Positions 1 through 64,000 of a DNA stretch of 64,000 bases are shown one piece after another; the first letter of the stretch is position 1, and each line of letters begins with the position of its first letter. The position numbers and the translations under genes are program-made. Origin of the DNA: Neodothiora populina (Eukaryota); assembly GCF_041146345.1 (NCBI RefSeq), contig NW_027191411.1:1736001-1800000 (forward strand), in the 5' to 3' direction. Under the pieces are notes generated by a model. That model was not told the origin of the DNA. It saw only the letters and a program-made list of their open reading frames with translations, and made no database searches.

Positions 1-1543
1 GAATACCGGGGATACAGAGTACTTCGATTTCTGGCACTGGTCTCATCACAGCTGCGTCAAGTCCTGATCCACATAGCAATCTAAAGGCCGACATTTCTGC
101 GAGTGATGCTGTACTCACCGATCGTCGTACTGAAATAGCGAGGCTTCAGGAACAGATGGCGATACTGCAGAATCAACATGATACGAAAGAGCACGAGAAA
201 GAAGACAAGGTCAATCTGCAGAGTCAAGAGATTCGACAAGATAGCTCAGAGGATTCTATGCCGTCACTCGCGGAAGGACTACATGAGCCATCAACATCGC
301 ACAACACTGGGGGAAAGCTTGGTGAGAGCCTGAGCTATACCTCTGACCATGCAATGCTCGAGGATAATGCCGCATGTGCAGCCGATGAATCTGGTCAATC
401 AAATACCCCCGAGGACAATGATGAGGACGACAACGATGATGGCTCTAGCATGTCCGAGAGCTCAGGAGAGGATGTAGCCGTGCGACCTGAAGAGAGTTCG
501 CCCGACCAGCAGGATGCTCCATCAGTTTCGAGCAGTAGCGATATTGAGATGGCGACTTCAGAGACTTCATCGTCCGACGAAGATGATGACGAAGACGAAG
601 ACAACACAAGATCGCGTGCGGATCCAACAGCATATATGCAAGCAAATGCATCCAAAGAACCGCTCGAGCGGGACATCACGGACGCACTAGCTAGCGACGA
701 TGATCAAGGTGAAAGCGAGATGGACCTAGAGTCCAGCGACTCGGAAGACTCAGACGACGACTCTGCATATGAACCGGCACCAGCCGAGGTCTCTGCAGAG
801 CCGCAGGCAGGTTCTGCTCCACATGCAGTCGCTGATCATGCCAAAGAAAGTATTACTGACGATCTAGCACCAGAACTACAGCCTGACCTACAGCAGCAGA
901 CAGAGCTGAACACACCGGTAAGACCGCCATAAGATTCACGAATGAGAGCTGACATGCGACCAAACAGTCCAACAATGCCATCGTTGCACGCCCGCAGTAT
1001 AGCCCTTACCAGAGCCCTTTGAAGATGTTCAAGAAATACCGTTTCCATCCCGACTACACGAAGGTTGTGTCTGGCGGCTTTCACTCCTTGACCTATAGCC
1101 ACCGCATAAACCCTGACCTGCCTCTCTGTCGTTTTGAGTTTGCTGGCGGTATATGTCGCGATCAGTCTTGCGACGGGCAACACTGGCGCGACATGACCCT
1201 TTCCGGTGCGTCGTAGTAGGACGCAACGCCTCTTATGTCCCCCTTGCCACACCGCACACTCTGCGCAATCCCCCATCTTCGTCGTTCGCTGTGCCGGAAG
1301 AAAGCTTCGAAGCTAACGTAGGCTACTGACATTGTAGATGACCAACTTCTGATTCAGCTTGGCACTGGTCAAAACAACCCGGCCAAAACCAGAGAGGACA
1401 TTGGCCGCTTCAACGTCGGATTGAAGCTCATCATCCAACAAATTCGGCAGGAGGCGACGAGTAGCACAGAGACGATTGGTGCACGTATTGCAGAACATCG
1501 CCGACAATTTCTAGGCGACGACACCGTCATCGTCTCACAATGA
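1..1543 (+). CDS. Red1/ZFC3H1-like protein with C-terminal zf-C3H1 zinc finger (nuclear RNA surveillance, MTREC/PAXT-type); 5' end lies outside the window
   Basis: Frame is open from the window start through an acidic low-complexity region. Introns 918-967 (GTAAGA..GCTGAC..CAG) and 1206-1337 (GTGCGT..TACTGAC..TAG). Spliced product contains YSPYQSPLKMFKKYRFHP..SLTYSHRINPDLPLCRFEFAGGICRDQSCDGQHWRD (C-x8-C-x4-C-x3-H), then DDQLLIQLG; stop TGA 1541-1543. Confidence 0.8.
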
Positions 1544-2945
1544 GACAGGCGAGCATTCTAATGGTTGGCTCGTGAAAGGTGCGAAATGTACTCTGAGTAA
1601 ACCCCATCCCTTCCTTACCGTCAGCATTCTGTCCACAGCGCCCCTTGGGGTGTTCCAGTCCCGTTGTTTCGGCAGCACGCAGATGAAAATATCTGTCGTA
1701 TGCACTTGTGCAAAAAGCTACAAGTCAAAGTATGCTAAGACTGATGTCGAGGAGCTCGAGTCAACGATGTTGAATTAGCATTATTTGACCCCGGACTATA
1801 GCGTCCTGATACAAGTACCAGAACCGCAGAAAGAGCCTCAAAGGCCAGAAAATATTCGGTCTCTTGGAGACTGAAGACAAGAGAAAAGGGAATGACTTGG
1901 ACATTCCCCGGCTCGCTGCAACGGGGGTTGCAGAAAGCAATATACCACTTATTTATATAGGATAATCATTGAGAACCTTTGTTTCCTCACATCTCACACA
2001 ACCACCATATAGAGTGAAATATTAGTGTGTAAGCGCAGCAATAATGATGTACGAGATGCGGTCAATCAACCATCGCCAATACAAATGCAACGTCTCTGTT
2101 CGACAGCATGAGCGGCTATCTGCCTGAGCCACTACCGGTTATTTCACATATTCTACCACAACGTGGGAGTACCGTCGAGGCGTGCACACGCGTGGGCGTG
2201 CCTCCGGGGTACCGAATATTGCGGGTGAGAGAGTTTCAACATTACAGTATTAGACCTCGAGAGCCCGTACCGTTACTGCGTCACTCTGACCACCTGTAGG
2301 GTACATTACCTTGATGTACAGTACAAGCTGGTGGAATGAATGCAGTAGCAGTACATAAGAAAGGTGACTCATGCTTATCCCTACTATTGAATTGAATGGC
2401 CAATATACCGCCAGCGCGACAGTCTGGTCCAACGCCGTTGATACAGTAGTCCGGGGCGCCCCAATACCATGCTGGACTCTCCGGCAGACATATGGTATTG
2501 AAGCATCCCTTATACTTTTTGCCCTTGGCTACAGCAGCACAAGCGGAGGTGAATGGAGCGCAGAAGCACGAGTAAGGTGCACAAATGGGCGAAGCAGATT
2601 GGTCCTGTCGCGGAGCACACTAGTCCGAGGAGGAAAAGGGCCGGCTAAAAAGCAGAGTGGCGGAACGTTGCCATTGCAGTGTGTGCAGAGACGAGAGACG
2701 GCCGGGCATCCATGAAGCTCCGTCGTCGTCGTCTTCGTCTAGGGGCAGGGACCGTGCGCTCCGGAGCTTGGACCAGAACAAACTGACGTCGGCCCATGGA
2801 GGGGCACACCCTCTTCCAATTTCTCTCAACATTCTTTCATCATCTTCTATATCTTCCATATCCCACCTGTGTTCTTTTTCCACTTCCATCCAACCTGAAC
2901 ATAAAAAAAAAGTGTTAATTTTTCCATACACTCAAATCCACAAAC

Positions 2946-4122
2946 ATGACTAGCTCTCTCGACCAGCTCAAAGCCACCGGCACCGTATGTAGATGCACTA
3001 CCATGGCTACTCTGCCATACCACTGTTTCCGTGACACCCCGCTGACTGTTGTTGCTGTTCCTTAGGTTGTCGTCTGCGACTCCGGTGACTTCGCTACCAT
3101 TGCCAAGTACAAGCCTCAGGATGCCACCACCAACCCTTCCCTGATCCTTGCCGCTTCCAAGAAGCCCGACTACGCCAAGCTCATTGACGAGGCCGTCGCT
3201 TTCGGCAAGAAGAAGGGCGGTTCCATCGACGAGCAGGTCGAGGAGACTCTCGATGCTCTTCTTGTCCAGTTCGGCAAGGAGATTCTCAAGATCGTTCCCG
3301 GCAAGGTCTCGACCGAGGTCGACGCTGCCTACTCCTTCGACACCGACGCTTCCGTCGCCAAGGCCCTCAAGATTATTGACGTGAGTTGCATCTTTTCTCG
3401 AGTCCACAGAGAAGCTCCATGCTGACAGAAATCACAAACAGCTCTACAAGGCCGAGGGAATTGACAAGTCCCGCATTCTGATCAAGATCGCTTCCACATA
3501 CGAGGGCATCAAGGCCGCACACATTCTGCAATCCAAGCACAACATCAACTGCAACCTTACCCTTATGTTCTCTCTTCCCCAGGCCATTGCCGCCGCTGAG
3601 GCCGGTGCCTTCCTCATCTCTCCCTTCGTCGGTCGTATCCTTGACTGGTACAAGGCCAACCACAAGAAGGAGTACAAGAAGGAGGAGGACCCCGGTGTCA
3701 AGTCCGTCCAGGCCATCTTCAACTACTACAAGAAGTATGGCTACAAGACCATCGTCATGGGTGCCTCTTTCCGCAACATCGGCGAGATCACCGAGCTCGC
3801 CGGCTGCGACTACCTCACCATCTCCGTAAGTCTTGCTTGACTTGCCCAGCAAATTCACACGCAATGTGCTAATATGACACAGCCCAACCTTCTCGAGGAG
3901 CTCTATAACAGCACCGACGCCATCCCCCAGAAGCTCAATGCGAGCGACGCCACCAACCTCGACATCGAGAAGAAGGAGTACCTCCACAAGGAAGCCGCTT
4001 TCCGTTTCGACTTCAACGAGGACCCCATGGCCGTCAACAAGCTCAGCGAGGGCATCAGCAAGTTTGCTGCTGACGCCGTCACCCTCAAGGATATTCTCAA
4101 GGAGAAGCTCCAGAAGGCTTAA
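2946..4122 (+). CDS. TAL1: Transaldolase
   Basis: Exons 2946-2984, 3066-3380, 3442-3825, 3883-4122, all GT..AG. Motifs [28 protein letters not shown] (Schiff-base Lys), [23 protein letters not shown]. Strong C-ending codon bias. Confidence 0.98.
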
Positions 4123-5307
4123 ATGCCTTGTTTTGGCGTTTTGATGACATCTAATCTGTGCTCGGGAAGATACAGAGTGGATGATGTGCATAGCGATGAC
4201 TTGACACGATTTTGTTACTCTTGAGACCCCCCCCGTAGAATGAAAAAAATTAATTATCGCGTTTCTTCCCTAATTTTCATGTTCTGCAGATGACATGTTT
4301 ACCATACTACCTTACGTTGATGTGGCCAAAGTATCTTTACGTTTCACAACTGCAGCTGAAACGACAAGTGTTATTGTGTTGATAAAAAAGGGTTGTCAGA
4401 GGGCTCAACTTGGGTGTACCAAGGTGAGCAAGGGTCCACACTAGTCACCGCTCTCTAGCACTAGGTAAGAAGCCGGTAAACAAACAGCTTTGATTGATTC
4501 CCCAAGTGAGCATTGGGGAAGTTGTACATGATGCGATGCGCTAATTATTGCAAAGTCTGGCAGGACTAATTGAGCCACCTTACTTGCCCGACTCGAGGGT
4601 GACCGAGTTGGCATTTTCCACATATCGAGTAATACGACCCCACTATTAGGTCTTCTGTATACTGTATGGCGAGATCGCAAGTGCTTTTAGCAAAGCAGCG
4701 GAACGGACTCTCCGACCACATCTGTCGAATGAACGGGATTCTGCTCGCTCGCATTTCTTGCGAAGTTCACTGACTTTCCATCCCGCACAACTACATTGAG
4801 ATATAATGATATGGGACCATGTTAATTGAGATTAAAACGGAATAAAACCCTCTCTTGCAAGCTGTTCTTGAACGACAGCCGCGTGCAAGAGCTACCGTGT
4901 AAACTACCTTACTGTGCCTATCTTACTGTACCTCACTCGCCCCACTTCTGTGACTTTCCCCCTCCAAGAAGCGCCCACCCTGGGAAGCTGGCGAGCGAGT
5001 TGGCTGGCAGGAAGCTCCGACTGCGGTGCCGAATGGCAAGTGCCAGAGGTGGAGACGGAAGCTTTTGTCGTCATTGCTTTCAGGCCGACGCTCCCCCATC
5101 AGTGTAAGCACGAGCCTCGTCGGTGCGGGGCTTCTCTTGTCTTCCTCTTGCTCTAGCTGCTGGCTGCTCACTAATATCAGTCGAACTGCTAACTCGGTCT
5201 TGCTACTTTCGTCTTCTCTCTCCCATCTTTTCTCTCTCTTGTGAAGTTTGTCAAAAACAGAACAACATAAACAAAACAAAAAACCCATCATCACATCATC
5301 ATTCAAA

Positions 5308-6277
5308 ATGGTCAAAGCAGGTATGTCACGTTTAGCGGGGGTTGTTCTCTTTCCTACTCTGGTCTGGTCTTGCTTGCACTTGTTTTGTCACAGACGACTT
5401 TCATTGGCCTGGTGGGGTTGGGCTGCTGAGTCCCAGAGATGGAATGAGGGAGTCTTTGCAGGCTTGGATGCCATCAAGGTGTCTCTGATCATCAGTGCAT
5501 GAGCAGGCACCGCGTGGCACATGGAGATCAGCTGCCTCACCTTCCTTCGTGCCTTTATGTAGTCGATGTGCATTGTTTGCCCGGACCGATGGCGGACCTT
5601 CGGCTCGCATCATCCCCATCCATACCCATGCCAGATCACGTCGAGCGGTCGAGCATTGACTGTTGGCGTATGCAACAAGATTGCTAACATGCATTGACTG
5701 CAGTTGCCGTCCTCCGTGGAGACTCCAAGGTCTCCGGCACCGTTACCTTCGAGCAGGCCTCTGAGGGTGCCGAGACCACCATCAGCTGGAACATCACCGG
5801 CAACGACCCCAACGCTGAGCGTGGCATGCACGTCCACGCCTTCGGTGACAACACCAACGGCTGCACTTCCGCCGGTCCTCACTGTAAGAAAGCATCTCTC
5901 GAGTCTCGGCGACAGTAGCGTGGCTGACCTTGCAACAGTCAACCCTCACAGCAAGACCCACGGTGCTCCCACCGACAGCGAGCGCCACGTTGGTGACCTC
6001 GGCAACTTCAAGACTGACGGCCAGGGCAACGCCCAGGGCTCCGTCTCTGACAAGCTCGTCAAGCTCATTGGCCCCGAGAGCGTCCTCGGCCGCACCATTG
6101 TCGTCCACGGCGGCACTGATGACCTCGGCAAGGGTGACAACGAGGAGAGCAAGAAGACCGGCAATGCTGGTCCCCGCCCTGCCTGCGGTGAGTTCAACAT
6201 CTATAGCTTGTCGTGTCTCGCGTGGAATATGTTACTGATTTGTGATTCGCTCAGGTGTCATCGGTATCTCCGCTTAA
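5308..6277 (+). CDS. SOD1: Cu/Zn superoxide dismutase
   Basis: Exons 5308-5320, 5704-5883, 5939-6187, 6255-6277. Spliced [75 protein letters not shown]; metal-ligand His/Asp and both disulfide Cys are present. Confidence 0.98.
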
Positions 6278-7073
6278 GTGCTTCTCCTCCCTGACTACGA
6301 CCCGAAGCAGGAAAATAGATGAGCGAGTAATTGAAGAGATGACGGAATCTTACGAAAGCCGGAGCTCTTGACGATGCAACGGCTGTAGCATAATTTAGTT
6401 GACGAATACGAGCCAGTTGTGCACAAACTGTTTTGTAGCAGACGATGGGCCGTGAGTGTGTGAGAATGGAAGTAACAGGACTGTCTTGAATCGGTGACAT
6501 TTGTATTGTCGTAGGTCGGCCTGCTGTCAAGCTCTCTCGATCATTGTGAAGAGCAATATTGCCAAGGCCTGTGTTACAGTCAAGTATACCTCATGTTCTG
6601 CAGGCCGCAATGTCGTTTCATCACATGAACAAGTGCCCACGACGACGACCCGAAGTTTCTCCTGTCTGTGCCAGAGCTGGTTCGAATTGGGTACGGACAA
6701 ATGACATGTGTGCAGTTGCATGTTGCTGGAACTAGCTCGAAAGCGAAGCTATAAATGAGATATCGATACTTTTACAGGCAAGTAAGGTAGGTGACAGCTA
6801 TACATGTAGTTCCTTGTAGGTCGACTAGCCCCCACTCCATTAGTGAAAAAGAGTAAAGGTGTAACAGAGGCACATGTGCATGTGGACCATACGTCTAACT
6901 TATGCTATACCAGTACTGAATTGGCTGGCGGAAGTGAAGTCGTCTGCCGCTCCGCTCCCCGCAATTTGTTTCTATAGACCATCTGGCCTCGAAACAATTC
7001 TAGATGTACTGTACCGTATTCCTACTCCTTACACCCGCACTCAATTCAAAAGCCACATTGCGAAACCACAAGA

Positions 7074-7313
7074 GTCAGTATCCTTTCCTTTTTTCCCGCT
7101 GTTTAGTCTTCTACACCCTACCTGTTTCAACTTCGCAAAAGGTCTGCAGACCCCTGTTGCGAAGCATACAGCTGTCAAAGTACTGTATAAAGGCACGAGA
7201 CCAGCTGCAGCTGCTGTCCCCCTCCTCCTGCATGTGCTTTCACATTGTTCTTCTGCAGTCACAAAACCAATTCAGACAAAATAGAAGGTTCTTGCTGACC
7301 TGAAATAAAACAG
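7074..7313 (+). other. Probable 5'-UTR intron of SND1
   Basis: Donor-like GTCAGT at 7074 (or GTATCC at 7078) followed by a pyrimidine tract, branch GCTGAC 7294-7299 and acceptor CAG 7311-7313, about 95 nt before the ATG. Confidence 0.5.
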
Positions 7314-7407
7314 CGCAGGACATTCTGATAGCTTTGGCAAGCGTCATTCCACTCAATTCCCCCTCCCACCTATAGCAAATCTACGTCAGCTTAAAAGCAG
7401 ACTCAAC

Positions 7408-10062
7408 ATGGCTCTCATGGAAGCAAAAGTCAAGCAGGTCCTGTCCGGCGACACTCTGATCCTGCATAACATCAAAAACCCTGGCCAAGAACGCACGCTG
7501 AGCCTCGCCTTTGTGAGCGCACCGAGGCTACGAAGGGAGGGCGACGAGCCCTTTGCCTTTGAATCTCGTGACTTTCTACGCAAGCTCTGCGTGGGCAAAG
7601 TGATACGCTTCAGCACGCTCTACAACATTCCTACGCCTTCACCTCGCGACTACGGCACCGTCACCTTGCAAAATGGCCAACAGCTGCTCGATCTCATCGT
7701 CCGCGAGGGAATGGTCAAGCTCAGGGACGATGCAGGCAAGAAGGAAGAGAGTGCCCAAGGCACAGAGCTACTCGAGAGACTGCAAGCCCTCGAAGCACAC
7801 GCAAAAGCAGACGAAAAGGGTCTCTGGCAAAGAAGCATCCCGCGCATCGACAGCGTCTACGAGCTCTCGGATCCAAAGCAATTCGTCGAGTCGCACAAGG
7901 GCAAGCCCGTCGATGCCATCGTCGAGCGTGTGCTAAGCGGTGACCGTCTCATCTGCCGCCTGATGCTCACTCCTACTCAACACGCTCAAACAATCGTCCT
8001 CGTCGCTGGTATCCGCGCTCCTGCCACCAAGCGTATAAATCCCTCGGACAGCACTGAGCAACCTGCTGAGCCACACGGTGCCGAAGCTCATCAATTCGTC
8101 GAGAGCAGACTGCTGCAGCGTGGTGTCGCCATTCGCGTTCTTGGTGTCTCTCCAAACAACCTTCTCGTCGGCGAGGTCCGTCACCCTATGGGGAGCATTG
8201 CCGAATTTTTGCTCAAGGCTGGTCTCGCTCGCTGCACCGACCACCACTCGACGTGGCTCGGAGCGGAAATGGGCAAGCTGAGATCCGCAGAGAGGTATGC
8301 TCGCGAGAACAAGCTCGGTTTGTTCGAGGGCCACGTTTCCCAACGTCCTGGTAGCACCGGCGAGATCGAAGCCTCCGTGAGCCGTGTCTTCTCCGCCGAT
8401 ACGCTTTACCTCCGCAACAAGGCAGGTATGGAGAAGCGTGTCAACTTGAGCAGTGTCAGACAGCCAAAGCCCTCGGACCCCAAGCAAGCTCCGTTTGGCG
8501 CCGAGGCAAAGGAGTTCCTGCGCAAGAAGCTCATCGGCAAACACATCAAGGCTACCATTGATGGCAAACGCGCTGCCACTGAGGGCTACGACGAGCGTGA
8601 GATGGCCACAGTGACATTCAATGACAAGAATGTTGGTCTTTTGCTTGTCGAGAACGGATACGCGTCAGTCATTCGCCACCGAATGGACGACACTGATCGA
8701 TCTCCCATCTACGATGAACTTCTCGCAGCCGAAGAGCAAGCCCAGAGTCAAGGAAAGGGCATGTGGAATCCCAAGCCTCCTAAGAAGACTGACTACGTTG
8801 ACTACTCTGCCTCCGTCGACCAAGCCAAGAGACAACTCACTTTGCTATCGCGCCAGAGAAGAGTTCCCGCTGTTGTCGACTTTGTCAAGAGCGCATCTCG
8901 TTTCTCCGTCCTGATCCAAAGAGAAAACGCCAAGATTACTTTTGTCCTTTCTGGCATTCGCGCTCCAAAGTCTGCTCGCAGCCCTACCGACAAGGCTGAG
9001 CCTTTCGGTCAAGAAGCACACGAGTTCGCCAGCCGCAGATGTCTACAACGCGATGTTGAGATTGATGTCGAGGACATTGACAAGGTCGGCGGCTTCATTG
9101 GAACCATGTACATCAACCGCGAGAACTTCGCAAAGCAGCTTGTCGAGGAGGGTCTTGCATCTGTCCACGCATACAGCGCCGAGAAGTCCGGAAACGCAAA
9201 CGAGCTTTTCGCCGCTGAGCAAAGAGCAAAGGAGGGCAAGCGCGGCATGTGGCACGAGTGGGATCCCTCTCAAGAGGTTGACGAGACCGATGCTTATGTG
9301 CCTGAGTCAAACGGCACCAACGGCGACAGCACTCCCACCGAGCGCCGCAAGGACTACCGCGACATCATGATCACACACGTCGATCCCGAAACTGCACGAG
9401 TCAAGGTTCAACAAATCGGTACCGGCACCGCCGCACTGACTGATCTCATGGCTTCTTTCCGCTCCTTCCACATCTCTTCGGCAGCCAACCAACCGATCCC
9501 TCAGCCTCCCAAGGCTGGCGACTTTGTTTCTGCCAAGTTCACCGAGGACGACACTTGGTACCGTGCCCGTGTCCGCCGCAACGACAGGGAAAACAAGACT
9601 TCCGAGGTTGTCTATGTTGACTACGGCAACAGCGAGGTCGTTCCCTGGTCTCGCCTGCGTTCGCTCGACCAAGCCAAGTTCGGCGCACAGAAGCTTCGAC
9701 CCCAAGCGGTGGACGCCGTCTTTTCATTCTTGCAGTTCCCCCAGTCCCCCGAGTACCTCAAGGAAACCGTCGCCATGATCCAAGACGTCTGCTTCGACCG
9801 CTCTCTCGTCGCCAACGTCGACTACGTCGACCCCAAAGACGGCACTCTTTACGTCACTGTCTTCGACCCCAACCAGAGCGACAGCCTGGACCAGAGCATC
9901 AACGCCGACATCCTCGCCGAGGGTCTCGCCATGGTCCCTAAGAAACTCAAGAATTGGGAGCGCGCTGCCAACGACATCATGAGCAGTCTCAAGACCAGAG
10001 AGAACGAGGCCAAGGACGAGCGCCGTGGTATGTGGGAGTATGGTGATCTCACCGAGGATTAA
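7408..10062 (+). CDS. SND1: Tudor staphylococcal nuclease (Tudor-SN / p100)
   Basis: Single-exon 884-aa ORF with four SNase-like repeats (VKQVLSGDTL, VERVLSGDRL, VSRVFSADTL, VDFVKSASRF) and a Tudor domain (AKFTEDDTWYRARV..VYVDYGNSE); ends GMWEYGDLTED. Confidence 0.96.
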   Translation: MALMEAKVKQVLSGDTLILHNIKNPGQERTLSLAFVSAPRLRREGDEPFAFESRDFLRKLCVGKVIRFSTLYNIPTPSPRDYGTVTLQNGQQLLDLIVREGMVKLRDDAGKKEESAQGTELLERLQALEAHAKADEKGLWQRSIPRIDSVYELSDPKQFVESHKGKPVDAIVERVLSGDRLICRLMLTPTQHAQTIVLVAGIRAPATKRINPSDSTEQPAEPHGAEAHQFVESRLLQRGVAIRVLGVSPNNLLVGEVRHPMGSIAEFLLKAGLARCTDHHSTWLGAEMGKLRSAERYARENKLGLFEGHVSQRPGSTGEIEASVSRVFSADTLYLRNKAGMEKRVNLSSVRQPKPSDPKQAPFGAEAKEFLRKKLIGKHIKATIDGKRAATEGYDEREMATVTFNDKNVGLLLVENGYASVIRHRMDDTDRSPIYDELLAAEEQAQSQGKGMWNPKPPKKTDYVDYSASVDQAKRQLTLLSRQRRVPAVVDFVKSASRFSVLIQRENAKITFVLSGIRAPKSARSPTDKAEPFGQEAHEFASRRCLQRDVEIDVEDIDKVGGFIGTMYINRENFAKQLVEEGLASVHAYSAEKSGNANELFAAEQRAKEGKRGMWHEWDPSQEVDETDAYVPESNGTNGDSTPTERRKDYRDIMITHVDPETARVKVQQIGTGTAALTDLMASFRSFHISSAANQPIPQPPKAGDFVSAKFTEDDTWYRARVRRNDRENKTSEVVYVDYGNSEVVPWSRLRSLDQAKFGAQKLRPQAVDAVFSFLQFPQSPEYLKETVAMIQDVCFDRSLVANVDYVDPKDGTLYVTVFDPNQSDSLDQSINADILAEGLAMVPKKLKNWERAANDIMSSLKTRENEAKDERRGMWEYGDLTED

Positions 10063-10704
10063 GTCTGCTGCATGCATGCAGATGTGTACAAAAGCAAAAA
10101 GCCCCAAACCTTTCTTGTTTCCTCTTTTTGTTTTACCTGCTGTTTTGGAATAGGATTCTGCGTCCGTCCGTCCTTTCCTGCTTCCTTAGAAAGAGGGTTT
10201 TGTTCTCAAGAGAGGGATTTTTGCATAGCATAGCACGAGAAAAGAGATATAAAAAAGTCCTTTGGTTGATTTAGTAATTTCCTTTTTTTCGATTTTTCTC
10301 AAAAATGACATATATGTATATATATCACATCACACCACATTTCTTGTTCAATTTTTCTTCTCTTCTCTTCATCTTTTTCCTTTGCGCTTTCTCCAAGTTC
10401 TTGTCCTTGCAACAAAAGTCTGGATCGGTTGGATGGATGCATGAATCAAATGGTTATTATGTGAGGTCTATCAACAAGAAAACAACAAGTCTGAATTTGA
10501 TTGCATGGATGGATGATTGCATGCATGCCTGCATCAGCGAGATCCAACACCAAAAGCTAAAAGCACCGAAACGGATTGACGGATGGATAAACCTGATTGA
10601 TTCAAGAACCGAACACGAGATTTAACCTAACTATCTACATGCCATCTATACTGTACCAATAGCTACAGTAGCTAGCTAACTGTTCAATCAAGAAAAAGGG
10701 TTCT

Positions 10705-10766
10705 GAACAGAACAGAACTGAAACTGAAACTGAAACTGAAAATGAAAATGAAATTGAAAATGAAAC
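10705..10766. repeat. Degenerate tandem repeat GAACA / GAAACT / GAAAAT in the SND1-sulfate permease intergenic region
   Basis: gaacagaacagaactgaaactgaaactgaaactgaaaatgaaaatgaaattgaaaatgaaac read directly. Confidence 0.9.
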
Positions 10767-11722
10767 AAGTCCTAAGCATGCTACTGTAGCTGGGTCAGCC
10801 GTTGTAGGCGCAGGGGCGATGATGCAGGGCAAAAGCAGGAGATTGTAGTATGATGATGGATATCTAGGAATGATGGAGGAGTGGAGAAAAGCCCCACTAT
10901 ATAGATGCAGGACAGTGCCGGTGTTGTGCCGGTTGTCTCCCGCATCCAGGCAGGTGCTTTCCTGACACCGTGCCTTCCTCGCATGCAGAGTCTGTGGTTT
11001 CTAGATGGCTTTTCTCATGGTACCTTGGCTGGAAATGCAATGAAGGGATAGGATGCAAATTAATGCTTCTTCTTCTTTTTTTTTGGAATCAGTCAGGCAG
11101 GTCAGTCAAATCAATCAAATCAACACGACTAAGACCAAAGTGGCACGATGACTGTGAACTGTACATAGTACAGCACAATCTCACACACGATATACACGAA
11201 ACCCACCTCGTCTGGGGATCATATGATGAGAAAACACATACCTGCTCTCGCGTCCACGGCTTCTCTCTCCTTCCTTTCGCAAGCATCTTATCGGTTCAAT
11301 AGACTGGTCGATGGATCTAAACACTAGAATCAATGACAAGTGCGACAGAAGACGTAGTAGGCAGGTAAAGAGGCAATATTCATGCAAAGTAGAAAGTAGA
11401 TAAAGTGTTAGATATCCTTGTGTATATAGGTATGTATCTAATAGTGTCATATTTTCAAAGGAATAAACAAAAAATGGTATCTCAAAATGTCGTCAACCCC
11501 ACGCATGAACGAAAGATAAACTTTTTCTTTTTCTCCTTCCTGCTCTGTTTTTCAGACGAGGTATGGAGGGCACCGCCTCATAGAGAAATCTCGTCTTATG
11601 GTTCGTCCATCCACGCAGTACTCCAATCTGCGTACCTATGTACAAGAATTCGAATGGACAAGGTAATAATAAAATCATTTCTCATTTACGACAAAAGGCA
11701 AAACAGACTCGGACTGAACCTC

Positions 11723-14337
11723 TCATCGGATAGCCTTGTCGTCCTTGTCCTCACGCAGATCCCTGGAATCATTGTCGTCGATGGTAGACGGGTCGTGAAT
11801 GTTTGCTACAGCGCTTTGCAGAGCACTGGTGAGATCGATGTGGAAGAAGGGTCTGTTGAGGCCATGGACGACAACCTTCTTGGTTGTGCCAACCTGGGCT
11901 CTGCTGTGATGCGTGACGTGCTTCTCCAGACTGTTGCGACCGCTTGGCGTTGACGAACCGGAACTCTCCGCAATGTTGTCGATCTCGGCGGGGTTGTGAC
12001 GGGACGAGCGTCCGTCCTCGATATCACGATGGCTGCGGGTAGTGTTCTTGTTGAGTTCAAAGTCGGCTTGGGTCGCAGCGCTGGCAGAGCCTCCGATGTC
12101 TGCAACGCTGAAGATAGGCTTCCAGTGATGGAAAGCTCCATCGTCTTCGGTCTCGGTGGGGTAGCCGAAGCCAGCGGATGCAAGTGCACGTCGAGTCCAG
12201 CGGTTGTTGATGGACGCGAAATGCCATTGTACCTTGTCAGGAGAGGCCCAGCGGTCAAGCTGATTGCGGACATCAATGAGATGTTGCACAGACGTGATAT
12301 CGACGTTGTTAACAGAAGAAAAGTCCATGATGACAGCCTTGAGGGTGGGCTTGTGGAAGTCGACTTCTGCAGCCTTTCCACGGCGTGGACCGGGGTCGTT
12401 CCAGGGACGATCTCCGAGTCTTCCATATGTGTTGGGGTTTGTACGTCTAGTTGACTTGAAGATTGTGGATACCATGTAATCAAGGTAGTGGCTCGCATTG
12501 GGATAGTTGTAACCCTCGGAAAAGCGATAGATGAAGACACCAGGGTGAGGTTCCTCAACGTCGACGTTCGGGTTCGAACCATCATCGTGCTCTAACGGGA
12601 GAAAGATGTTGCGCACGGCAACATCGGTGTTGTCTTTGTTCGCTCCAGGGTAGGTTCCGTTGGTGTCTTCCATCAAGTGGTCGCCGATGACGGAGTGAAT
12701 CTGAACCTTGCCGAGGAAACGACCACGAGCCTTGACCACGCGGAACAGCAAAAGCGCAGCTGAGACACAAATAGTTGTGTAAACACCGTTCTCGATGCTG
12801 GAGAATATAGTAACAAAGATACCAGCGAAGTAGATAGGAACCTCGATAGGAGAGATTCTCCAGAACTGGTACACAGTGTTGGGAGGGGTGATGAGATCAC
12901 CGACGGCGTGAATGATGACGGCAGCCAAGGTGGCGTTGGGAATGTAGAAGAAGACAGCCGGAAGAGCGTAGATGGCGAGAAGCACGACCACGGCAGTAAT
13001 GACACCAGCGAAGGGGGTACGGACACCAGCCTTGGACTTGATGGCGGTACGAGAGAAGGAACCAGTGGCGGGGTAGCCTCCCAAGAAAGGAGACAGCAAG
13101 TTACTGACACCGATAGCAATCATCTCCTGAGATGGGTCGATGGTGTAGTTGTTGACACGACCAAATGACTTGGCGATGGCAATGTGCTCAATCAGCAGAA
13201 CAATGACAGAGGCGGGCAACTGGCTAGCAAAGATCTTGATAATGCGAGTGTTGATGGTAGGCACTGCGGCGTGCTGGAAACCACGAGGCACGGTACCCAG
13301 GATCTTGAAGGGCGCTAACTTCTTCGAGTTCGTTCCGACGTGGATATTCGGAATGTTTCTGCACACAAGCCAACTGATCATGGTGTAGAGCAGAATGACG
13401 AAGACGGTTCTGAGAGTGTTGAGGAAGAAGAACGTCTTCTGCTGCTTGGGGAACCTCTTGGCCAACAGATTACAGATGAAACGAATGATGTAGAGCATAG
13501 CTAGGGCGGTGACACCCATGGCAGCGTTGAGATCGGATCGGCCGAGATGCTGAAGGGTGTGAATAACCACCAAGTATGTGGCATCGCGAGTTGAGAAGCC
13601 CGTGATACCGAGGAGACCTGGAACTTGGCCGACAAGGATACTGATAGCAGAGCCGCAGATGAAAGCCGAGACGGAAGTGAGAGAGATGAAGTCAACGATC
13701 CAGCCCAGACGAGCCAGTCCAATGAAGCAAACAATGGCTCCTGCGATGATCGACAACGCAGAAGCAATCACATGACCATCGATATCGGGATCGGATGCTC
13801 TCGCTGAAAGAACGATGTTGCCAACGATGGTGGACATGACGGCGACGGGCTGCATATATTTGTAAGCTACAATCTTGGGCGTATCATATATGGGGTATAA
13901 CTTACACCGATGGTGATATCCTTGGAAGTAGCAAAAAACCAGTAGATCAATACACCCATGAAGGAAGTGTACAGACCGTAGTAGACGGGGACCTCAGCCA
14001 AAACAGCATATGCCATACCTTGGGGAACAACCACGGCACCGATGGTGATACCAGCAACCATGTCTCCCGAAAACCACTGAAGGTTATATCGGCCGATCCA
14101 TCTCACAAATGGGAAAAGGCTGATAAGGTAGTTGATCATATCCCGACCAGAAGGCATGAGATCCTGGAACCACTCGACAACAGTGGGCTCCTCCTCCACG
14201 AATGTGTCGGCGCTGGAAACTGAGAACACCGACTCTCCTCTGGTGATCTTGTCGGTATGCGCATCTGGGCGGTTGTCAAGCTTGATGCCCAGGACTTTGG
14301 CAAGCCCGTGGCCAACCTTGCTCGAGGTGGAAGCCAT
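11723..14337 (-). CDS. SulP/SLC26 sulfate permease with C-terminal STAS domain (cys-14/sB/SUL-like)
   Basis: Exons 14337-13906 and 13849-11723; intron 13905-13850 (GTAAGT..CAG). Motifs GDMVAGITIGAVVVPQGMAYA, YGLYTSFMG..FFATSKDITIGPVAVMS, YPATGSFSRTAIKSKAGVRTP and STAS DFSSVNNVDITSVQ. Confidence 0.95.
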
Positions 14338-15899
14338 GATCGAGGATCAGACTAGATTGGCTATCAATATGTAGATCGAATAACTCGACCACTGGGTCTC
14401 CAGAAGAGAAGCGGGGGTGGAGACCGAGATATAGAGACTTATATCTCAAACAACCCGGCAGGAAAAGAAAAACTAGAAATTACTCAATCCCTGAGGCTCA
14501 TGAGGAAATCTCAATACACTGCGATGAGGTGATAACGGTAAGACGAGAAGGCGCAAGCCTATTGGGGGCGATTCACACGTCTAGCCTGGAGTGCTTCCGA
14601 GTATCCTGACAATGGATTGGACGATGGAAAGCCAGATGACCAAGCTCGACAATCTAGAACCGAGCGAACGGCGATGTGGGATTAGCTCGAGATGCAGGAC
14701 CTGAGAGATGGAAAGATACTGCAAGAGAAGTATGGATGTCGCGTGGTAAAAAGCGGATTGGGAAGTGATGAGGCGAGGTAGGTTAACACAACCAAGGTCC
14801 AGAGCATAGTCCACCTCGTGCGCCGACGAGGGTTAAGTTTGGGGAGACGTCGTGGTGTCGTAGTCTTGTTTCCATTGTGGATCGCCCAGAAACACTCGAA
14901 CAATGATGTGATCGAGTCGTTCCCCTATGGGGTTAGGAAGAGTATGTTCAGCACCACAGTGTCCATGTCTCGGCATTAATTATGAGAGTATGGAGACCAA
15001 TAGCGGCGGGCTAAAATTACGTGCTTTGAGGCTTCTCAGTCGACATGTCGTCCAACATCATACCTCTCAAGTATGTTTTTTCCTGCCCATGTACGCAATA
15101 TCAGACTTGTTCTGCTCGGAGAAAAATCCTCTGTCTGAACCTGCGTATTCTTTCGTGCATGTAGCATGTTTCATTTATCTTTTTGCACAATAAAACCAAC
15201 TACGACCTGACTCAGAGCAGATTCTTCTCTCATCGAAGAGGCCGGTACGTTGAACGGGTTGGAAAGCCCTGGATGGTACCTGCGTCCGACATCCGTAGCG
15301 AGATGCGCGATTGTCACGATGTGCCGCCTCATCAATCTCACCCACGCTGCGACGACGTGAAACGGTGAGAAAGAAAACTCGAATGCCGCGGCAACTTGTG
15401 TTCACCCAGAACCTCAACGATCTTGGCTCTGAATAATTTCAATTTCTGGCTGAAAAGCTGACACTTCGCACCGCGTCTATCTGCGATGGCTCGATTTGAT
15501 CTCTGTTGAAACTTTGTATCTCCGGCTCGCTTCTGCACTCCATCTTCCCCAGATTTCGTCGAGAACTCGGAGTCTCTTCGAATTCGCCCTCCGGTCACCA
15601 CTGTCACCCCGGCATGCGGCAAGGACACTGTTGACGTCACCGGCGAACTACCCGTGCTAAGGCCGCGTGCCGCTGTTCTGTGCGAGGAACGGTACAGTAA
15701 GGTGCACCTTCGGTCTGCTACAAAGGTGCCTTAGTAAAGTGTCTTACATCCTGTTATGCACATGTAGGGAGACAGAAGCCCACTTCTCAAATCAAACACT
15801 GAGCAAACAGGCTTTAGTCGTGACACGCTGAATCATGTTGTAAACAATCCAATTTACAGTAGTAACATTTCTGGTGTCGCCGATCACGCGTTCGCAAAG

Positions 15900-17040
15900 A
15901 TGGCAGACTTGGACATGCTCTTGCACAAGGGTCCTGCCAATGGAGACTTAAATGGTGGGTTAGAACAATTGCGATATACTGTCCTTACGGATGGTATTGC
16001 GAGTAATAGCGATGGCATGGTAGGATAACACGTCTTTCGAGTTCGAAGATCCATGAGTATGTATGCGCTGATATTACCAGTCCGAGCTGCGCATATATGT
16101 ATGGCTTATTCTCCTGAACGCGCCACCTCTGCGTACCGATGCCTATCTTGATCTGGTCCGTCAAGGGGCTTCTCCAGCATATACCAAGATACGCAACGAC
16201 ACTTTCCGTACATTGACCACCGATCCCTTATTCAGACGTCGTGTCACAGAGAATAGCTTAACACGCGTGCTCAATGCGATCGCCTGGAAGTTACACGATG
16301 CTAACGAAGCGCGCGTGAACGGATGGATGTCTCCTCCTACGTTGTCAGTCCCGAAAAGCCTGGATGGAACAGAAATGTCGCCCTCTACTGCTTCAACGAC
16401 GGCGAGAGCTCGTGTTGGTTCCGTAACTGGCACGGAGGGTTCCGAGGCTGGTGATGCTTCATCGCAAATCGGCTACGTGCAAGGAATGAATGTTCTTGCC
16501 GCCCCGTTCTTGTATGCTGCTAGAAGTGAAGTCGAAGCCTTTGGTGCTTTCGATCGCTTCATCACCAATGAATGTCCTGGATATGTCAGAGGTTCAATGG
16601 ATGGTGTCCACAAAGGCCTGTCGCTCGTCGACAAAATCCTGGAAATTGTCGATCCCAAATTATACGCATACCTGGCATCTAAGGGCATGGAGGCGAGGAT
16701 CTATGCATTTGCCAGTGTTCTGACAATGTGTGCTTGCACTCCTCCACTCCCCGAGGTATTGCAGCTCTGGGACTTCTGCTTCGCTTACGGACCCCACCTA
16801 AACTTACTATGCATTGTCGCACAATTGGTCTTGATTCGCGACCAGCTATTGAGCAGCCCCAGGTAGGCTCATGTAAGCTGCACTATCTCAGAGGTTCAAC
16901 TAATGACTTGGTACAGTCCAAACCAGATCCTGCGATCTTTTCCGTCATTACAGGCTGCGAAAATAAAGCCTATGGCCATCAGTTTCGTGAGGAAACTTCC
17001 TGAAAGTCTATACGAGCAAATCGTCAATCACGCGAAGTAG
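15900..17040 (+). CDS. BUB2: Bub2/Cdc16 TBC-domain GAP (mitotic exit / septation network)
   Basis: Exons 15900-16019, 16081-16862, 16917-17040. Motifs LRIYVWLILL, YTKIRNDTFRT (Arg finger), YVQGMNVLAAPFLY (Gln finger), LTMCACTPPLPEVLQLWDF..YGPHLN. The exact start is uncertain. Confidence 0.92.
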
Positions 17041-17686
17041 AAATGTCCATAACATACGATGCTAGATATCGTAAAAGATATTTCTATCCCTGGATATGAA
17101 GTTTTCGATGGACTGTCGCACAAACCCGAGAGGGAAGCGCCTACCTTTTCGATGGTCTGCATGGCTGCGCGGTCGGTCTGGATTGTATCCTCACTCGGAC
17201 GCAGAGACAGGGCGAATTGCGAGAGGCTACATCGCATCTTACGAAGATCATTGAATGCTTTGATGGATTACGAATTACGTATACCCAAGGGACGGAAGGC
17301 TGCACGTTCTCGTGGGTGGGGAGGGGGCCACGTGCACTATAGCCCGGAATGCTCAAATACATGGAATGTATAATGTCATTTACATCCCGTTCTGGAAAAG
17401 TGTTCTGAGACAAGCGTAGAATACATTGTCAGCTCTGAATCAGATTACTGTTTCTCAGACTTGGGGCCGCCTTCGTTCGGCTCCTTGATGTAGGTTTCGG
17501 CATTGTCTTTCACATCAAATCTCAATACGCCCATCACACGGTCACCGACATGATGACTTTCTTTGTCTCAGGCAGCTTGACCTGCTGCACTCCTCGCGCA
17601 GTTCTCGACTTTGAGCCAGAACTAAAAACATGTATATCGACACTCAGCCGGCTTCACTACATGCCCAGGTGGCTGCCGCTACCACG

Positions 17687-20467
17687 ATGGCCTCTGCGAG
17701 GAAACAACCGAGACTTCATCCGCGGCCACCTCTAGCACCACAAATATCTAAAGCTTCGTCTTCCTCGCTGCGAGGCATGGAACAAGCCATTCCTCCGTCT
17801 CCTCCATCATTTCAAGCTTTTGTCAAGAAGACTCCATCAGTCAACTCAGACAAGCCATTGCCATCAGTCCCTCGCGTAAGCAGCGCAACAGACACAGAAT
17901 CTACACCAGGCACGTCTCGAACATCCAGCATATACAGTCGAAGTAGTGGCCAATGGGCAGGCGCTCCAATGTCGTGGGCGAGCCGTGACTTCGCAATGAC
18001 AGACATGTTCTTGCAGCCGTCAATATACAGCCTGAGCACACCTGAGCTCGTCGTTGAGCAGTCTAACACAAAACTTGCTTCCACTGCGTTCTTACAGCCA
18101 AGAGCATACGAGCCGCTGTTGACTTCACCTTCACCAAGTATCAGTGCAAGCTCGAGTTTCGCTGGAGCAGCAATGACGGCACATGGCGACGTAGACGCTG
18201 CTGCTTTCACTGAAACCAGTCACGAAAGGCGTACTTCTGCATTACTGCCACCTTCGGGCATAGTGGCTCACATGACTCCACGTCATATCAAGACTGTATC
18301 ATTAGACAAAGCGAGAGCAGCAGTTGTTCCCCATAAGGATCTGCTGACAGGTTCTGACGACACACAAGCTCCAGCTTATAAACAATCTCAGAAGACGTAT
18401 TTTCGCACAAGCCGCTCGACGATGGGGCTCGTTGACCTGATCATGGGCGAGATGCGGTCACCTACATCACCTGCGCTGAGCGCAGACTTACACAAGAGCT
18501 GGCTCTGGCAAGATCACAGTGGTAACAGCTTGCTATCACCAGTCATCGCACAGCCGACCCCATGGACAGGCCCAAACACTGTGAAGTTCCAATTCCGTGA
18601 AAGTAAACTCTCAGATAAATTCTTCGGTGTGAACCCTATAGATCGAGCTGCGATGGCTCCGATCGTACGACAGCAGCAGTCGAATGCCCGACGAATCTCG
18701 CTCATAGACAGAGTTCAGATCGGCAAGGAAGACTCCTCCGTCGATGAGGAATCGGACGATGACGGTTGGGTCAATAGTAAAACAGACGATTCGGTAGCAC
18801 AGATCGTGGTATATGATCAGAAAGATCGAGGCAGGCCCCGAACCCCTCGATTGATAGATATCATCGAGGTGAACCAGCCTCCAGTCCTGCAGTCTCCTCA
18901 GCTAGCCACGTCCACCAACGCAAGCTTGATTTCGGAAGCAGAGCGCTTAGCAAAGGAGCATCATGCTTTGCTTTTTTCACAAGATACGAATCTTGCTGGC
19001 GTCGAACACAGACGTCCGTCTAGCGGTCGAGACGTCAAATTAGCCCCTCGACCGCTGTTCTTCAACCCTCGCCAAATCTCGAAACAGCGTATGGAGCAAT
19101 ACAACCGCGCCAGATATAGCATACATGGCCATGATTCTTTAGCACCTACGCGAAACAGCCTCGGGCCGCAGAACAATGCAAGCAGCAACCGCTGGCACAA
19201 CCCCTCCCCGATTGCTAACTTCCCCTTGAAGCTGTCCTTGACACCTGAATCGACAAGATCGCAAAGTTCGACCGAGAGCAGCCCTGCCACGCCATCCCAC
19301 ATAATACCTAAGGACTATCTTGCGAGCTCAGCAGCAGCGCCTCCTCCATCAACGAGGAAGAACCACAGCAGGTTCTTGAGCGCCTTGCGCTCACCAACGA
19401 CTTCCTCGTCACGCCAATCCGAGAAAGCCAAACCACAAAGTCACACAGTCACTTCTGATCCGCATACCATCCCAACCAGGAATGCAGGACAACCCATGGG
19501 CACCAGTAAAGGTGCGAAGCACTCTCCCAAGACCCCGTTTACACCACCCGTGGGCGCCATGGTAGTAGCTACACGTGCGGAAGCTGAAGCTGCGTTCAGC
19601 TCGCCCATTACCCTGGAGAGAGGCGCGGTTCTGAAGTCTGCAGTGAAGAGACGGTCTTCTGGCCGCGGTTGGCCCCTGTGGACGTCATTGAGTGGCTCTG
19701 CATCAGGCTCTCATACGGCTACAGTAGCACGTCCCGTAGAGAAAGAAAGTCCAAAGGAAGCAAAATCATTCCTTGGTCATCGGCACAAACCCTCTGGTGC
19801 AGGTGGTAGAAACGACGGTGCTACAACTATGAGCTCACTTAGTCATGTACGAGCAGGAAAGGTATTCAACGTGTTCCACAGAAGAGCAGGAAGCGATGAT
19901 GAACCACCAGCCATAGTCGTCACAGCAAGTGACAACAACAATCCAATCATCCCCGAGGCATCATTTCACGGACCAAATCCCGTATCACCGAGACCATCTA
20001 GTGTACATTCGACCGACTCCCTACCACCTCCTCAGTTTTCGTCTTCATCCTCATCAAGAACAACGACCGGAACAGCAGCAGCAGCGAAAATAAAAATAGA
20101 TTCCCGCTTCAAGTCTATATCCCGTCCCATTAACCTGTTGGACCCGACAAACCTACCTCCTACAGATCCCGCCTCCAAACCCAAACATGACAAAATGTTG
20201 CACCGTCCGAGTCTCTTCTCGCACGTCAGAAGCCTCAGTGCCATTGGCGATAGCGGTGGTGGTGGTAGTGGTGGAGGTGGTGGTGGCAACAAGAGTGCAA
20301 GATTGGGTTTGAGCGTAAGGCGGCAGAGTAAAGCCGACAAGAGGCGGGAGGAACTCAAGAGGAGTATTAGACTTGTGCCTGGGAGTGTTGTTGAGCAAGG
20401 CAGTGTTGACTCTTCCAATGTTGGGGTTGCTAAGGGTAGGAGTGGCGGGGCACATGGGTGGTTGTGA
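17687..20467 (+). CDS. Hypothetical Ser/Pro/Arg-rich, probably disordered protein (about 927 aa from the first ATG)
   Basis: Uninterrupted ORF of about 2.8 kb; first ATG at 17687 (MASARKQPR). No recognisable domain; DKPLP motif, poly-Gly stretch and C-terminal KADKRREELKRSIRLV helix. Confidence 0.8.
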   Translation: MASARKQPRLHPRPPLAPQISKASSSSLRGMEQAIPPSPPSFQAFVKKTPSVNSDKPLPSVPRVSSATDTESTPGTSRTSSIYSRSSGQWAGAPMSWASRDFAMTDMFLQPSIYSLSTPELVVEQSNTKLASTAFLQPRAYEPLLTSPSPSISASSSFAGAAMTAHGDVDAAAFTETSHERRTSALLPPSGIVAHMTPRHIKTVSLDKARAAVVPHKDLLTGSDDTQAPAYKQSQKTYFRTSRSTMGLVDLIMGEMRSPTSPALSADLHKSWLWQDHSGNSLLSPVIAQPTPWTGPNTVKFQFRESKLSDKFFGVNPIDRAAMAPIVRQQQSNARRISLIDRVQIGKEDSSVDEESDDDGWVNSKTDDSVAQIVVYDQKDRGRPRTPRLIDIIEVNQPPVLQSPQLATSTNASLISEAERLAKEHHALLFSQDTNLAGVEHRRPSSGRDVKLAPRPLFFNPRQISKQRMEQYNRARYSIHGHDSLAPTRNSLGPQNNASSNRWHNPSPIANFPLKLSLTPESTRSQSSTESSPATPSHIIPKDYLASSAAAPPPSTRKNHSRFLSALRSPTTSSSRQSEKAKPQSHTVTSDPHTIPTRNAGQPMGTSKGAKHSPKTPFTPPVGAMVVATRAEAEAAFSSPITLERGAVLKSAVKRRSSGRGWPLWTSLSGSASGSHTATVARPVEKESPKEAKSFLGHRHKPSGAGGRNDGATTMSSLSHVRAGKVFNVFHRRAGSDDEPPAIVVTASDNNNPIIPEASFHGPNPVSPRPSSVHSTDSLPPPQFSSSSSSRTTTGTAAAAKIKIDSRFKSISRPINLLDPTNLPPTDPASKPKHDKMLHRPSLFSHVRSLSAIGDSGGGGSGGGGGGNKSARLGLSVRRQSKADKRREELKRSIRLVPGSVVEQGSVDSSNVGVAKGRSGGAHGWL

Positions 20468-20649
20468 AGGAACGAGGCACTGCATGTTGGTAAGGATAGT
20501 TTGTGGTCGGCCCTGGCTGAATTGCTGAGAGGATGGATGGGTCATGTATGAATTTGTCTTTATGTGTGGATTTCCATAATATCCTTTGCTCATAAGAGTG
20601 TCATGCTCGTGTGTCACGATGGTTCTTACATCGTGCAACTATATGTATA

Positions 20650-22243
20650 TCATGAGGTATCCTTCATCAGCCCACAACCTGAGCATGTCCACCATTTATG
20701 CTCCATGAATGTCGCACATTCTCGGCAGTACCATCCGAGCTCCTCCTTGGACTGTGGCGTTTTCTGCGTTTGTGCTACGGGTTTCATCCGCACGGCAGGA
20801 GGTGCGGTCTTCTTGCTCAGGTAGATTGGTCTTTCTACTGTGCAAGCATCGCAGGCCAGGAATTGTAAAGGGTTTATGCATGTGCAAATTTCACATGTCC
20901 ACGTATCCGTTGTGCCCGCTGATTGTGGCGTAGAATCCTGTTCGTCGGTGAGATCGATCAAGTCTGGCTGTGCATCTGCAGGAGATGACTTCTCTTGTAG
21001 CACATCGGGGTTCCGGAATCGAAGGACGTTGCTTGTATCGATGCGAGATTTCGATCTCTTCGCGGCTGGGAGGTCGGGTCTGTGTATTAACCGCGAGCTC
21101 ATTCGTTTGCTGTTATCAGGCTGGTGTTGGGAGGGATGAGTGTCGATGGGAGACGCTTGTCCAGACTTTATGCTTTCCTGTAATGCCCACTTCATCTGCT
21201 CTTCTTCGGTCATGGTACTGTCGGGTCTCGAGTCCACTTCTGAGTATAGACCTCGGTCTGGATGCCAGGAAAGACCACCCTCTGATGGAGGCGAGGTGAA
21301 CGTGCCTATGGTCTTTTTCATCTCGTCTTCCTCCATCAGCTCCAACAAAGCCTCAGCAATAGCTCTGTCGTTCGCGTCGTCCTCTTCAGCTTTCGTCTTG
21401 AAAGTTTGATGCGAAGCATGATCAGCGATTCTGCCTGCATCGGCCGTGCCAGATGCACAACCTCTGTCGATAGTGTTTCGTCGTTGCGCTGCTTCGGCAA
21501 TGACTTGACGCGTGTCTGATCCACGGTGTAGTGGGGCTCCACCAACTCGTTGGCCGGAGCTCTTCTGCAGTACTCGACGCTTCTCTGCGTTTGCGCGGGC
21601 CAGGCGACGAAGCTCACTATGTGGTGGAACACGTCCTCCACCCAGTCTACTCCCTTTAGATAGAAACCCTTCTCCGGTATAACCTCTCGTTAACAATGTT
21701 TCATGCTCGTTGCGGAGCTCATCCCATAAAGCATGAAAGTTCGCATCATGCGCACCCCAGACGATGTGTGATAGTCTGGATTATGTTAGTACAATGTGTA
21801 GAAGCTTTCATCACAGTGATTGATCGCACTCGTGCAACATGGTGTCTAATGTCTGCTCGAAAGGTAAGAACGTCCCTAGTGCATGATTGTACCTCAGACG
21901 CACACATATCTTGTAGCCGCGATTTATATTCAACCCTAATATGTTTGGTCAGTATCACATCCCAAGAGAGACCGTCGAGGAATGACAAACCGAGCAAGTT
22001 CGCGTTCTCTGGCAGAAATTCAGTAAGCACGCTGACTTGCCAACCCCTTTTCCTCATGATGGGTTTGACCATAGAGGCTATCTTGCGAAGGCGATCAAGA
22101 CCTTCTTCATGGCTAGGCACACCGCGCAAATGTTCGTAAGAGTGAAACAGAGCGTCCGTCTCTTGGAGAGAAGAGGCGTACGTCTTGCTGTGTGTCGATG
22201 GCCCTGTAGCCCACTGGCTTGTGTGGCGAGAAGGGTGCATCAT
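20650..22243 (-). CDS. WSS1: Wss1-like WLM zinc metalloprotease (DNA-protein crosslink repair) with two C-terminal RanBP2-type zinc fingers
   Basis: Introns 21990-21936 and 21829-21776. Spliced LRKIASMVKPIMRKRGWQV..LTEFLP..NLLGLNINRGYKICVRLR..LDTMLHELSHIVWGAHDANFH (HExxH split by intron 2). SHP-like FLSKGSRLGG, VIM-like RQVIAEAAQRR, SIM-like LIDLTDE; fingers WTCEICTCIN..LACDAC and WYCREC..WWTCSGC. Confidence 0.9.
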
Positions 22244-23149
22244 GAACAGCCTTTGAGATCACTGCTCCAGTGCGTATTATGTCTTCGGGCGTGGTTCAGA
22301 TATGAAAGTCATCAAGTTACTGGGTCTAAGCAGACTCTGAGAAATTGCCACGATCATTACATCAGAACGATTCGCTAGTCTGATCGATACTGTTTCGTCG
22401 GTTGGGCCGTCACTTGCTTGGGCCAAAAGGACACACGCTGGTTGAGATTGGTGTTGCTCTTCTAGTTTGTGGTGGGTGGCAAGAGCAGGGTTGCCTAAGC
22501 AGCCTTGGTTTACACGTGGACTCGAGAGGGATTACAATAAGCACTCTTGGTTGCACAATCCATTATCAAGTCTCGCACAGAATTTGCCTGTCACCTGTAC
22601 ACTCAGGGAGATGATGGATGAAATAGAAGTCTAGACATAGTTATGGTACATGTCTTGGGCGCCGCGTCAACGAATAGCGTCGTCAGCAAGTCTTTGAATG
22701 TGGCAACACGAAAGTAGCGTCAGTTTACGCGTCTACAGATTGAGTTGGACTTGGCATAGTGAGAGACGCACGGCTGGAAAGCTCACTAAATATTCTATAA
22801 GCAACTCTATTGACATCTGATATCGTGGTACAGATGCTGTTGCTCATTAACCTAATAGAGCGATATTGCAGAGCCGTGCCAGTGTCGGTAGATGTTGCCG
22901 TGAACAGTGTAAATTCTAGGCGCTGACCTCACCGTAAGGTGTGAAACGCGGCAGGCGTTTCCCCGCATAAGGAAACTTGCCTCTGTAAGCTGCAAGGCAA
23001 CTGCCTCGGAGCCGAGCTTGCGTGCCCACCTTATCTTGAGATACTGTCCAATATTTCGCCGCTATATAGGTAGATAAGACGTCACAACATATCGGACTCG
23101 GTTTGTCCAGACCATTCTTACTGCGAGACCTTACAACACAACCCCAACC

Positions 23150-24543
23150 ATGACAGACGCACAACATTTCTTCGATGTGGTGAGCCATGCACATTCTTCG
23201 GGTCCTTCAGGATCATCTCTACAAGTTGGGGAGACTAACAACGATGAGTAGGCGCGACAACAATACAACGAGCTTGCAGATGGAATAGAGCGCCACTTCG
23301 AACATGTTGCGACACAGCTGAAGGACTGGATACCCCAACAGACCAAACAAACTCCTCCGCCTCCTCCTCCTCCTCCTCGCAGACTTTTACCGGCATCATA
23401 TTGGCAGAGCGTGCAGCGATGGGTGTCGCGCAACACCGCTATGAGCGCTGGAATCGCCGCCTTTGTTGGTACTGGAGCTGTCTTACTATTCATTCAACGA
23501 CAGGCGCATTACAAAAAACGAAGAGCCCGAAGATCAAGTGGTGGGGCTCGGACAGAAGTTGTTGGTAAGCTGAGGCATCCGACTTTCCACGCATTATGCG
23601 CCATGCTGATTAAATATAGTCATTTCTGGCTCTCCAAGTTCTCCTCTTACCTTGGCACTGGCACTTGACCTTGAGCGACGAGGCTTCATCGTCTACTTTG
23701 TCACAAGCTCTGCTGAAGATGAACAACACATCAGGGGCCAGTCGCGAGTCGATCTACTGCCGCTGAACCTTGACCTCGTACATGTGTGTGAGCTGTGATA
23801 TTTTACCTTACGAGATCCTTGCTGACAATATTCATCAGCCATCCACAGCTCAGGAACAGGTCAGCCGATTCCGCAACTTTCTCTCAAGGCATCATCATGC
23901 CTTCCACGGAGCCCCGGCACACGCCTTGTCACTAGCCGGCATAATCATCGTTCCTGAAACGACAGCTACTGCCGAGCCCATATATGCAACGAGTCCAGAG
24001 GCTTGGTCAACAGCACTGAATGCCAAGATCCTCAGCACCATCATGACGACGCAGTCGCTGTTGCCTCTGGCCACAGAGTTCAAGAGCAGAATCTTGTTCC
24101 TGACTCCGAGTATCGTGCCTTCCTTGCGTCTACCTTACCATTCGGTTCAATCCACTGTGAGCGGCGCTCTAGATGGCTTCACAGCCACACTCGCCGCAGA
24201 GTTGGCGAGCGCGAACATTCCCGTCTGCAATTTCAGACTTGGCAACATCGGAACCCCTGGTGGTAAACATCGCAAAGACGATAATCGTCTGATCAGAGGA
24301 TCTTCCATGCGCAAGGTGCATGACTCGGTGTTCGACGCATTGCATGCCAAACGGCCTTCGAGGACCTGGTATGTTGGTAGAGGAAGTATGGTATACGATT
24401 TGATAGGTGCATGGATGCCCAGCGCTCTGGTGAACAGAATGATGGGCGTCAACACCATGATCGCGCCGGTGGCGGATGATGTGTCTACACAGGACTCCGA
24501 GGAGGACCATGGCACAAGATCGATTGAGTGGGAAAAGGTGTGA
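23150..24543 (+). CDS. DUF1776-family protein (Ysc83-like, one TM segment plus Rossmann/SDR-like region)
   Basis: Introns 23180-23251, 23565-23619 and about 23784-23838. Spliced MTDAQHFFDVARQQY..poly-Pro..TM (AGIAAFVGTGAVLLFI)..RRARRSSGGARTEVVVISGSPSSPLTLALALDLERRGFIVY..YVGRGSMVYDLIGAWMP. Confidence 0.8.
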
Positions 24544-26369
24544 AAAGGGTGGTCTTGAAACACTCAGACATGTGGCTCCGCTAAAGCTGGGCGCTGTATG
24601 ATATTGATGAATGATGACCCGCCAACTGGCTTAGCGAGAACTCGGCTCCTGAATTGTCCTTATGATTTTCCACCCCGGCGTCTTCGAACCATCTCCCTAG
24701 CCATGTCCTAGCAATAACAATAGATACCATGTAGCGATGACGAATGTCATGTAGTCGCTAATTGGCAATCCAAACAAAACGGTGCTGCACCGAATTGATG
24801 GTTCACAAACGGCAAATTGGACTCTTTGCTCAAACTCCGAAGCATGGCGTCTCAAGATTTACACTACTTTATACAGCACACCCTTGCGACGCAGCAGGCC
24901 GAAGCGAGATCCCTGTGTTCCATAACAAAAGTATCTCCTGTATGCACGCTTTGAGAAATCACAACTGGTGAGATCTACACTGCAATGCCTACATGCTAGT
25001 CAGACTCTCGACCGAGTGCGGCTGTCCACGACTAATGGAGGTCCCACCGTCCGGTCTTCCGCACACGCGGTTCCTCCACAAGCCCCAGCATCGAAGGAAC
25101 TGTGGGATGGAAGATGTCGTGCCTACATGTACCTAGATTAGCCGATCCATGCTCGAGACAGGAATCGAAGGAAGGGTCGCGCGCACGGCTCTGCCTCGCT
25201 CCCTTGGCCCCGACCCTTGTTTGGCGCTAATGTCGAGTGGATACGATGCATAGATCAATCAATCCATTATGGAGATCAACACTTGATGTCTTTGGTCGAA
25301 ACGCAGAGTCAGTCCGGTTAGACTTGAAGGAAGATGGTCTCGACCAAGATGCGCCTAGTCGTCTAAACGGAGTCTGGGAGGCGATGGTCGTCATTCACGG
25401 GGGGCGTAGTTGATCGAGATCTCGCGTGCTTTTCTCTTTTTCTTTGCTCCTCTTGTGAGGCTTTCTACTGTAGCACAGTAGCACCGCGCGCCGCAACGTA
25501 TTCGGGCTTTAAAGTGGGCCGCGGCGAAAGAGAGAAAAGCGCCTCCCCCCTTGGTCCCTTGTCCACCCACTGTTTTGAGAGGGTTCGGCAAAACGTTCTT
25601 ACTGTTCTAATTATAATCCGTACCCGCTGCTAAGTCTCCGATGTACTTGTGCCTTGGAGGGGTACGCCAAACCGTATTGTCACCATAGCGGCAGGACAGA
25701 TCCATGGGTTTGGTGGCAGCACACTTTCGGCCAGTGAAACCACTCAGAGCAGAGGACAAGCTGCCACGGTAGGGTTACTTGGTCTCGTTATATGCCCGTG
25801 ATTATTGCATTTTGCCATCTCCCTGCTGCTGTCACCTCAATATACGCAGGGCGACACTGTGGTCTTGTGCACCACCCCCCGATTTTCCAGAAGGCGCCAC
25901 TAGCACCCACTGGCACCCATTGGCACAATTGAGCTGGTCCAATCACCACCGATAGCTTGTCTTTTGCTGAGATCAGAGTAATAACATTTTCGCCCATTTG
26001 CACACTTGCCCAATCCACCCAAACCAACGACGCTCCTACCCATCGGCGCGCATTTCTCTCTCTCTCGACGGGCACTTTAGACACGCAGCTCTGACCTTTG
26101 GCTTCACTCTGTGTACCTCGACCGTGTGTTCTGTGTTTGCCACGACCAACACATCACCCACCACTCTCTCTCCTGCATTCACAGATTGTCTCTGCCGACG
26201 GGGTCACATAGGGACACTGCGCCTTATTGAATATAGGACGGGGGGCGTGATCATCGCGCCTAATATCTGTCTAGCGCCTATAGAGACGATTATAAACAGT
26301 GGGGATAGACGCTCCGCCTCACCGCCATATCATCTGCAATAATATATCGGACAGGCAAGTTCCGGCGTC

Positions 26370-29197
26370 ATGGCGCCGCGACCACAGGATCTCGACTTAA
26401 GCAAAGCCAATGCTACCCTGAGCAGTGAGAATGTTCCTACAGGAGGGAATGGTGGCCGTCTCACACCGCGACGGCCAAACTTCTACATGGATCTCCCATC
26501 ACCCAGGGTCGGCGAAGTGCCGCCTGCACTGTCTCCTCTCGATGCCTTTGCCCTGCACTCTCGCGCCCTCGCCAGGAAATTGGAAGAGAGTGCGAAAGCC
26601 GGACGGCGGATGAGCAGGCTGCCCCACCATGAGATCCAAACCGAACTGGCAAAGAGACCTGGCTACTTCAGGAGCATCTCGAGCGAGACGGCATCGCTCT
26701 CTTCGGATTATGGCAACGACGCCAACGATGACCACGACGACGACCACGATCAACGCGTCTTTGTCGAGACATCGCCCAACGAGGACAGGCCGGTGTCACA
26801 GTACCCCTACCTCGGCCACGTCAACGACAGATTCTCTCAATCGCCCTCAGGTGCTCCGAAACCTGCGCCGCCGCCCATTCACACGACCGACCACCCGGGC
26901 TACTTTGGCATTCAAGTCCCTCGTTCATCTTCCCCTGAGCCCTTTGACTCGCAGCCCAGCAACAACAAGAACAACACCGTCACTTCACCAGCGGTGCCCA
27001 GCCTCACAAGCAGCATCGATTCCATCGGATCATCACATCCCAGAACCCTGACCAACGAGTCGCTTCACTCAAGAGCCTTTCAGGGAGGTTTGGCCCCTCC
27101 AAAGTCGCCGTTACATCCTCGATCACCTCGCAGCATCGCGAGCATACGCTCCGTGATAGACAGCGCCGAAGAAGATAATGGAAACCCCTCGGGATTCGAA
27201 AGAGTCAGGAAGTCTTCCAAAGCCGGCGCTTTCGCTGGAACATCACCATACTCCCCACTCAGTCCTGATTTTGTACCAATCGCACGCTCACCCTCGGCAC
27301 TGTCCGAGGTGTCTGTCAATGAGCCGCTGCCTCGTCCCTCGTTCAACTTTTCGAGGCCGAGGAGCAACTCCAACACCAAGTTGAACGTTGACAGGAGACC
27401 CAACTTCGACTCAAGACCTTCCTTCGAGATACGACCTATGAACCGTAAGACCTCAAATGGCTCATCTTTGCGAGAAGCCATGTCGGTGGATCAGACTGGT
27501 GACAACGACAACCACTCGATCAGAGCTCTGTCACGTCAACAGTCGGCCTCGACCGAAAGTCTCAGCAGAGTTGACACACGATCGACCCGAGGGGCTCCGT
27601 CTAGACAGAACTCTAGCGCTGCTATCGATAACCAATCATTGAGAGCACCTTCGCGTCAGAATTCGGCCAATGACTTCCAGAACGGAAGAGGACCTTCACC
27701 TATGCGAAGCCCAATCAGACAGGGGTCCGCCTCGGATACCAGATCCATCAGGGGCCCGTCTCGACAGGCGTCATCTGACAACATGCTCACAAAGACGGAC
27801 ACGCATTCAAGTAGAGGGATCCGTTCGAGACAGAACTCTGGATCTGCCGCCGAGACGTATTCTGCTAGAGCTCTTTCTCGACAAAACTCGGCGCAAGCTT
27901 TGACCGAGGTGGGCTCCATCTCGGAGGCAGACATCTTCAGCGGTGACGAGTCCTTGTATGGCGAGCATGGAGATCCTGATGACCCTCGACACCACAATGA
28001 CCCTCGTGATATGCGTGGTCGCCGAGATCCAGGCATTGCCGGTGCTCCGTCCTACATATACTCAAAATACTCGCTGCCTAGAGGACGGACGGTCGAGGAG
28101 CTTAACCCTGAGCATCAACGGAATTCATGGGCAGATCACCAGTTCAAATGGGAGGAAGCTGGACATGCGCCGGTGGAGACAAAGTCTACAGCAAAAGACC
28201 CAATCAAGCTCAGCCCTATGACAGATGCTCCACCGCCATCTCTACCGACCACGCCCACTCGTAACCAATTTCCCGCCAGCTCCATCAATCGGAGCCGTTC
28301 AGCTGAGCCGTCAGGTCCGGCAGGGCCTCGGACGGGTCACAAATCAGTGCCCTCGTCACCATCTGCCATCTCTTCTAGTACTGATCAAACCGTACGCGGC
28401 AGATCACACGTGCGCAACAGCCCGTCACAGGACATTGCGGGGCTCTCGCCTGAAGAGCACCTCGAGAGGGGTATTCAAGCTCACAATGCAGGATCGCTCA
28501 GCAAGTCGACGTACCATCTTCGTCTTGCTGCCCGGGCTGGCATGCCAACTGCAATGCTGTTGTATGCACTCGCATGCAGACATGGCTGGGGCATGCGGCC
28601 CAACCAAGCGGAGGGAGTCCAATGGCTCAAGCGGGCAGTGGACTCGTCAAGCCTCGAATTCATGGCTGACAAGGATCCGCTGAGCGTGTCGGCTCCGGGT
28701 GAAAAGTCGGCACCAATGACGCCGGAGCAGAAGACACGTAAGGCACAATTTGCACTTGCCATCTATGAGCTTGGCATGTCGTATATGAACGGATGGGGTA
28801 TCCCCAGGGACAAGGCACTGGCACTACGCTGCTTCGAGATTGCAGGCAGTTGGGGTGACAACGACGCTCTGGCGGAAGCTGGATACTGCTACACGCAAGG
28901 CGTTGGATGCAGAAAGGACCTCAAGAAGGCTGCCAGATTCTACAGACGTGCGGCCGAGGGTGGCATGAGCATGGCTGGCAACAGTTGGTAAGTCAGAGAG
29001 GAGACGACGGCATTGTATCTGTACAGTGGGCTGACGTTTTCATGTATAGGATCTACAAACCAAAGTACATGGATGATCCAGTGCCGGACAAGCCAGCTCC
29101 AGCGCCAGCCGTACCTGGCGACAAGCCGGTCAGGCCTCCGAGCAGAGCTCGGGGCAAGTCTTTTTTTTCTAGGAAAAAGCCTCCAATCGTCGCATAA
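26370..29197 (+). CDS. Sel1-repeat protein, Dsf2/Nif1-like
   Basis: Intron 28988-29049. Long Ser/Arg-rich N-terminus (PPALSPLDAFA). C-terminal Sel1 repeats: HLERGIQAH..STYHLRLAA..AMLLYALACRHGWGMRPNQAEGVQWL, AIYELGMSYMNGWG, DALAEAGYCYTQGVGCRKDLKKAA..GNSWIYKPKY. Confidence 0.85.
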
Positions 29198-29881
29198 GCG
29201 CTGCCAGATAGACGCCCGGTCGACATTTCATTGCTTTTGTTTTCGCTCGTCGGAAGTTACCTTCGTTGGCTATTTCTTGTCCTGATCTTCAATCGTTCTT
29301 GCACATACTTTTCATCTTCTTCGTCTCTGTGTTTCTTTACAAGGGAGAAACATACAAATCAGCTTCATTACTTTGCTCTGCCATGGTGTAATCATAGGCA
29401 AGCATGGCGTTTCAAGGGGGGCGGTTCTTTGTCAGGGACGAGGCATCTTACACATCACGGGGGAAAGGGGGGATCTTTTACTATACCATACAATTACAAA
29501 AAGTCCGGCTAAAGAGAAGCCGGCCGGCCAAGGCAGGGGTAGACAGATGGTAGTTCGTTTGTATTTCTTTACAGGCAATTGGCGGGCACAAGCAGGAGTC
29601 TTGAGGGAGGAGATGGAGGGGGAAATGGAATCAAAGGAGCAGGATTGCACTGCTGGGGTTTCCGTTTTCTGTATATCTTTCATTGTCTAGTCCGCAGGTT
29701 ATATGGCTGACTGCCTGAGGTGCCTTGAGTATCAAAGTATACTAGCTACAATCTTGCGGCAGCAATGGCCGTCAGACAAGCGTATCTGTTGCTCTCAATG
29801 CCATGTCTCAACAAGTAAGTTCAAGTGGGATACTGTTGAACAGTAGGAGATCAAAGGTAGACTTAATTTGAGGTGTATGGT

Positions 29882-29918
29882 GATGAGGATGAGGATGAGG
29901 ATTAGGATGAAGATGAGG
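29882..29918. repeat. (GATGAG)n hexamer microsatellite
   Basis: gatgaggatgaggatgaggattaggatgaagatgagg. Confidence 0.85.
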
Positions 29919-30423
29919 CTCAAGTGGAATGATATTTCGAGGGTCCGGAGGTACGGTACAAGTAGAAGACGTCGGAGGTAAGATAAGCGGAGATCCGGCG
30001 CAGGGTCTACAAGTGCAAGTAGGATTGGCGTCATGGATTCATGCAATCAATATGCAAAAGCACTTGGTTGCACTTACTTTTGGTGACTAAAATAAGGTAA
30101 GAGTAAGCTACTTTACTATGACCACAAGTGCTGTATAGCAGCAGCTTCAGGTACCACTTTAATACTCTAAATGATCTGACTTCTTTCATCACAATCCCCC
30201 CGCCTCCTGCTTGTTCTTCTTCTGTTTTCTTTTTCCTTATACTTGTCTCCCATCTCTCGATTCTTGACCAAGAGCGGACATTCGCTGCACAATTGCCCTG
30301 CCGAGGCTCAGCTTGAGCTCCGCCGATAGCCGCCTGAAACAACATTACTGCCATAAGGTATCCATATCTATACCCTGCCTCGACCCGCATGTACCTTGTC
30401 CGCTATAGAACTATTTTGAAATC

Positions 30424-31770
30424 ATGTCGGAATACACACGGACCGCGCAGGCATTAGCACACACGATTGACGGCGGCGATGACGAAGAAGCTCCTCGTCG
30501 CTCTCAGTCCTCGTCTCCCGTCTTCGCACGCCGCTCCTTGTCTTCCTCGGGCCGTCTGTCTACCTCTCGTCGCTCTCGTCACTCGAGGTCGAATACGCTC
30601 ACCTCTTCGCCTCTTGTCAATGACATCTTGTCGAGCGCTCGGGGCATAGTCAAGCGCTTCAATCGTCTGCGCCCTCTGCATCGTGGCTTGCTCGCCGTGG
30701 CTGGCTTGGTATTGGTGGTGCTTGGTGTGCTGTTTCTTGCCTTCAACGAGCGCATATTCCACAGTTTTGCCCCGGTCGCAAAGAGTTGGAGAGAGCTGAG
30801 GGGTGGCTGGTGTATCCTCTGGGCTGCTACCTTCGTGGTTGGATTCCCGCCTCTGATCGGCTACTCTACTTGTGTCACGCTTGCTGGTTTTGTGTATGGT
30901 GTACCGAAAGGGTGAGTAAGGAACGGAGAGAGGATGGAAACACTTGCTGACTCGGAGCTTCTCCGCCGCAGATGGCTCATTGCAGCTTCGGGCACCGTTC
31001 TCGGCAGCACGGCATCCTTCCTCGTCTCGCGGACACTCCTTCGGTCCTATGTCGAGCGCTTGACGTCGCACGACAAGCGATTCGCCGCTCTGGCGCTGAC
31101 ACTCAAGCACGATGGTCTGAAACTTCTCATCATGATCCGTCTGTGTCCTCTACCTTATTCTCTCTCCAACGGCGCCATGTCTACCATTCCCACAGTCACC
31201 TGGTATCAATTCATGGGAGCCGGTCTGATCGCCACGCCGAAGCTCATCTTGCATGTCTTTGTCGGCAGCCGTCTTGGTGCAATCGCAGAGAGCGGTGACA
31301 AGATGGACGCCAAGACGAAAGCCATTTCCTATCTTTCCATTGCAATTGGTCTGTTCGCCGGCCTTGCCACAGGTTGGTTCATGTACACCAAGACAAAAGC
31401 GCGAGCGCGAGAGATTGAAGAAGAAGAGCGAGAAGCCGCGCTACAAGTCGGTGGGGCAGAAGAAGACGGAGACGAAGAAGAGGGCGGTGTGGCCGCTTCC
31501 GCCGCGAGGGGCCATCGCTATCAATACTCGGACGATCCCATTGAGAGGGCGGCCGCCGAGCGATTAGGTCTCGACGACGGAGACGAGGGCGATGACGACT
31601 TCAGCATGCATTCCAACGCCAGATACAGAGACGCTTTCAGCGATGTCGAGGACGCAGAGGATGTGCCCGACAATGAAGTTATTGATGTCGATGACGACGA
31701 CAAAGCACGAGAGCATGATCCTTTCGCGGACGGGGACGGGCCCGAGGAACAGGGCAAGGGCAAACGGTAG
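30424..31770 (+). CDS. TVP38: Golgi membrane protein Tvp38 (DedA/VTT family)
   Basis: Intron 30912-30971. Motifs [69 protein letters not shown]; acidic C-terminal tail. Confidence 0.9.
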
Positions 31771-32656
31771 ATGTTATTTTGTTTCCTTGATCATATAGAT
31801 ACAGACAGATGGGGGTCACAAATATATGGCGCTCATCTGGTTTTCTACTTCATCCTTTGCCATCCTAGCTTCCTCTCCTTGTCCCATCCTACTCCAACTC
31901 GATTCCGCCATGTGCGTGAGGTGCGCTTCCTTGATATCGGTATCTTGAGGTAATGAGTAAGATATGGTAACCTACCTCTCCCGTGCGCTACACAGCGTCT
32001 AATTCCCAGCCAGAGCAGATGATCAAATATGTTTTCAAGTAATACAAATCGTCTTGTCCTTGTCTCTCTCTTCTCATATATACACGAATAGTATTACAGA
32101 TCCACAGATCAATCAAATGGGAGTTCCGCCCACTCCAATACACAAAACCAACCATGAATACGTCCAAGGAAATGCAATCAACGTGAAAAGCCAGACATGA
32201 GACAGGGTCGCCCCATCCCCCCAGATTGATAACCATGCCCCCGATAAGTACCTGTGATTCCCCGTCGTTAAGGTATGCGGAGAGACACAGACACAGAAGC
32301 TTTGGCGCTCCGGCCGGCGTCGTCATCTCCTGGGGACGGTAGCTCGCTCTTCTGTAAGGTATCTTTACCTTACCTATTCAGTGCCTTTGCTACGAATCAC
32401 TTTTCGGGAGGGCTGTACTGTACTGTGACTTGTCAGACACCGAAGAGGTTTACTCGGTCATCTGTCGCTGCGCCGCGATAAGCCAAGGGGACAACAAACT
32501 GCGTGCGCGGATTAGAGTATCAGACAACAACATACACGACAACGAGGACTAGCGCTACCTTGCGATTCGCATCAGGAGATTAGCTGCCAAACAAAAGAAG
32601 CGAAGGAAAGAAGAGAGAGAAGGGAAGAGCGAAAGAAGGAGAAGAAGGAGGCGAAG

Positions 32657-34159
32657 ATGTCGACGACCTTCTCGAATTACGTCCTGGATTTCCTATGGCA
32701 GATCACAAACTGCTTCAATTGCTTCCCCAGCAATCCTGCGCTGAAGATCAATGGACGGCAGTATAAGATCCTGCGATTACTTGGTGAGGTGAGTTTTGCC
32801 TAGAAACATATATAGATAGATATATATATATCTGCACACATGCACACGGCGGAGAATGCTGACAGGAACACCCAACAACAAACAGGGCGGATTCTCCTAC
32901 GTCTATCTCGTCCAGTCACCGCCGAGTCCCCAATTACATGCCTTGAAGAAAATCCGCTGTCCCTTTGGCCAGGAAAGCGTGTCTCAAGCCCTCAAGGAAG
33001 TTGAAGCTTATTCGCTGTTCGCGCCGCATCCGAACATCATTCAATCCATCGATCACGCCGTCGCAAGCGACTCGAGATCGGACCCGTCGAGCAAAACCGT
33101 TTATATCCTGTTGCCATATTACCGACGGGGTAACCTGCAAGATGCAATTAATGCGAATCTCGTGAATGGGGGCAGGTTCCCCGAGCGCAGACTCATGGTT
33201 TTGTTCCGGGGAGTGTGCGAGGGCCTGAAGGCTATGCATCAATATCGTGTGCCTGAAGGTTCGGGCAAGGGCAAGAAGGCGAAGAGCAAGGCGAGAAGAG
33301 TAAGAGATGAGGGAGCGAGGGCGGACAGAGAAGCTGCTAATGCGGCGGATGGTGTTGACGATGACGAGGCGGGTGTTCCGCTGATGGACGACGAGGTCAC
33401 GAGAGCACAAGAAGGCGTTGGTGAGGGCGAGATCAGAGCTTATGCGCATAGAGACATCAAGCCCGGTAAGTCTTCTTTTCCTTGGTCGCATTCACTTCTC
33501 CCGAATCACTCTGTCAAGAATCATCAGGCTGACTGATCCGCCTGTTCACAGCAAACATCATGATATCAGACGACGGCCTGACTCCCATCCTAATGGATCT
33601 CGGCTCCTTAGCTCCCTCCCCGACCCCCATAACCTCACGTGCACTCGCCCTGCAAGTCCAGGACCAAGCAGCAGAACACAGCACGATGCCCTACCGCGCG
33701 CCCGAGCTCTTCGACGTCAAGACCGGCAGCGTAGTCGACACAGCAGTAGACGTCTGGTCAGCAGGCTGCACTCTATTCGCGTGTCTGGTGGGGAAATCCC
33801 CCTTCGAGATGCGAAGCGAGGAAACAGGCGGCAGTCTCTCCCTCTGCGTGCTGGGCGGCGACTGGCGCTTCCCCGACGAAGAACCCGTCATCGGAGGCCC
33901 GGCGTCAGCTTCTTCACCTCCACGAAGGAAGAAGACCAAGGGCAAGCAGAGAATGAACGTTGCGCCAAGCGAAGTCGCGGCCGGAGGTGGTGCGGACGGC
34001 GAGTACGCGGGCGCGGATGAGATTTCAGAGGCTGTCAGGGATGTGGTGAGGGCGTGCTTGAGGGTCGAGGCTTCTGAGCGTCCCGATGTGGATCGTCTGA
34101 TTGATATGGTGGATCATGTCATTGCTGGACTACCCGATGATGGTCCCTTGAGCGATTGA
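32657..34159 (+). CDS. ENV7: NAK-family Ser/Thr kinase, Env7/STK16-like
   Basis: Introns 32789-32885 and 33466-33551. N-terminal NCFNCFP (likely acylation site), LLGEGGFSYVYLV, ALKKIRC, HRDIKPANIM, ILMDLGS, STMPYRAPELFDV, DVWSAGCTL. Confidence 0.92.
32808..32831. repeat. (TA)n-rich microsatellite in ENV7 intron 1
   Basis: atatatagatagatatatatatat. Confidence 0.8.
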
Positions 34160-35747
34160 GAGCCTCTCTCGGCTTACTTGTCTTTGCTACCACTCTGCGA
34201 GAGCGAAGAACGACAGGAGAAAGCAGTGAGAAGCATCTATACATAATCCATCTGCTCAATACCCGATGCCATGCATGACTCATTTCAGCCATGATCGCAA
34301 CAATAGGTATCCCAAGATCCCACAACTTCTGCACAGAGAGCACGACATGTGAAGCGGAAAGAAACAACGCCGAAATGGGACGTTCTCCCGAAATCGTGTC
34401 CTCGACAGACCTTCTCAGAATAACAAAAGAGATAAAGTGATCGATTCACCTTGCTTGCAGACCTACGCCTTCACAAAATCTACGCTACAACTACTGTACA
34501 GCTCACTCATCAAGCCGGTGTCTTGTCACTTAGTCAAGCCACACTTTAAGCAAAGAAACGAACAATACGGGGTGCAGCGACCTAACCATAGCCGACTCCG
34601 CTTAGGTTCGCGACGATTCGGCAAGAAATGTCAATGTTACACCACGAACAGAGAGAGATTCGGCCAAGCGAAATTATGGCTGATCCGGGGCAAGAAAAGA
34701 CAAGGGTACAGGTGCAGGGCTAGCTGCTCGACAGGTACATTTTACCTTGCTGGATAACACTGGGCTTTCGAGGCGTTCGGAAGACAGGCTAACCTTACCT
34801 TAAGCGGAAGCTAAATAGTGGCATGCAGCAACTCAGAGAGGGAGAGATTGATTATTGCCTTATCAGCGGGTGGTTGTTGTGTCCTTGGTTTATTTTGTTT
34901 TTGGTCTTGTGCAATCGCCGTAACAGGTCTAAGGATGATCACAGTGATGGACGGGCACAAACAACGACAAATTATTCGATTGTATTGCGTGCTCGTGACA
35001 TTATCGACCGGTTGACCAATTGATTCTATCTGCCTGTCCCAGAGGCGGATTAGCAAGCATGCCCTGGAAACAAAGGGAGGGTGGCGGTTAAAATGACTAA
35101 GATGACTGTCTGTCGGTCGAAGCAGCCAGCAGAACGAGCGCCAAGAAGTCCCTGCTGTGCTGGGTCCCCCCCAATGTCTGAGGCGATTCACAGAGTGTTC
35201 TCGGCCACTCAGATTGCCGATAGTCAGACAAACCTGCAAGGTGAAGGTAGACCCTTCGCCCTCTCTTTTGCAGATGTGAAAGCGACATTCCAACGTTCTG
35301 TGAACCCTTCTTCACCATCCGCCCCGGCTATTGCGACATCATCCGTGCGCATCTCCAAGCTTGCACCTGGGAATCTTGCATCTTGCACATCCGCCGTGCC
35401 TGCCTTAAGGTAGTCTTTTGCCCAAAACAAAAGTCGCATCATCGCATGCACAAGTGACAAAACAGACGTGGTTGATTTTACTGTGGAAAATAGCCTTTTT
35501 TGTCGTTATCATATCCCCCGTCTCGAGAATATTGCACCTGCACTTTTTACACTTGCTATTTCCAATCTGCTATCCATCGTATCTTTTGGACGGACGGCGA
35601 CGCAATCGGGTTGTTCATCGACGTAACTCATCTCCGCACACGATCATCGTCATCTTTTTCTCTTTCTTTGCACCAGACTAGAAACGAGAACAGAGGAGAC
35701 AGGAGACAGGTTCATGAAAAGACCCTACTAAAAAGGGTCAGGCCAGG

Positions 35748-38114
35748 ATGGCGTCAATCAACCCGGATCATTCGCAATCGCAGTCGCAATCGCATTTCTC
35801 AGCCCACACCGATGCTGGCCCCGCCCCGGACACGACGACAACCACTGACAATTACAGAAGACTGTCTCTGCGCCAGTATGAAAGACAACACTCAGACCTC
35901 GCCCTGACTGACGCTCCCAGCTCGGGAGATGAATTTGATCGGGATGCTCTCTGTCGTGATCACGACCATACAGCCCTGAAGTCGCGTCATTCCCATTCTC
36001 ATCTTCACTCGTCAAACCTTGCCCACGCTGACCAAGACATGGCCGCCATGGACAAACAAAACAACATTTGCATCCAGACCAATTCAAAGCATGCCGAACA
36101 CACCGTCGCTCCCTTTCTCGCCAAACACATCCCTATGCAGTACAATCCTGTCGGACACCCACACCAGCCCCAACCCCACGCCGACGACTCCACTTCCACC
36201 AAAGAGTCCAGCACAAAGTTCTGCTACCGTCACAGGCCCGACGTCAAGTGTAGAAGACAGGCCAACGAGCCCTCGATGGAGCAACTGCAGAACGAGCTGG
36301 GAACTCTCTCACAGTCCGACCAGAAGGCCATCTCCCACGTCTGGTCACTCTTCTCTGCCGCCCCCTCAAAACACCGGAACCTGATGCTGCAGGGCGTCCT
36401 GTCGCAATGCTGCTTCCCTCAACTGTCCTTCATCTCTGCATCTGTCCGCGACCTCATCAAGATCGACTTTCTATCCGCCCTGCCACCGGAGCTTGGCTTC
36501 AAGATCCTCTGTTTCCTCGACACCACCTCTCTCTGCAAGGCGGCTCAGGTCAGCCGTCGATGGCGCGAGCTTGCCGACGATGATGTCGTCTGGCACAGGA
36601 TGTGTGAGCAGCACATCGACCGCAAATGCACCAAGTGCGGCTGGGGTCTGCCTCTGCTGGAGAGACGACGCCTGCGCAAGGAAAAGAGACAGATTCAACT
36701 GCGAGCGACCGGTAGGGGCGTCAACGAGTGGTCTCCCATCCTGGAGCCGACATCTCTGCCCGAAGCAGCGGGTTTCGCCGCCGAGACGTTGTCCGCCAAT
36801 GTCGCTTGCACCACCGGGGTCAAGCGGTCTTGCGAAGACTCCATCTCTCCTGAGCCCAAGAAGATCTGCTCGCAGTCGATACGACAAGAGGAAGTGGAGT
36901 CAAAGCCCACCATCAGGCCCTGGAAGGACGTGTACAAGGATCGGTTCAAGGTCGGCACCAATTGGAAATACGGCCGCTGCTCGACGAAGATCTTCCGAGG
37001 ACACACCAATGGAGTCATGTGTCTACAGCACGACGACAGCGTCTTGATCACCGGATCCTACGATTCCACCATCAAGGTGTGGGACATTGAAAGCGGAGAG
37101 GAGATCAGGACACTAAAGGGTCACACGTCGGGAATCCGTTGCTTGCAATTCGACGACACGGGCAAACTCCTCACTGGTTCAATGGACCACACTACTCGTC
37201 TCTGGAACTGGCGTACCGGACAGTGTCTACGTAAGTTTGATGCCCACAATGGTGGCGTCATCAGTGTACACTTCGACTCTCAATATGTTGCGTCTGGCTC
37301 CATGGATCACACGATCCGCGTCTACGACACCAACACCAAGCAGACGTTCTTGTTGAAGGGACACACAGACTGGGTCAACGCTGTCAAGATCGACTCGGCG
37401 TCTCGCACCCTGCTTTCTGCTTCCGATGATTGTACTGTCCGCCTGTGGGACCTGGACACGCGACAGTGCATCAAGGTGTTTGAAGGCCACGTTGGACAGG
37501 TCCAGCAGGTGGTTCCCCTGCCACCGGAGTTTGAGCTTGACGAGGCAGACCTGCTGCCCGGTGACAAGGACGATGACGGATCTTCCACCGCGTCCAGCTC
37601 ACCATTGCATGGGCACGACCATCACCACAACCACCAAGGTGCAGCTGCTGCCTCGAGTCTGCCGTTCTGGCCTTATGACGAGGAGCGTGCCGCACCACCT
37701 CGCTACATGCTCACGGGTGCTCTGGACAGCACGATCCGCCTGTGGGATGTGCATGCGCCTGCTGCTCCGTCGCCGAATTCGTCGTCGGCGGATCCAGGAG
37801 TGCAGCAAGCGCCTCCATCGACGACTGCTTGTCTGCGCACATTCTTCGGACACGTAGAGGGCATCTGGGCACTCGCGGCTGACCATCTGAGGCTTGTGAG
37901 TGGAAGTGAAGACCGCACAGTCAAGATATGGGATCCACGCACCGGCAAGTGCGAAAGGACCTGGACAGGTCACGCGGGGCCTGTCACATGCATCGGTCTC
38001 AGTGACTCCAGATTGGTGACTGGAAGTGAGGACTGCGAGGTCAGAATGCTCATCTTCAATTCTGGGCCTGAGGAGGTCGGCAAGTGTACCGAGAGCCGAG
38101 CGTCGTCGGAGTGA
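35748..38114 (+). CDS. sconB: F-box/WD40 SCF subunit SconB/SCON-2/Met30 (negative regulator of sulfur metabolism)
   Basis: Single-exon 788-aa ORF. Family motifs [34 protein letters not shown]-box [51 protein letters not shown]; multiple GH..WD repeats. Confidence 0.95.
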
Positions 38115-38816
38115 AGCTCTTTCTTTTCTAGTTCGTTACATGTGTACTGTCATAACTATGGGTTAGGTCGGAGAGGAGTTGTTCTCGGGTTCCACAGGAA
38201 AAGGCAGGCTGGGCTGGGACCATAGGCCTCAACAAGGTCAGGATTATGTTATATTATTAGCGTGGGTGTTGTAGGAGTTCTAGGGATGACCCACTTACGT
38301 TTCTGATTTCTACTGTACCTTACTGTACTTTGCAAGTTGATATTAAATATTCCTCAATTATTGTGACAACAACAAGCTTAATTGATCCTTGCCCAATAAG
38401 GTCAAATGCAGCAGTCAGACCCTCGGACCCTGCCCGCGACGGCTGCCTCAGAAAGCTTGGCATATGACGCTCCAACATTTGCTACAGCAGCAATTATTAG
38501 CATCAATCTTTCCGACTCTACCAATCTCCAATTCTCTCTCTACAGACTTTCCCATCAAATCAATCTTCTTCTCTCACTCCCCACACACTATCGCTGCTTC
38601 CTACAGACGGGGAGCATCTGGACAGAATCACCGCTCGCTACTTGAAACCGGAACCAGCGACAAGTCTTGAAGCGTCTGACAGACAAAGAACGCCGTCTTT
38701 CTTCAGCCCGCAGCGGCAGGCAGAGAGCGAGGGGCACGACTTGATCTGCTCGATCATCAGGCAATCTTTCAGCCCCCCAACCACCGCGATCTTTTCCACC
38801 CCCAACATCTCGCATC

Positions 38817-41135
38817 ATGGTCGCTCAACAGAAAAAGTCTGCTGGATCAGGCTCGTCTCGCGGTGCCATAAGCAAGAGAAAGAGCGCGGCCAGAACAGAT
38901 CGTGATGGAGACGTGAGCATGGGAGCATTGTCAGCCTCACGCGGAGGAGGAATCTCAAAAGGGGGAAAGTCAAGGGGCACGACGAGAGCCGGAGCAGCAG
39001 CTGAAAAAGGAGGAGCTCGATCGGCTGCACCGCGAATCAATGGCGAACGTGCCCAGCGCGAAATCGCAAAACACATCACTTCTGGCGGCGCCTTGCGAAA
39101 GCGTCCCGCCTCGGCAGACGGTATGAGATAAAACAAGACCACGAACCAGACAAGAAAAGTCTACTCTCGCTGACACGCGACCCTTTTCGTCAGACGTCCC
39201 CGAAGAAATCAGAGTCACCGGCTGGAAGAACAGCAAGGCGGCCAACAACGACGACGGCGGGCTCCATTCCCTCATCGTCTGGATCGAGAAAAAGGCCACC
39301 ACAAAGCACCGGTCGAGCAACAAGCAGGTCAAGGTCAAAAAGGTATGTCCACGGCTTGCATCGAGACATGCATCCGAATGTCTTCTCTCCTCTGGATTGC
39401 ATGCAACACATGCCACCGCTGTTTGATGCGGGGACAAGCCAGACGACATCGCATCATATCGAATCACATGGCCACCATGGCCACCTCAGCCAGAAGCCCT
39501 ACCGGCACTGCTCTTGTCCTCCACTGGGACCACGCCATCGCTGCAACTCACTTGTCTTCACAACGCCAAGACACATATGAATGTTACTGACCACCCGTGT
39601 GCATTTAGTCAAGAGTCGAAGGCGACGATCTGATCATCTCAGTGCCCAAGTCCGATGTCCCGGCCGTGCTGAGGACGAATGGATGGGTGTTCGCTGGAAC
39701 TAACATCAAAGTCGAGAGAGCTTCCGCCCAGGATCTGACTGCGCCTGCACCTGGCTCTACCACACAGAGCACCATTGCCATGCTACAGGGTGTGCTCGCA
39801 AGGCGATACAATGCAGAGACAAAACTTCTAGACCTGAGCGCACTTGGCGCCGATCCGGACCTAAAAGCATCCGCCATTTTCGACTCTCGCTCCACTACCA
39901 GCAAATTCTTCCCGGCCATGATGAAAGTGCTGGACAACCAGTTCGAATCGACGCATGCCAAGAACGAAGCTATAGTCAGTGTCTCGCTCGCCAACAATGA
40001 GCTGCCCAACATCACCGCTGTCACCACTCTGGCTCAAACACTACCACACATCAAGAACCTGGATCTTTCCAACAATGCTTTTGCGAACCTCGCAGCCATC
40101 GAGGCTTGGCGTCGCAAGTTCAGGACTCTTGATCTTCTCGTCCTTTCGCCGAACCCGCTCGAGCAGAATGAGCCTGATTATGCAGAAAAGGTTGTCAACT
40201 GGTACCCAAAACTACGCATACTCAACAACATCCAAGTGAGATCCGACGAAGACCTCGCGAAACCCCTCCACAACACCGACCTCCCCTTCCCCATCCGCGC
40301 GCCCGTGTTTCAGGACGAGGGACAGATCGCCGAGAATTTCTTGCGCAACTTTTTCGCTGGCTACGATAGTGATCGTGCAGCTGTCGCTCAACACTTCTAC
40401 GATGCGTCCTCGGATTTCTCTCTGGCTGTCAACACCCAGGCGCTCAAGGATCCCGCCCACCCGGCGACTGTTCAACCTCAGGAATGGGACCTTTACATCA
40501 AACGCAGCCGCAATCTTAAGAAAATTCAACAGCTGCCTGCTCGCCAAGCACGTTTATACCGTGGTTCGCAAGCCATAGCGGAGGCATGGGCGATGCTGCC
40601 CGTCACCCGTCATCCCGACCTTGCCACTGAAGCTCGGAAGTGGAATATCGAGTGTCAGCTTATGCCCGGCATCCCAGACCCGACAGGCGCTAGTCCCGGC
40701 GGTGTCGATGGCTTTATTATCACCGTGCACGGCGAGTTCAACGAGATTGATGTTCCCACAAACAACGTCACCAAGACTCGATCATTCGACCGTGTTTTCA
40801 CCTTGGGTCCTGGCGGACCTTCGGGTGTGCGCGTCGTCAACGACATGCTCACTATCCGTGGCTATGGCGGCTTCCAGGCATTTGAGCCCGACGAGCCATC
40901 GATACAACAACCCGTTGCCGATGTGGCGGCTCCCGCTGTCGGCATGCCTCCTGGACTGACCCCGGAGCTGGCGGAGCAGATGGTTCTGGAGCTACAGAAG
41001 CAGACAGGCATGATTATAGGGTATGCCACGGACTGCCTTGATCAGGTCCAGTGGGACTTTGATCGTGCGCTGCAGACGTTCAACAGTGTGCGCGCGAATC
41101 TGCCGCCTGAAGCGTTTGTTGTCGTCGCGACCTGA
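38817..41135 (+). CDS. MEX67: mRNA export receptor Mex67/NXF1 (basic N-terminus, RRM-like, LRR, NTF2-like, UBA/TAP-C)
   Basis: Exons 38817-39120, 39194-39342, 39609-41135. Motifs DRDGDVSM, RRYNAETKLLDLSALG, SVSLANNEL..LPHIKNLDLSNN, FLRNFFAGYDSDR, FIITVHGEF..RSFDRVFTL..VVNDMLTIR, LQKQTGM..CLDQVQWDFDRAL..LPPEAF. Confidence 0.93.
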
Positions 41136-42234
41136 AGGGTGCTCAAGCCTTGCGGATGAACTGACGAGCCAATGATGGCAACTCTTGTTATAAACCACCA
41201 TCGCTGCCACCATCCCACATTTCATGCGACTCGAGATCGTTCAACAAAGGACCTAGCGAAAACTGGACTGTTCCCTCGAGGAATGTTCATAAACGCCGTC
41301 CTTTCAATTTTTCTGTTTCATGCTGGCACAAAAAGGAGAGTGCAGCGAGATAACCACACGCACCACAGTATCACGTCAGATTATGACGTCCATTCGCATT
41401 CGATATCCTCGGTTGTGCGGTCAAATAGGCGTTTGAACATTTCCAAACGGCAAGGAAGGATAGAGGAGAAAGAACGGAAAAGTCTAGGCTATATGGCAGG
41501 CATTACAGAAATTGAATCAACAGCCGGGAATGGAGAGGAGGGCATTGACACGGGGGAGGAAAGATTGCGAGAAACCGAAACAGGCAGGGGCTCCAGCTGA
41601 ATAACGCGCTGTGCACTTCTTTGCTTTTCTGCGAAAAAGTGGATCGTAGAGTCTCACTGACAATGGGGGCTGTCGTCGTGTTTCCTTCCCGCCGAAGTTT
41701 CTATGTTCCATTTTACACTGAATGAGGAATTAAAAAAAAAGTGGAAAAAGGAAACAAACGAAGAATGTACAACTCGTGTGATCTTCTGTCTCTCTCTCTC
41801 GTTTCTCTTCTTGATCATGATGGTGTTTTATAGGGTACTTGATCGTTGCACCATACAGCTATCACCTTGGATATCTCCTACTGTACAGCTGTTGCACAGG
41901 ACAGTACAACATCAGTAGACCATGCCAGCAATCATCCTCTGCCTCCTCTGGCGCGGTCAAGGAAGCTAAAAGCAAAGTAGACGAGGTAAAGTACACGGAC
42001 GCGCGCAACAGCCTTGATCTCCCAAGCTTCGGCGTGCGTGCAAGGTAAGCAATGTGTCTTGCGACCAGGAACTTGATCTCTCTATTCTTCCCTCGGCTTA
42101 AGAACCGAAACAGTTAGACGACTACTGCTGTAACGCGTCACACGCTTACAGTACGTAGACTGCGCAGTGAGAAAAGACAAGAAGTCCACGCAATCCACAG
42201 CGGCCGACTAACGGTTCTTGGTCCTCAAAAATCC

Positions 42235-42245
42235 GGGGGGGGGGG
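42235..42245. repeat. G11 homopolymer upstream of the mannosyltransferase gene
   Basis: Eleven consecutive G read directly. Confidence 0.9.
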
Positions 42246-42389
42246 CGATAGGCGTAGTGAAAGTGTAAAACAGGGGGTTTGCTAGTTGGCACCCGCCCAA
42301 AAACTTATAATTGTCCGACGACTGAAGGAAGGAAGACCGTTTCTTTCCTTTTTTTCGTGTCATCGCTTCTTGTTGCTGCTCTGCTGCAG

Positions 42390-42824
42390 GTAAAGGTGGT
42401 TTTGGTTTTGAGTCTTTTGCTCCGCTTTTGAACTTTGAAGGACAGTAGGTTGTGGGATTGGTGGTGTGCTATTGCGGTTGTTTTCTTGGCTGGTCTTGCT
42501 TTGTTTACTCAAAGGGCGGAGTGAGGGTTGGGAGATAGTCAGGTTGAGTTGTTGTGACTTGCTGTCCTTTCCTTTCCTTCATATCTTGCTTTAGGCCTGC
42601 TCGGTTGTGATTAGGGAGGTAGCGTGAGTTGAATTGTCTTTTGTCTTGCTCATACTTTCCTGTCGAGGCTTGGTGTTGAGCATAATGGGAGAGGTGTGTT
42701 GATACTGGTAATACTGCTTGTTTTGTATATACCTTTTTTGGGGCAACACTCATTTTTCTTTTCTTTTCTTTTTTCTTGGGTCACTGACTATATCGTTCTT
42801 TCTTCTTTTCTTGTCAATTGCCAG
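42390..42824 (+). other. Probable 5'-UTR intron of the mannosyltransferase gene
   Basis: CAG|GTAAAG donor at 42390, T-rich body, CACTGAC branch near 42782 and pyrimidine tract ending CCAG at 42824, 7 nt before the ATG. Confidence 0.5.
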
Positions 42825-42831
42825 AAACATA

Positions 42832-45056
42832 ATGCTTTCTCCTTTTATGTTTTCCAGTCGTCTTGGTCGCGTCGGTGTGGCTTGTGTTGGGGTTCTGGTC
42901 CTGCTCTTTTTTGTTGTCTCGTTTTATGATGCTTTTGATAGGTATGTTTCTTTTCTCTTTTCGCTCTTTTCTTTTGGTATGAGGAGGTTAAGAGTGTGCG
43001 GTTTCCTCTCTTCTGCCTTGGTGCACAGAGGAAGATGTATGCAAAGAGATTGAGGTATCCCGGAGAGTATGAATTGAGTAAATATGCTTTGTACCGAACA
43101 TGTGGCTCAGAATGACTGATCTGAAGATATAACAATAGAGAATCCTGGGCGCGGTTACATGATATACTACCACATCAGACAGCGTCGTCGATTTCGGATC
43201 ATACGAGCAGCAATCACAATGTTGACAACCTCAAGACCGCCGGCAAGGATGTCACCAAAGAGACATATCTTTCCTTTTCCTCGTCTCTCTTCGACAGGCT
43301 TGAGAGAACAAAGCCCGACCTTTTACCGCTTCATCCAACATCTCCTGCTCCAGCAGTAGTGTACTGGCGAGCGCAGCAAGACAACCAACCACTTCCATCG
43401 CTAATATCAATGACCACGTCTGAAATTGTCACTATGCGTGCTGCACATTCCGACTTTCTCAATCACTACGCGACTGAGCTGTTCGAGAATAGCCAGACAT
43501 TGCCCTTTCGTACTGAAACAAAAGGAATAGTCTCGACGGCGTCTCCTGCTCTTCTTCCAGTCTTTCTCTTGTCTTTGCGCATGCTTCGCAAGACAAACAC
43601 TCGGATACCAGTCCAGCTTTTTGTTCTCGATGTGTCCGAGTACAACGTCCAGGTCTGTGAGACGATTCTACCGAGTCTCAACGCGGAATGTGTACGGCTT
43701 GATTTATTGATAGGAGAAGAGGGCGCGAAGAGAATAGGCAAGGGGTATCAGATCAAGGCTTTTGCGGTCTTGTTCTCGAAGTTCGAGGAGGTTTTGTTCT
43801 TGGATGCAGACGCTTTTGTTTTAAGAGATCCCGAAGATTTGTTCGGTCGTCTTGGCCAACCCTCGTCTGGACCTTCTTCTGGATCTGCCGACGAGGAGCA
43901 GGGGAAAAAGGCCGGGTTGTTGCTCTGGCCGGATTTCTGGGCATCGTCGCAATCTCCCCTTTTCTCTACTATCATCTCTACTAATACAACGGAAAGATCC
44001 AACGAGCAGCAGAAATACCTCCTCGAACACCCTAGCTCAGAATCCGGCCAATTGTTGATCTCGAAACGCTCCCCGTCACAGTCTCTGGCGTTGCTCATGA
44101 CAGTCTATTACAACTTCCACGGCGTCGGGTACTACTACCCATTACTATCACAGGGAGGACCAGGAGAAGGCGACAAAGAGACCTGGGCCGCCGGCGTCGA
44201 AGCCGTGAATCTTCATCTCTCCTCGCCCTCTTCATCTTCTACATCAAATTCCCAAGGGAGGCAAGAATTCACGGCAGCGAGCTACACAATGTTCACCAAG
44301 AGACCAGTCGACACAATTGGCTACTATGAGGATGGCTACGACGCTTTACCCGCAGACGAGTCTGGTAACGCACAGTTCAAGGGAAAGGGACAATATCACG
44401 GTGTGGCGATGTTGCAGTATGCTCCTGCATCCTCTGATCCCATAGCAAACCCCACCGCAGCAGGAAAAGATGCCAACGAAAGAGAAGAAGAATTCACACC
44501 AATGTATCTCCACCACAACTATCCGAAACCGAATCCATCGATTCTGCTCTTTTCTGCTCCCTTGTCTTCGTCGTCGATAACCCAGCAAGATCCGAGCTTT
44601 GGCGCAGCATGCGTGTCTTTCGCCTCTGTGGCTTCTCCGGCATCAGCGTCAGCAACAACTCCATCAGCAGAAGCAGCAGCAGCCGCAGGAGGAACGATAG
44701 GAAATCCCAGAAAACAACAAGTAAAATGCACAGCGCACCGCCGCCTATGGGGACCCGAAGCCTTGACGCGTCAGCGATTCAGTGGCAGCAAAGACAGTAC
44801 CAGCAGCAGCAGCAGCAGCAGCAATGGAAACAAAGTCGACGAGAAAGACAGCAGCGAAGACGTGGAAAAAGAAATGTGGATCGAGATGAGAGGTGTTGCT
44901 TGTGAATATGACTTCGCCTTCACTTCTGCTGCTGCTCCTGTCCGTGGCAAGGGCGTTGGTGACATTAGCAATAGCAAAAGTGAAGAAACCGAAACTTGCA
45001 GACGCGTCAAGGCGTATATGTCTGAGATGTTCGGAACGAAAGACACCGATATGTAA
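42832..45056 (+). CDS. Mnn2/Mnn5-like alpha-1,2-mannosyltransferase (GT71), type II membrane protein
   Basis: Exon 1 42832-42941 encodes a signal anchor (RVGVACVGVLVLLFFVVSF). Intron 42942-43138 restores frame with the 43359 ORF. Motifs KGIV, SLRMLR..IPVQLF, YQIKAFAVLFSKFEEVLFLDADAF (DxD), LLWPDFW, ESGQLLISK, YYPLLSQGGPGEGDKETW, YLHHN. Confidence 0.88.
44801..44823. repeat. (AGC)n coding microsatellite (poly-Ser)
   Basis: cagcagcagcagcagcagcagca inside the GT71 ORF. Confidence 0.9.
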
Positions 45057-45642
45057 AGGGATTATGGCTTGGTTCGGTTCATGATGGGATAGAAAGGCGA
45101 CTCTGATGGCGGTGTTGTTTGCTTGAGAGAAAAGTGAGGAGTTGTTGAAAACAAATGAGAAGACGGAACATGCATGATTACCACACCGAGTATAGAGTAG
45201 CCATAGAGCGCAACTGGTGGGTTAAGTGATAGAGGGTGGTGCAGCAATAGAGAAGACATGGGAAGACAGGAGAGGCAGGAGAGGCAGGAAAGATAAGAAA
45301 CTGCGTGGAAACACAGAAGAGCAAGACATGATGGAAGAGATAGAGAATGACAACTCTCACAAAGAACAGTCTTGAGAAAGACGACGGGTTGTGAGAGAAG
45401 CAGAGATTACATGGTCATGGACTTCTTTCCTTGCATGTTCGTTTGTATAATCATCTGTATACTTCATCCAGGTTCTGCAGTTCTAGTAGGTGTTTAAATA
45501 CATATAATGGAAGCAGAAGTCTAAATAGGTCTCGCTCATGGTCCCTTTCGACTCATCTATTTCAGTGCCGACGACGTGGCTTCGAACCATACACAGATAA
45601 CGCTCATTGACTCGGACCAATGCTAGAACAAGCTTCTCTCAC

Positions 45643-48600
45643 TCACTCGACGCTCAATCCGGCGTCTTTCAATCCGTCTCTGAATTCATCTTTGAGATCC
45701 TTTTTTCCTTCCTCGTCCTTGACTTTCTTGTTCTTCGTGTCTGACGTTTCTCTCTTTCCAACGTCATCACTGACATCTTCTGTCTTGGTTTCTTCACCCT
45801 CGAGGGACTTGAAGAACATTTCCTCGACTTTACTCTCAGCCTCGAGTTCTTCTTTTGCGTTCCCGTCTCCAGCAACTCGTTCATCGAGCGCGAGTTTGCT
45901 CTCTCCCAGGACATGAATCATTTCCTCAATCGTCCCCTTCGTCACGAGTCTGACGACCTCGACCTCTCGTGTCTGGCCAACTCTGTGCGCTCGGTTCTCG
46001 GCTTGAATGTCGTCCTGAGGATTGAACGACGAGTCGAAGATGACGACTTTGTTCGCGCACGCGAGATTGATTCCCGCCCCGCCTGCTTTGGTGCTCAGCA
46101 TGAAGACGGGAATCGAAAGATCGGTGGTGAACTGATCGATGATGTCTTGACGAGTCGACATGTTCGTCGATCCGTCCAGTCTCATGAATTTGATCCCGAG
46201 GTTCTCGAGCACGGACTCTAGGATGTTCATCATGGTTGTGAATTGCGAGAAGATCAACACTCGGTCGCCGTTTGCAATGTATGCTTCAAGCAATTCCTTT
46301 AGCTTCGTCACCTTGCCTGACGATCGCATGCATTCGTCGTGGTCCAGCATGAATTTGCCGAGACCTTCGGTGCTGCGTTCGGCGCAGAACCTATGCAGAC
46401 CAAAATCTCCGCCCTTGAGCTCGTCGGTGAGATACGACAGGATCCGATCAAGTGGGTTCTGCGAGTACTCGTCTGTGCGCTTGAGCGCCTTTGCAATTTT
46501 GGGAAGATCTTTCTCGGTATATTTGTTGCGCAGCAATAACGGATGCAGAGCGGCGAACCGCAGAGCAGTCATTTCCTGGGCCATCCTAGAAGAACCACTT
46601 GCACCACCGCGGGAAGAAGGCTTTTGTTGCGCCGATTGTGCGCGCATGCGAATGGCCTCGGCCACATATGAGTCGTATATCTCTTTCTGTGAAGCGGGCA
46701 TGTCGCAGTACTCGACTCTTCGAATCTTGGCAGGCATGTGTTTCAGCACCTGCGCCTTCTTGCGTCTTAAGATAAAAGGGGTCATCATGCTTCTTGCTCT
46801 CTTGATTCTTTGAGCAGACAACAAGGCAGCGTGATCTGCATCCTTTGTTGTTGCCTTGTACTTGAAGATCAGATCCAAACTTTCTTTGATCTCAGAGGTG
46901 ATCAGCTTGGGCATGATGAAAGCAAGCAGCGACACTAGCTCTTGAAGGTTGTTTTGCAACGGTGTACCGGTAAGCAACAAGCGAAACTCGGCAGGAATCC
47001 TCATCAATTCGATGTGACGTTTGGAAGTGCTGTTCTTCAAGTGATGGCCTTCGTCAAAGACAGCCACGACCGGCCTCACAACTTTACGGAAGAAAGGAGC
47101 GTCATATTTGCCGGTCGCGGTCTCGTAAGTAGTGACGATGACATCGATATCCTCGTCGTCACCTGATTGGTAGTTGAGTCGCCACTCTTCTCTCTCGGCT
47201 AGGCTACCATAGTAGGGAGAGACGTGGAGTGCTGGACAGAAGCGATTAAGCTCTCTGATCCAATTCTCGAGGGTACTGCCAGGAACGACGATGAGATGCG
47301 GCCCTGCGACTCCGGTTTCTTTTAGATGAGCAAGAAAGGTAATGACTTGACACGTCTTGCCCAGACCCATGTCATCAGCAAGGATACAGCTCAGCTTCTT
47401 CGACCAGAGCAAGTTCAGCCAGTTCAGCCCAAAGAGTTGGTAGTCTTTGAGCACCAGGTCTGGCGACATGATGGCGGGCTTTTTGAGAAAGATGTTCTTC
47501 TTGGCCAACGCCTTGTTCTTGGGGCGCACGATATCGTCATCATCATCGGGCACAGAACTGTTCGGCGTACCGATGCCAGAATCTTGCAGAGTGTCTTCGA
47601 GGTTGGTCAAGGCAAGTTCGCCGTCCTTGGTGGCAGCGGCAACGTCGATGCCCCACTGCTTCATGGTGTCGGTGATGGGCTTTCCGATGGCATCACATTG
47701 CGCGACGAGGTCATCTACCGCTTCGTATCCCTCAAGCATATCTCTGCAGACATCGTAGACTTTCTCTCCGACGGGTTTCCTGGCTCTGCTCTTGCCAGAC
47801 TTGGTAGGCTGGGCATTTGACACGTTGCAGACGGCGTCCAGATCGCGGAAGGGGCGTTTGCAAATGATGAATTCCGCAATATCCAGCTTCTCGTTCGAGA
47901 GGTCAGCAAGATCCCGAGCAGAACAGGTATTGAAGAAGTGGAGCAGTCGACCATAAAAGTCCGAGTTCTCAGGTTCGTCGTCAGATGCAGTGACAGCATC
48001 CTCGGGCTCTGAGTCGGAGTCGATGACAATCTTCTTTTTGGAGGCGGCAAGAGAAGGCTTCTGGGGAGAAGGACTGCCACCGCGAGGGACGGGAGTGTTC
48101 CTGCCACCCTGAACCAATCTTCTCTTCTTCGGGCCTTCTGCATCGGCAACAGCAGTCTCGCCAGCGATCCTGGGCTTTGCCTGAACACCGCCGTACTTTT
48201 CAAGAATGGATTTTGCCGGAGCCTTGATCTCTTGCTTGGCGGCAGGTTTCAGAGGGGCCTTGAGGGGCCCGGCGGCAAGCTTGTTCGAGTTGGTCTCTAT
48301 ATCCGACGAGGTCAAGTCGACGACACTGCCAAAGCCGTCGTCGTCGTCGTCTGCAAAGAGAAGATCGCAGGCGTCGTTGTAGTTTCCTTTCTTGGTGCGT
48401 AAAGCGCTCTCGAGTTCTTTTATGGACTTCGTAGGGAAGACGGCCTTCATCTGCTTGATCTTGGTCTGCACGCTGAGGTCGAGAATGTCGTCGAGCGTCA
48501 GGTCGGGCTCAGCTGCGGCAGAGGCAGAGGTGGAGGCGGTGCGTGCGACGTTGGCCGGTCTGTTGCGCGAGACTCCCCCGTATGCACTCTCCATTCCTCC

Positions 48601-49359
48601 ACCAACGGGGTTGTTCAAGGCAGCGGGACTGTATGCAAATTGGCTGGTGATGCTCTTGAAGTTGTCGACGCTGCCCGCCTTGGGCGACTCTCTGACTCTG
48701 TTCGGCGAAGAGTGTAGGTTCCTGCCTCCTCTTGTGAACTCGGTAGGTCTGATGGTCGAGTGCATTGGCTGGGTGTCGTCGTCGGAATCGCGATCGATTG
48801 GTGGATCGGGAATGTCTTCATCATCATCGTCGTCGTCGGGGATTGCGATGGGTTGAGGGCGGGGCAGGACGCCGGGTGGACGTCGAAAAGCAGTGCCGGC
48901 AGGAGCGAGGCGGGATCCCATGCCGGGTCTCTTAAGCCCAGAGGGGACAGTGGCAGTGGCAGCGGCAGCGGCAGCGGCAGCGGCAGCGGCAGGCTGTGCT
49001 TGTTTACGAGGAGTGGCTCCAGAGACGGGGGAAAGGGTGGATCCTGCAGGCAACGGAGGTGAACTGCGGCCAACCTCGACCATGGGCGTGGCATTGGCAT
49101 TGGCATTGTCGTTCTGTCGGCGGTTGAGAGGCTGGGTGGGCTGCGTGACATATGACGAAGGCGACCCATTTATCTGACTGAGCAGTCCGGCGACAGAGAA
49201 TCCGCCGACCTGCGACAGAGGTTGGGTCGCGATAGTATTGTGCGCTTGACTGGCGCTGTGTTGACGAACATGCGGCTGCTGAGGTCTGCCTGTCGGGCGA
49301 TAACCATTCTGGGTGCGTTGTCGCTTGACGGGCGACTCCTGTATGCTGTCGCTGTCCAT
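45643..49359 (-). CDS. FUN30: SNF2-family chromatin remodeler Fun30/Fft/SMARCAD1
   Basis: Single-exon ORF; first ATG at 49359 (MDSDSIQESP). CUE-like KIKQMKAVFP..YNDACDLL, LKDYQLFGLNWL, ILADDMGLGKTCQ, DEGH, RLLLTGTPLQNNLQEL, DRVLIFSQFT, LSTKAGGAGINLACAN, QAENRAHRVGQ. Confidence 0.93.
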   Translation of the reverse strand: MDSDSIQESPVKRQRTQNGYRPTGRPQQPHVRQHSASQAHNTIATQPLSQVGGFSVAGLLSQINGSPSSYVTQPTQPLNRRQNDNANANATPMVEVGRSSPPLPAGSTLSPVSGATPRKQAQPAAAAAAAAAAATATVPSGLKRPGMGSRLAPAGTAFRRPPGVLPRPQPIAIPDDDDDDEDIPDPPIDRDSDDDTQPMHSTIRPTEFTRGGRNLHSSPNRVRESPKAGSVDNFKSITSQFAYSPAALNNPVGGGMESAYGGVSRNRPANVARTASTSASAAAEPDLTLDDILDLSVQTKIKQMKAVFPTKSIKELESALRTKKGNYNDACDLLFADDDDDGFGSVVDLTSSDIETNSNKLAAGPLKAPLKPAAKQEIKAPAKSILEKYGGVQAKPRIAGETAVADAEGPKKRRLVQGGRNTPVPRGGSPSPQKPSLAASKKKIVIDSDSEPEDAVTASDDEPENSDFYGRLLHFFNTCSARDLADLSNEKLDIAEFIICKRPFRDLDAVCNVSNAQPTKSGKSRARKPVGEKVYDVCRDMLEGYEAVDDLVAQCDAIGKPITDTMKQWGIDVAAATKDGELALTNLEDTLQDSGIGTPNSSVPDDDDDIVRPKNKALAKKNIFLKKPAIMSPDLVLKDYQLFGLNWLNLLWSKKLSCILADDMGLGKTCQVITFLAHLKETGVAGPHLIVVPGSTLENWIRELNRFCPALHVSPYYGSLAEREEWRLNYQSGDDEDIDVIVTTYETATGKYDAPFFRKVVRPVVAVFDEGHHLKNSTSKRHIELMRIPAEFRLLLTGTPLQNNLQELVSLLAFIMPKLITSEIKESLDLIFKYKATTKDADHAALLSAQRIKRARSMMTPFILRRKKAQVLKHMPAKIRRVEYCDMPASQKEIYDSYVAEAIRMRAQSAQQKPSSRGGASGSSRMAQEMTALRFAALHPLLLRNKYTEKDLPKIAKALKRTDEYSQNPLDRILSYLTDELKGGDFGLHRFCAERSTEGLGKFMLDHDECMRSSGKVTKLKELLEAYIANGDRVLIFSQFTTMMNILESVLENLGIKFMRLDGSTNMSTRQDIIDQFTTDLSIPVFMLSTKAGGAGINLACANKVVIFDSSFNPQDDIQAENRAHRVGQTREVEVVRLVTKGTIEEMIHVLGESKLALDERVAGDGNAKEELEAESKVEEMFFKSLEGEETKTEDVSDDVGKRETSDTKNKKVKDEEGKKDLKDEFRDGLKDAGLSVE
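48948..48992. repeat. (GCAGCG)n coding repeat (poly-Ala in the FUN30 N-terminus)
   Basis: cagtggcagtggcagcggcagcggcagcggcagcggcagcggcag. Confidence 0.9.
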
Positions 49360-49934
49360 GACCAGCACGGATGACTTGTGATTGGTCTGTAATGAAACTG
49401 TGTGTGTGTCACAGTGAATGGAACAACGATATGTGAGTGAGGCAAAGTGAGGGTCCACTGAGGGCGTGCAGTGACGAGACAGACGCGCCTGTCAGATCAG
49501 GCAAATGGCAAATCAGTCTAAACTGTGGTCAAGCAATCACTGAAAAGGGCAAGAAGACAAAACCCAAGACTGAGCCAAAGTGATGGTATTGTAGATGCAA
49601 ACAAAGACGGGATCTGTCGAAGTGGAGTCTAATTATTGTACAGATGAAACATTGTTCAATCGTGATCCGGAGGACGCGAAGAAGCAGAAACAATTAAAGT
49701 CACAAAAAGCGTGTAACTCTGCGACTTCAGGTGCGCCAATGCCAAGCCCTATTCACTTACTACCTGTACTAAGGTACTTGTAGCCATATCCTACTACCGT
49801 ACTCACACCATTGTGCTCTGCACTAGTATCCGAGAAGCATTATTTCCTCGGCCTGGCTTGCTTTCCTTCTGACAACGACAGCACATCAACAACACAAGCA
49901 ATAACGAGTATCAATCAATCAAGCCAGCCAAAAA

Positions 49935-50451
49935 ATGGCCACCCAAAGAAACGTGACCAAGGAACAGACGTCTCTGAACCAGCAAGATGAACTCCCCAGC
50001 AAGCTGGGTAAATCCAACATCACCCCAGCTGTGCCAAAGTAAGTTTGCTCTTGCATCTCAAGACCTTCCCTACAAGAAGAACATGTCTTGTCTGATTCTA
50101 CCACTCCCCGTTCATGTGATTCACCAAGTGCTGATAACACCAACAGGGAAGTCATAATCAAGCTCTTGCTCTTCACATTCGCAATGATAGTCTGTCCCAT
50201 CGGCTCTTATTTTCTCACCGTGAACAATCTATACTCTGGTAAGCCCACCCTTCCTCTTCTCTCTCTATTTCCCTCTCCTTCTTCTTCGCCTCTCCCCACC
50301 TGACACCCCCTCCTCAGGCAACTCGACCTACGCCGGCGCGACAGCCGCCGCAGTGGCAAACGTCGTCTTGATAGGATATGTAGTCGTAGCTTTCTGGGAG
50401 GACCAGGCGGATCGAGTCGAGGCTGAGAAAGAGGCCAAGAAATCGAGATGA
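49935..50451 (+). CDS. VMA21: V-ATPase assembly factor Vma21
   Basis: Exons 49935-50038, 50147-50238, 50318-50451. SNITPAVPKEVIIKLLLFTFAMIVCPIGSYF..GNSTYAGATAAAVANVVLIGYVVVAFWED; C-terminal KKSR ER-retrieval (KKxx) motif. Confidence 0.93.
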
Positions 50452-50506
50452 CGGACTCAAAGGAATCTTGTTGCCACTCTTTGGGTTTTCTAGCATCTTG
50501 CTTGTT

Positions 50507-50530
50507 GTAGGTAGGTAGGTAGGTAGGTAG
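50507..50530. repeat. (GTAG)6 microsatellite
   Basis: Six perfect GTAG units downstream of VMA21. Confidence 0.92.
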
Positions 50531-51137
50531 ATATCTTGTGGACTTTTGTATACGGACTACGATATAGGATCTTTGTGGTCGAGTGGTCGATTGTATGTGA
50601 CTCGGACCTTACTCGCTGTGGAGAGGTCGGAGATGTTGATCCAGAAGGAGATCAACTCTACGGACTCAGCTCTTCACGACGCCACAACAATCTCAAGCAC
50701 ATTATGATTCCCGGACTTGACTATAGCAGGAGAGAAGAGAGCAGAAAAAGAGGATTACGATTGTGATTGCCTTTACTTGGAAATGCCACGCAATTGTTAT
50801 CAATACCTCCTCCGCCGCCGCCAACGACTATTCAATCTGGCCTGAAACAAAGGGAAATCCGGCACCTGTACGATCAATAGTCTTTGCCCTTCCTCTCTCT
50901 CTCTCTTCTCTCGTCTACACTCCGAGTGACAGGAGAAAGGGAAACAGGTATCGCCATATTACAAAATCTTCTTCTTCTCGAAAGTCTTTCTTCCTGTTCT
51001 GATCCTGCGGCTATTGGCAAGAAAATCAGAAGATCCAAAAGAAGAAAACTCGGACTGGTACGAGAGAAAAAGAGTAAAAGGGCCCGGTTCAAAGGTGATG
51101 AAATGGAAATATGAGATAGAAAAGAAAACGCCCCGTC

Positions 51138-51154
51138 TGTGTGTGTGTGTGTGT
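51138..51154. repeat. (TG)n microsatellite
   Basis: tgtgtgtgtgtgtgtgt. Confidence 0.9.
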
Positions 51155-51521
51155 ATGTGATGTTCGCTCCTCCCAATGACGATATGTCGGTTTGGCCTCC
51201 GCAGAAATCTCAGGTGCCATTACTGCGCACTTTGCTTCTTATTCACTTTTTCATGGCCAAAAGTTTCGACACTCTCGTCCTTGCTCTTGCTCTTGCTCGG
51301 ACGCGAAGTGGTCGTTTTTTTGTTCTCGTCGCATGTTGTCGACGCAAACTCCAGATAACGCCCCGAGATGCAATTATTGATCAGTAATCCCTTCCCCTTC
51401 GCCAATCCGTCAACATATGCCATGAATCATTAAAAGTATTGTACCATATGGAAATGGAATCGGTTCCGTCGACCACAGTAGTCGGTCGGCACGGCCTCCT
51501 TGACGAATGTAAAGTCTCCGT

Positions 51522-52963
51522 TTAGCTGCTCTTGCTGAAACGCTTCTTGAAGAAACCCTTCTTCTCCTTCTTTTCTTCCTTTTCGGGTGCTTTGCGGGCC
51601 ATGGATGGAAGGCTGCCTCCCTGGGAAGAAATGGGCGCCTCTCCTCCAAGCTTGATTGGCGCACGCACGGCTGGCGCTTGTGAGTGCATGGGAGCCGGTG
51701 GGGGTCCTCCGTTTCGGGGGTGGTGGCTCATGCCGTATCCGTCGGATCCACTGTCGTACTCCTCCATGATAGGAGCGCCATTGGCGAAACCATCGTTGTA
51801 GGCGAAGCCATCGGGTGAGTTGCCCTTCATGCCAGCAGCTGCGGCTGCTGCTGCATGAGCGCGGTCGATCGAGCTGTTCTCACTGCTGGGATCGGTCGAG
51901 TAGTTCCACTGTCCCGTGCTGTCGCTGGCCACACCAGCCTCGTACGCATCGTGGCCGTTGTATCCATGGGGAGGAGATGCAGGTCCGTAGCTGCTCTGAG
52001 ATCTAGTCATGGTGCCCATGCGCTGGTTGTATCGGTTACGGCTTGGAGGAGCTATCGGGCTGGTGCCATCGTCCTGGAAGCCATCGGGGCGTCGTTGCTG
52101 TCCGTAGTAGCCACCGTTGTATTGGCTGACACTGGGTGCTGCGGATTGGTAGCGTTGATCGTGTCCTGTACGATTGCCATTAGTAAGTTGTCGCATGCCT
52201 CCGTTATTCAGGTGAGCTCGCGTACCGCCAATGTAGCTGCTTCTACGGCTGGCGTACTGCTCTCTGGGGTCGTAGCTCTCTGTTGGTTGGGTCATCAGCA
52301 CGGCGTCCACATGAAATTCACGTCATCCAGGTCGTGAACATACCGCTGCGACTCAAAGAGCGACGCTTGTATCCAGCCTCGATGTTCTTGTCAAATGAAC
52401 GGATGGTATCGAGAGGACGCTCCCATCTTGAGCGTGTTGGGTTAGAAAGATCGGGATCGGCTGGAGGCGGCAATGTCAGCATATTGGCATAGTGGTTTTT
52501 CCACCCGGAACAAAAGCTTACCGATGATGTTACCGTCACGATCCTTGTGTTGAACCTTGCGGAGAGACTCTATGGTTGCCTTCTCTAATACAGCAGCGTC
52601 TGGAATGATGACACCGTCAGTCTTGGGCTGATGCTTGATTTCTCCGGCCTTCAATGATTTCGAGGATTCCCTCTTGAATGACAACTTGGGACGCGCCATT
52701 AAGACGTATATTTTATTTTATGAAAGAACGTGAAAAAGTGGATGTTGGGAGAGAAACAAACCTCCGGGCTGGACTTCATTCATAGCAGCATTGGGGTTCG
52801 CCTTAGACCCGCCTTTCCAAAAGCTATCACGGCGCTTCTTGTCCGCGGGTGACTCGCTCGGACCTGTAGCCTTTGGCTTAGAGCCATTGCTCTTATCGCT
52901 CTTATGACTCCATGCAGAGACGCGCGAGGTCGTCCTTGGTCTGTTGGGAGTTGTGGGGTCCAT
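51522..52963 (-). CDS. DUF2406-family fungal protein (YMR295C-like)
   Basis: Introns 52761-52600, 52521-52461, 52343-52280. Spliced KANPNAAMNEVQPGDAAVLEKATIESLRKVQHKDRDGNIIADPDLSNPTRSRWERPLDTIRSF; later STDPSSENSSIDR and basic tail KKGFFKKRFSKSS. Confidence 0.85.
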
Positions 52964-55900
52964 GCTGAAGGGCTAGGTTGTCCGGGAGTTGCGCCGGGAT
53001 TAATTAGTGGCTGTGTAGCGGATTGATGCGACAATTAATAGAATTAATGGTATGCGCAGCAGCAGCGAACGAGTGAGTGCTGAGGGGAGAGGATCGAGGT
53101 GAAGAGGTACACGAAAGACGTTTCTCGACGGAGTAAGATGTCTAAATCACAGAAAAATGCGCGAGTGAGACGATATGCCTTTTAGAATCGTGTGGATGAG
53201 CTGTACCTTAGGGTAGAGTAGGGTAGGGTGACGACGCAAGTCTACGAGTGCCACAATCGTTTTCGGCTACTAGCGTCTTTTTGGTTGGATTGATGGCGTG
53301 TCCGGGTGCGGGACAACCTGCCGATCATGCACGATCAAAGAACTAAAAACTCGTTCTGCTTCTTAACATAGGATTGCGGTGATGCAGCGTGCTGATAACG
53401 ACTTTCTCAGCCTGCTTTTGGGGACATGTACTGTACATGTGTGATATGAGAACGATGGGGATTTGATTATCTGTCGTAGATTCTTCTGTCTGACACCACC
53501 CCGATAAAGCAAACTACACATTTTGCAACACACAAATGGCTGATCAGAGCCTGCCTGCAAACAAAGCACGGTAGACGAATGGAGGAGTGGATGAGCAACG
53601 GGCCAAGTCTTTTTGTGCTGGTGCGCTCCACGTATTCTGTCCCAGTGTGGTAATTCTTCCAAGGAAGCAAGGCTTCGCCTTCCTGCGGGGATCTTTGCTG
53701 AGCACTTTCCAGGCTCCGCCCCGTCCAATTGAATCGAGGATCGGACGGTGGAAGCAGCGCAAGCCTGTGAAGTCACCACTACTGTACTTTACTTTCGGTC
53801 GTGGCCGCACGGTCGCATAGCCAACCACTGCTTTATGATACAAGTACATTCTTCACACACTGTTGAAACCTGCAAACTCATCGATCTAAATCCTCTGTTC
53901 ATCTTCATGCCTCTGACGAACTGTCCGTAAATCTTTGCCTGGCAAGTGCGGGTTTAAACAGGCATTTCTCGTTACATGTCTCAACTGACGTCGATACCTA
54001 CCCGTCCGTAATGCTTCGGGTCGTGGCTTTTGACTTTTTCCAGTGATGGGATCATTCTCTGGGCATTTGTGGTCCGCTCGGTCCCACCGTCACGTCTGAT
54101 TTGTTCAGATGCCTGCAGCTTGCCGCGTCCTCGCTCGAACTTCGATAGAGGGTGGCTTGCTTTTACCTTGGGGTCGGAAACTGTATGTACCAGAACTGAA
54201 ACATTGGCCCTAAGCAACTGTAAGAGAAAAATGTCGGATCTATTCGCGGAGCGACCTCCCCGCGACTTGGGAGCTTCTGGTTTTGCTGTAGCATGGGTCA
54301 TCCCATCGAAGGCTGCTTTGTTTCCAGCATCGAGGATAGCAGCGCTTCAAGCGCCTCGCAACCTTGTTGTGGTCTGCTGACTTCTTACGACCATTCTATT
54401 CTCATCTCCGCCCTGAAGGAGTGTACCTCCGTCCATTCCGATCTTCAAACGCCCAAAACGCTTTCTTTGACCGTTGGACAGAACCACTCGGATAATCCGG
54501 ATGCCAAAAATCCGACTTGGTACAAGTCAAGGCTAATTAAGTACTGCAGTGTAGAGTTACCACAACCGGACTCTTCTCGAAAAGTACGTTCGTGGTAGCC
54601 CTGAGGCAAAGTGGAAGAAAAATCTCGTACGAGACCTTGGTTCCTATCTGGAGGCTAATCTCGCGTGGCACGGGGTTCGCGAACAATCTGTGTAGCCTCG
54701 GCGACCTTGAATGTGCTGTATTGAGGCCACAGCTTCACTGCATGCAAATCACTTATCTAGCAGTGTTCATCACGCTGCTACCGACTTTCACTGCTTTTAC
54801 AATTAACATGATCATGCTCGACGAGAATGAAGTGCATCTGACATAAGCATGGTCCAGGCCGGCCTTTTGCAGAATGCCGCAGCACACTTCACAATATTGC
54901 CGCTGTAATACTGACTATTGGAGAACCTGGGTCACCATTAGTCTCTAACTTACATCGTCCTTCGGTCCAGCGTCCAAGCTTTGTCCTCTAGGTACTTGCG
55001 CGATTACCCTCAAAGGCCACAAGTACATTGCCAGAATTGTAGAATTAACCGAGGCTTACAAAAGAGCGTACCGTAGCACAAGACGCTAATGAAGAGGCTT
55101 ACTACAGCACCCACAGGTTGCTATACCATGTCAACTTGTGTACAGACACTTACTAAATATCAAAGCAAGCGCAAGCGATAGGGGCAGCGGAATTACACCA
55201 TTTTCAGACAGAGGCTAGAACTCCTAGACAGCGTCGGATGGTAACCGATTCGATTGTTCGGAGGTTCGTGTCCGAATCTCTGCTGCTTACCCTTGCTCTT
55301 TTCATTGCAAATAGAGGTCGCTCCTCACGGTCACGGCCTTCTGCGAGGTCACTCAGGTTCTCAGCTTCTCATAGGAGGCGTATAGCAACAGCACAGAACC
55401 TGTAAGAGAATTCAGACACGCATCCATGAGCTGGCAACAAGGCTTGTCATGGTAAACGTAGCCACCTCCATCTTCGGTAAGCCTACAAAGCATGCAGACC
55501 AGATGCTGGTGACAACGAGCAAATAATGACATGGAATCACGCAATGGCCTTACTGAATGCATGTGCTGCGTTATCGCTCAAACAACTAGAGCCATTCTGA
55601 TTGTGAGCGACGTTCCACTGGCAATGTTGAATATGTATCTGCGATCGATTCGGTGCATGGAAAGTACGAAGCCGACACGTTCGCGTCCATTAAAGCCGCG
55701 TATTGCATGCTCGAAAGAGGTCACTACTGCGCAAACACCATAGCTGGAGTGGACGCGGGTCTGAGCAGGGTATCACTTCACTCTTCTAAAGGGTAAGAAA
55801 ACGACTGCTTCCAATATGGCCCTCTGACAAGGTCGAAGAAGAAGAGTCCTCGGATTCACCTCTTTGAAAAGTTGGCAGTCATGAAGCGCGTTGGCTGTCT

Positions 55901-56240
55901 CCACAGATACGAGAGGCACAAGCAGCGTCTACCATGGTTTAGATTTAGTGTTTTACTCAGAGTGTTCAATGCGCATCCAGGACTGAGCTACAAGCCGTAT
56001 GGGTTCAGGTATACAACGTGATACAAGTCACTTCTCAACGATAAGCTTGGTGCACGAAGCTCAGCAAGCCAACGGACAGCGAGGCTGTCCGGCCGTAAAC
56101 GATACCTGATTAAAGCTACCACGACGCCATACTTGTTGCAAGCCTTACCCTCAGTTGACACGATGACACATTAAGAACAAACCCCCCGAATTAAAGCAAT
56201 CACTGCTTGATTTCCTCACCGATTCAGTCATCATTGCTGT

Positions 56241-56555
56241 AAGGCCACGTTTCCTTTTCAGATACGAAAGTGTTGTATGCACAAGCAAGGCATGCGACAG
56301 TGTTTCCATCGTCTTCCATGGCTGAACAGCAATAGCGGAGATGTGTGAGTGAAGATAACAAGACACAGTCGCACACGAATCTTGGCAGGGCGGGCTCGCA
56401 TCTCCATGTGTCAGATATCTATGAGGTTCAGTGTAAATGCCATTGTATTGCACAGTAAAGAGGGTACAGTCCGCAGGTGAAGGGGAAAACAGGCCCCATG
56501 CTCCATCTACGCTATACCCAATCGGGCGGGAGCTACACGCTTGACAAGTGGCCTT
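56241..56555. promoter_or_regulatory. Two UPRE-like (Hac1/Xbp1-type) elements upstream of calnexin
   Basis: ACGTGGCCTT on the minus strand at 56241-56250 and ACAAGTGGCCTT on the plus strand at 56544-56555; resemblance to ACGTGKC-core UPR elements judged by eye. Confidence 0.35.
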
Positions 56556-56663
56556 AATGTGTACATAAATGTCCATGGTCTTCGTCTTCCCTTGGAACGT
56601 TCCTCCTACTCCACATTCGTCATTCTCTGATCTTCGAGGGCAATTGAATCATCTTTGCCAAAT

Positions 56664-58571
56664 ATGCGTGTCAACGCCCTTCTAGCTTTGGGCCTCTGTG
56701 CCGCAGTCTCCAGGGCTGATGTCTTGGAAGACCTCGAGGACACTGCCACCGAGGCATCTTCCTCTGTCGCCTCCGCTGTCGAGTCTGTGACTTCGTCAGC
56801 TGTTTCCAAGCCTACTTTCACTGTGAGTAACTGACAGCGATCGCTAAAAACTACGCGGCGACGTTGAGCCTCGGCTGACTTGCGCGACCAGCCCACCACG
56901 CTCAAGGCGCCTTTCCTCGAGCAATTCACCGAGGACTGGGACTCAAGATGGCAGGCATCCCACGCTAAGAAGGAGGGAACTGAGGAGGAGTGGGCCTACG
57001 TCGGCACCTGGTCCGTCGAGGAGCCTTCAGTCCTCCGTGGCATCGAGGGCGACAAGGGTCTCGTCCTCAAGGACAAGGCTGCTCATCACGCCATCTCGGC
57101 CAAGTTTCCCAAGGCGATCAACAACAAGGACAACACCCTCGTTGTTCAGTACGAGGCCAAGTTCCAAGGTGAGTTGCGAACACGAAGACAAATCCAGGGA
57201 CCATAACTAACACCGAGCAGCTGGCTTGGAATGTGGTGGTGCCTACATGAAGCTCCTCCAGGACAACAAGGCTCTCCACGCCGAGGAGTTCTCCAACGCA
57301 TCTCCTTACATCATCATGTTCGGTCCCGACAAGTGCGGCTCCACCAACAAGGTCCACTTCATCTTCCGCCACAAGAACCCCAAGACTGGCGAGTACGAGG
57401 AGAAGCACCTCAAGACTCCTCCCATGGCCCGTGTCTCCAAGCAGACCTCTCTCTACACCCTCATTGTCAACCCCGACCAGACGTTCGAGATCAAGATCGA
57501 CGGCGACTCTGTCAAGAAGGGTTCCCTTCTCGAAGACTTCACTCCCTCCGTCAACCCCGAGAAGGAGATTGACGATGCCAAGGACAAGAAGCCCGAGGAC
57601 TGGGTCGAGGAGGCCAAGATCCCTGACCCCAAGGCTACCAAGCCTGAGGACTGGGACGAGGACGCACCTTTCGAGATTGTCGACGAGGAAGCTACCAAGC
57701 CCGGAGACTGGCTCGAGAACGAGCCTAGCCGTGTTCCCGATCCCGAGGCTGAGAAGCCCGAGGACTGGGATGACGAGGAGGATGGTGACTGGATTCCCCC
57801 TATGGTTCCTAACCCCAAGTGTGAGGAGGTGTCTGGCTGTGGCCCTTGGGAGCCCCCAATGATCCGCAACCCCGAGTACAAGGGCAAGTGGACCGCTCCT
57901 CTGATCGACAACCCTGCCTACAAGGGGACCTGGGCTCCTCGCAAGATCGCCAACCCTGACTACTTTGAGGACAAGACTCCCGCCAACTTTGAGCCCATCG
58001 GCGCTGTAAGTCTTCACATTTCAGACCCTGACATACACAAGCTAATACTGTACAGATTGGATTCGAGCTCTGGACTATGCAGAACGACATCCTCTTCGAC
58101 AACATCTACATCGGTCACTCGGTCGAGGATGCGCTTGCCCTCCAGAAGGAGACCTTTGACATCAAGAACCAGGTTGAGAAGGCCGAGGAGGAGGCGACCA
58201 AGCCCAAGAAGGACGAGACCAAGGAGCCCCCCAAGTCCCCCATGGACCTCAAGTTCATGGACGACCCCGTGTTCTACGTCAAGGAGAAGTTCGACCTCTT
58301 CATCGCCATCGCCCAGCGTGACCCCGTGCAGGCAATCAAGTTTGTGCCCGAGGTCGCTGGTGGACTCGCCGTTCTCGCCATCACCGTGCTCGCCCTCATC
58401 GCTGGCGCTATCGGAGGTGGTGCCAAAGCCGCACCCAGCAAGGAGGAGATCAAGGCCAAGGCCGAGGCGGCCAAGGGCAAGGCTGCTGAGGTGGCCGAGG
58501 GTGTCACTTCGTCGGCCCAGGCTGTTCAGGCTGAGGTCAAGCAGAGAACCACTCGTTCATCTGCCGAGTAA
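56664..58571 (+). CDS. CNE1: Calnexin
   Basis: Introns 56823-56891, 57169-57220, 58006-58055. Signal peptide [47 protein letters not shown]-domain KPEDWDE repeats and [15 protein letters not shown] repeats, IGFELWTMQ, single TM segment and basic tail. Confidence 0.97.
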
Positions 58572-59338
58572 ACTCGGACTCTGCTACGTGCTTCACGATG
58601 TGTGTTTTTCCCGAAAGGCAAAAGAAGAAAATTAGCTGGGTGCTTTTACTGGTGTGATTGTTGAGTGGCAGGCCATTATATTCCTACAGGCTGGCGTTGT
58701 GTGCAGGGGTGACCTCTTAGTACTTGTCATAGTAGAACAGCGATTGCATTCCCCACAGCTTTCCCCGAATCCATGACGGTGTGAAAAGTTATGTAATCGT
58801 GTGTTTTTCGATAACGATGTTTCTGTGGAATGGGCCTTTATGCACAGGAGGGGGACTGCTTCGCTCATGCTACCTACATATTACAGGTACAATCGTCTGG
58901 TCATGTTGTTTGGTGATGTCGCTCGGAGATGGCGTGTATAGTGAACGCGTGACGATAAGCCGGCGGCGATTAATTACTGTACGTGCTCCCCGGGCCGGGC
59001 AGCAAAGACAGGCTAAGGCACTTACAGTAACTTTTACCCTATCAATGCTGTTCAAAGGTGTACTAACACCGAGTCTTGTAATGGACCTCGGCCTCTACCC
59101 CACATGAATAGATGGGGTTGTGGGTTGATAGGCAGAGCGGAACTGGAAGGCCAAAAGTATTGCATTTTGTTTCTCTGTAGAAAGTCCGCCTTTTTATTGA
59201 CCTCTACGGCTTGATTGTCTTTGTTAAGCACTAAGACAGGTTTTTACAAGAAAGTCGTACGCACATTAGTCGTCGGTCATTGACAGCGTTGCAGCTTCAA
59301 GAAGTACACACTACCTTAGCTTTACCAAGGTAAACACA

Positions 59339-61191
59339 ATGGCCGCCTGTCGTGCAGTCAGTCGTAGAAGCATTCAGAGTCTCAGTCTCCGATCATCTAT
59401 TCTGAGGCCTGCTGTTCTGTCTTCTAGACTGCCTCAAGCAACACTCGGCGGCAAGGCCGGTATACGAAGACTACATGCCACACCTACCTCGTTGAAGCCT
59501 GCCACGTCACTGGCAACGAGTACCGCCACAGAGTATCCCACCACCCACGAGCAGATTCAGCAGCCTGTCGATACTCAGAACTTCCTCGACAACCAGTTCG
59601 TCGGCTCCAAGGCCACGCAATGGATCGATCTACATGATCCGGCGACCAATAACCTCGTCACCCGAGTTCCGCAATCCACCGATGAAGAGCTCAAGGCCGC
59701 GGTCAAGTCTGCGGAGAAAGCCTTTCCGGCATGGAGCAGGACCAGCTTACTGCACAGACAACAGATCATGTTCAAGTTTGTTGCTCTGATCCGGGAGAAC
59801 TGGGACAGACTTGCCGCTTCTATCACCCTCGAGCAGGGCAAGACTTTCGCAGATGCCCGAGGTGATGTTCTTCGTGGTCTGCAGGTCGCCGAGACTGCTT
59901 GTGGCATTACCACACAGCTCACTGGCGAGGTACTCGAGGTAAGCAAGGACATGGAGACGAGGAGTTACAAGGAGCCTCTTGGTGTCACTGCCGCCATCTG
60001 TCCCTTCAATTTTCCCGCTATGATCCCCCTTTGGAGCATCCCTATTGCAACAGTCACTGGCAACACAATCATCGTCAAACCTTCCGAGAGGGATCCTGGT
60101 GCAATGATGATCCTTGCCGAGTTATGCGAAAAGGCTGGCTTCCCTCCAGGTGTGGTCAATGTCGTCCACGGCGCAGCCAAGACTGTCGATTTCATTCTCG
60201 ATGAACCCGCCATCAAGGCCATCAGCTTCGTCGGCAGCAACAAGGCCGGCGAGTACATCTACTCTCGCGCCAGCGCCAACGGCAAGCGTGTCCAAGCCAA
60301 CTTGGGCGCCAAGAACCACGCTGCTGTCCTGCCTGACTGTAGCAAGGACCAGGCATTGAATGCCATTGCAGGTGCTGCTTTTGGTGCAGCCGGTCAGCGA
60401 TGCATGGCTCTCAGCACTGTCGTATTCGTTGGCGAAACCAAAGAGTGGGTCGCCGAGGTTGCAGAGCGCGCAAAGGCTCTGAACACAAACGGTGGATTTG
60501 AGCCGGGATGTGATTTGGGTCCTGTCATCACTCCTCAATCCAAGGCTAGAATCGAGGAATTGATCGCGAGTGCAGAGGAGGAGGGCGCGACCATCCTCCT
60601 CGATGGAAGAGGGTTCAAGCCCGAGAAGTACCCCGACGGCAACTTTGTAAGTCACTGCCTTGATCAAGTCCAATACTTGGGTGTGACTAACGCGACCAAA
60701 ACCTCCAGGTCGGACCAACCCTCATAACAGACGTCAAACCCAACATGAAGTGCTACACGGAAGAAATCTTCGGCCCAGTCCTTGTTTGCTTGAACGTCGA
60801 AACCCTCGAAGACGCAATCGATCTGATCAACGCAAACGAATACGGCAACGGAGCCGCCATTTTCACAAACTCGGGGTCGACGGCCACTACCTTTCAGAAG
60901 AACATTGAGGCCGGACAAGTCGGCATCAACGTGCCTATCCCCGTAAGCCTATTTCTCTCCTCCTTTTCTACTCTATTCCTGCACAGCCGCTAACCAGAGG
61001 ACAAGGTCCCACTCCCCATGTTCTCCTTCACAGGAAACAAGAAGAGCATCGCAGGCGGCGGCGCGAATACCTTCTACGGCAAGCCTGGCATCCAGTTCTA
61101 CACGCAGACCAAGACGGTCACTTCGCACTGGAGGAGCGAGAACGCCGTCGCTACCAAGAAGGCTGATGTCGATATGCCTACGCATTCATAG
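59339..61191 (+). CDS. Methylmalonate-semialdehyde dehydrogenase (ALDH6 family), with mitochondrial presequence
   Basis: Introns 60647-60708 and 60943-61005. Arg/Ser-rich presequence, ICPFNFPAMIPLW, KPSERDP, ISFVGS, RVQANLGAKNH, AAFGAAGQRCMA (catalytic Cys), EEIFGPV, GINVPIPVPLPMFSFTG. Confidence 0.95.
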
Positions 61192-61513
61192 TTTTTATCT
61201 TAGCTTCTGGTCAGTTCCTGAGAAAGGGACAGACGAGGATGAAAACAAAATTGATCGTGGGGTTGATTGTGGGTTTTCAAACTTCTGTTGTTGAGTTGTT
61301 CTTGTACACGTGTGTATTATGGTGTGTATGGTGAGCGGCAGATGATTCAAGAACGAGGAACCGAGAAAGAACGACAGGGGAAAGGAATTTGATCGTGAAC
61401 TGGGAAAAAGAAGATCGATGCTCGTTTCAGTGTCCACGGTTGTCCGTAATGTGCTCGTTCCTCTGGCCCTTTCTCCCCTTCTCATCTCCCATTGCCTGAT
61501 CAGATAACGAACA

Positions 61514-61543
61514 TTTCATGTGCAGACGTTTCATGTGCAGACG
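61514..61543. repeat. Perfect 15-bp tandem duplication TTTCATGTGCAGACG x2
   Basis: Copies at 61514-61528 and 61529-61543, between the convergent MMSDH and AMS1 3' ends. Confidence 0.92.
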
Positions 61544-61680
61544 TAAGTATGATATCAGTCTCGAGATATGAAGGAATGATAGCAGTAGATGATAAAATAG
61601 ATTTCTACGAATCCCACAATCCGTACATCTGCACAACAACAACGGCGCAAAAACCAAAACAAGAAAAGAGAAGTCAAGGA

Positions 61681-64000
61681 TCAAGCAAGCAGAACCCTAT
61701 AACTAGCAACCTCAAAAGCGCGCAGTCCGATCTCCATTTCCTTGCCGTTCTTGCCCAGCTTCATCTCCACGAGATCGTCTTCCAAAATATTACATTTCCA
61801 GGCCTTGGCGACGGTGATGCCGTCTCCGAAGACGACTGTTCCCGTGCTCTTGCCGCCAAGGGAATCGTAGATTCTCAGGATGATGCTTTTGCCTTTTCGG
61901 ATCTTGCTGGGGAGGATCGAGGATGATGAGAACGAAGAGGAAGAGGAGGGCAGGACGTCTTCGTCGTCTTCGGCGCGTTTGATCGTGTCGAGAATCAGTC
62001 CGTCGCTGTCGGGGCTGAGCGTGAAGGCTTGAAGGATGCTCTTTGCGTCTTGGGGAGACGGGTGCGAGATCACTTTCATGGGGTTGTTGAAGGCAAATCC
62101 GGCTTGAACGGTGCGGTGGTCCAAGGCGCCCTTGTGAGGCAAGATTGCCCATCTGAATGTGTGTTTGCCCATGTCTGCGTGTCCATCTGGTGCTTTTGGT
62201 GCACGGAGGAGTGACAGGCGCATCAGGTTGCCACACGTGGCGAAGCCGTATTTGCAGTCATTCAGGATGCTGACGCCGTAGCCGTGCTCGGACAGATCTG
62301 CCCATTTGTGGCAGCAGACTTCGAACTTGGCCATATCCCATGTGGTATTGTAATGGGTTGGTCGGCGTACGATACCGTATTGCGTCTCATACGAGGCTTC
62401 GGTGTTTGTGACTGTCACCGGGAATTCGACCTTGAGGAACTTCATTGTCTCATGCCAGTCGACTTCGGCTTCGGTCTCGACATACGTGGGGACGTTCTGG
62501 TCCACGACTGCGGAAAGAGAGATTGTCGTCTTGATAGAAGATTTGTCGGAGATGATGGTCGTTGTGGTCACAGATACACGATGGGGACCGTTCTCGGTGA
62601 TTGTGGTTGGGCCATCAGCCTTGAGTTCTTGACGAGAGTTGAGATGGAAGACCTCAACATCCCAGGCCTGCCAGTACAGGGGCTTGTCGTCAAAGATGAC
62701 CAATTGGTTCGCTTTCTCGCCCCCAGCGATCACTTCCCTCTTTGCCTTCTTGTCGTACAGCGAAGTGATGACACCAGCGCAGACTTGAACATCGAATTGG
62801 CTGTTGGAAAGTACAAAGACGCCCTTTGAGACTTCCGATACCGAGACCGAAGCCTCTGAAGTAGAGGCCGCGGTCAATGGCGTAATTGAAGTCATACCAG
62901 CTTCGCCTTGCAGAGAAGCATACTTCGGCAGGCCTGCAATCGCGGGCAATTTCGCGACCTCTCGTCTGCCGAAGCCGAGGGTGTTGATGGCAACTAGATT
63001 GTCTTTCGTTGTAGGCTTGTCGTCAAAGCCAAGTGCGTCGAGGGCATCCATGAGAAGCTTCTCGCCAGTCTTGAAGACCTTGGCATACAGCTTGATGGCA
63101 TGTTAGCTGGCTCTATACATAATCACTGGGGCAGAAAGACGGAAACTTACCTCTGCTGAATCATCGTATACCATCTCGATGCAACTTCCAGGCAGGCAGT
63201 CGTGGAACTGGCAAAGGAGGACGTTCTCCCACATGCTGTCAATCTCCTCTTTCGGGTATTTGTAGCCGGTCTTGGTTCCTTTGATCACATCCTGAATGCT
63301 CGCCAGCGTCGCGAGGTACTCAATGTCATGAAGCATAATCTCAGACTTGCGGTTATTCTTCTTGTTGTTGGCTTGAGTGGTATACGTACCACGGTGCAGC
63401 TCAAAGTACAGCTCACCATACCAAGTCACGAACTCCGTGCCGTTCTCTGCCTTCTTCTCAAGTCTCGCGAAGAAGTCATCAACGGAATCACCCATTCTCA
63501 CACGAGGAAGGAGGCCAATCTTATCGCTCATGCCGCGAGCTCGCCTAAGCTTCTCAAGATGCTGCCAGGTGGGTCCACCACCACCATCACCCTTGCCGAA
63601 CACGAGAAGGGACGTAGGGTCCTGGTCCATGGATTTGTGCTGAGTGACACTGCGCTTGACATCACCGAAGTGTGCTTCTGCAGTGTAGGTCTCGCATGGT
63701 GCCATATGGCAGATGACCTGACTACCGTCTAGCGAGACCCAATTGAACGTGGTATGGGGAAAATTGTTGATGTTGTTCCAGCTTAGCTTTTGCGTGAAGA
63801 ATCTGGTCATCCCAGCGAGACGGCAAAGCTGCGGCAACTGCGTGGAGTATCCGAACGTATCAGGCAGCCAAAACGTTGTACATCTCTGTCCAAATCGACT
63901 TTCGAAGAAGCGTTGTCCATATACGAATTGGCGCACCAGAGACTCTCCGCTAGGCATGTTGGTGTCATGCTCGACCCAACTGCCTCCGATTGGTTGGAAC
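61681..64000 (-). CDS. AMS1: GH38 vacuolar/cytosolic alpha-mannosidase; 5' end lies outside the window
   Basis: Open to the window edge ([25 protein letters not shown]). Nucleophile motif [63 protein letters not shown]. Intron 63150-63091. Confidence 0.96.

Follow-up and report, generated by a model that had tools for sequence, protein, structure and literature searches.

The 64-kb window of the Neodothiora populina genome analysed here carries a MEX67 gene whose exons and introns are listed in Table 1. The third exon encodes the Pfam domains LRR_NXF1-5, NXF_NTF2 and TAP_C, which identify the gene as MEX67, and its product is 100% identical to P0002, a protein labelled as coming from N. populina. 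A weak match to RRM_9 at the start of this exon (profile positions 32–69, E 0.0024) lies below the cut-off. Exons 1 and 2 together amount to 151 codons. The open reading frame upstream of MEX67 (35718–38114, forward strand), which appears to encode an F-box/WD40 protein of the Met30/SconB type, contains a candidate intron of 45 nt, stop-free and in frame, at 35876–35920. The downstream open reading frame (43125–45056, forward strand) presumably encodes an MNN2-type mannosyltransferase.

Table 1. Features of the MEX67 gene of N. populina and of its second intron (positions in the 64-kb window).
Feature	Position	Strand	Basis or measure
MEX67 exon 1 (coding part; basic N-terminus)	38817..39120	+	tblastn of P0002, ORF list
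MEX67 intron 1, ordinary, 73 nt	39121..39193	+	splice-signal scan
MEX67 exon 2, first part of RRM-like region	39194..39342	+	tblastn
MEX67 intron 2, 266 nt, phase 0, at the KK/S junction common to Pezizomycotina	39343..39608	+	splice signals, orthologue comparison
Candidate decayed remnant of conserved hairpin (weak, post hoc)	39409..39456	+	glocal alignment to intact cores, 7/300 shuffles
In-frame TGA met on intron 2 retention	39424..39426	+	translation
8-bp stem (39424–31 with 39449–56), 17-nt loop with AGCCA (39437–41); candidate rebuilt inner hairpin	39424..39456	+	-8.4 kcal/mol
9-nt tandem duplication, species-private, in lengthened 3' half of intron 2	39467..39484	+	shuffles, orthologue comparison
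6-bp stem TGTCTT/AAGACA, upstream of branch site	39553..39573	+	pair probability 0.5–0.7
MEX67 exon 3: rest of RRM-like region, LRR, NTF2-like, TAP-C/UBA, and stop	39609..41135	+	ORF, Pfam

Intron 2 is a real spliceosomal intron. The boundaries proposed in a first-pass annotation of this DNA are borne out, with GTATGT at 39343, the branch site CTGAC at 39587–39591 and TAG at 39606–39608, and the intron has the GT donor, CTRAY branch site, YAG acceptor and open spliced frame of the U2 type. It is indeed long, but about 3.5 times the typical length of roughly 75 nt rather than the four to five times that had been claimed; the typical length comes from a crude, unvalidated splice-signal scan of the window (shortest candidate per acceptor, picked by hand), in which 21 of 36 candidate introns measured 45–97 nt with a median of about 75. 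Retention reads through 27 codons to the TGA, as had been proposed, and the predicted product of 178 residues (151 + 27) ends inside the RRM-like region. A stop of this kind is not special, being found in frame inside 33 of the 36 introns examined among the matches listed, short ones included. In its own 24-Mb genome the only match to intron 2 is itself. An introner-like element or other repeat was ruled out for intron 2, which has one copy in its own genome and occupies an old intron site.

Orthologous introns were collected in a metagenome scan that returned at least 53 loci. Duplicates (L005, L016, L017, L034, L036, L037 and L053; seven in all), loci in which the junction was cut or not covered (L011, L015, L019, L022, L025, L032 and L049), one locus with no intron (L018) and two unresolved loci (L030 and L044) were dropped, leaving 36 distinct loci among the matches listed; their class labels are approximate, being taken from the nearest named proteins and the tree. 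The nearest named proteins are, for example, from Bacidia for L046 (58%) and from Penicillium for L035 (59–61%), and the one nearest to L046 is 48% identical to N. populina exon 3. The closest locus among the matches listed is L023, with 74% protein identity to N. populina. No further orthologues were found in viral contigs or prokaryote genomes. In L018, the coding sequence is continuous over the junction around position 541, reflecting either intron loss or a transcript contig. In all 36 relatives among the matches listed, a phase-0 intron is found at the same KK/S junction, and on this comparison the position of intron 2 is kept across the Pezizomycotina. Short orthologous introns, which had been named as evidence against a regulatory role, are not the rule: 27 of the 36 listed measure 161–350 nt, one measures 112 nt and eight, all Sordariomycete-like, measure 49–103 nt.

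The first-pass annotation had described intron 2 as structured and as a candidate autoregulatory intron built around a nested hairpin. All 13 sequence segments that it named are present where it placed them. As a whole, however, the intron does not fold better than its shuffles (minimum free energy -66 versus -67.7, z +0.39, with 125 of 200 shuffles folding as well), an outcome that the annotation itself had listed as counting against the idea; whole-intron folding z is an insensitive measure, as orthologues with an intact element also score near zero. Watson-Crick stems of at least 6 bp number 11 against 7.6 in shuffles, a count reached by 25 of 200 shuffles. The nested hairpin reaches -18.4 kcal/mol, whereas the optimal fold of these 105 nt reaches -32; being some 14 kcal/mol worse, with pair probabilities of 0.03–0.05, its predicted helices look like chance. 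The AGACAT/ATGTCT pairing, put forward as a competitor, exists and is in fact favoured over the nested hairpin (pair probability 0.6–0.8). The TGTCTT/AAGACA stem probably forms in N. populina according to the folding model, and shows neither sequence conservation nor stability beyond chance (p 0.73). The tandem duplication is above chance (4 of 500 shuffles) and is present in none of the 36 orthologues among the matches listed.

Several folding candidates were examined and set aside. A hairpin just before the branch site gave p 0.73 in N. populina and a combined p of 0.07 across loci. Sliding-window folding of intron 2 gave a best z of -2.1 in one of 36 windows, which is unremarkable after multiple testing. 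A long-range stem joining the 5' end of the intron to the region before the branch site is plausible by eye and gave p 0.34 in N. populina; its combined p was 0.28 in 15 Dothideomycetidae, and p fell below 0.05 in four of six Leotiomycete-like loci.

In the Dothideomycetidae, the orthologous introns share a common core of about 43 nt that starts 48–78 nt after the donor. The core consists of an outer 5-bp stem (CGGTC/GACCG), a small asymmetric internal loop, an inner stem of 5–6 bp (TCGTT/AACGA) and an apical loop holding the motif AGCCA, with 13–19 nt enclosed by the inner stem. Between an Aureobasidium-like locus (L002) and a lichen-fungus-like one (L046), 37 of 41 core positions are identical, compared with 8 of 38 in the flanks. 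The corresponding figures are 39/41 and 10/39 for L002 and L010, and 37/41 and 6/39 for L014 and L028. A diverged copy is found in the Penicillium-like L035 (26/41), and two Leotiomycete-like loci, L051 and L052, retain the inner stem and loop motif, though unseen by the models described below. Not every core has AGCCA: among those that are intact or partly so, several lack it, L004, L020 and L035 being examples. The short introns of the Sordariomycete-like loci L024, L027, L029, L042, L043, L047, L048 and L054 are without the element, and an Apiospora-like locus (L031) has an intron of 194 nt with no detectable core.

The inner stem has a best-pair probability above 0.4 in 10 of the 12 AGCCA-bearing relatives besides L023, compared with 0.01 in N. 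populina, and paired cells in the core alignment amount to 91.7%, against 19–67% in slid registers. Covariation, which had been suggested as a check, takes the form of two-sided change in 3 of 12 pairs and is not significant, since 27–91 of 500 shuffles reach the five measures applied. Consequently, the conservation could be one of sequence rather than structure, and the hairpin is plausible, not proven. A covariance model (R1) built from 17 loci, with N. populina and L023 left out, scored its training loci at 40–78 bits and found no other significant site in 42 loci, and with a weight matrix trained on 8 loci the core was recovered from 9 of the 20 introns held out, at scores that none of 100 shuffles reached. 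Rfam gave no match to the core in 10 orthologous loci, its one hit falling in an unrelated part of L010. No MEX67-intron element was found in the fungal literature searched, with subscription journals and supplements outside its scope, and two screens for fungal RNAs (PMC5640933, PMC8216456) make no mention of mex67, NXF or export in their main text. Present neither in Rfam nor in the literature searched, the core hairpin is apparently undescribed. A donor-like GT lies inside the core in 16 of 17 aligned loci. A conserved in-frame alternative donor at this GT was rejected: the reading frame of its offset varies (6, 9 and 2 of 17 loci in the three frames), and there is therefore no conserved isoform.

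In N. populina, the element is no longer recognized by these models. The best R1 score in intron 2 is 2.4 bits, with nothing significant across the 64 kb, the weight matrix gives -2.9 (reached by 37 of 100 shuffles; -4.5 and 43 of 100 in L023), and the outer stem CGGTC/GACCG is absent. The candidate remnant in Table 1 escapes the covariance model, the weight matrix and an HMM, which gave no score, and a local alignment of the N. populina intron to a core is matched by 8 of 100 shuffles. The best match to a core lies 73 nt downstream of the donor, within the range of intact cores. The introns of N. populina and L023 are homologous (0/300), and their alignment sets the candidate remnant opposite that of L023, where the 5' arm of the outer stem is kept and R1 gives 7.3 bits at the expected place (E 0.044 within its intron). 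Judged from these alignments, the remnant, faint and identified post hoc, is a probable worn trace of the conserved hairpin. Both introns are long 3' of it, with a run of short repeats in L023. Neither an exact-pattern search nor a DNA search of the N. populina genome turned up the core at another site; both searches are insensitive and thus weak negatives.

A quick, midpoint-rooted tree without L046 pairs N. populina with L023 (SH-aLRT 88), the only close sister locus among the matches listed, and places both in a clade (97) together with the Aureobasidium-like L002, whose element is intact. In the Cladosporium-like loci L007, L008, L009, L013, L021 and L026, the core has eroded separately and by degrees, with its position and the intron length (194–202 nt) staying constant and with 26–28 of 41 positions identical to L041 for the two pairs measured; in all six, the first in-frame stop comes after 48–49 codons. 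Given the tree placement, the decay in N. populina and L023 and this separate erosion, the element is most likely ancestral and would have decayed at least twice. A link between the presence of intron 1 and loss of the core was rejected, as L003 has an intron 1 at a site similar to that of N. populina together with an intact core in its intron 2.

The reading that we favour, with a probability of about 0.6, is that an ancestral control element, which probably served Mex67 feedback, was lost as the intron grew, and that intron 2 of N. populina is its relic. On the evidence of the tree, the ancestor of the Dothideales would have had the element, which would then have eroded in the N. populina lineage while slippage lengthened the 3' half of the intron. 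In the relatives, by analogy with known systems, an export-pathway protein may bind the hairpin and favour retention; the retained message would stop inside the RRM-like region and would probably be removed by nonsense-mediated decay, giving negative feedback. A conserved hairpin some 50–80 nt or less from the donor, in an intron of the gene for an RNA-binding export receptor and with a stop met on retention, suggests the anatomy of unproductive-splicing feedback. In N. populina this control would be lost or weakened, and the intron may be mostly spliced normally, a prediction drawn only from its consensus donor and branch site. The odds are about even that the ligand of the hairpin is Mex67, as analogy with NXF1 (PMC4338338) and with Mex67 on the YRA1 pre-mRNA (PMC2864733) would have it, with a different export or splicing factor only slightly less likely. 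The autoregulatory proposal of the first-pass annotation thus appears to have picked the right intron, since long introns with a conserved non-coding hairpin in the orthologues fit a regulatory role, but to have chosen its features wrongly: AAGACA and the stems that it put forward are private to N. populina.

What decay alone does not predict is that the 8-bp stem of N. populina still encloses AGCCA. A structural turnover could account for this: a new stem would present AGCCA in a loop of similar size (17 nt, compared with those of the relatives), and the same protein would still bind and control retention. Of 500 shuffles in which the motif was fixed, 492 are less stable than this stem and 8 as stable; L023 has a 5-bp stem in register with two pairs that differ from the consensus on both sides, and its outer stem partly survives; and AGCCA is kept in both derived introns. 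Nevertheless the folding evidence makes such turnover unlikely. The test was post hoc, the 8-bp stem has a pair probability of only 0.01–0.07 in the full intron and differs in sequence from the inner stem of the relatives, the L023 stem has a pair probability of 0.0 and, at 184 of 500, is no rarer than expected by chance, N. populina has lost the outer stem, and AGCCA is lacking in several cores that are otherwise wholly or partly intact. A fuller version, in which filamentous ascomycetes possess a CTE-like feedback hairpin of their own in the MEX67 intron, bound by Mex67 and with its stem rebuilt around AGCCA here, seems quite unlikely. On that version, N. populina would offer a natural example of turnover in structure from which the minimal binding signal could be read. 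Outright deletion or replacement of the element, leaving an ordinary lengthened intron in which the apparent remnant is due to chance, would explain why all three models fail and why shuffles match the local alignment to a core as often as they do; it is nonetheless improbable given that the best match falls at the distance from the donor seen in intact cores and opposite the remnant in L023.

The relic reading also has to be set against two proposals in which known RNA classes occupy intron 2. According to the first-pass annotation, the long nested hairpin and AAGACA form a CTE-like site for Mex67. The segments exist, AAGACA is the conserved internal-loop sequence of the CTE (PMC4330393; also PMC7551171), and vertebrate NXF1 has such an intron (PMC4338338). 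At 39568–39573 of intron 2, however, AAGACA is paired (0.5–0.7) instead of lying in an internal loop, it occurs in none of the 36 orthologous introns among the matches listed (chance expectation 0.12 per 266 nt), the hairpin has a probability of 0.05 and its CAAGCC arm overlaps the loop of the conserved fold. Rfam includes a CTE model, and a search with Rfam 15 gave no match at E up to 10 inside intron 2; its two hits over the 64-kb window are at chance level and outside the intron. A CTE-like site in this form is very improbable. The annotation had alternatively proposed a small RNA of the H/ACA type, pointing to the ANANNA box at 39441–39446. The box is present, but it is found in 33 of 37 introns among the matches listed, no ACA follows within 35–110 nt and hence there is no second hairpin-ACA unit, and neither the window nor 10 orthologous loci gave such a hit in Rfam, which leaves this proposal scarcely credible.

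The closest precedent is vertebrate NXF1, where a CTE is found in the retained intron 10 and the short protein keeps most RNA-binding regions (PMC4338338). The gene is orthologous; in the relatives of N. populina the intron carries, closer to the donor than to the acceptor, a conserved stem-loop that is short and has an internal loop; the predicted retention product is truncated as in NXF1; and the donor-like GT of the fungal core recalls the conserved 5' splice site near the CTE loop (PMC4338338, PMC4330393). In contrast, the fungal core has no AAGACA and no Rfam match, its intron lies elsewhere, inside the RRM-like region, so that the truncated fungal product would lose the RNA-binding module which short NXF1 mostly keeps, and the conserved element is present in relatives but probably decayed in N. 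populina; its binding by the export receptor and the retention of the intron are predictions. At best, the fungal element may act as the intron element of NXF1 does, without being a CTE. The YRA1 gene of Saccharomyces cerevisiae, which is autoregulated through its intron, is likewise an mRNA-export gene controlled via intronic elements with Mex67 acting on its pre-mRNA (PMC2864733). It is a different gene, with modular elements and Edc3-mediated decay, and is likened here by description, not by sequence. Screens of Pezizomycotina for intronic RNAs have described conserved hairpins in introns of filamentous fungi, the same broad class (PMC5640933, PMC8216456).

Vertebrate NXF1 is a documented case of an export receptor that regulates itself sequence-specifically by way of its own intron (PMC4338338), and no report of intron-based autoregulation of fungal Mex67 was found in the literature searched. 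Taken alone, the N. populina intron is a worn copy, less exciting than first thought. The 43-nt element, with about 90% identity between fungal classes, provides a defined RNA with which to ask whether Mex67 recognizes a specific target, and N. populina, L023 and the Cladosporium-like loci are natural variants of loss or erosion that could serve as ready-made controls.

Two further features of the orthologous loci deserve mention. A gene model of Aureobasidium subglaciale (P0013) has 17 extra residues at the intron 2 junction that resemble, by eye, the translation of the first 51 nt of the L002 intron (L002 2921–2971). This resemblance implies use of the GT inside the core as a donor, and the extension may reflect either an artefact of gene prediction or genuine use of an alternative 5' splice site. 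The main donor of L002 is weak (GTACAC). A second block, an AGG...CCTT hairpin, is found in none of the 17 Dothideomycetidae, N. populina included. It adjoins the branch site, in the last 40 nt of the intron, in 10 of 10 long introns of Lecanoro-, Eurotio- and Leotiomycete-like loci (L033, L035, L038–L040, L045, L046 and L050–L052, with L050 poorly placed).
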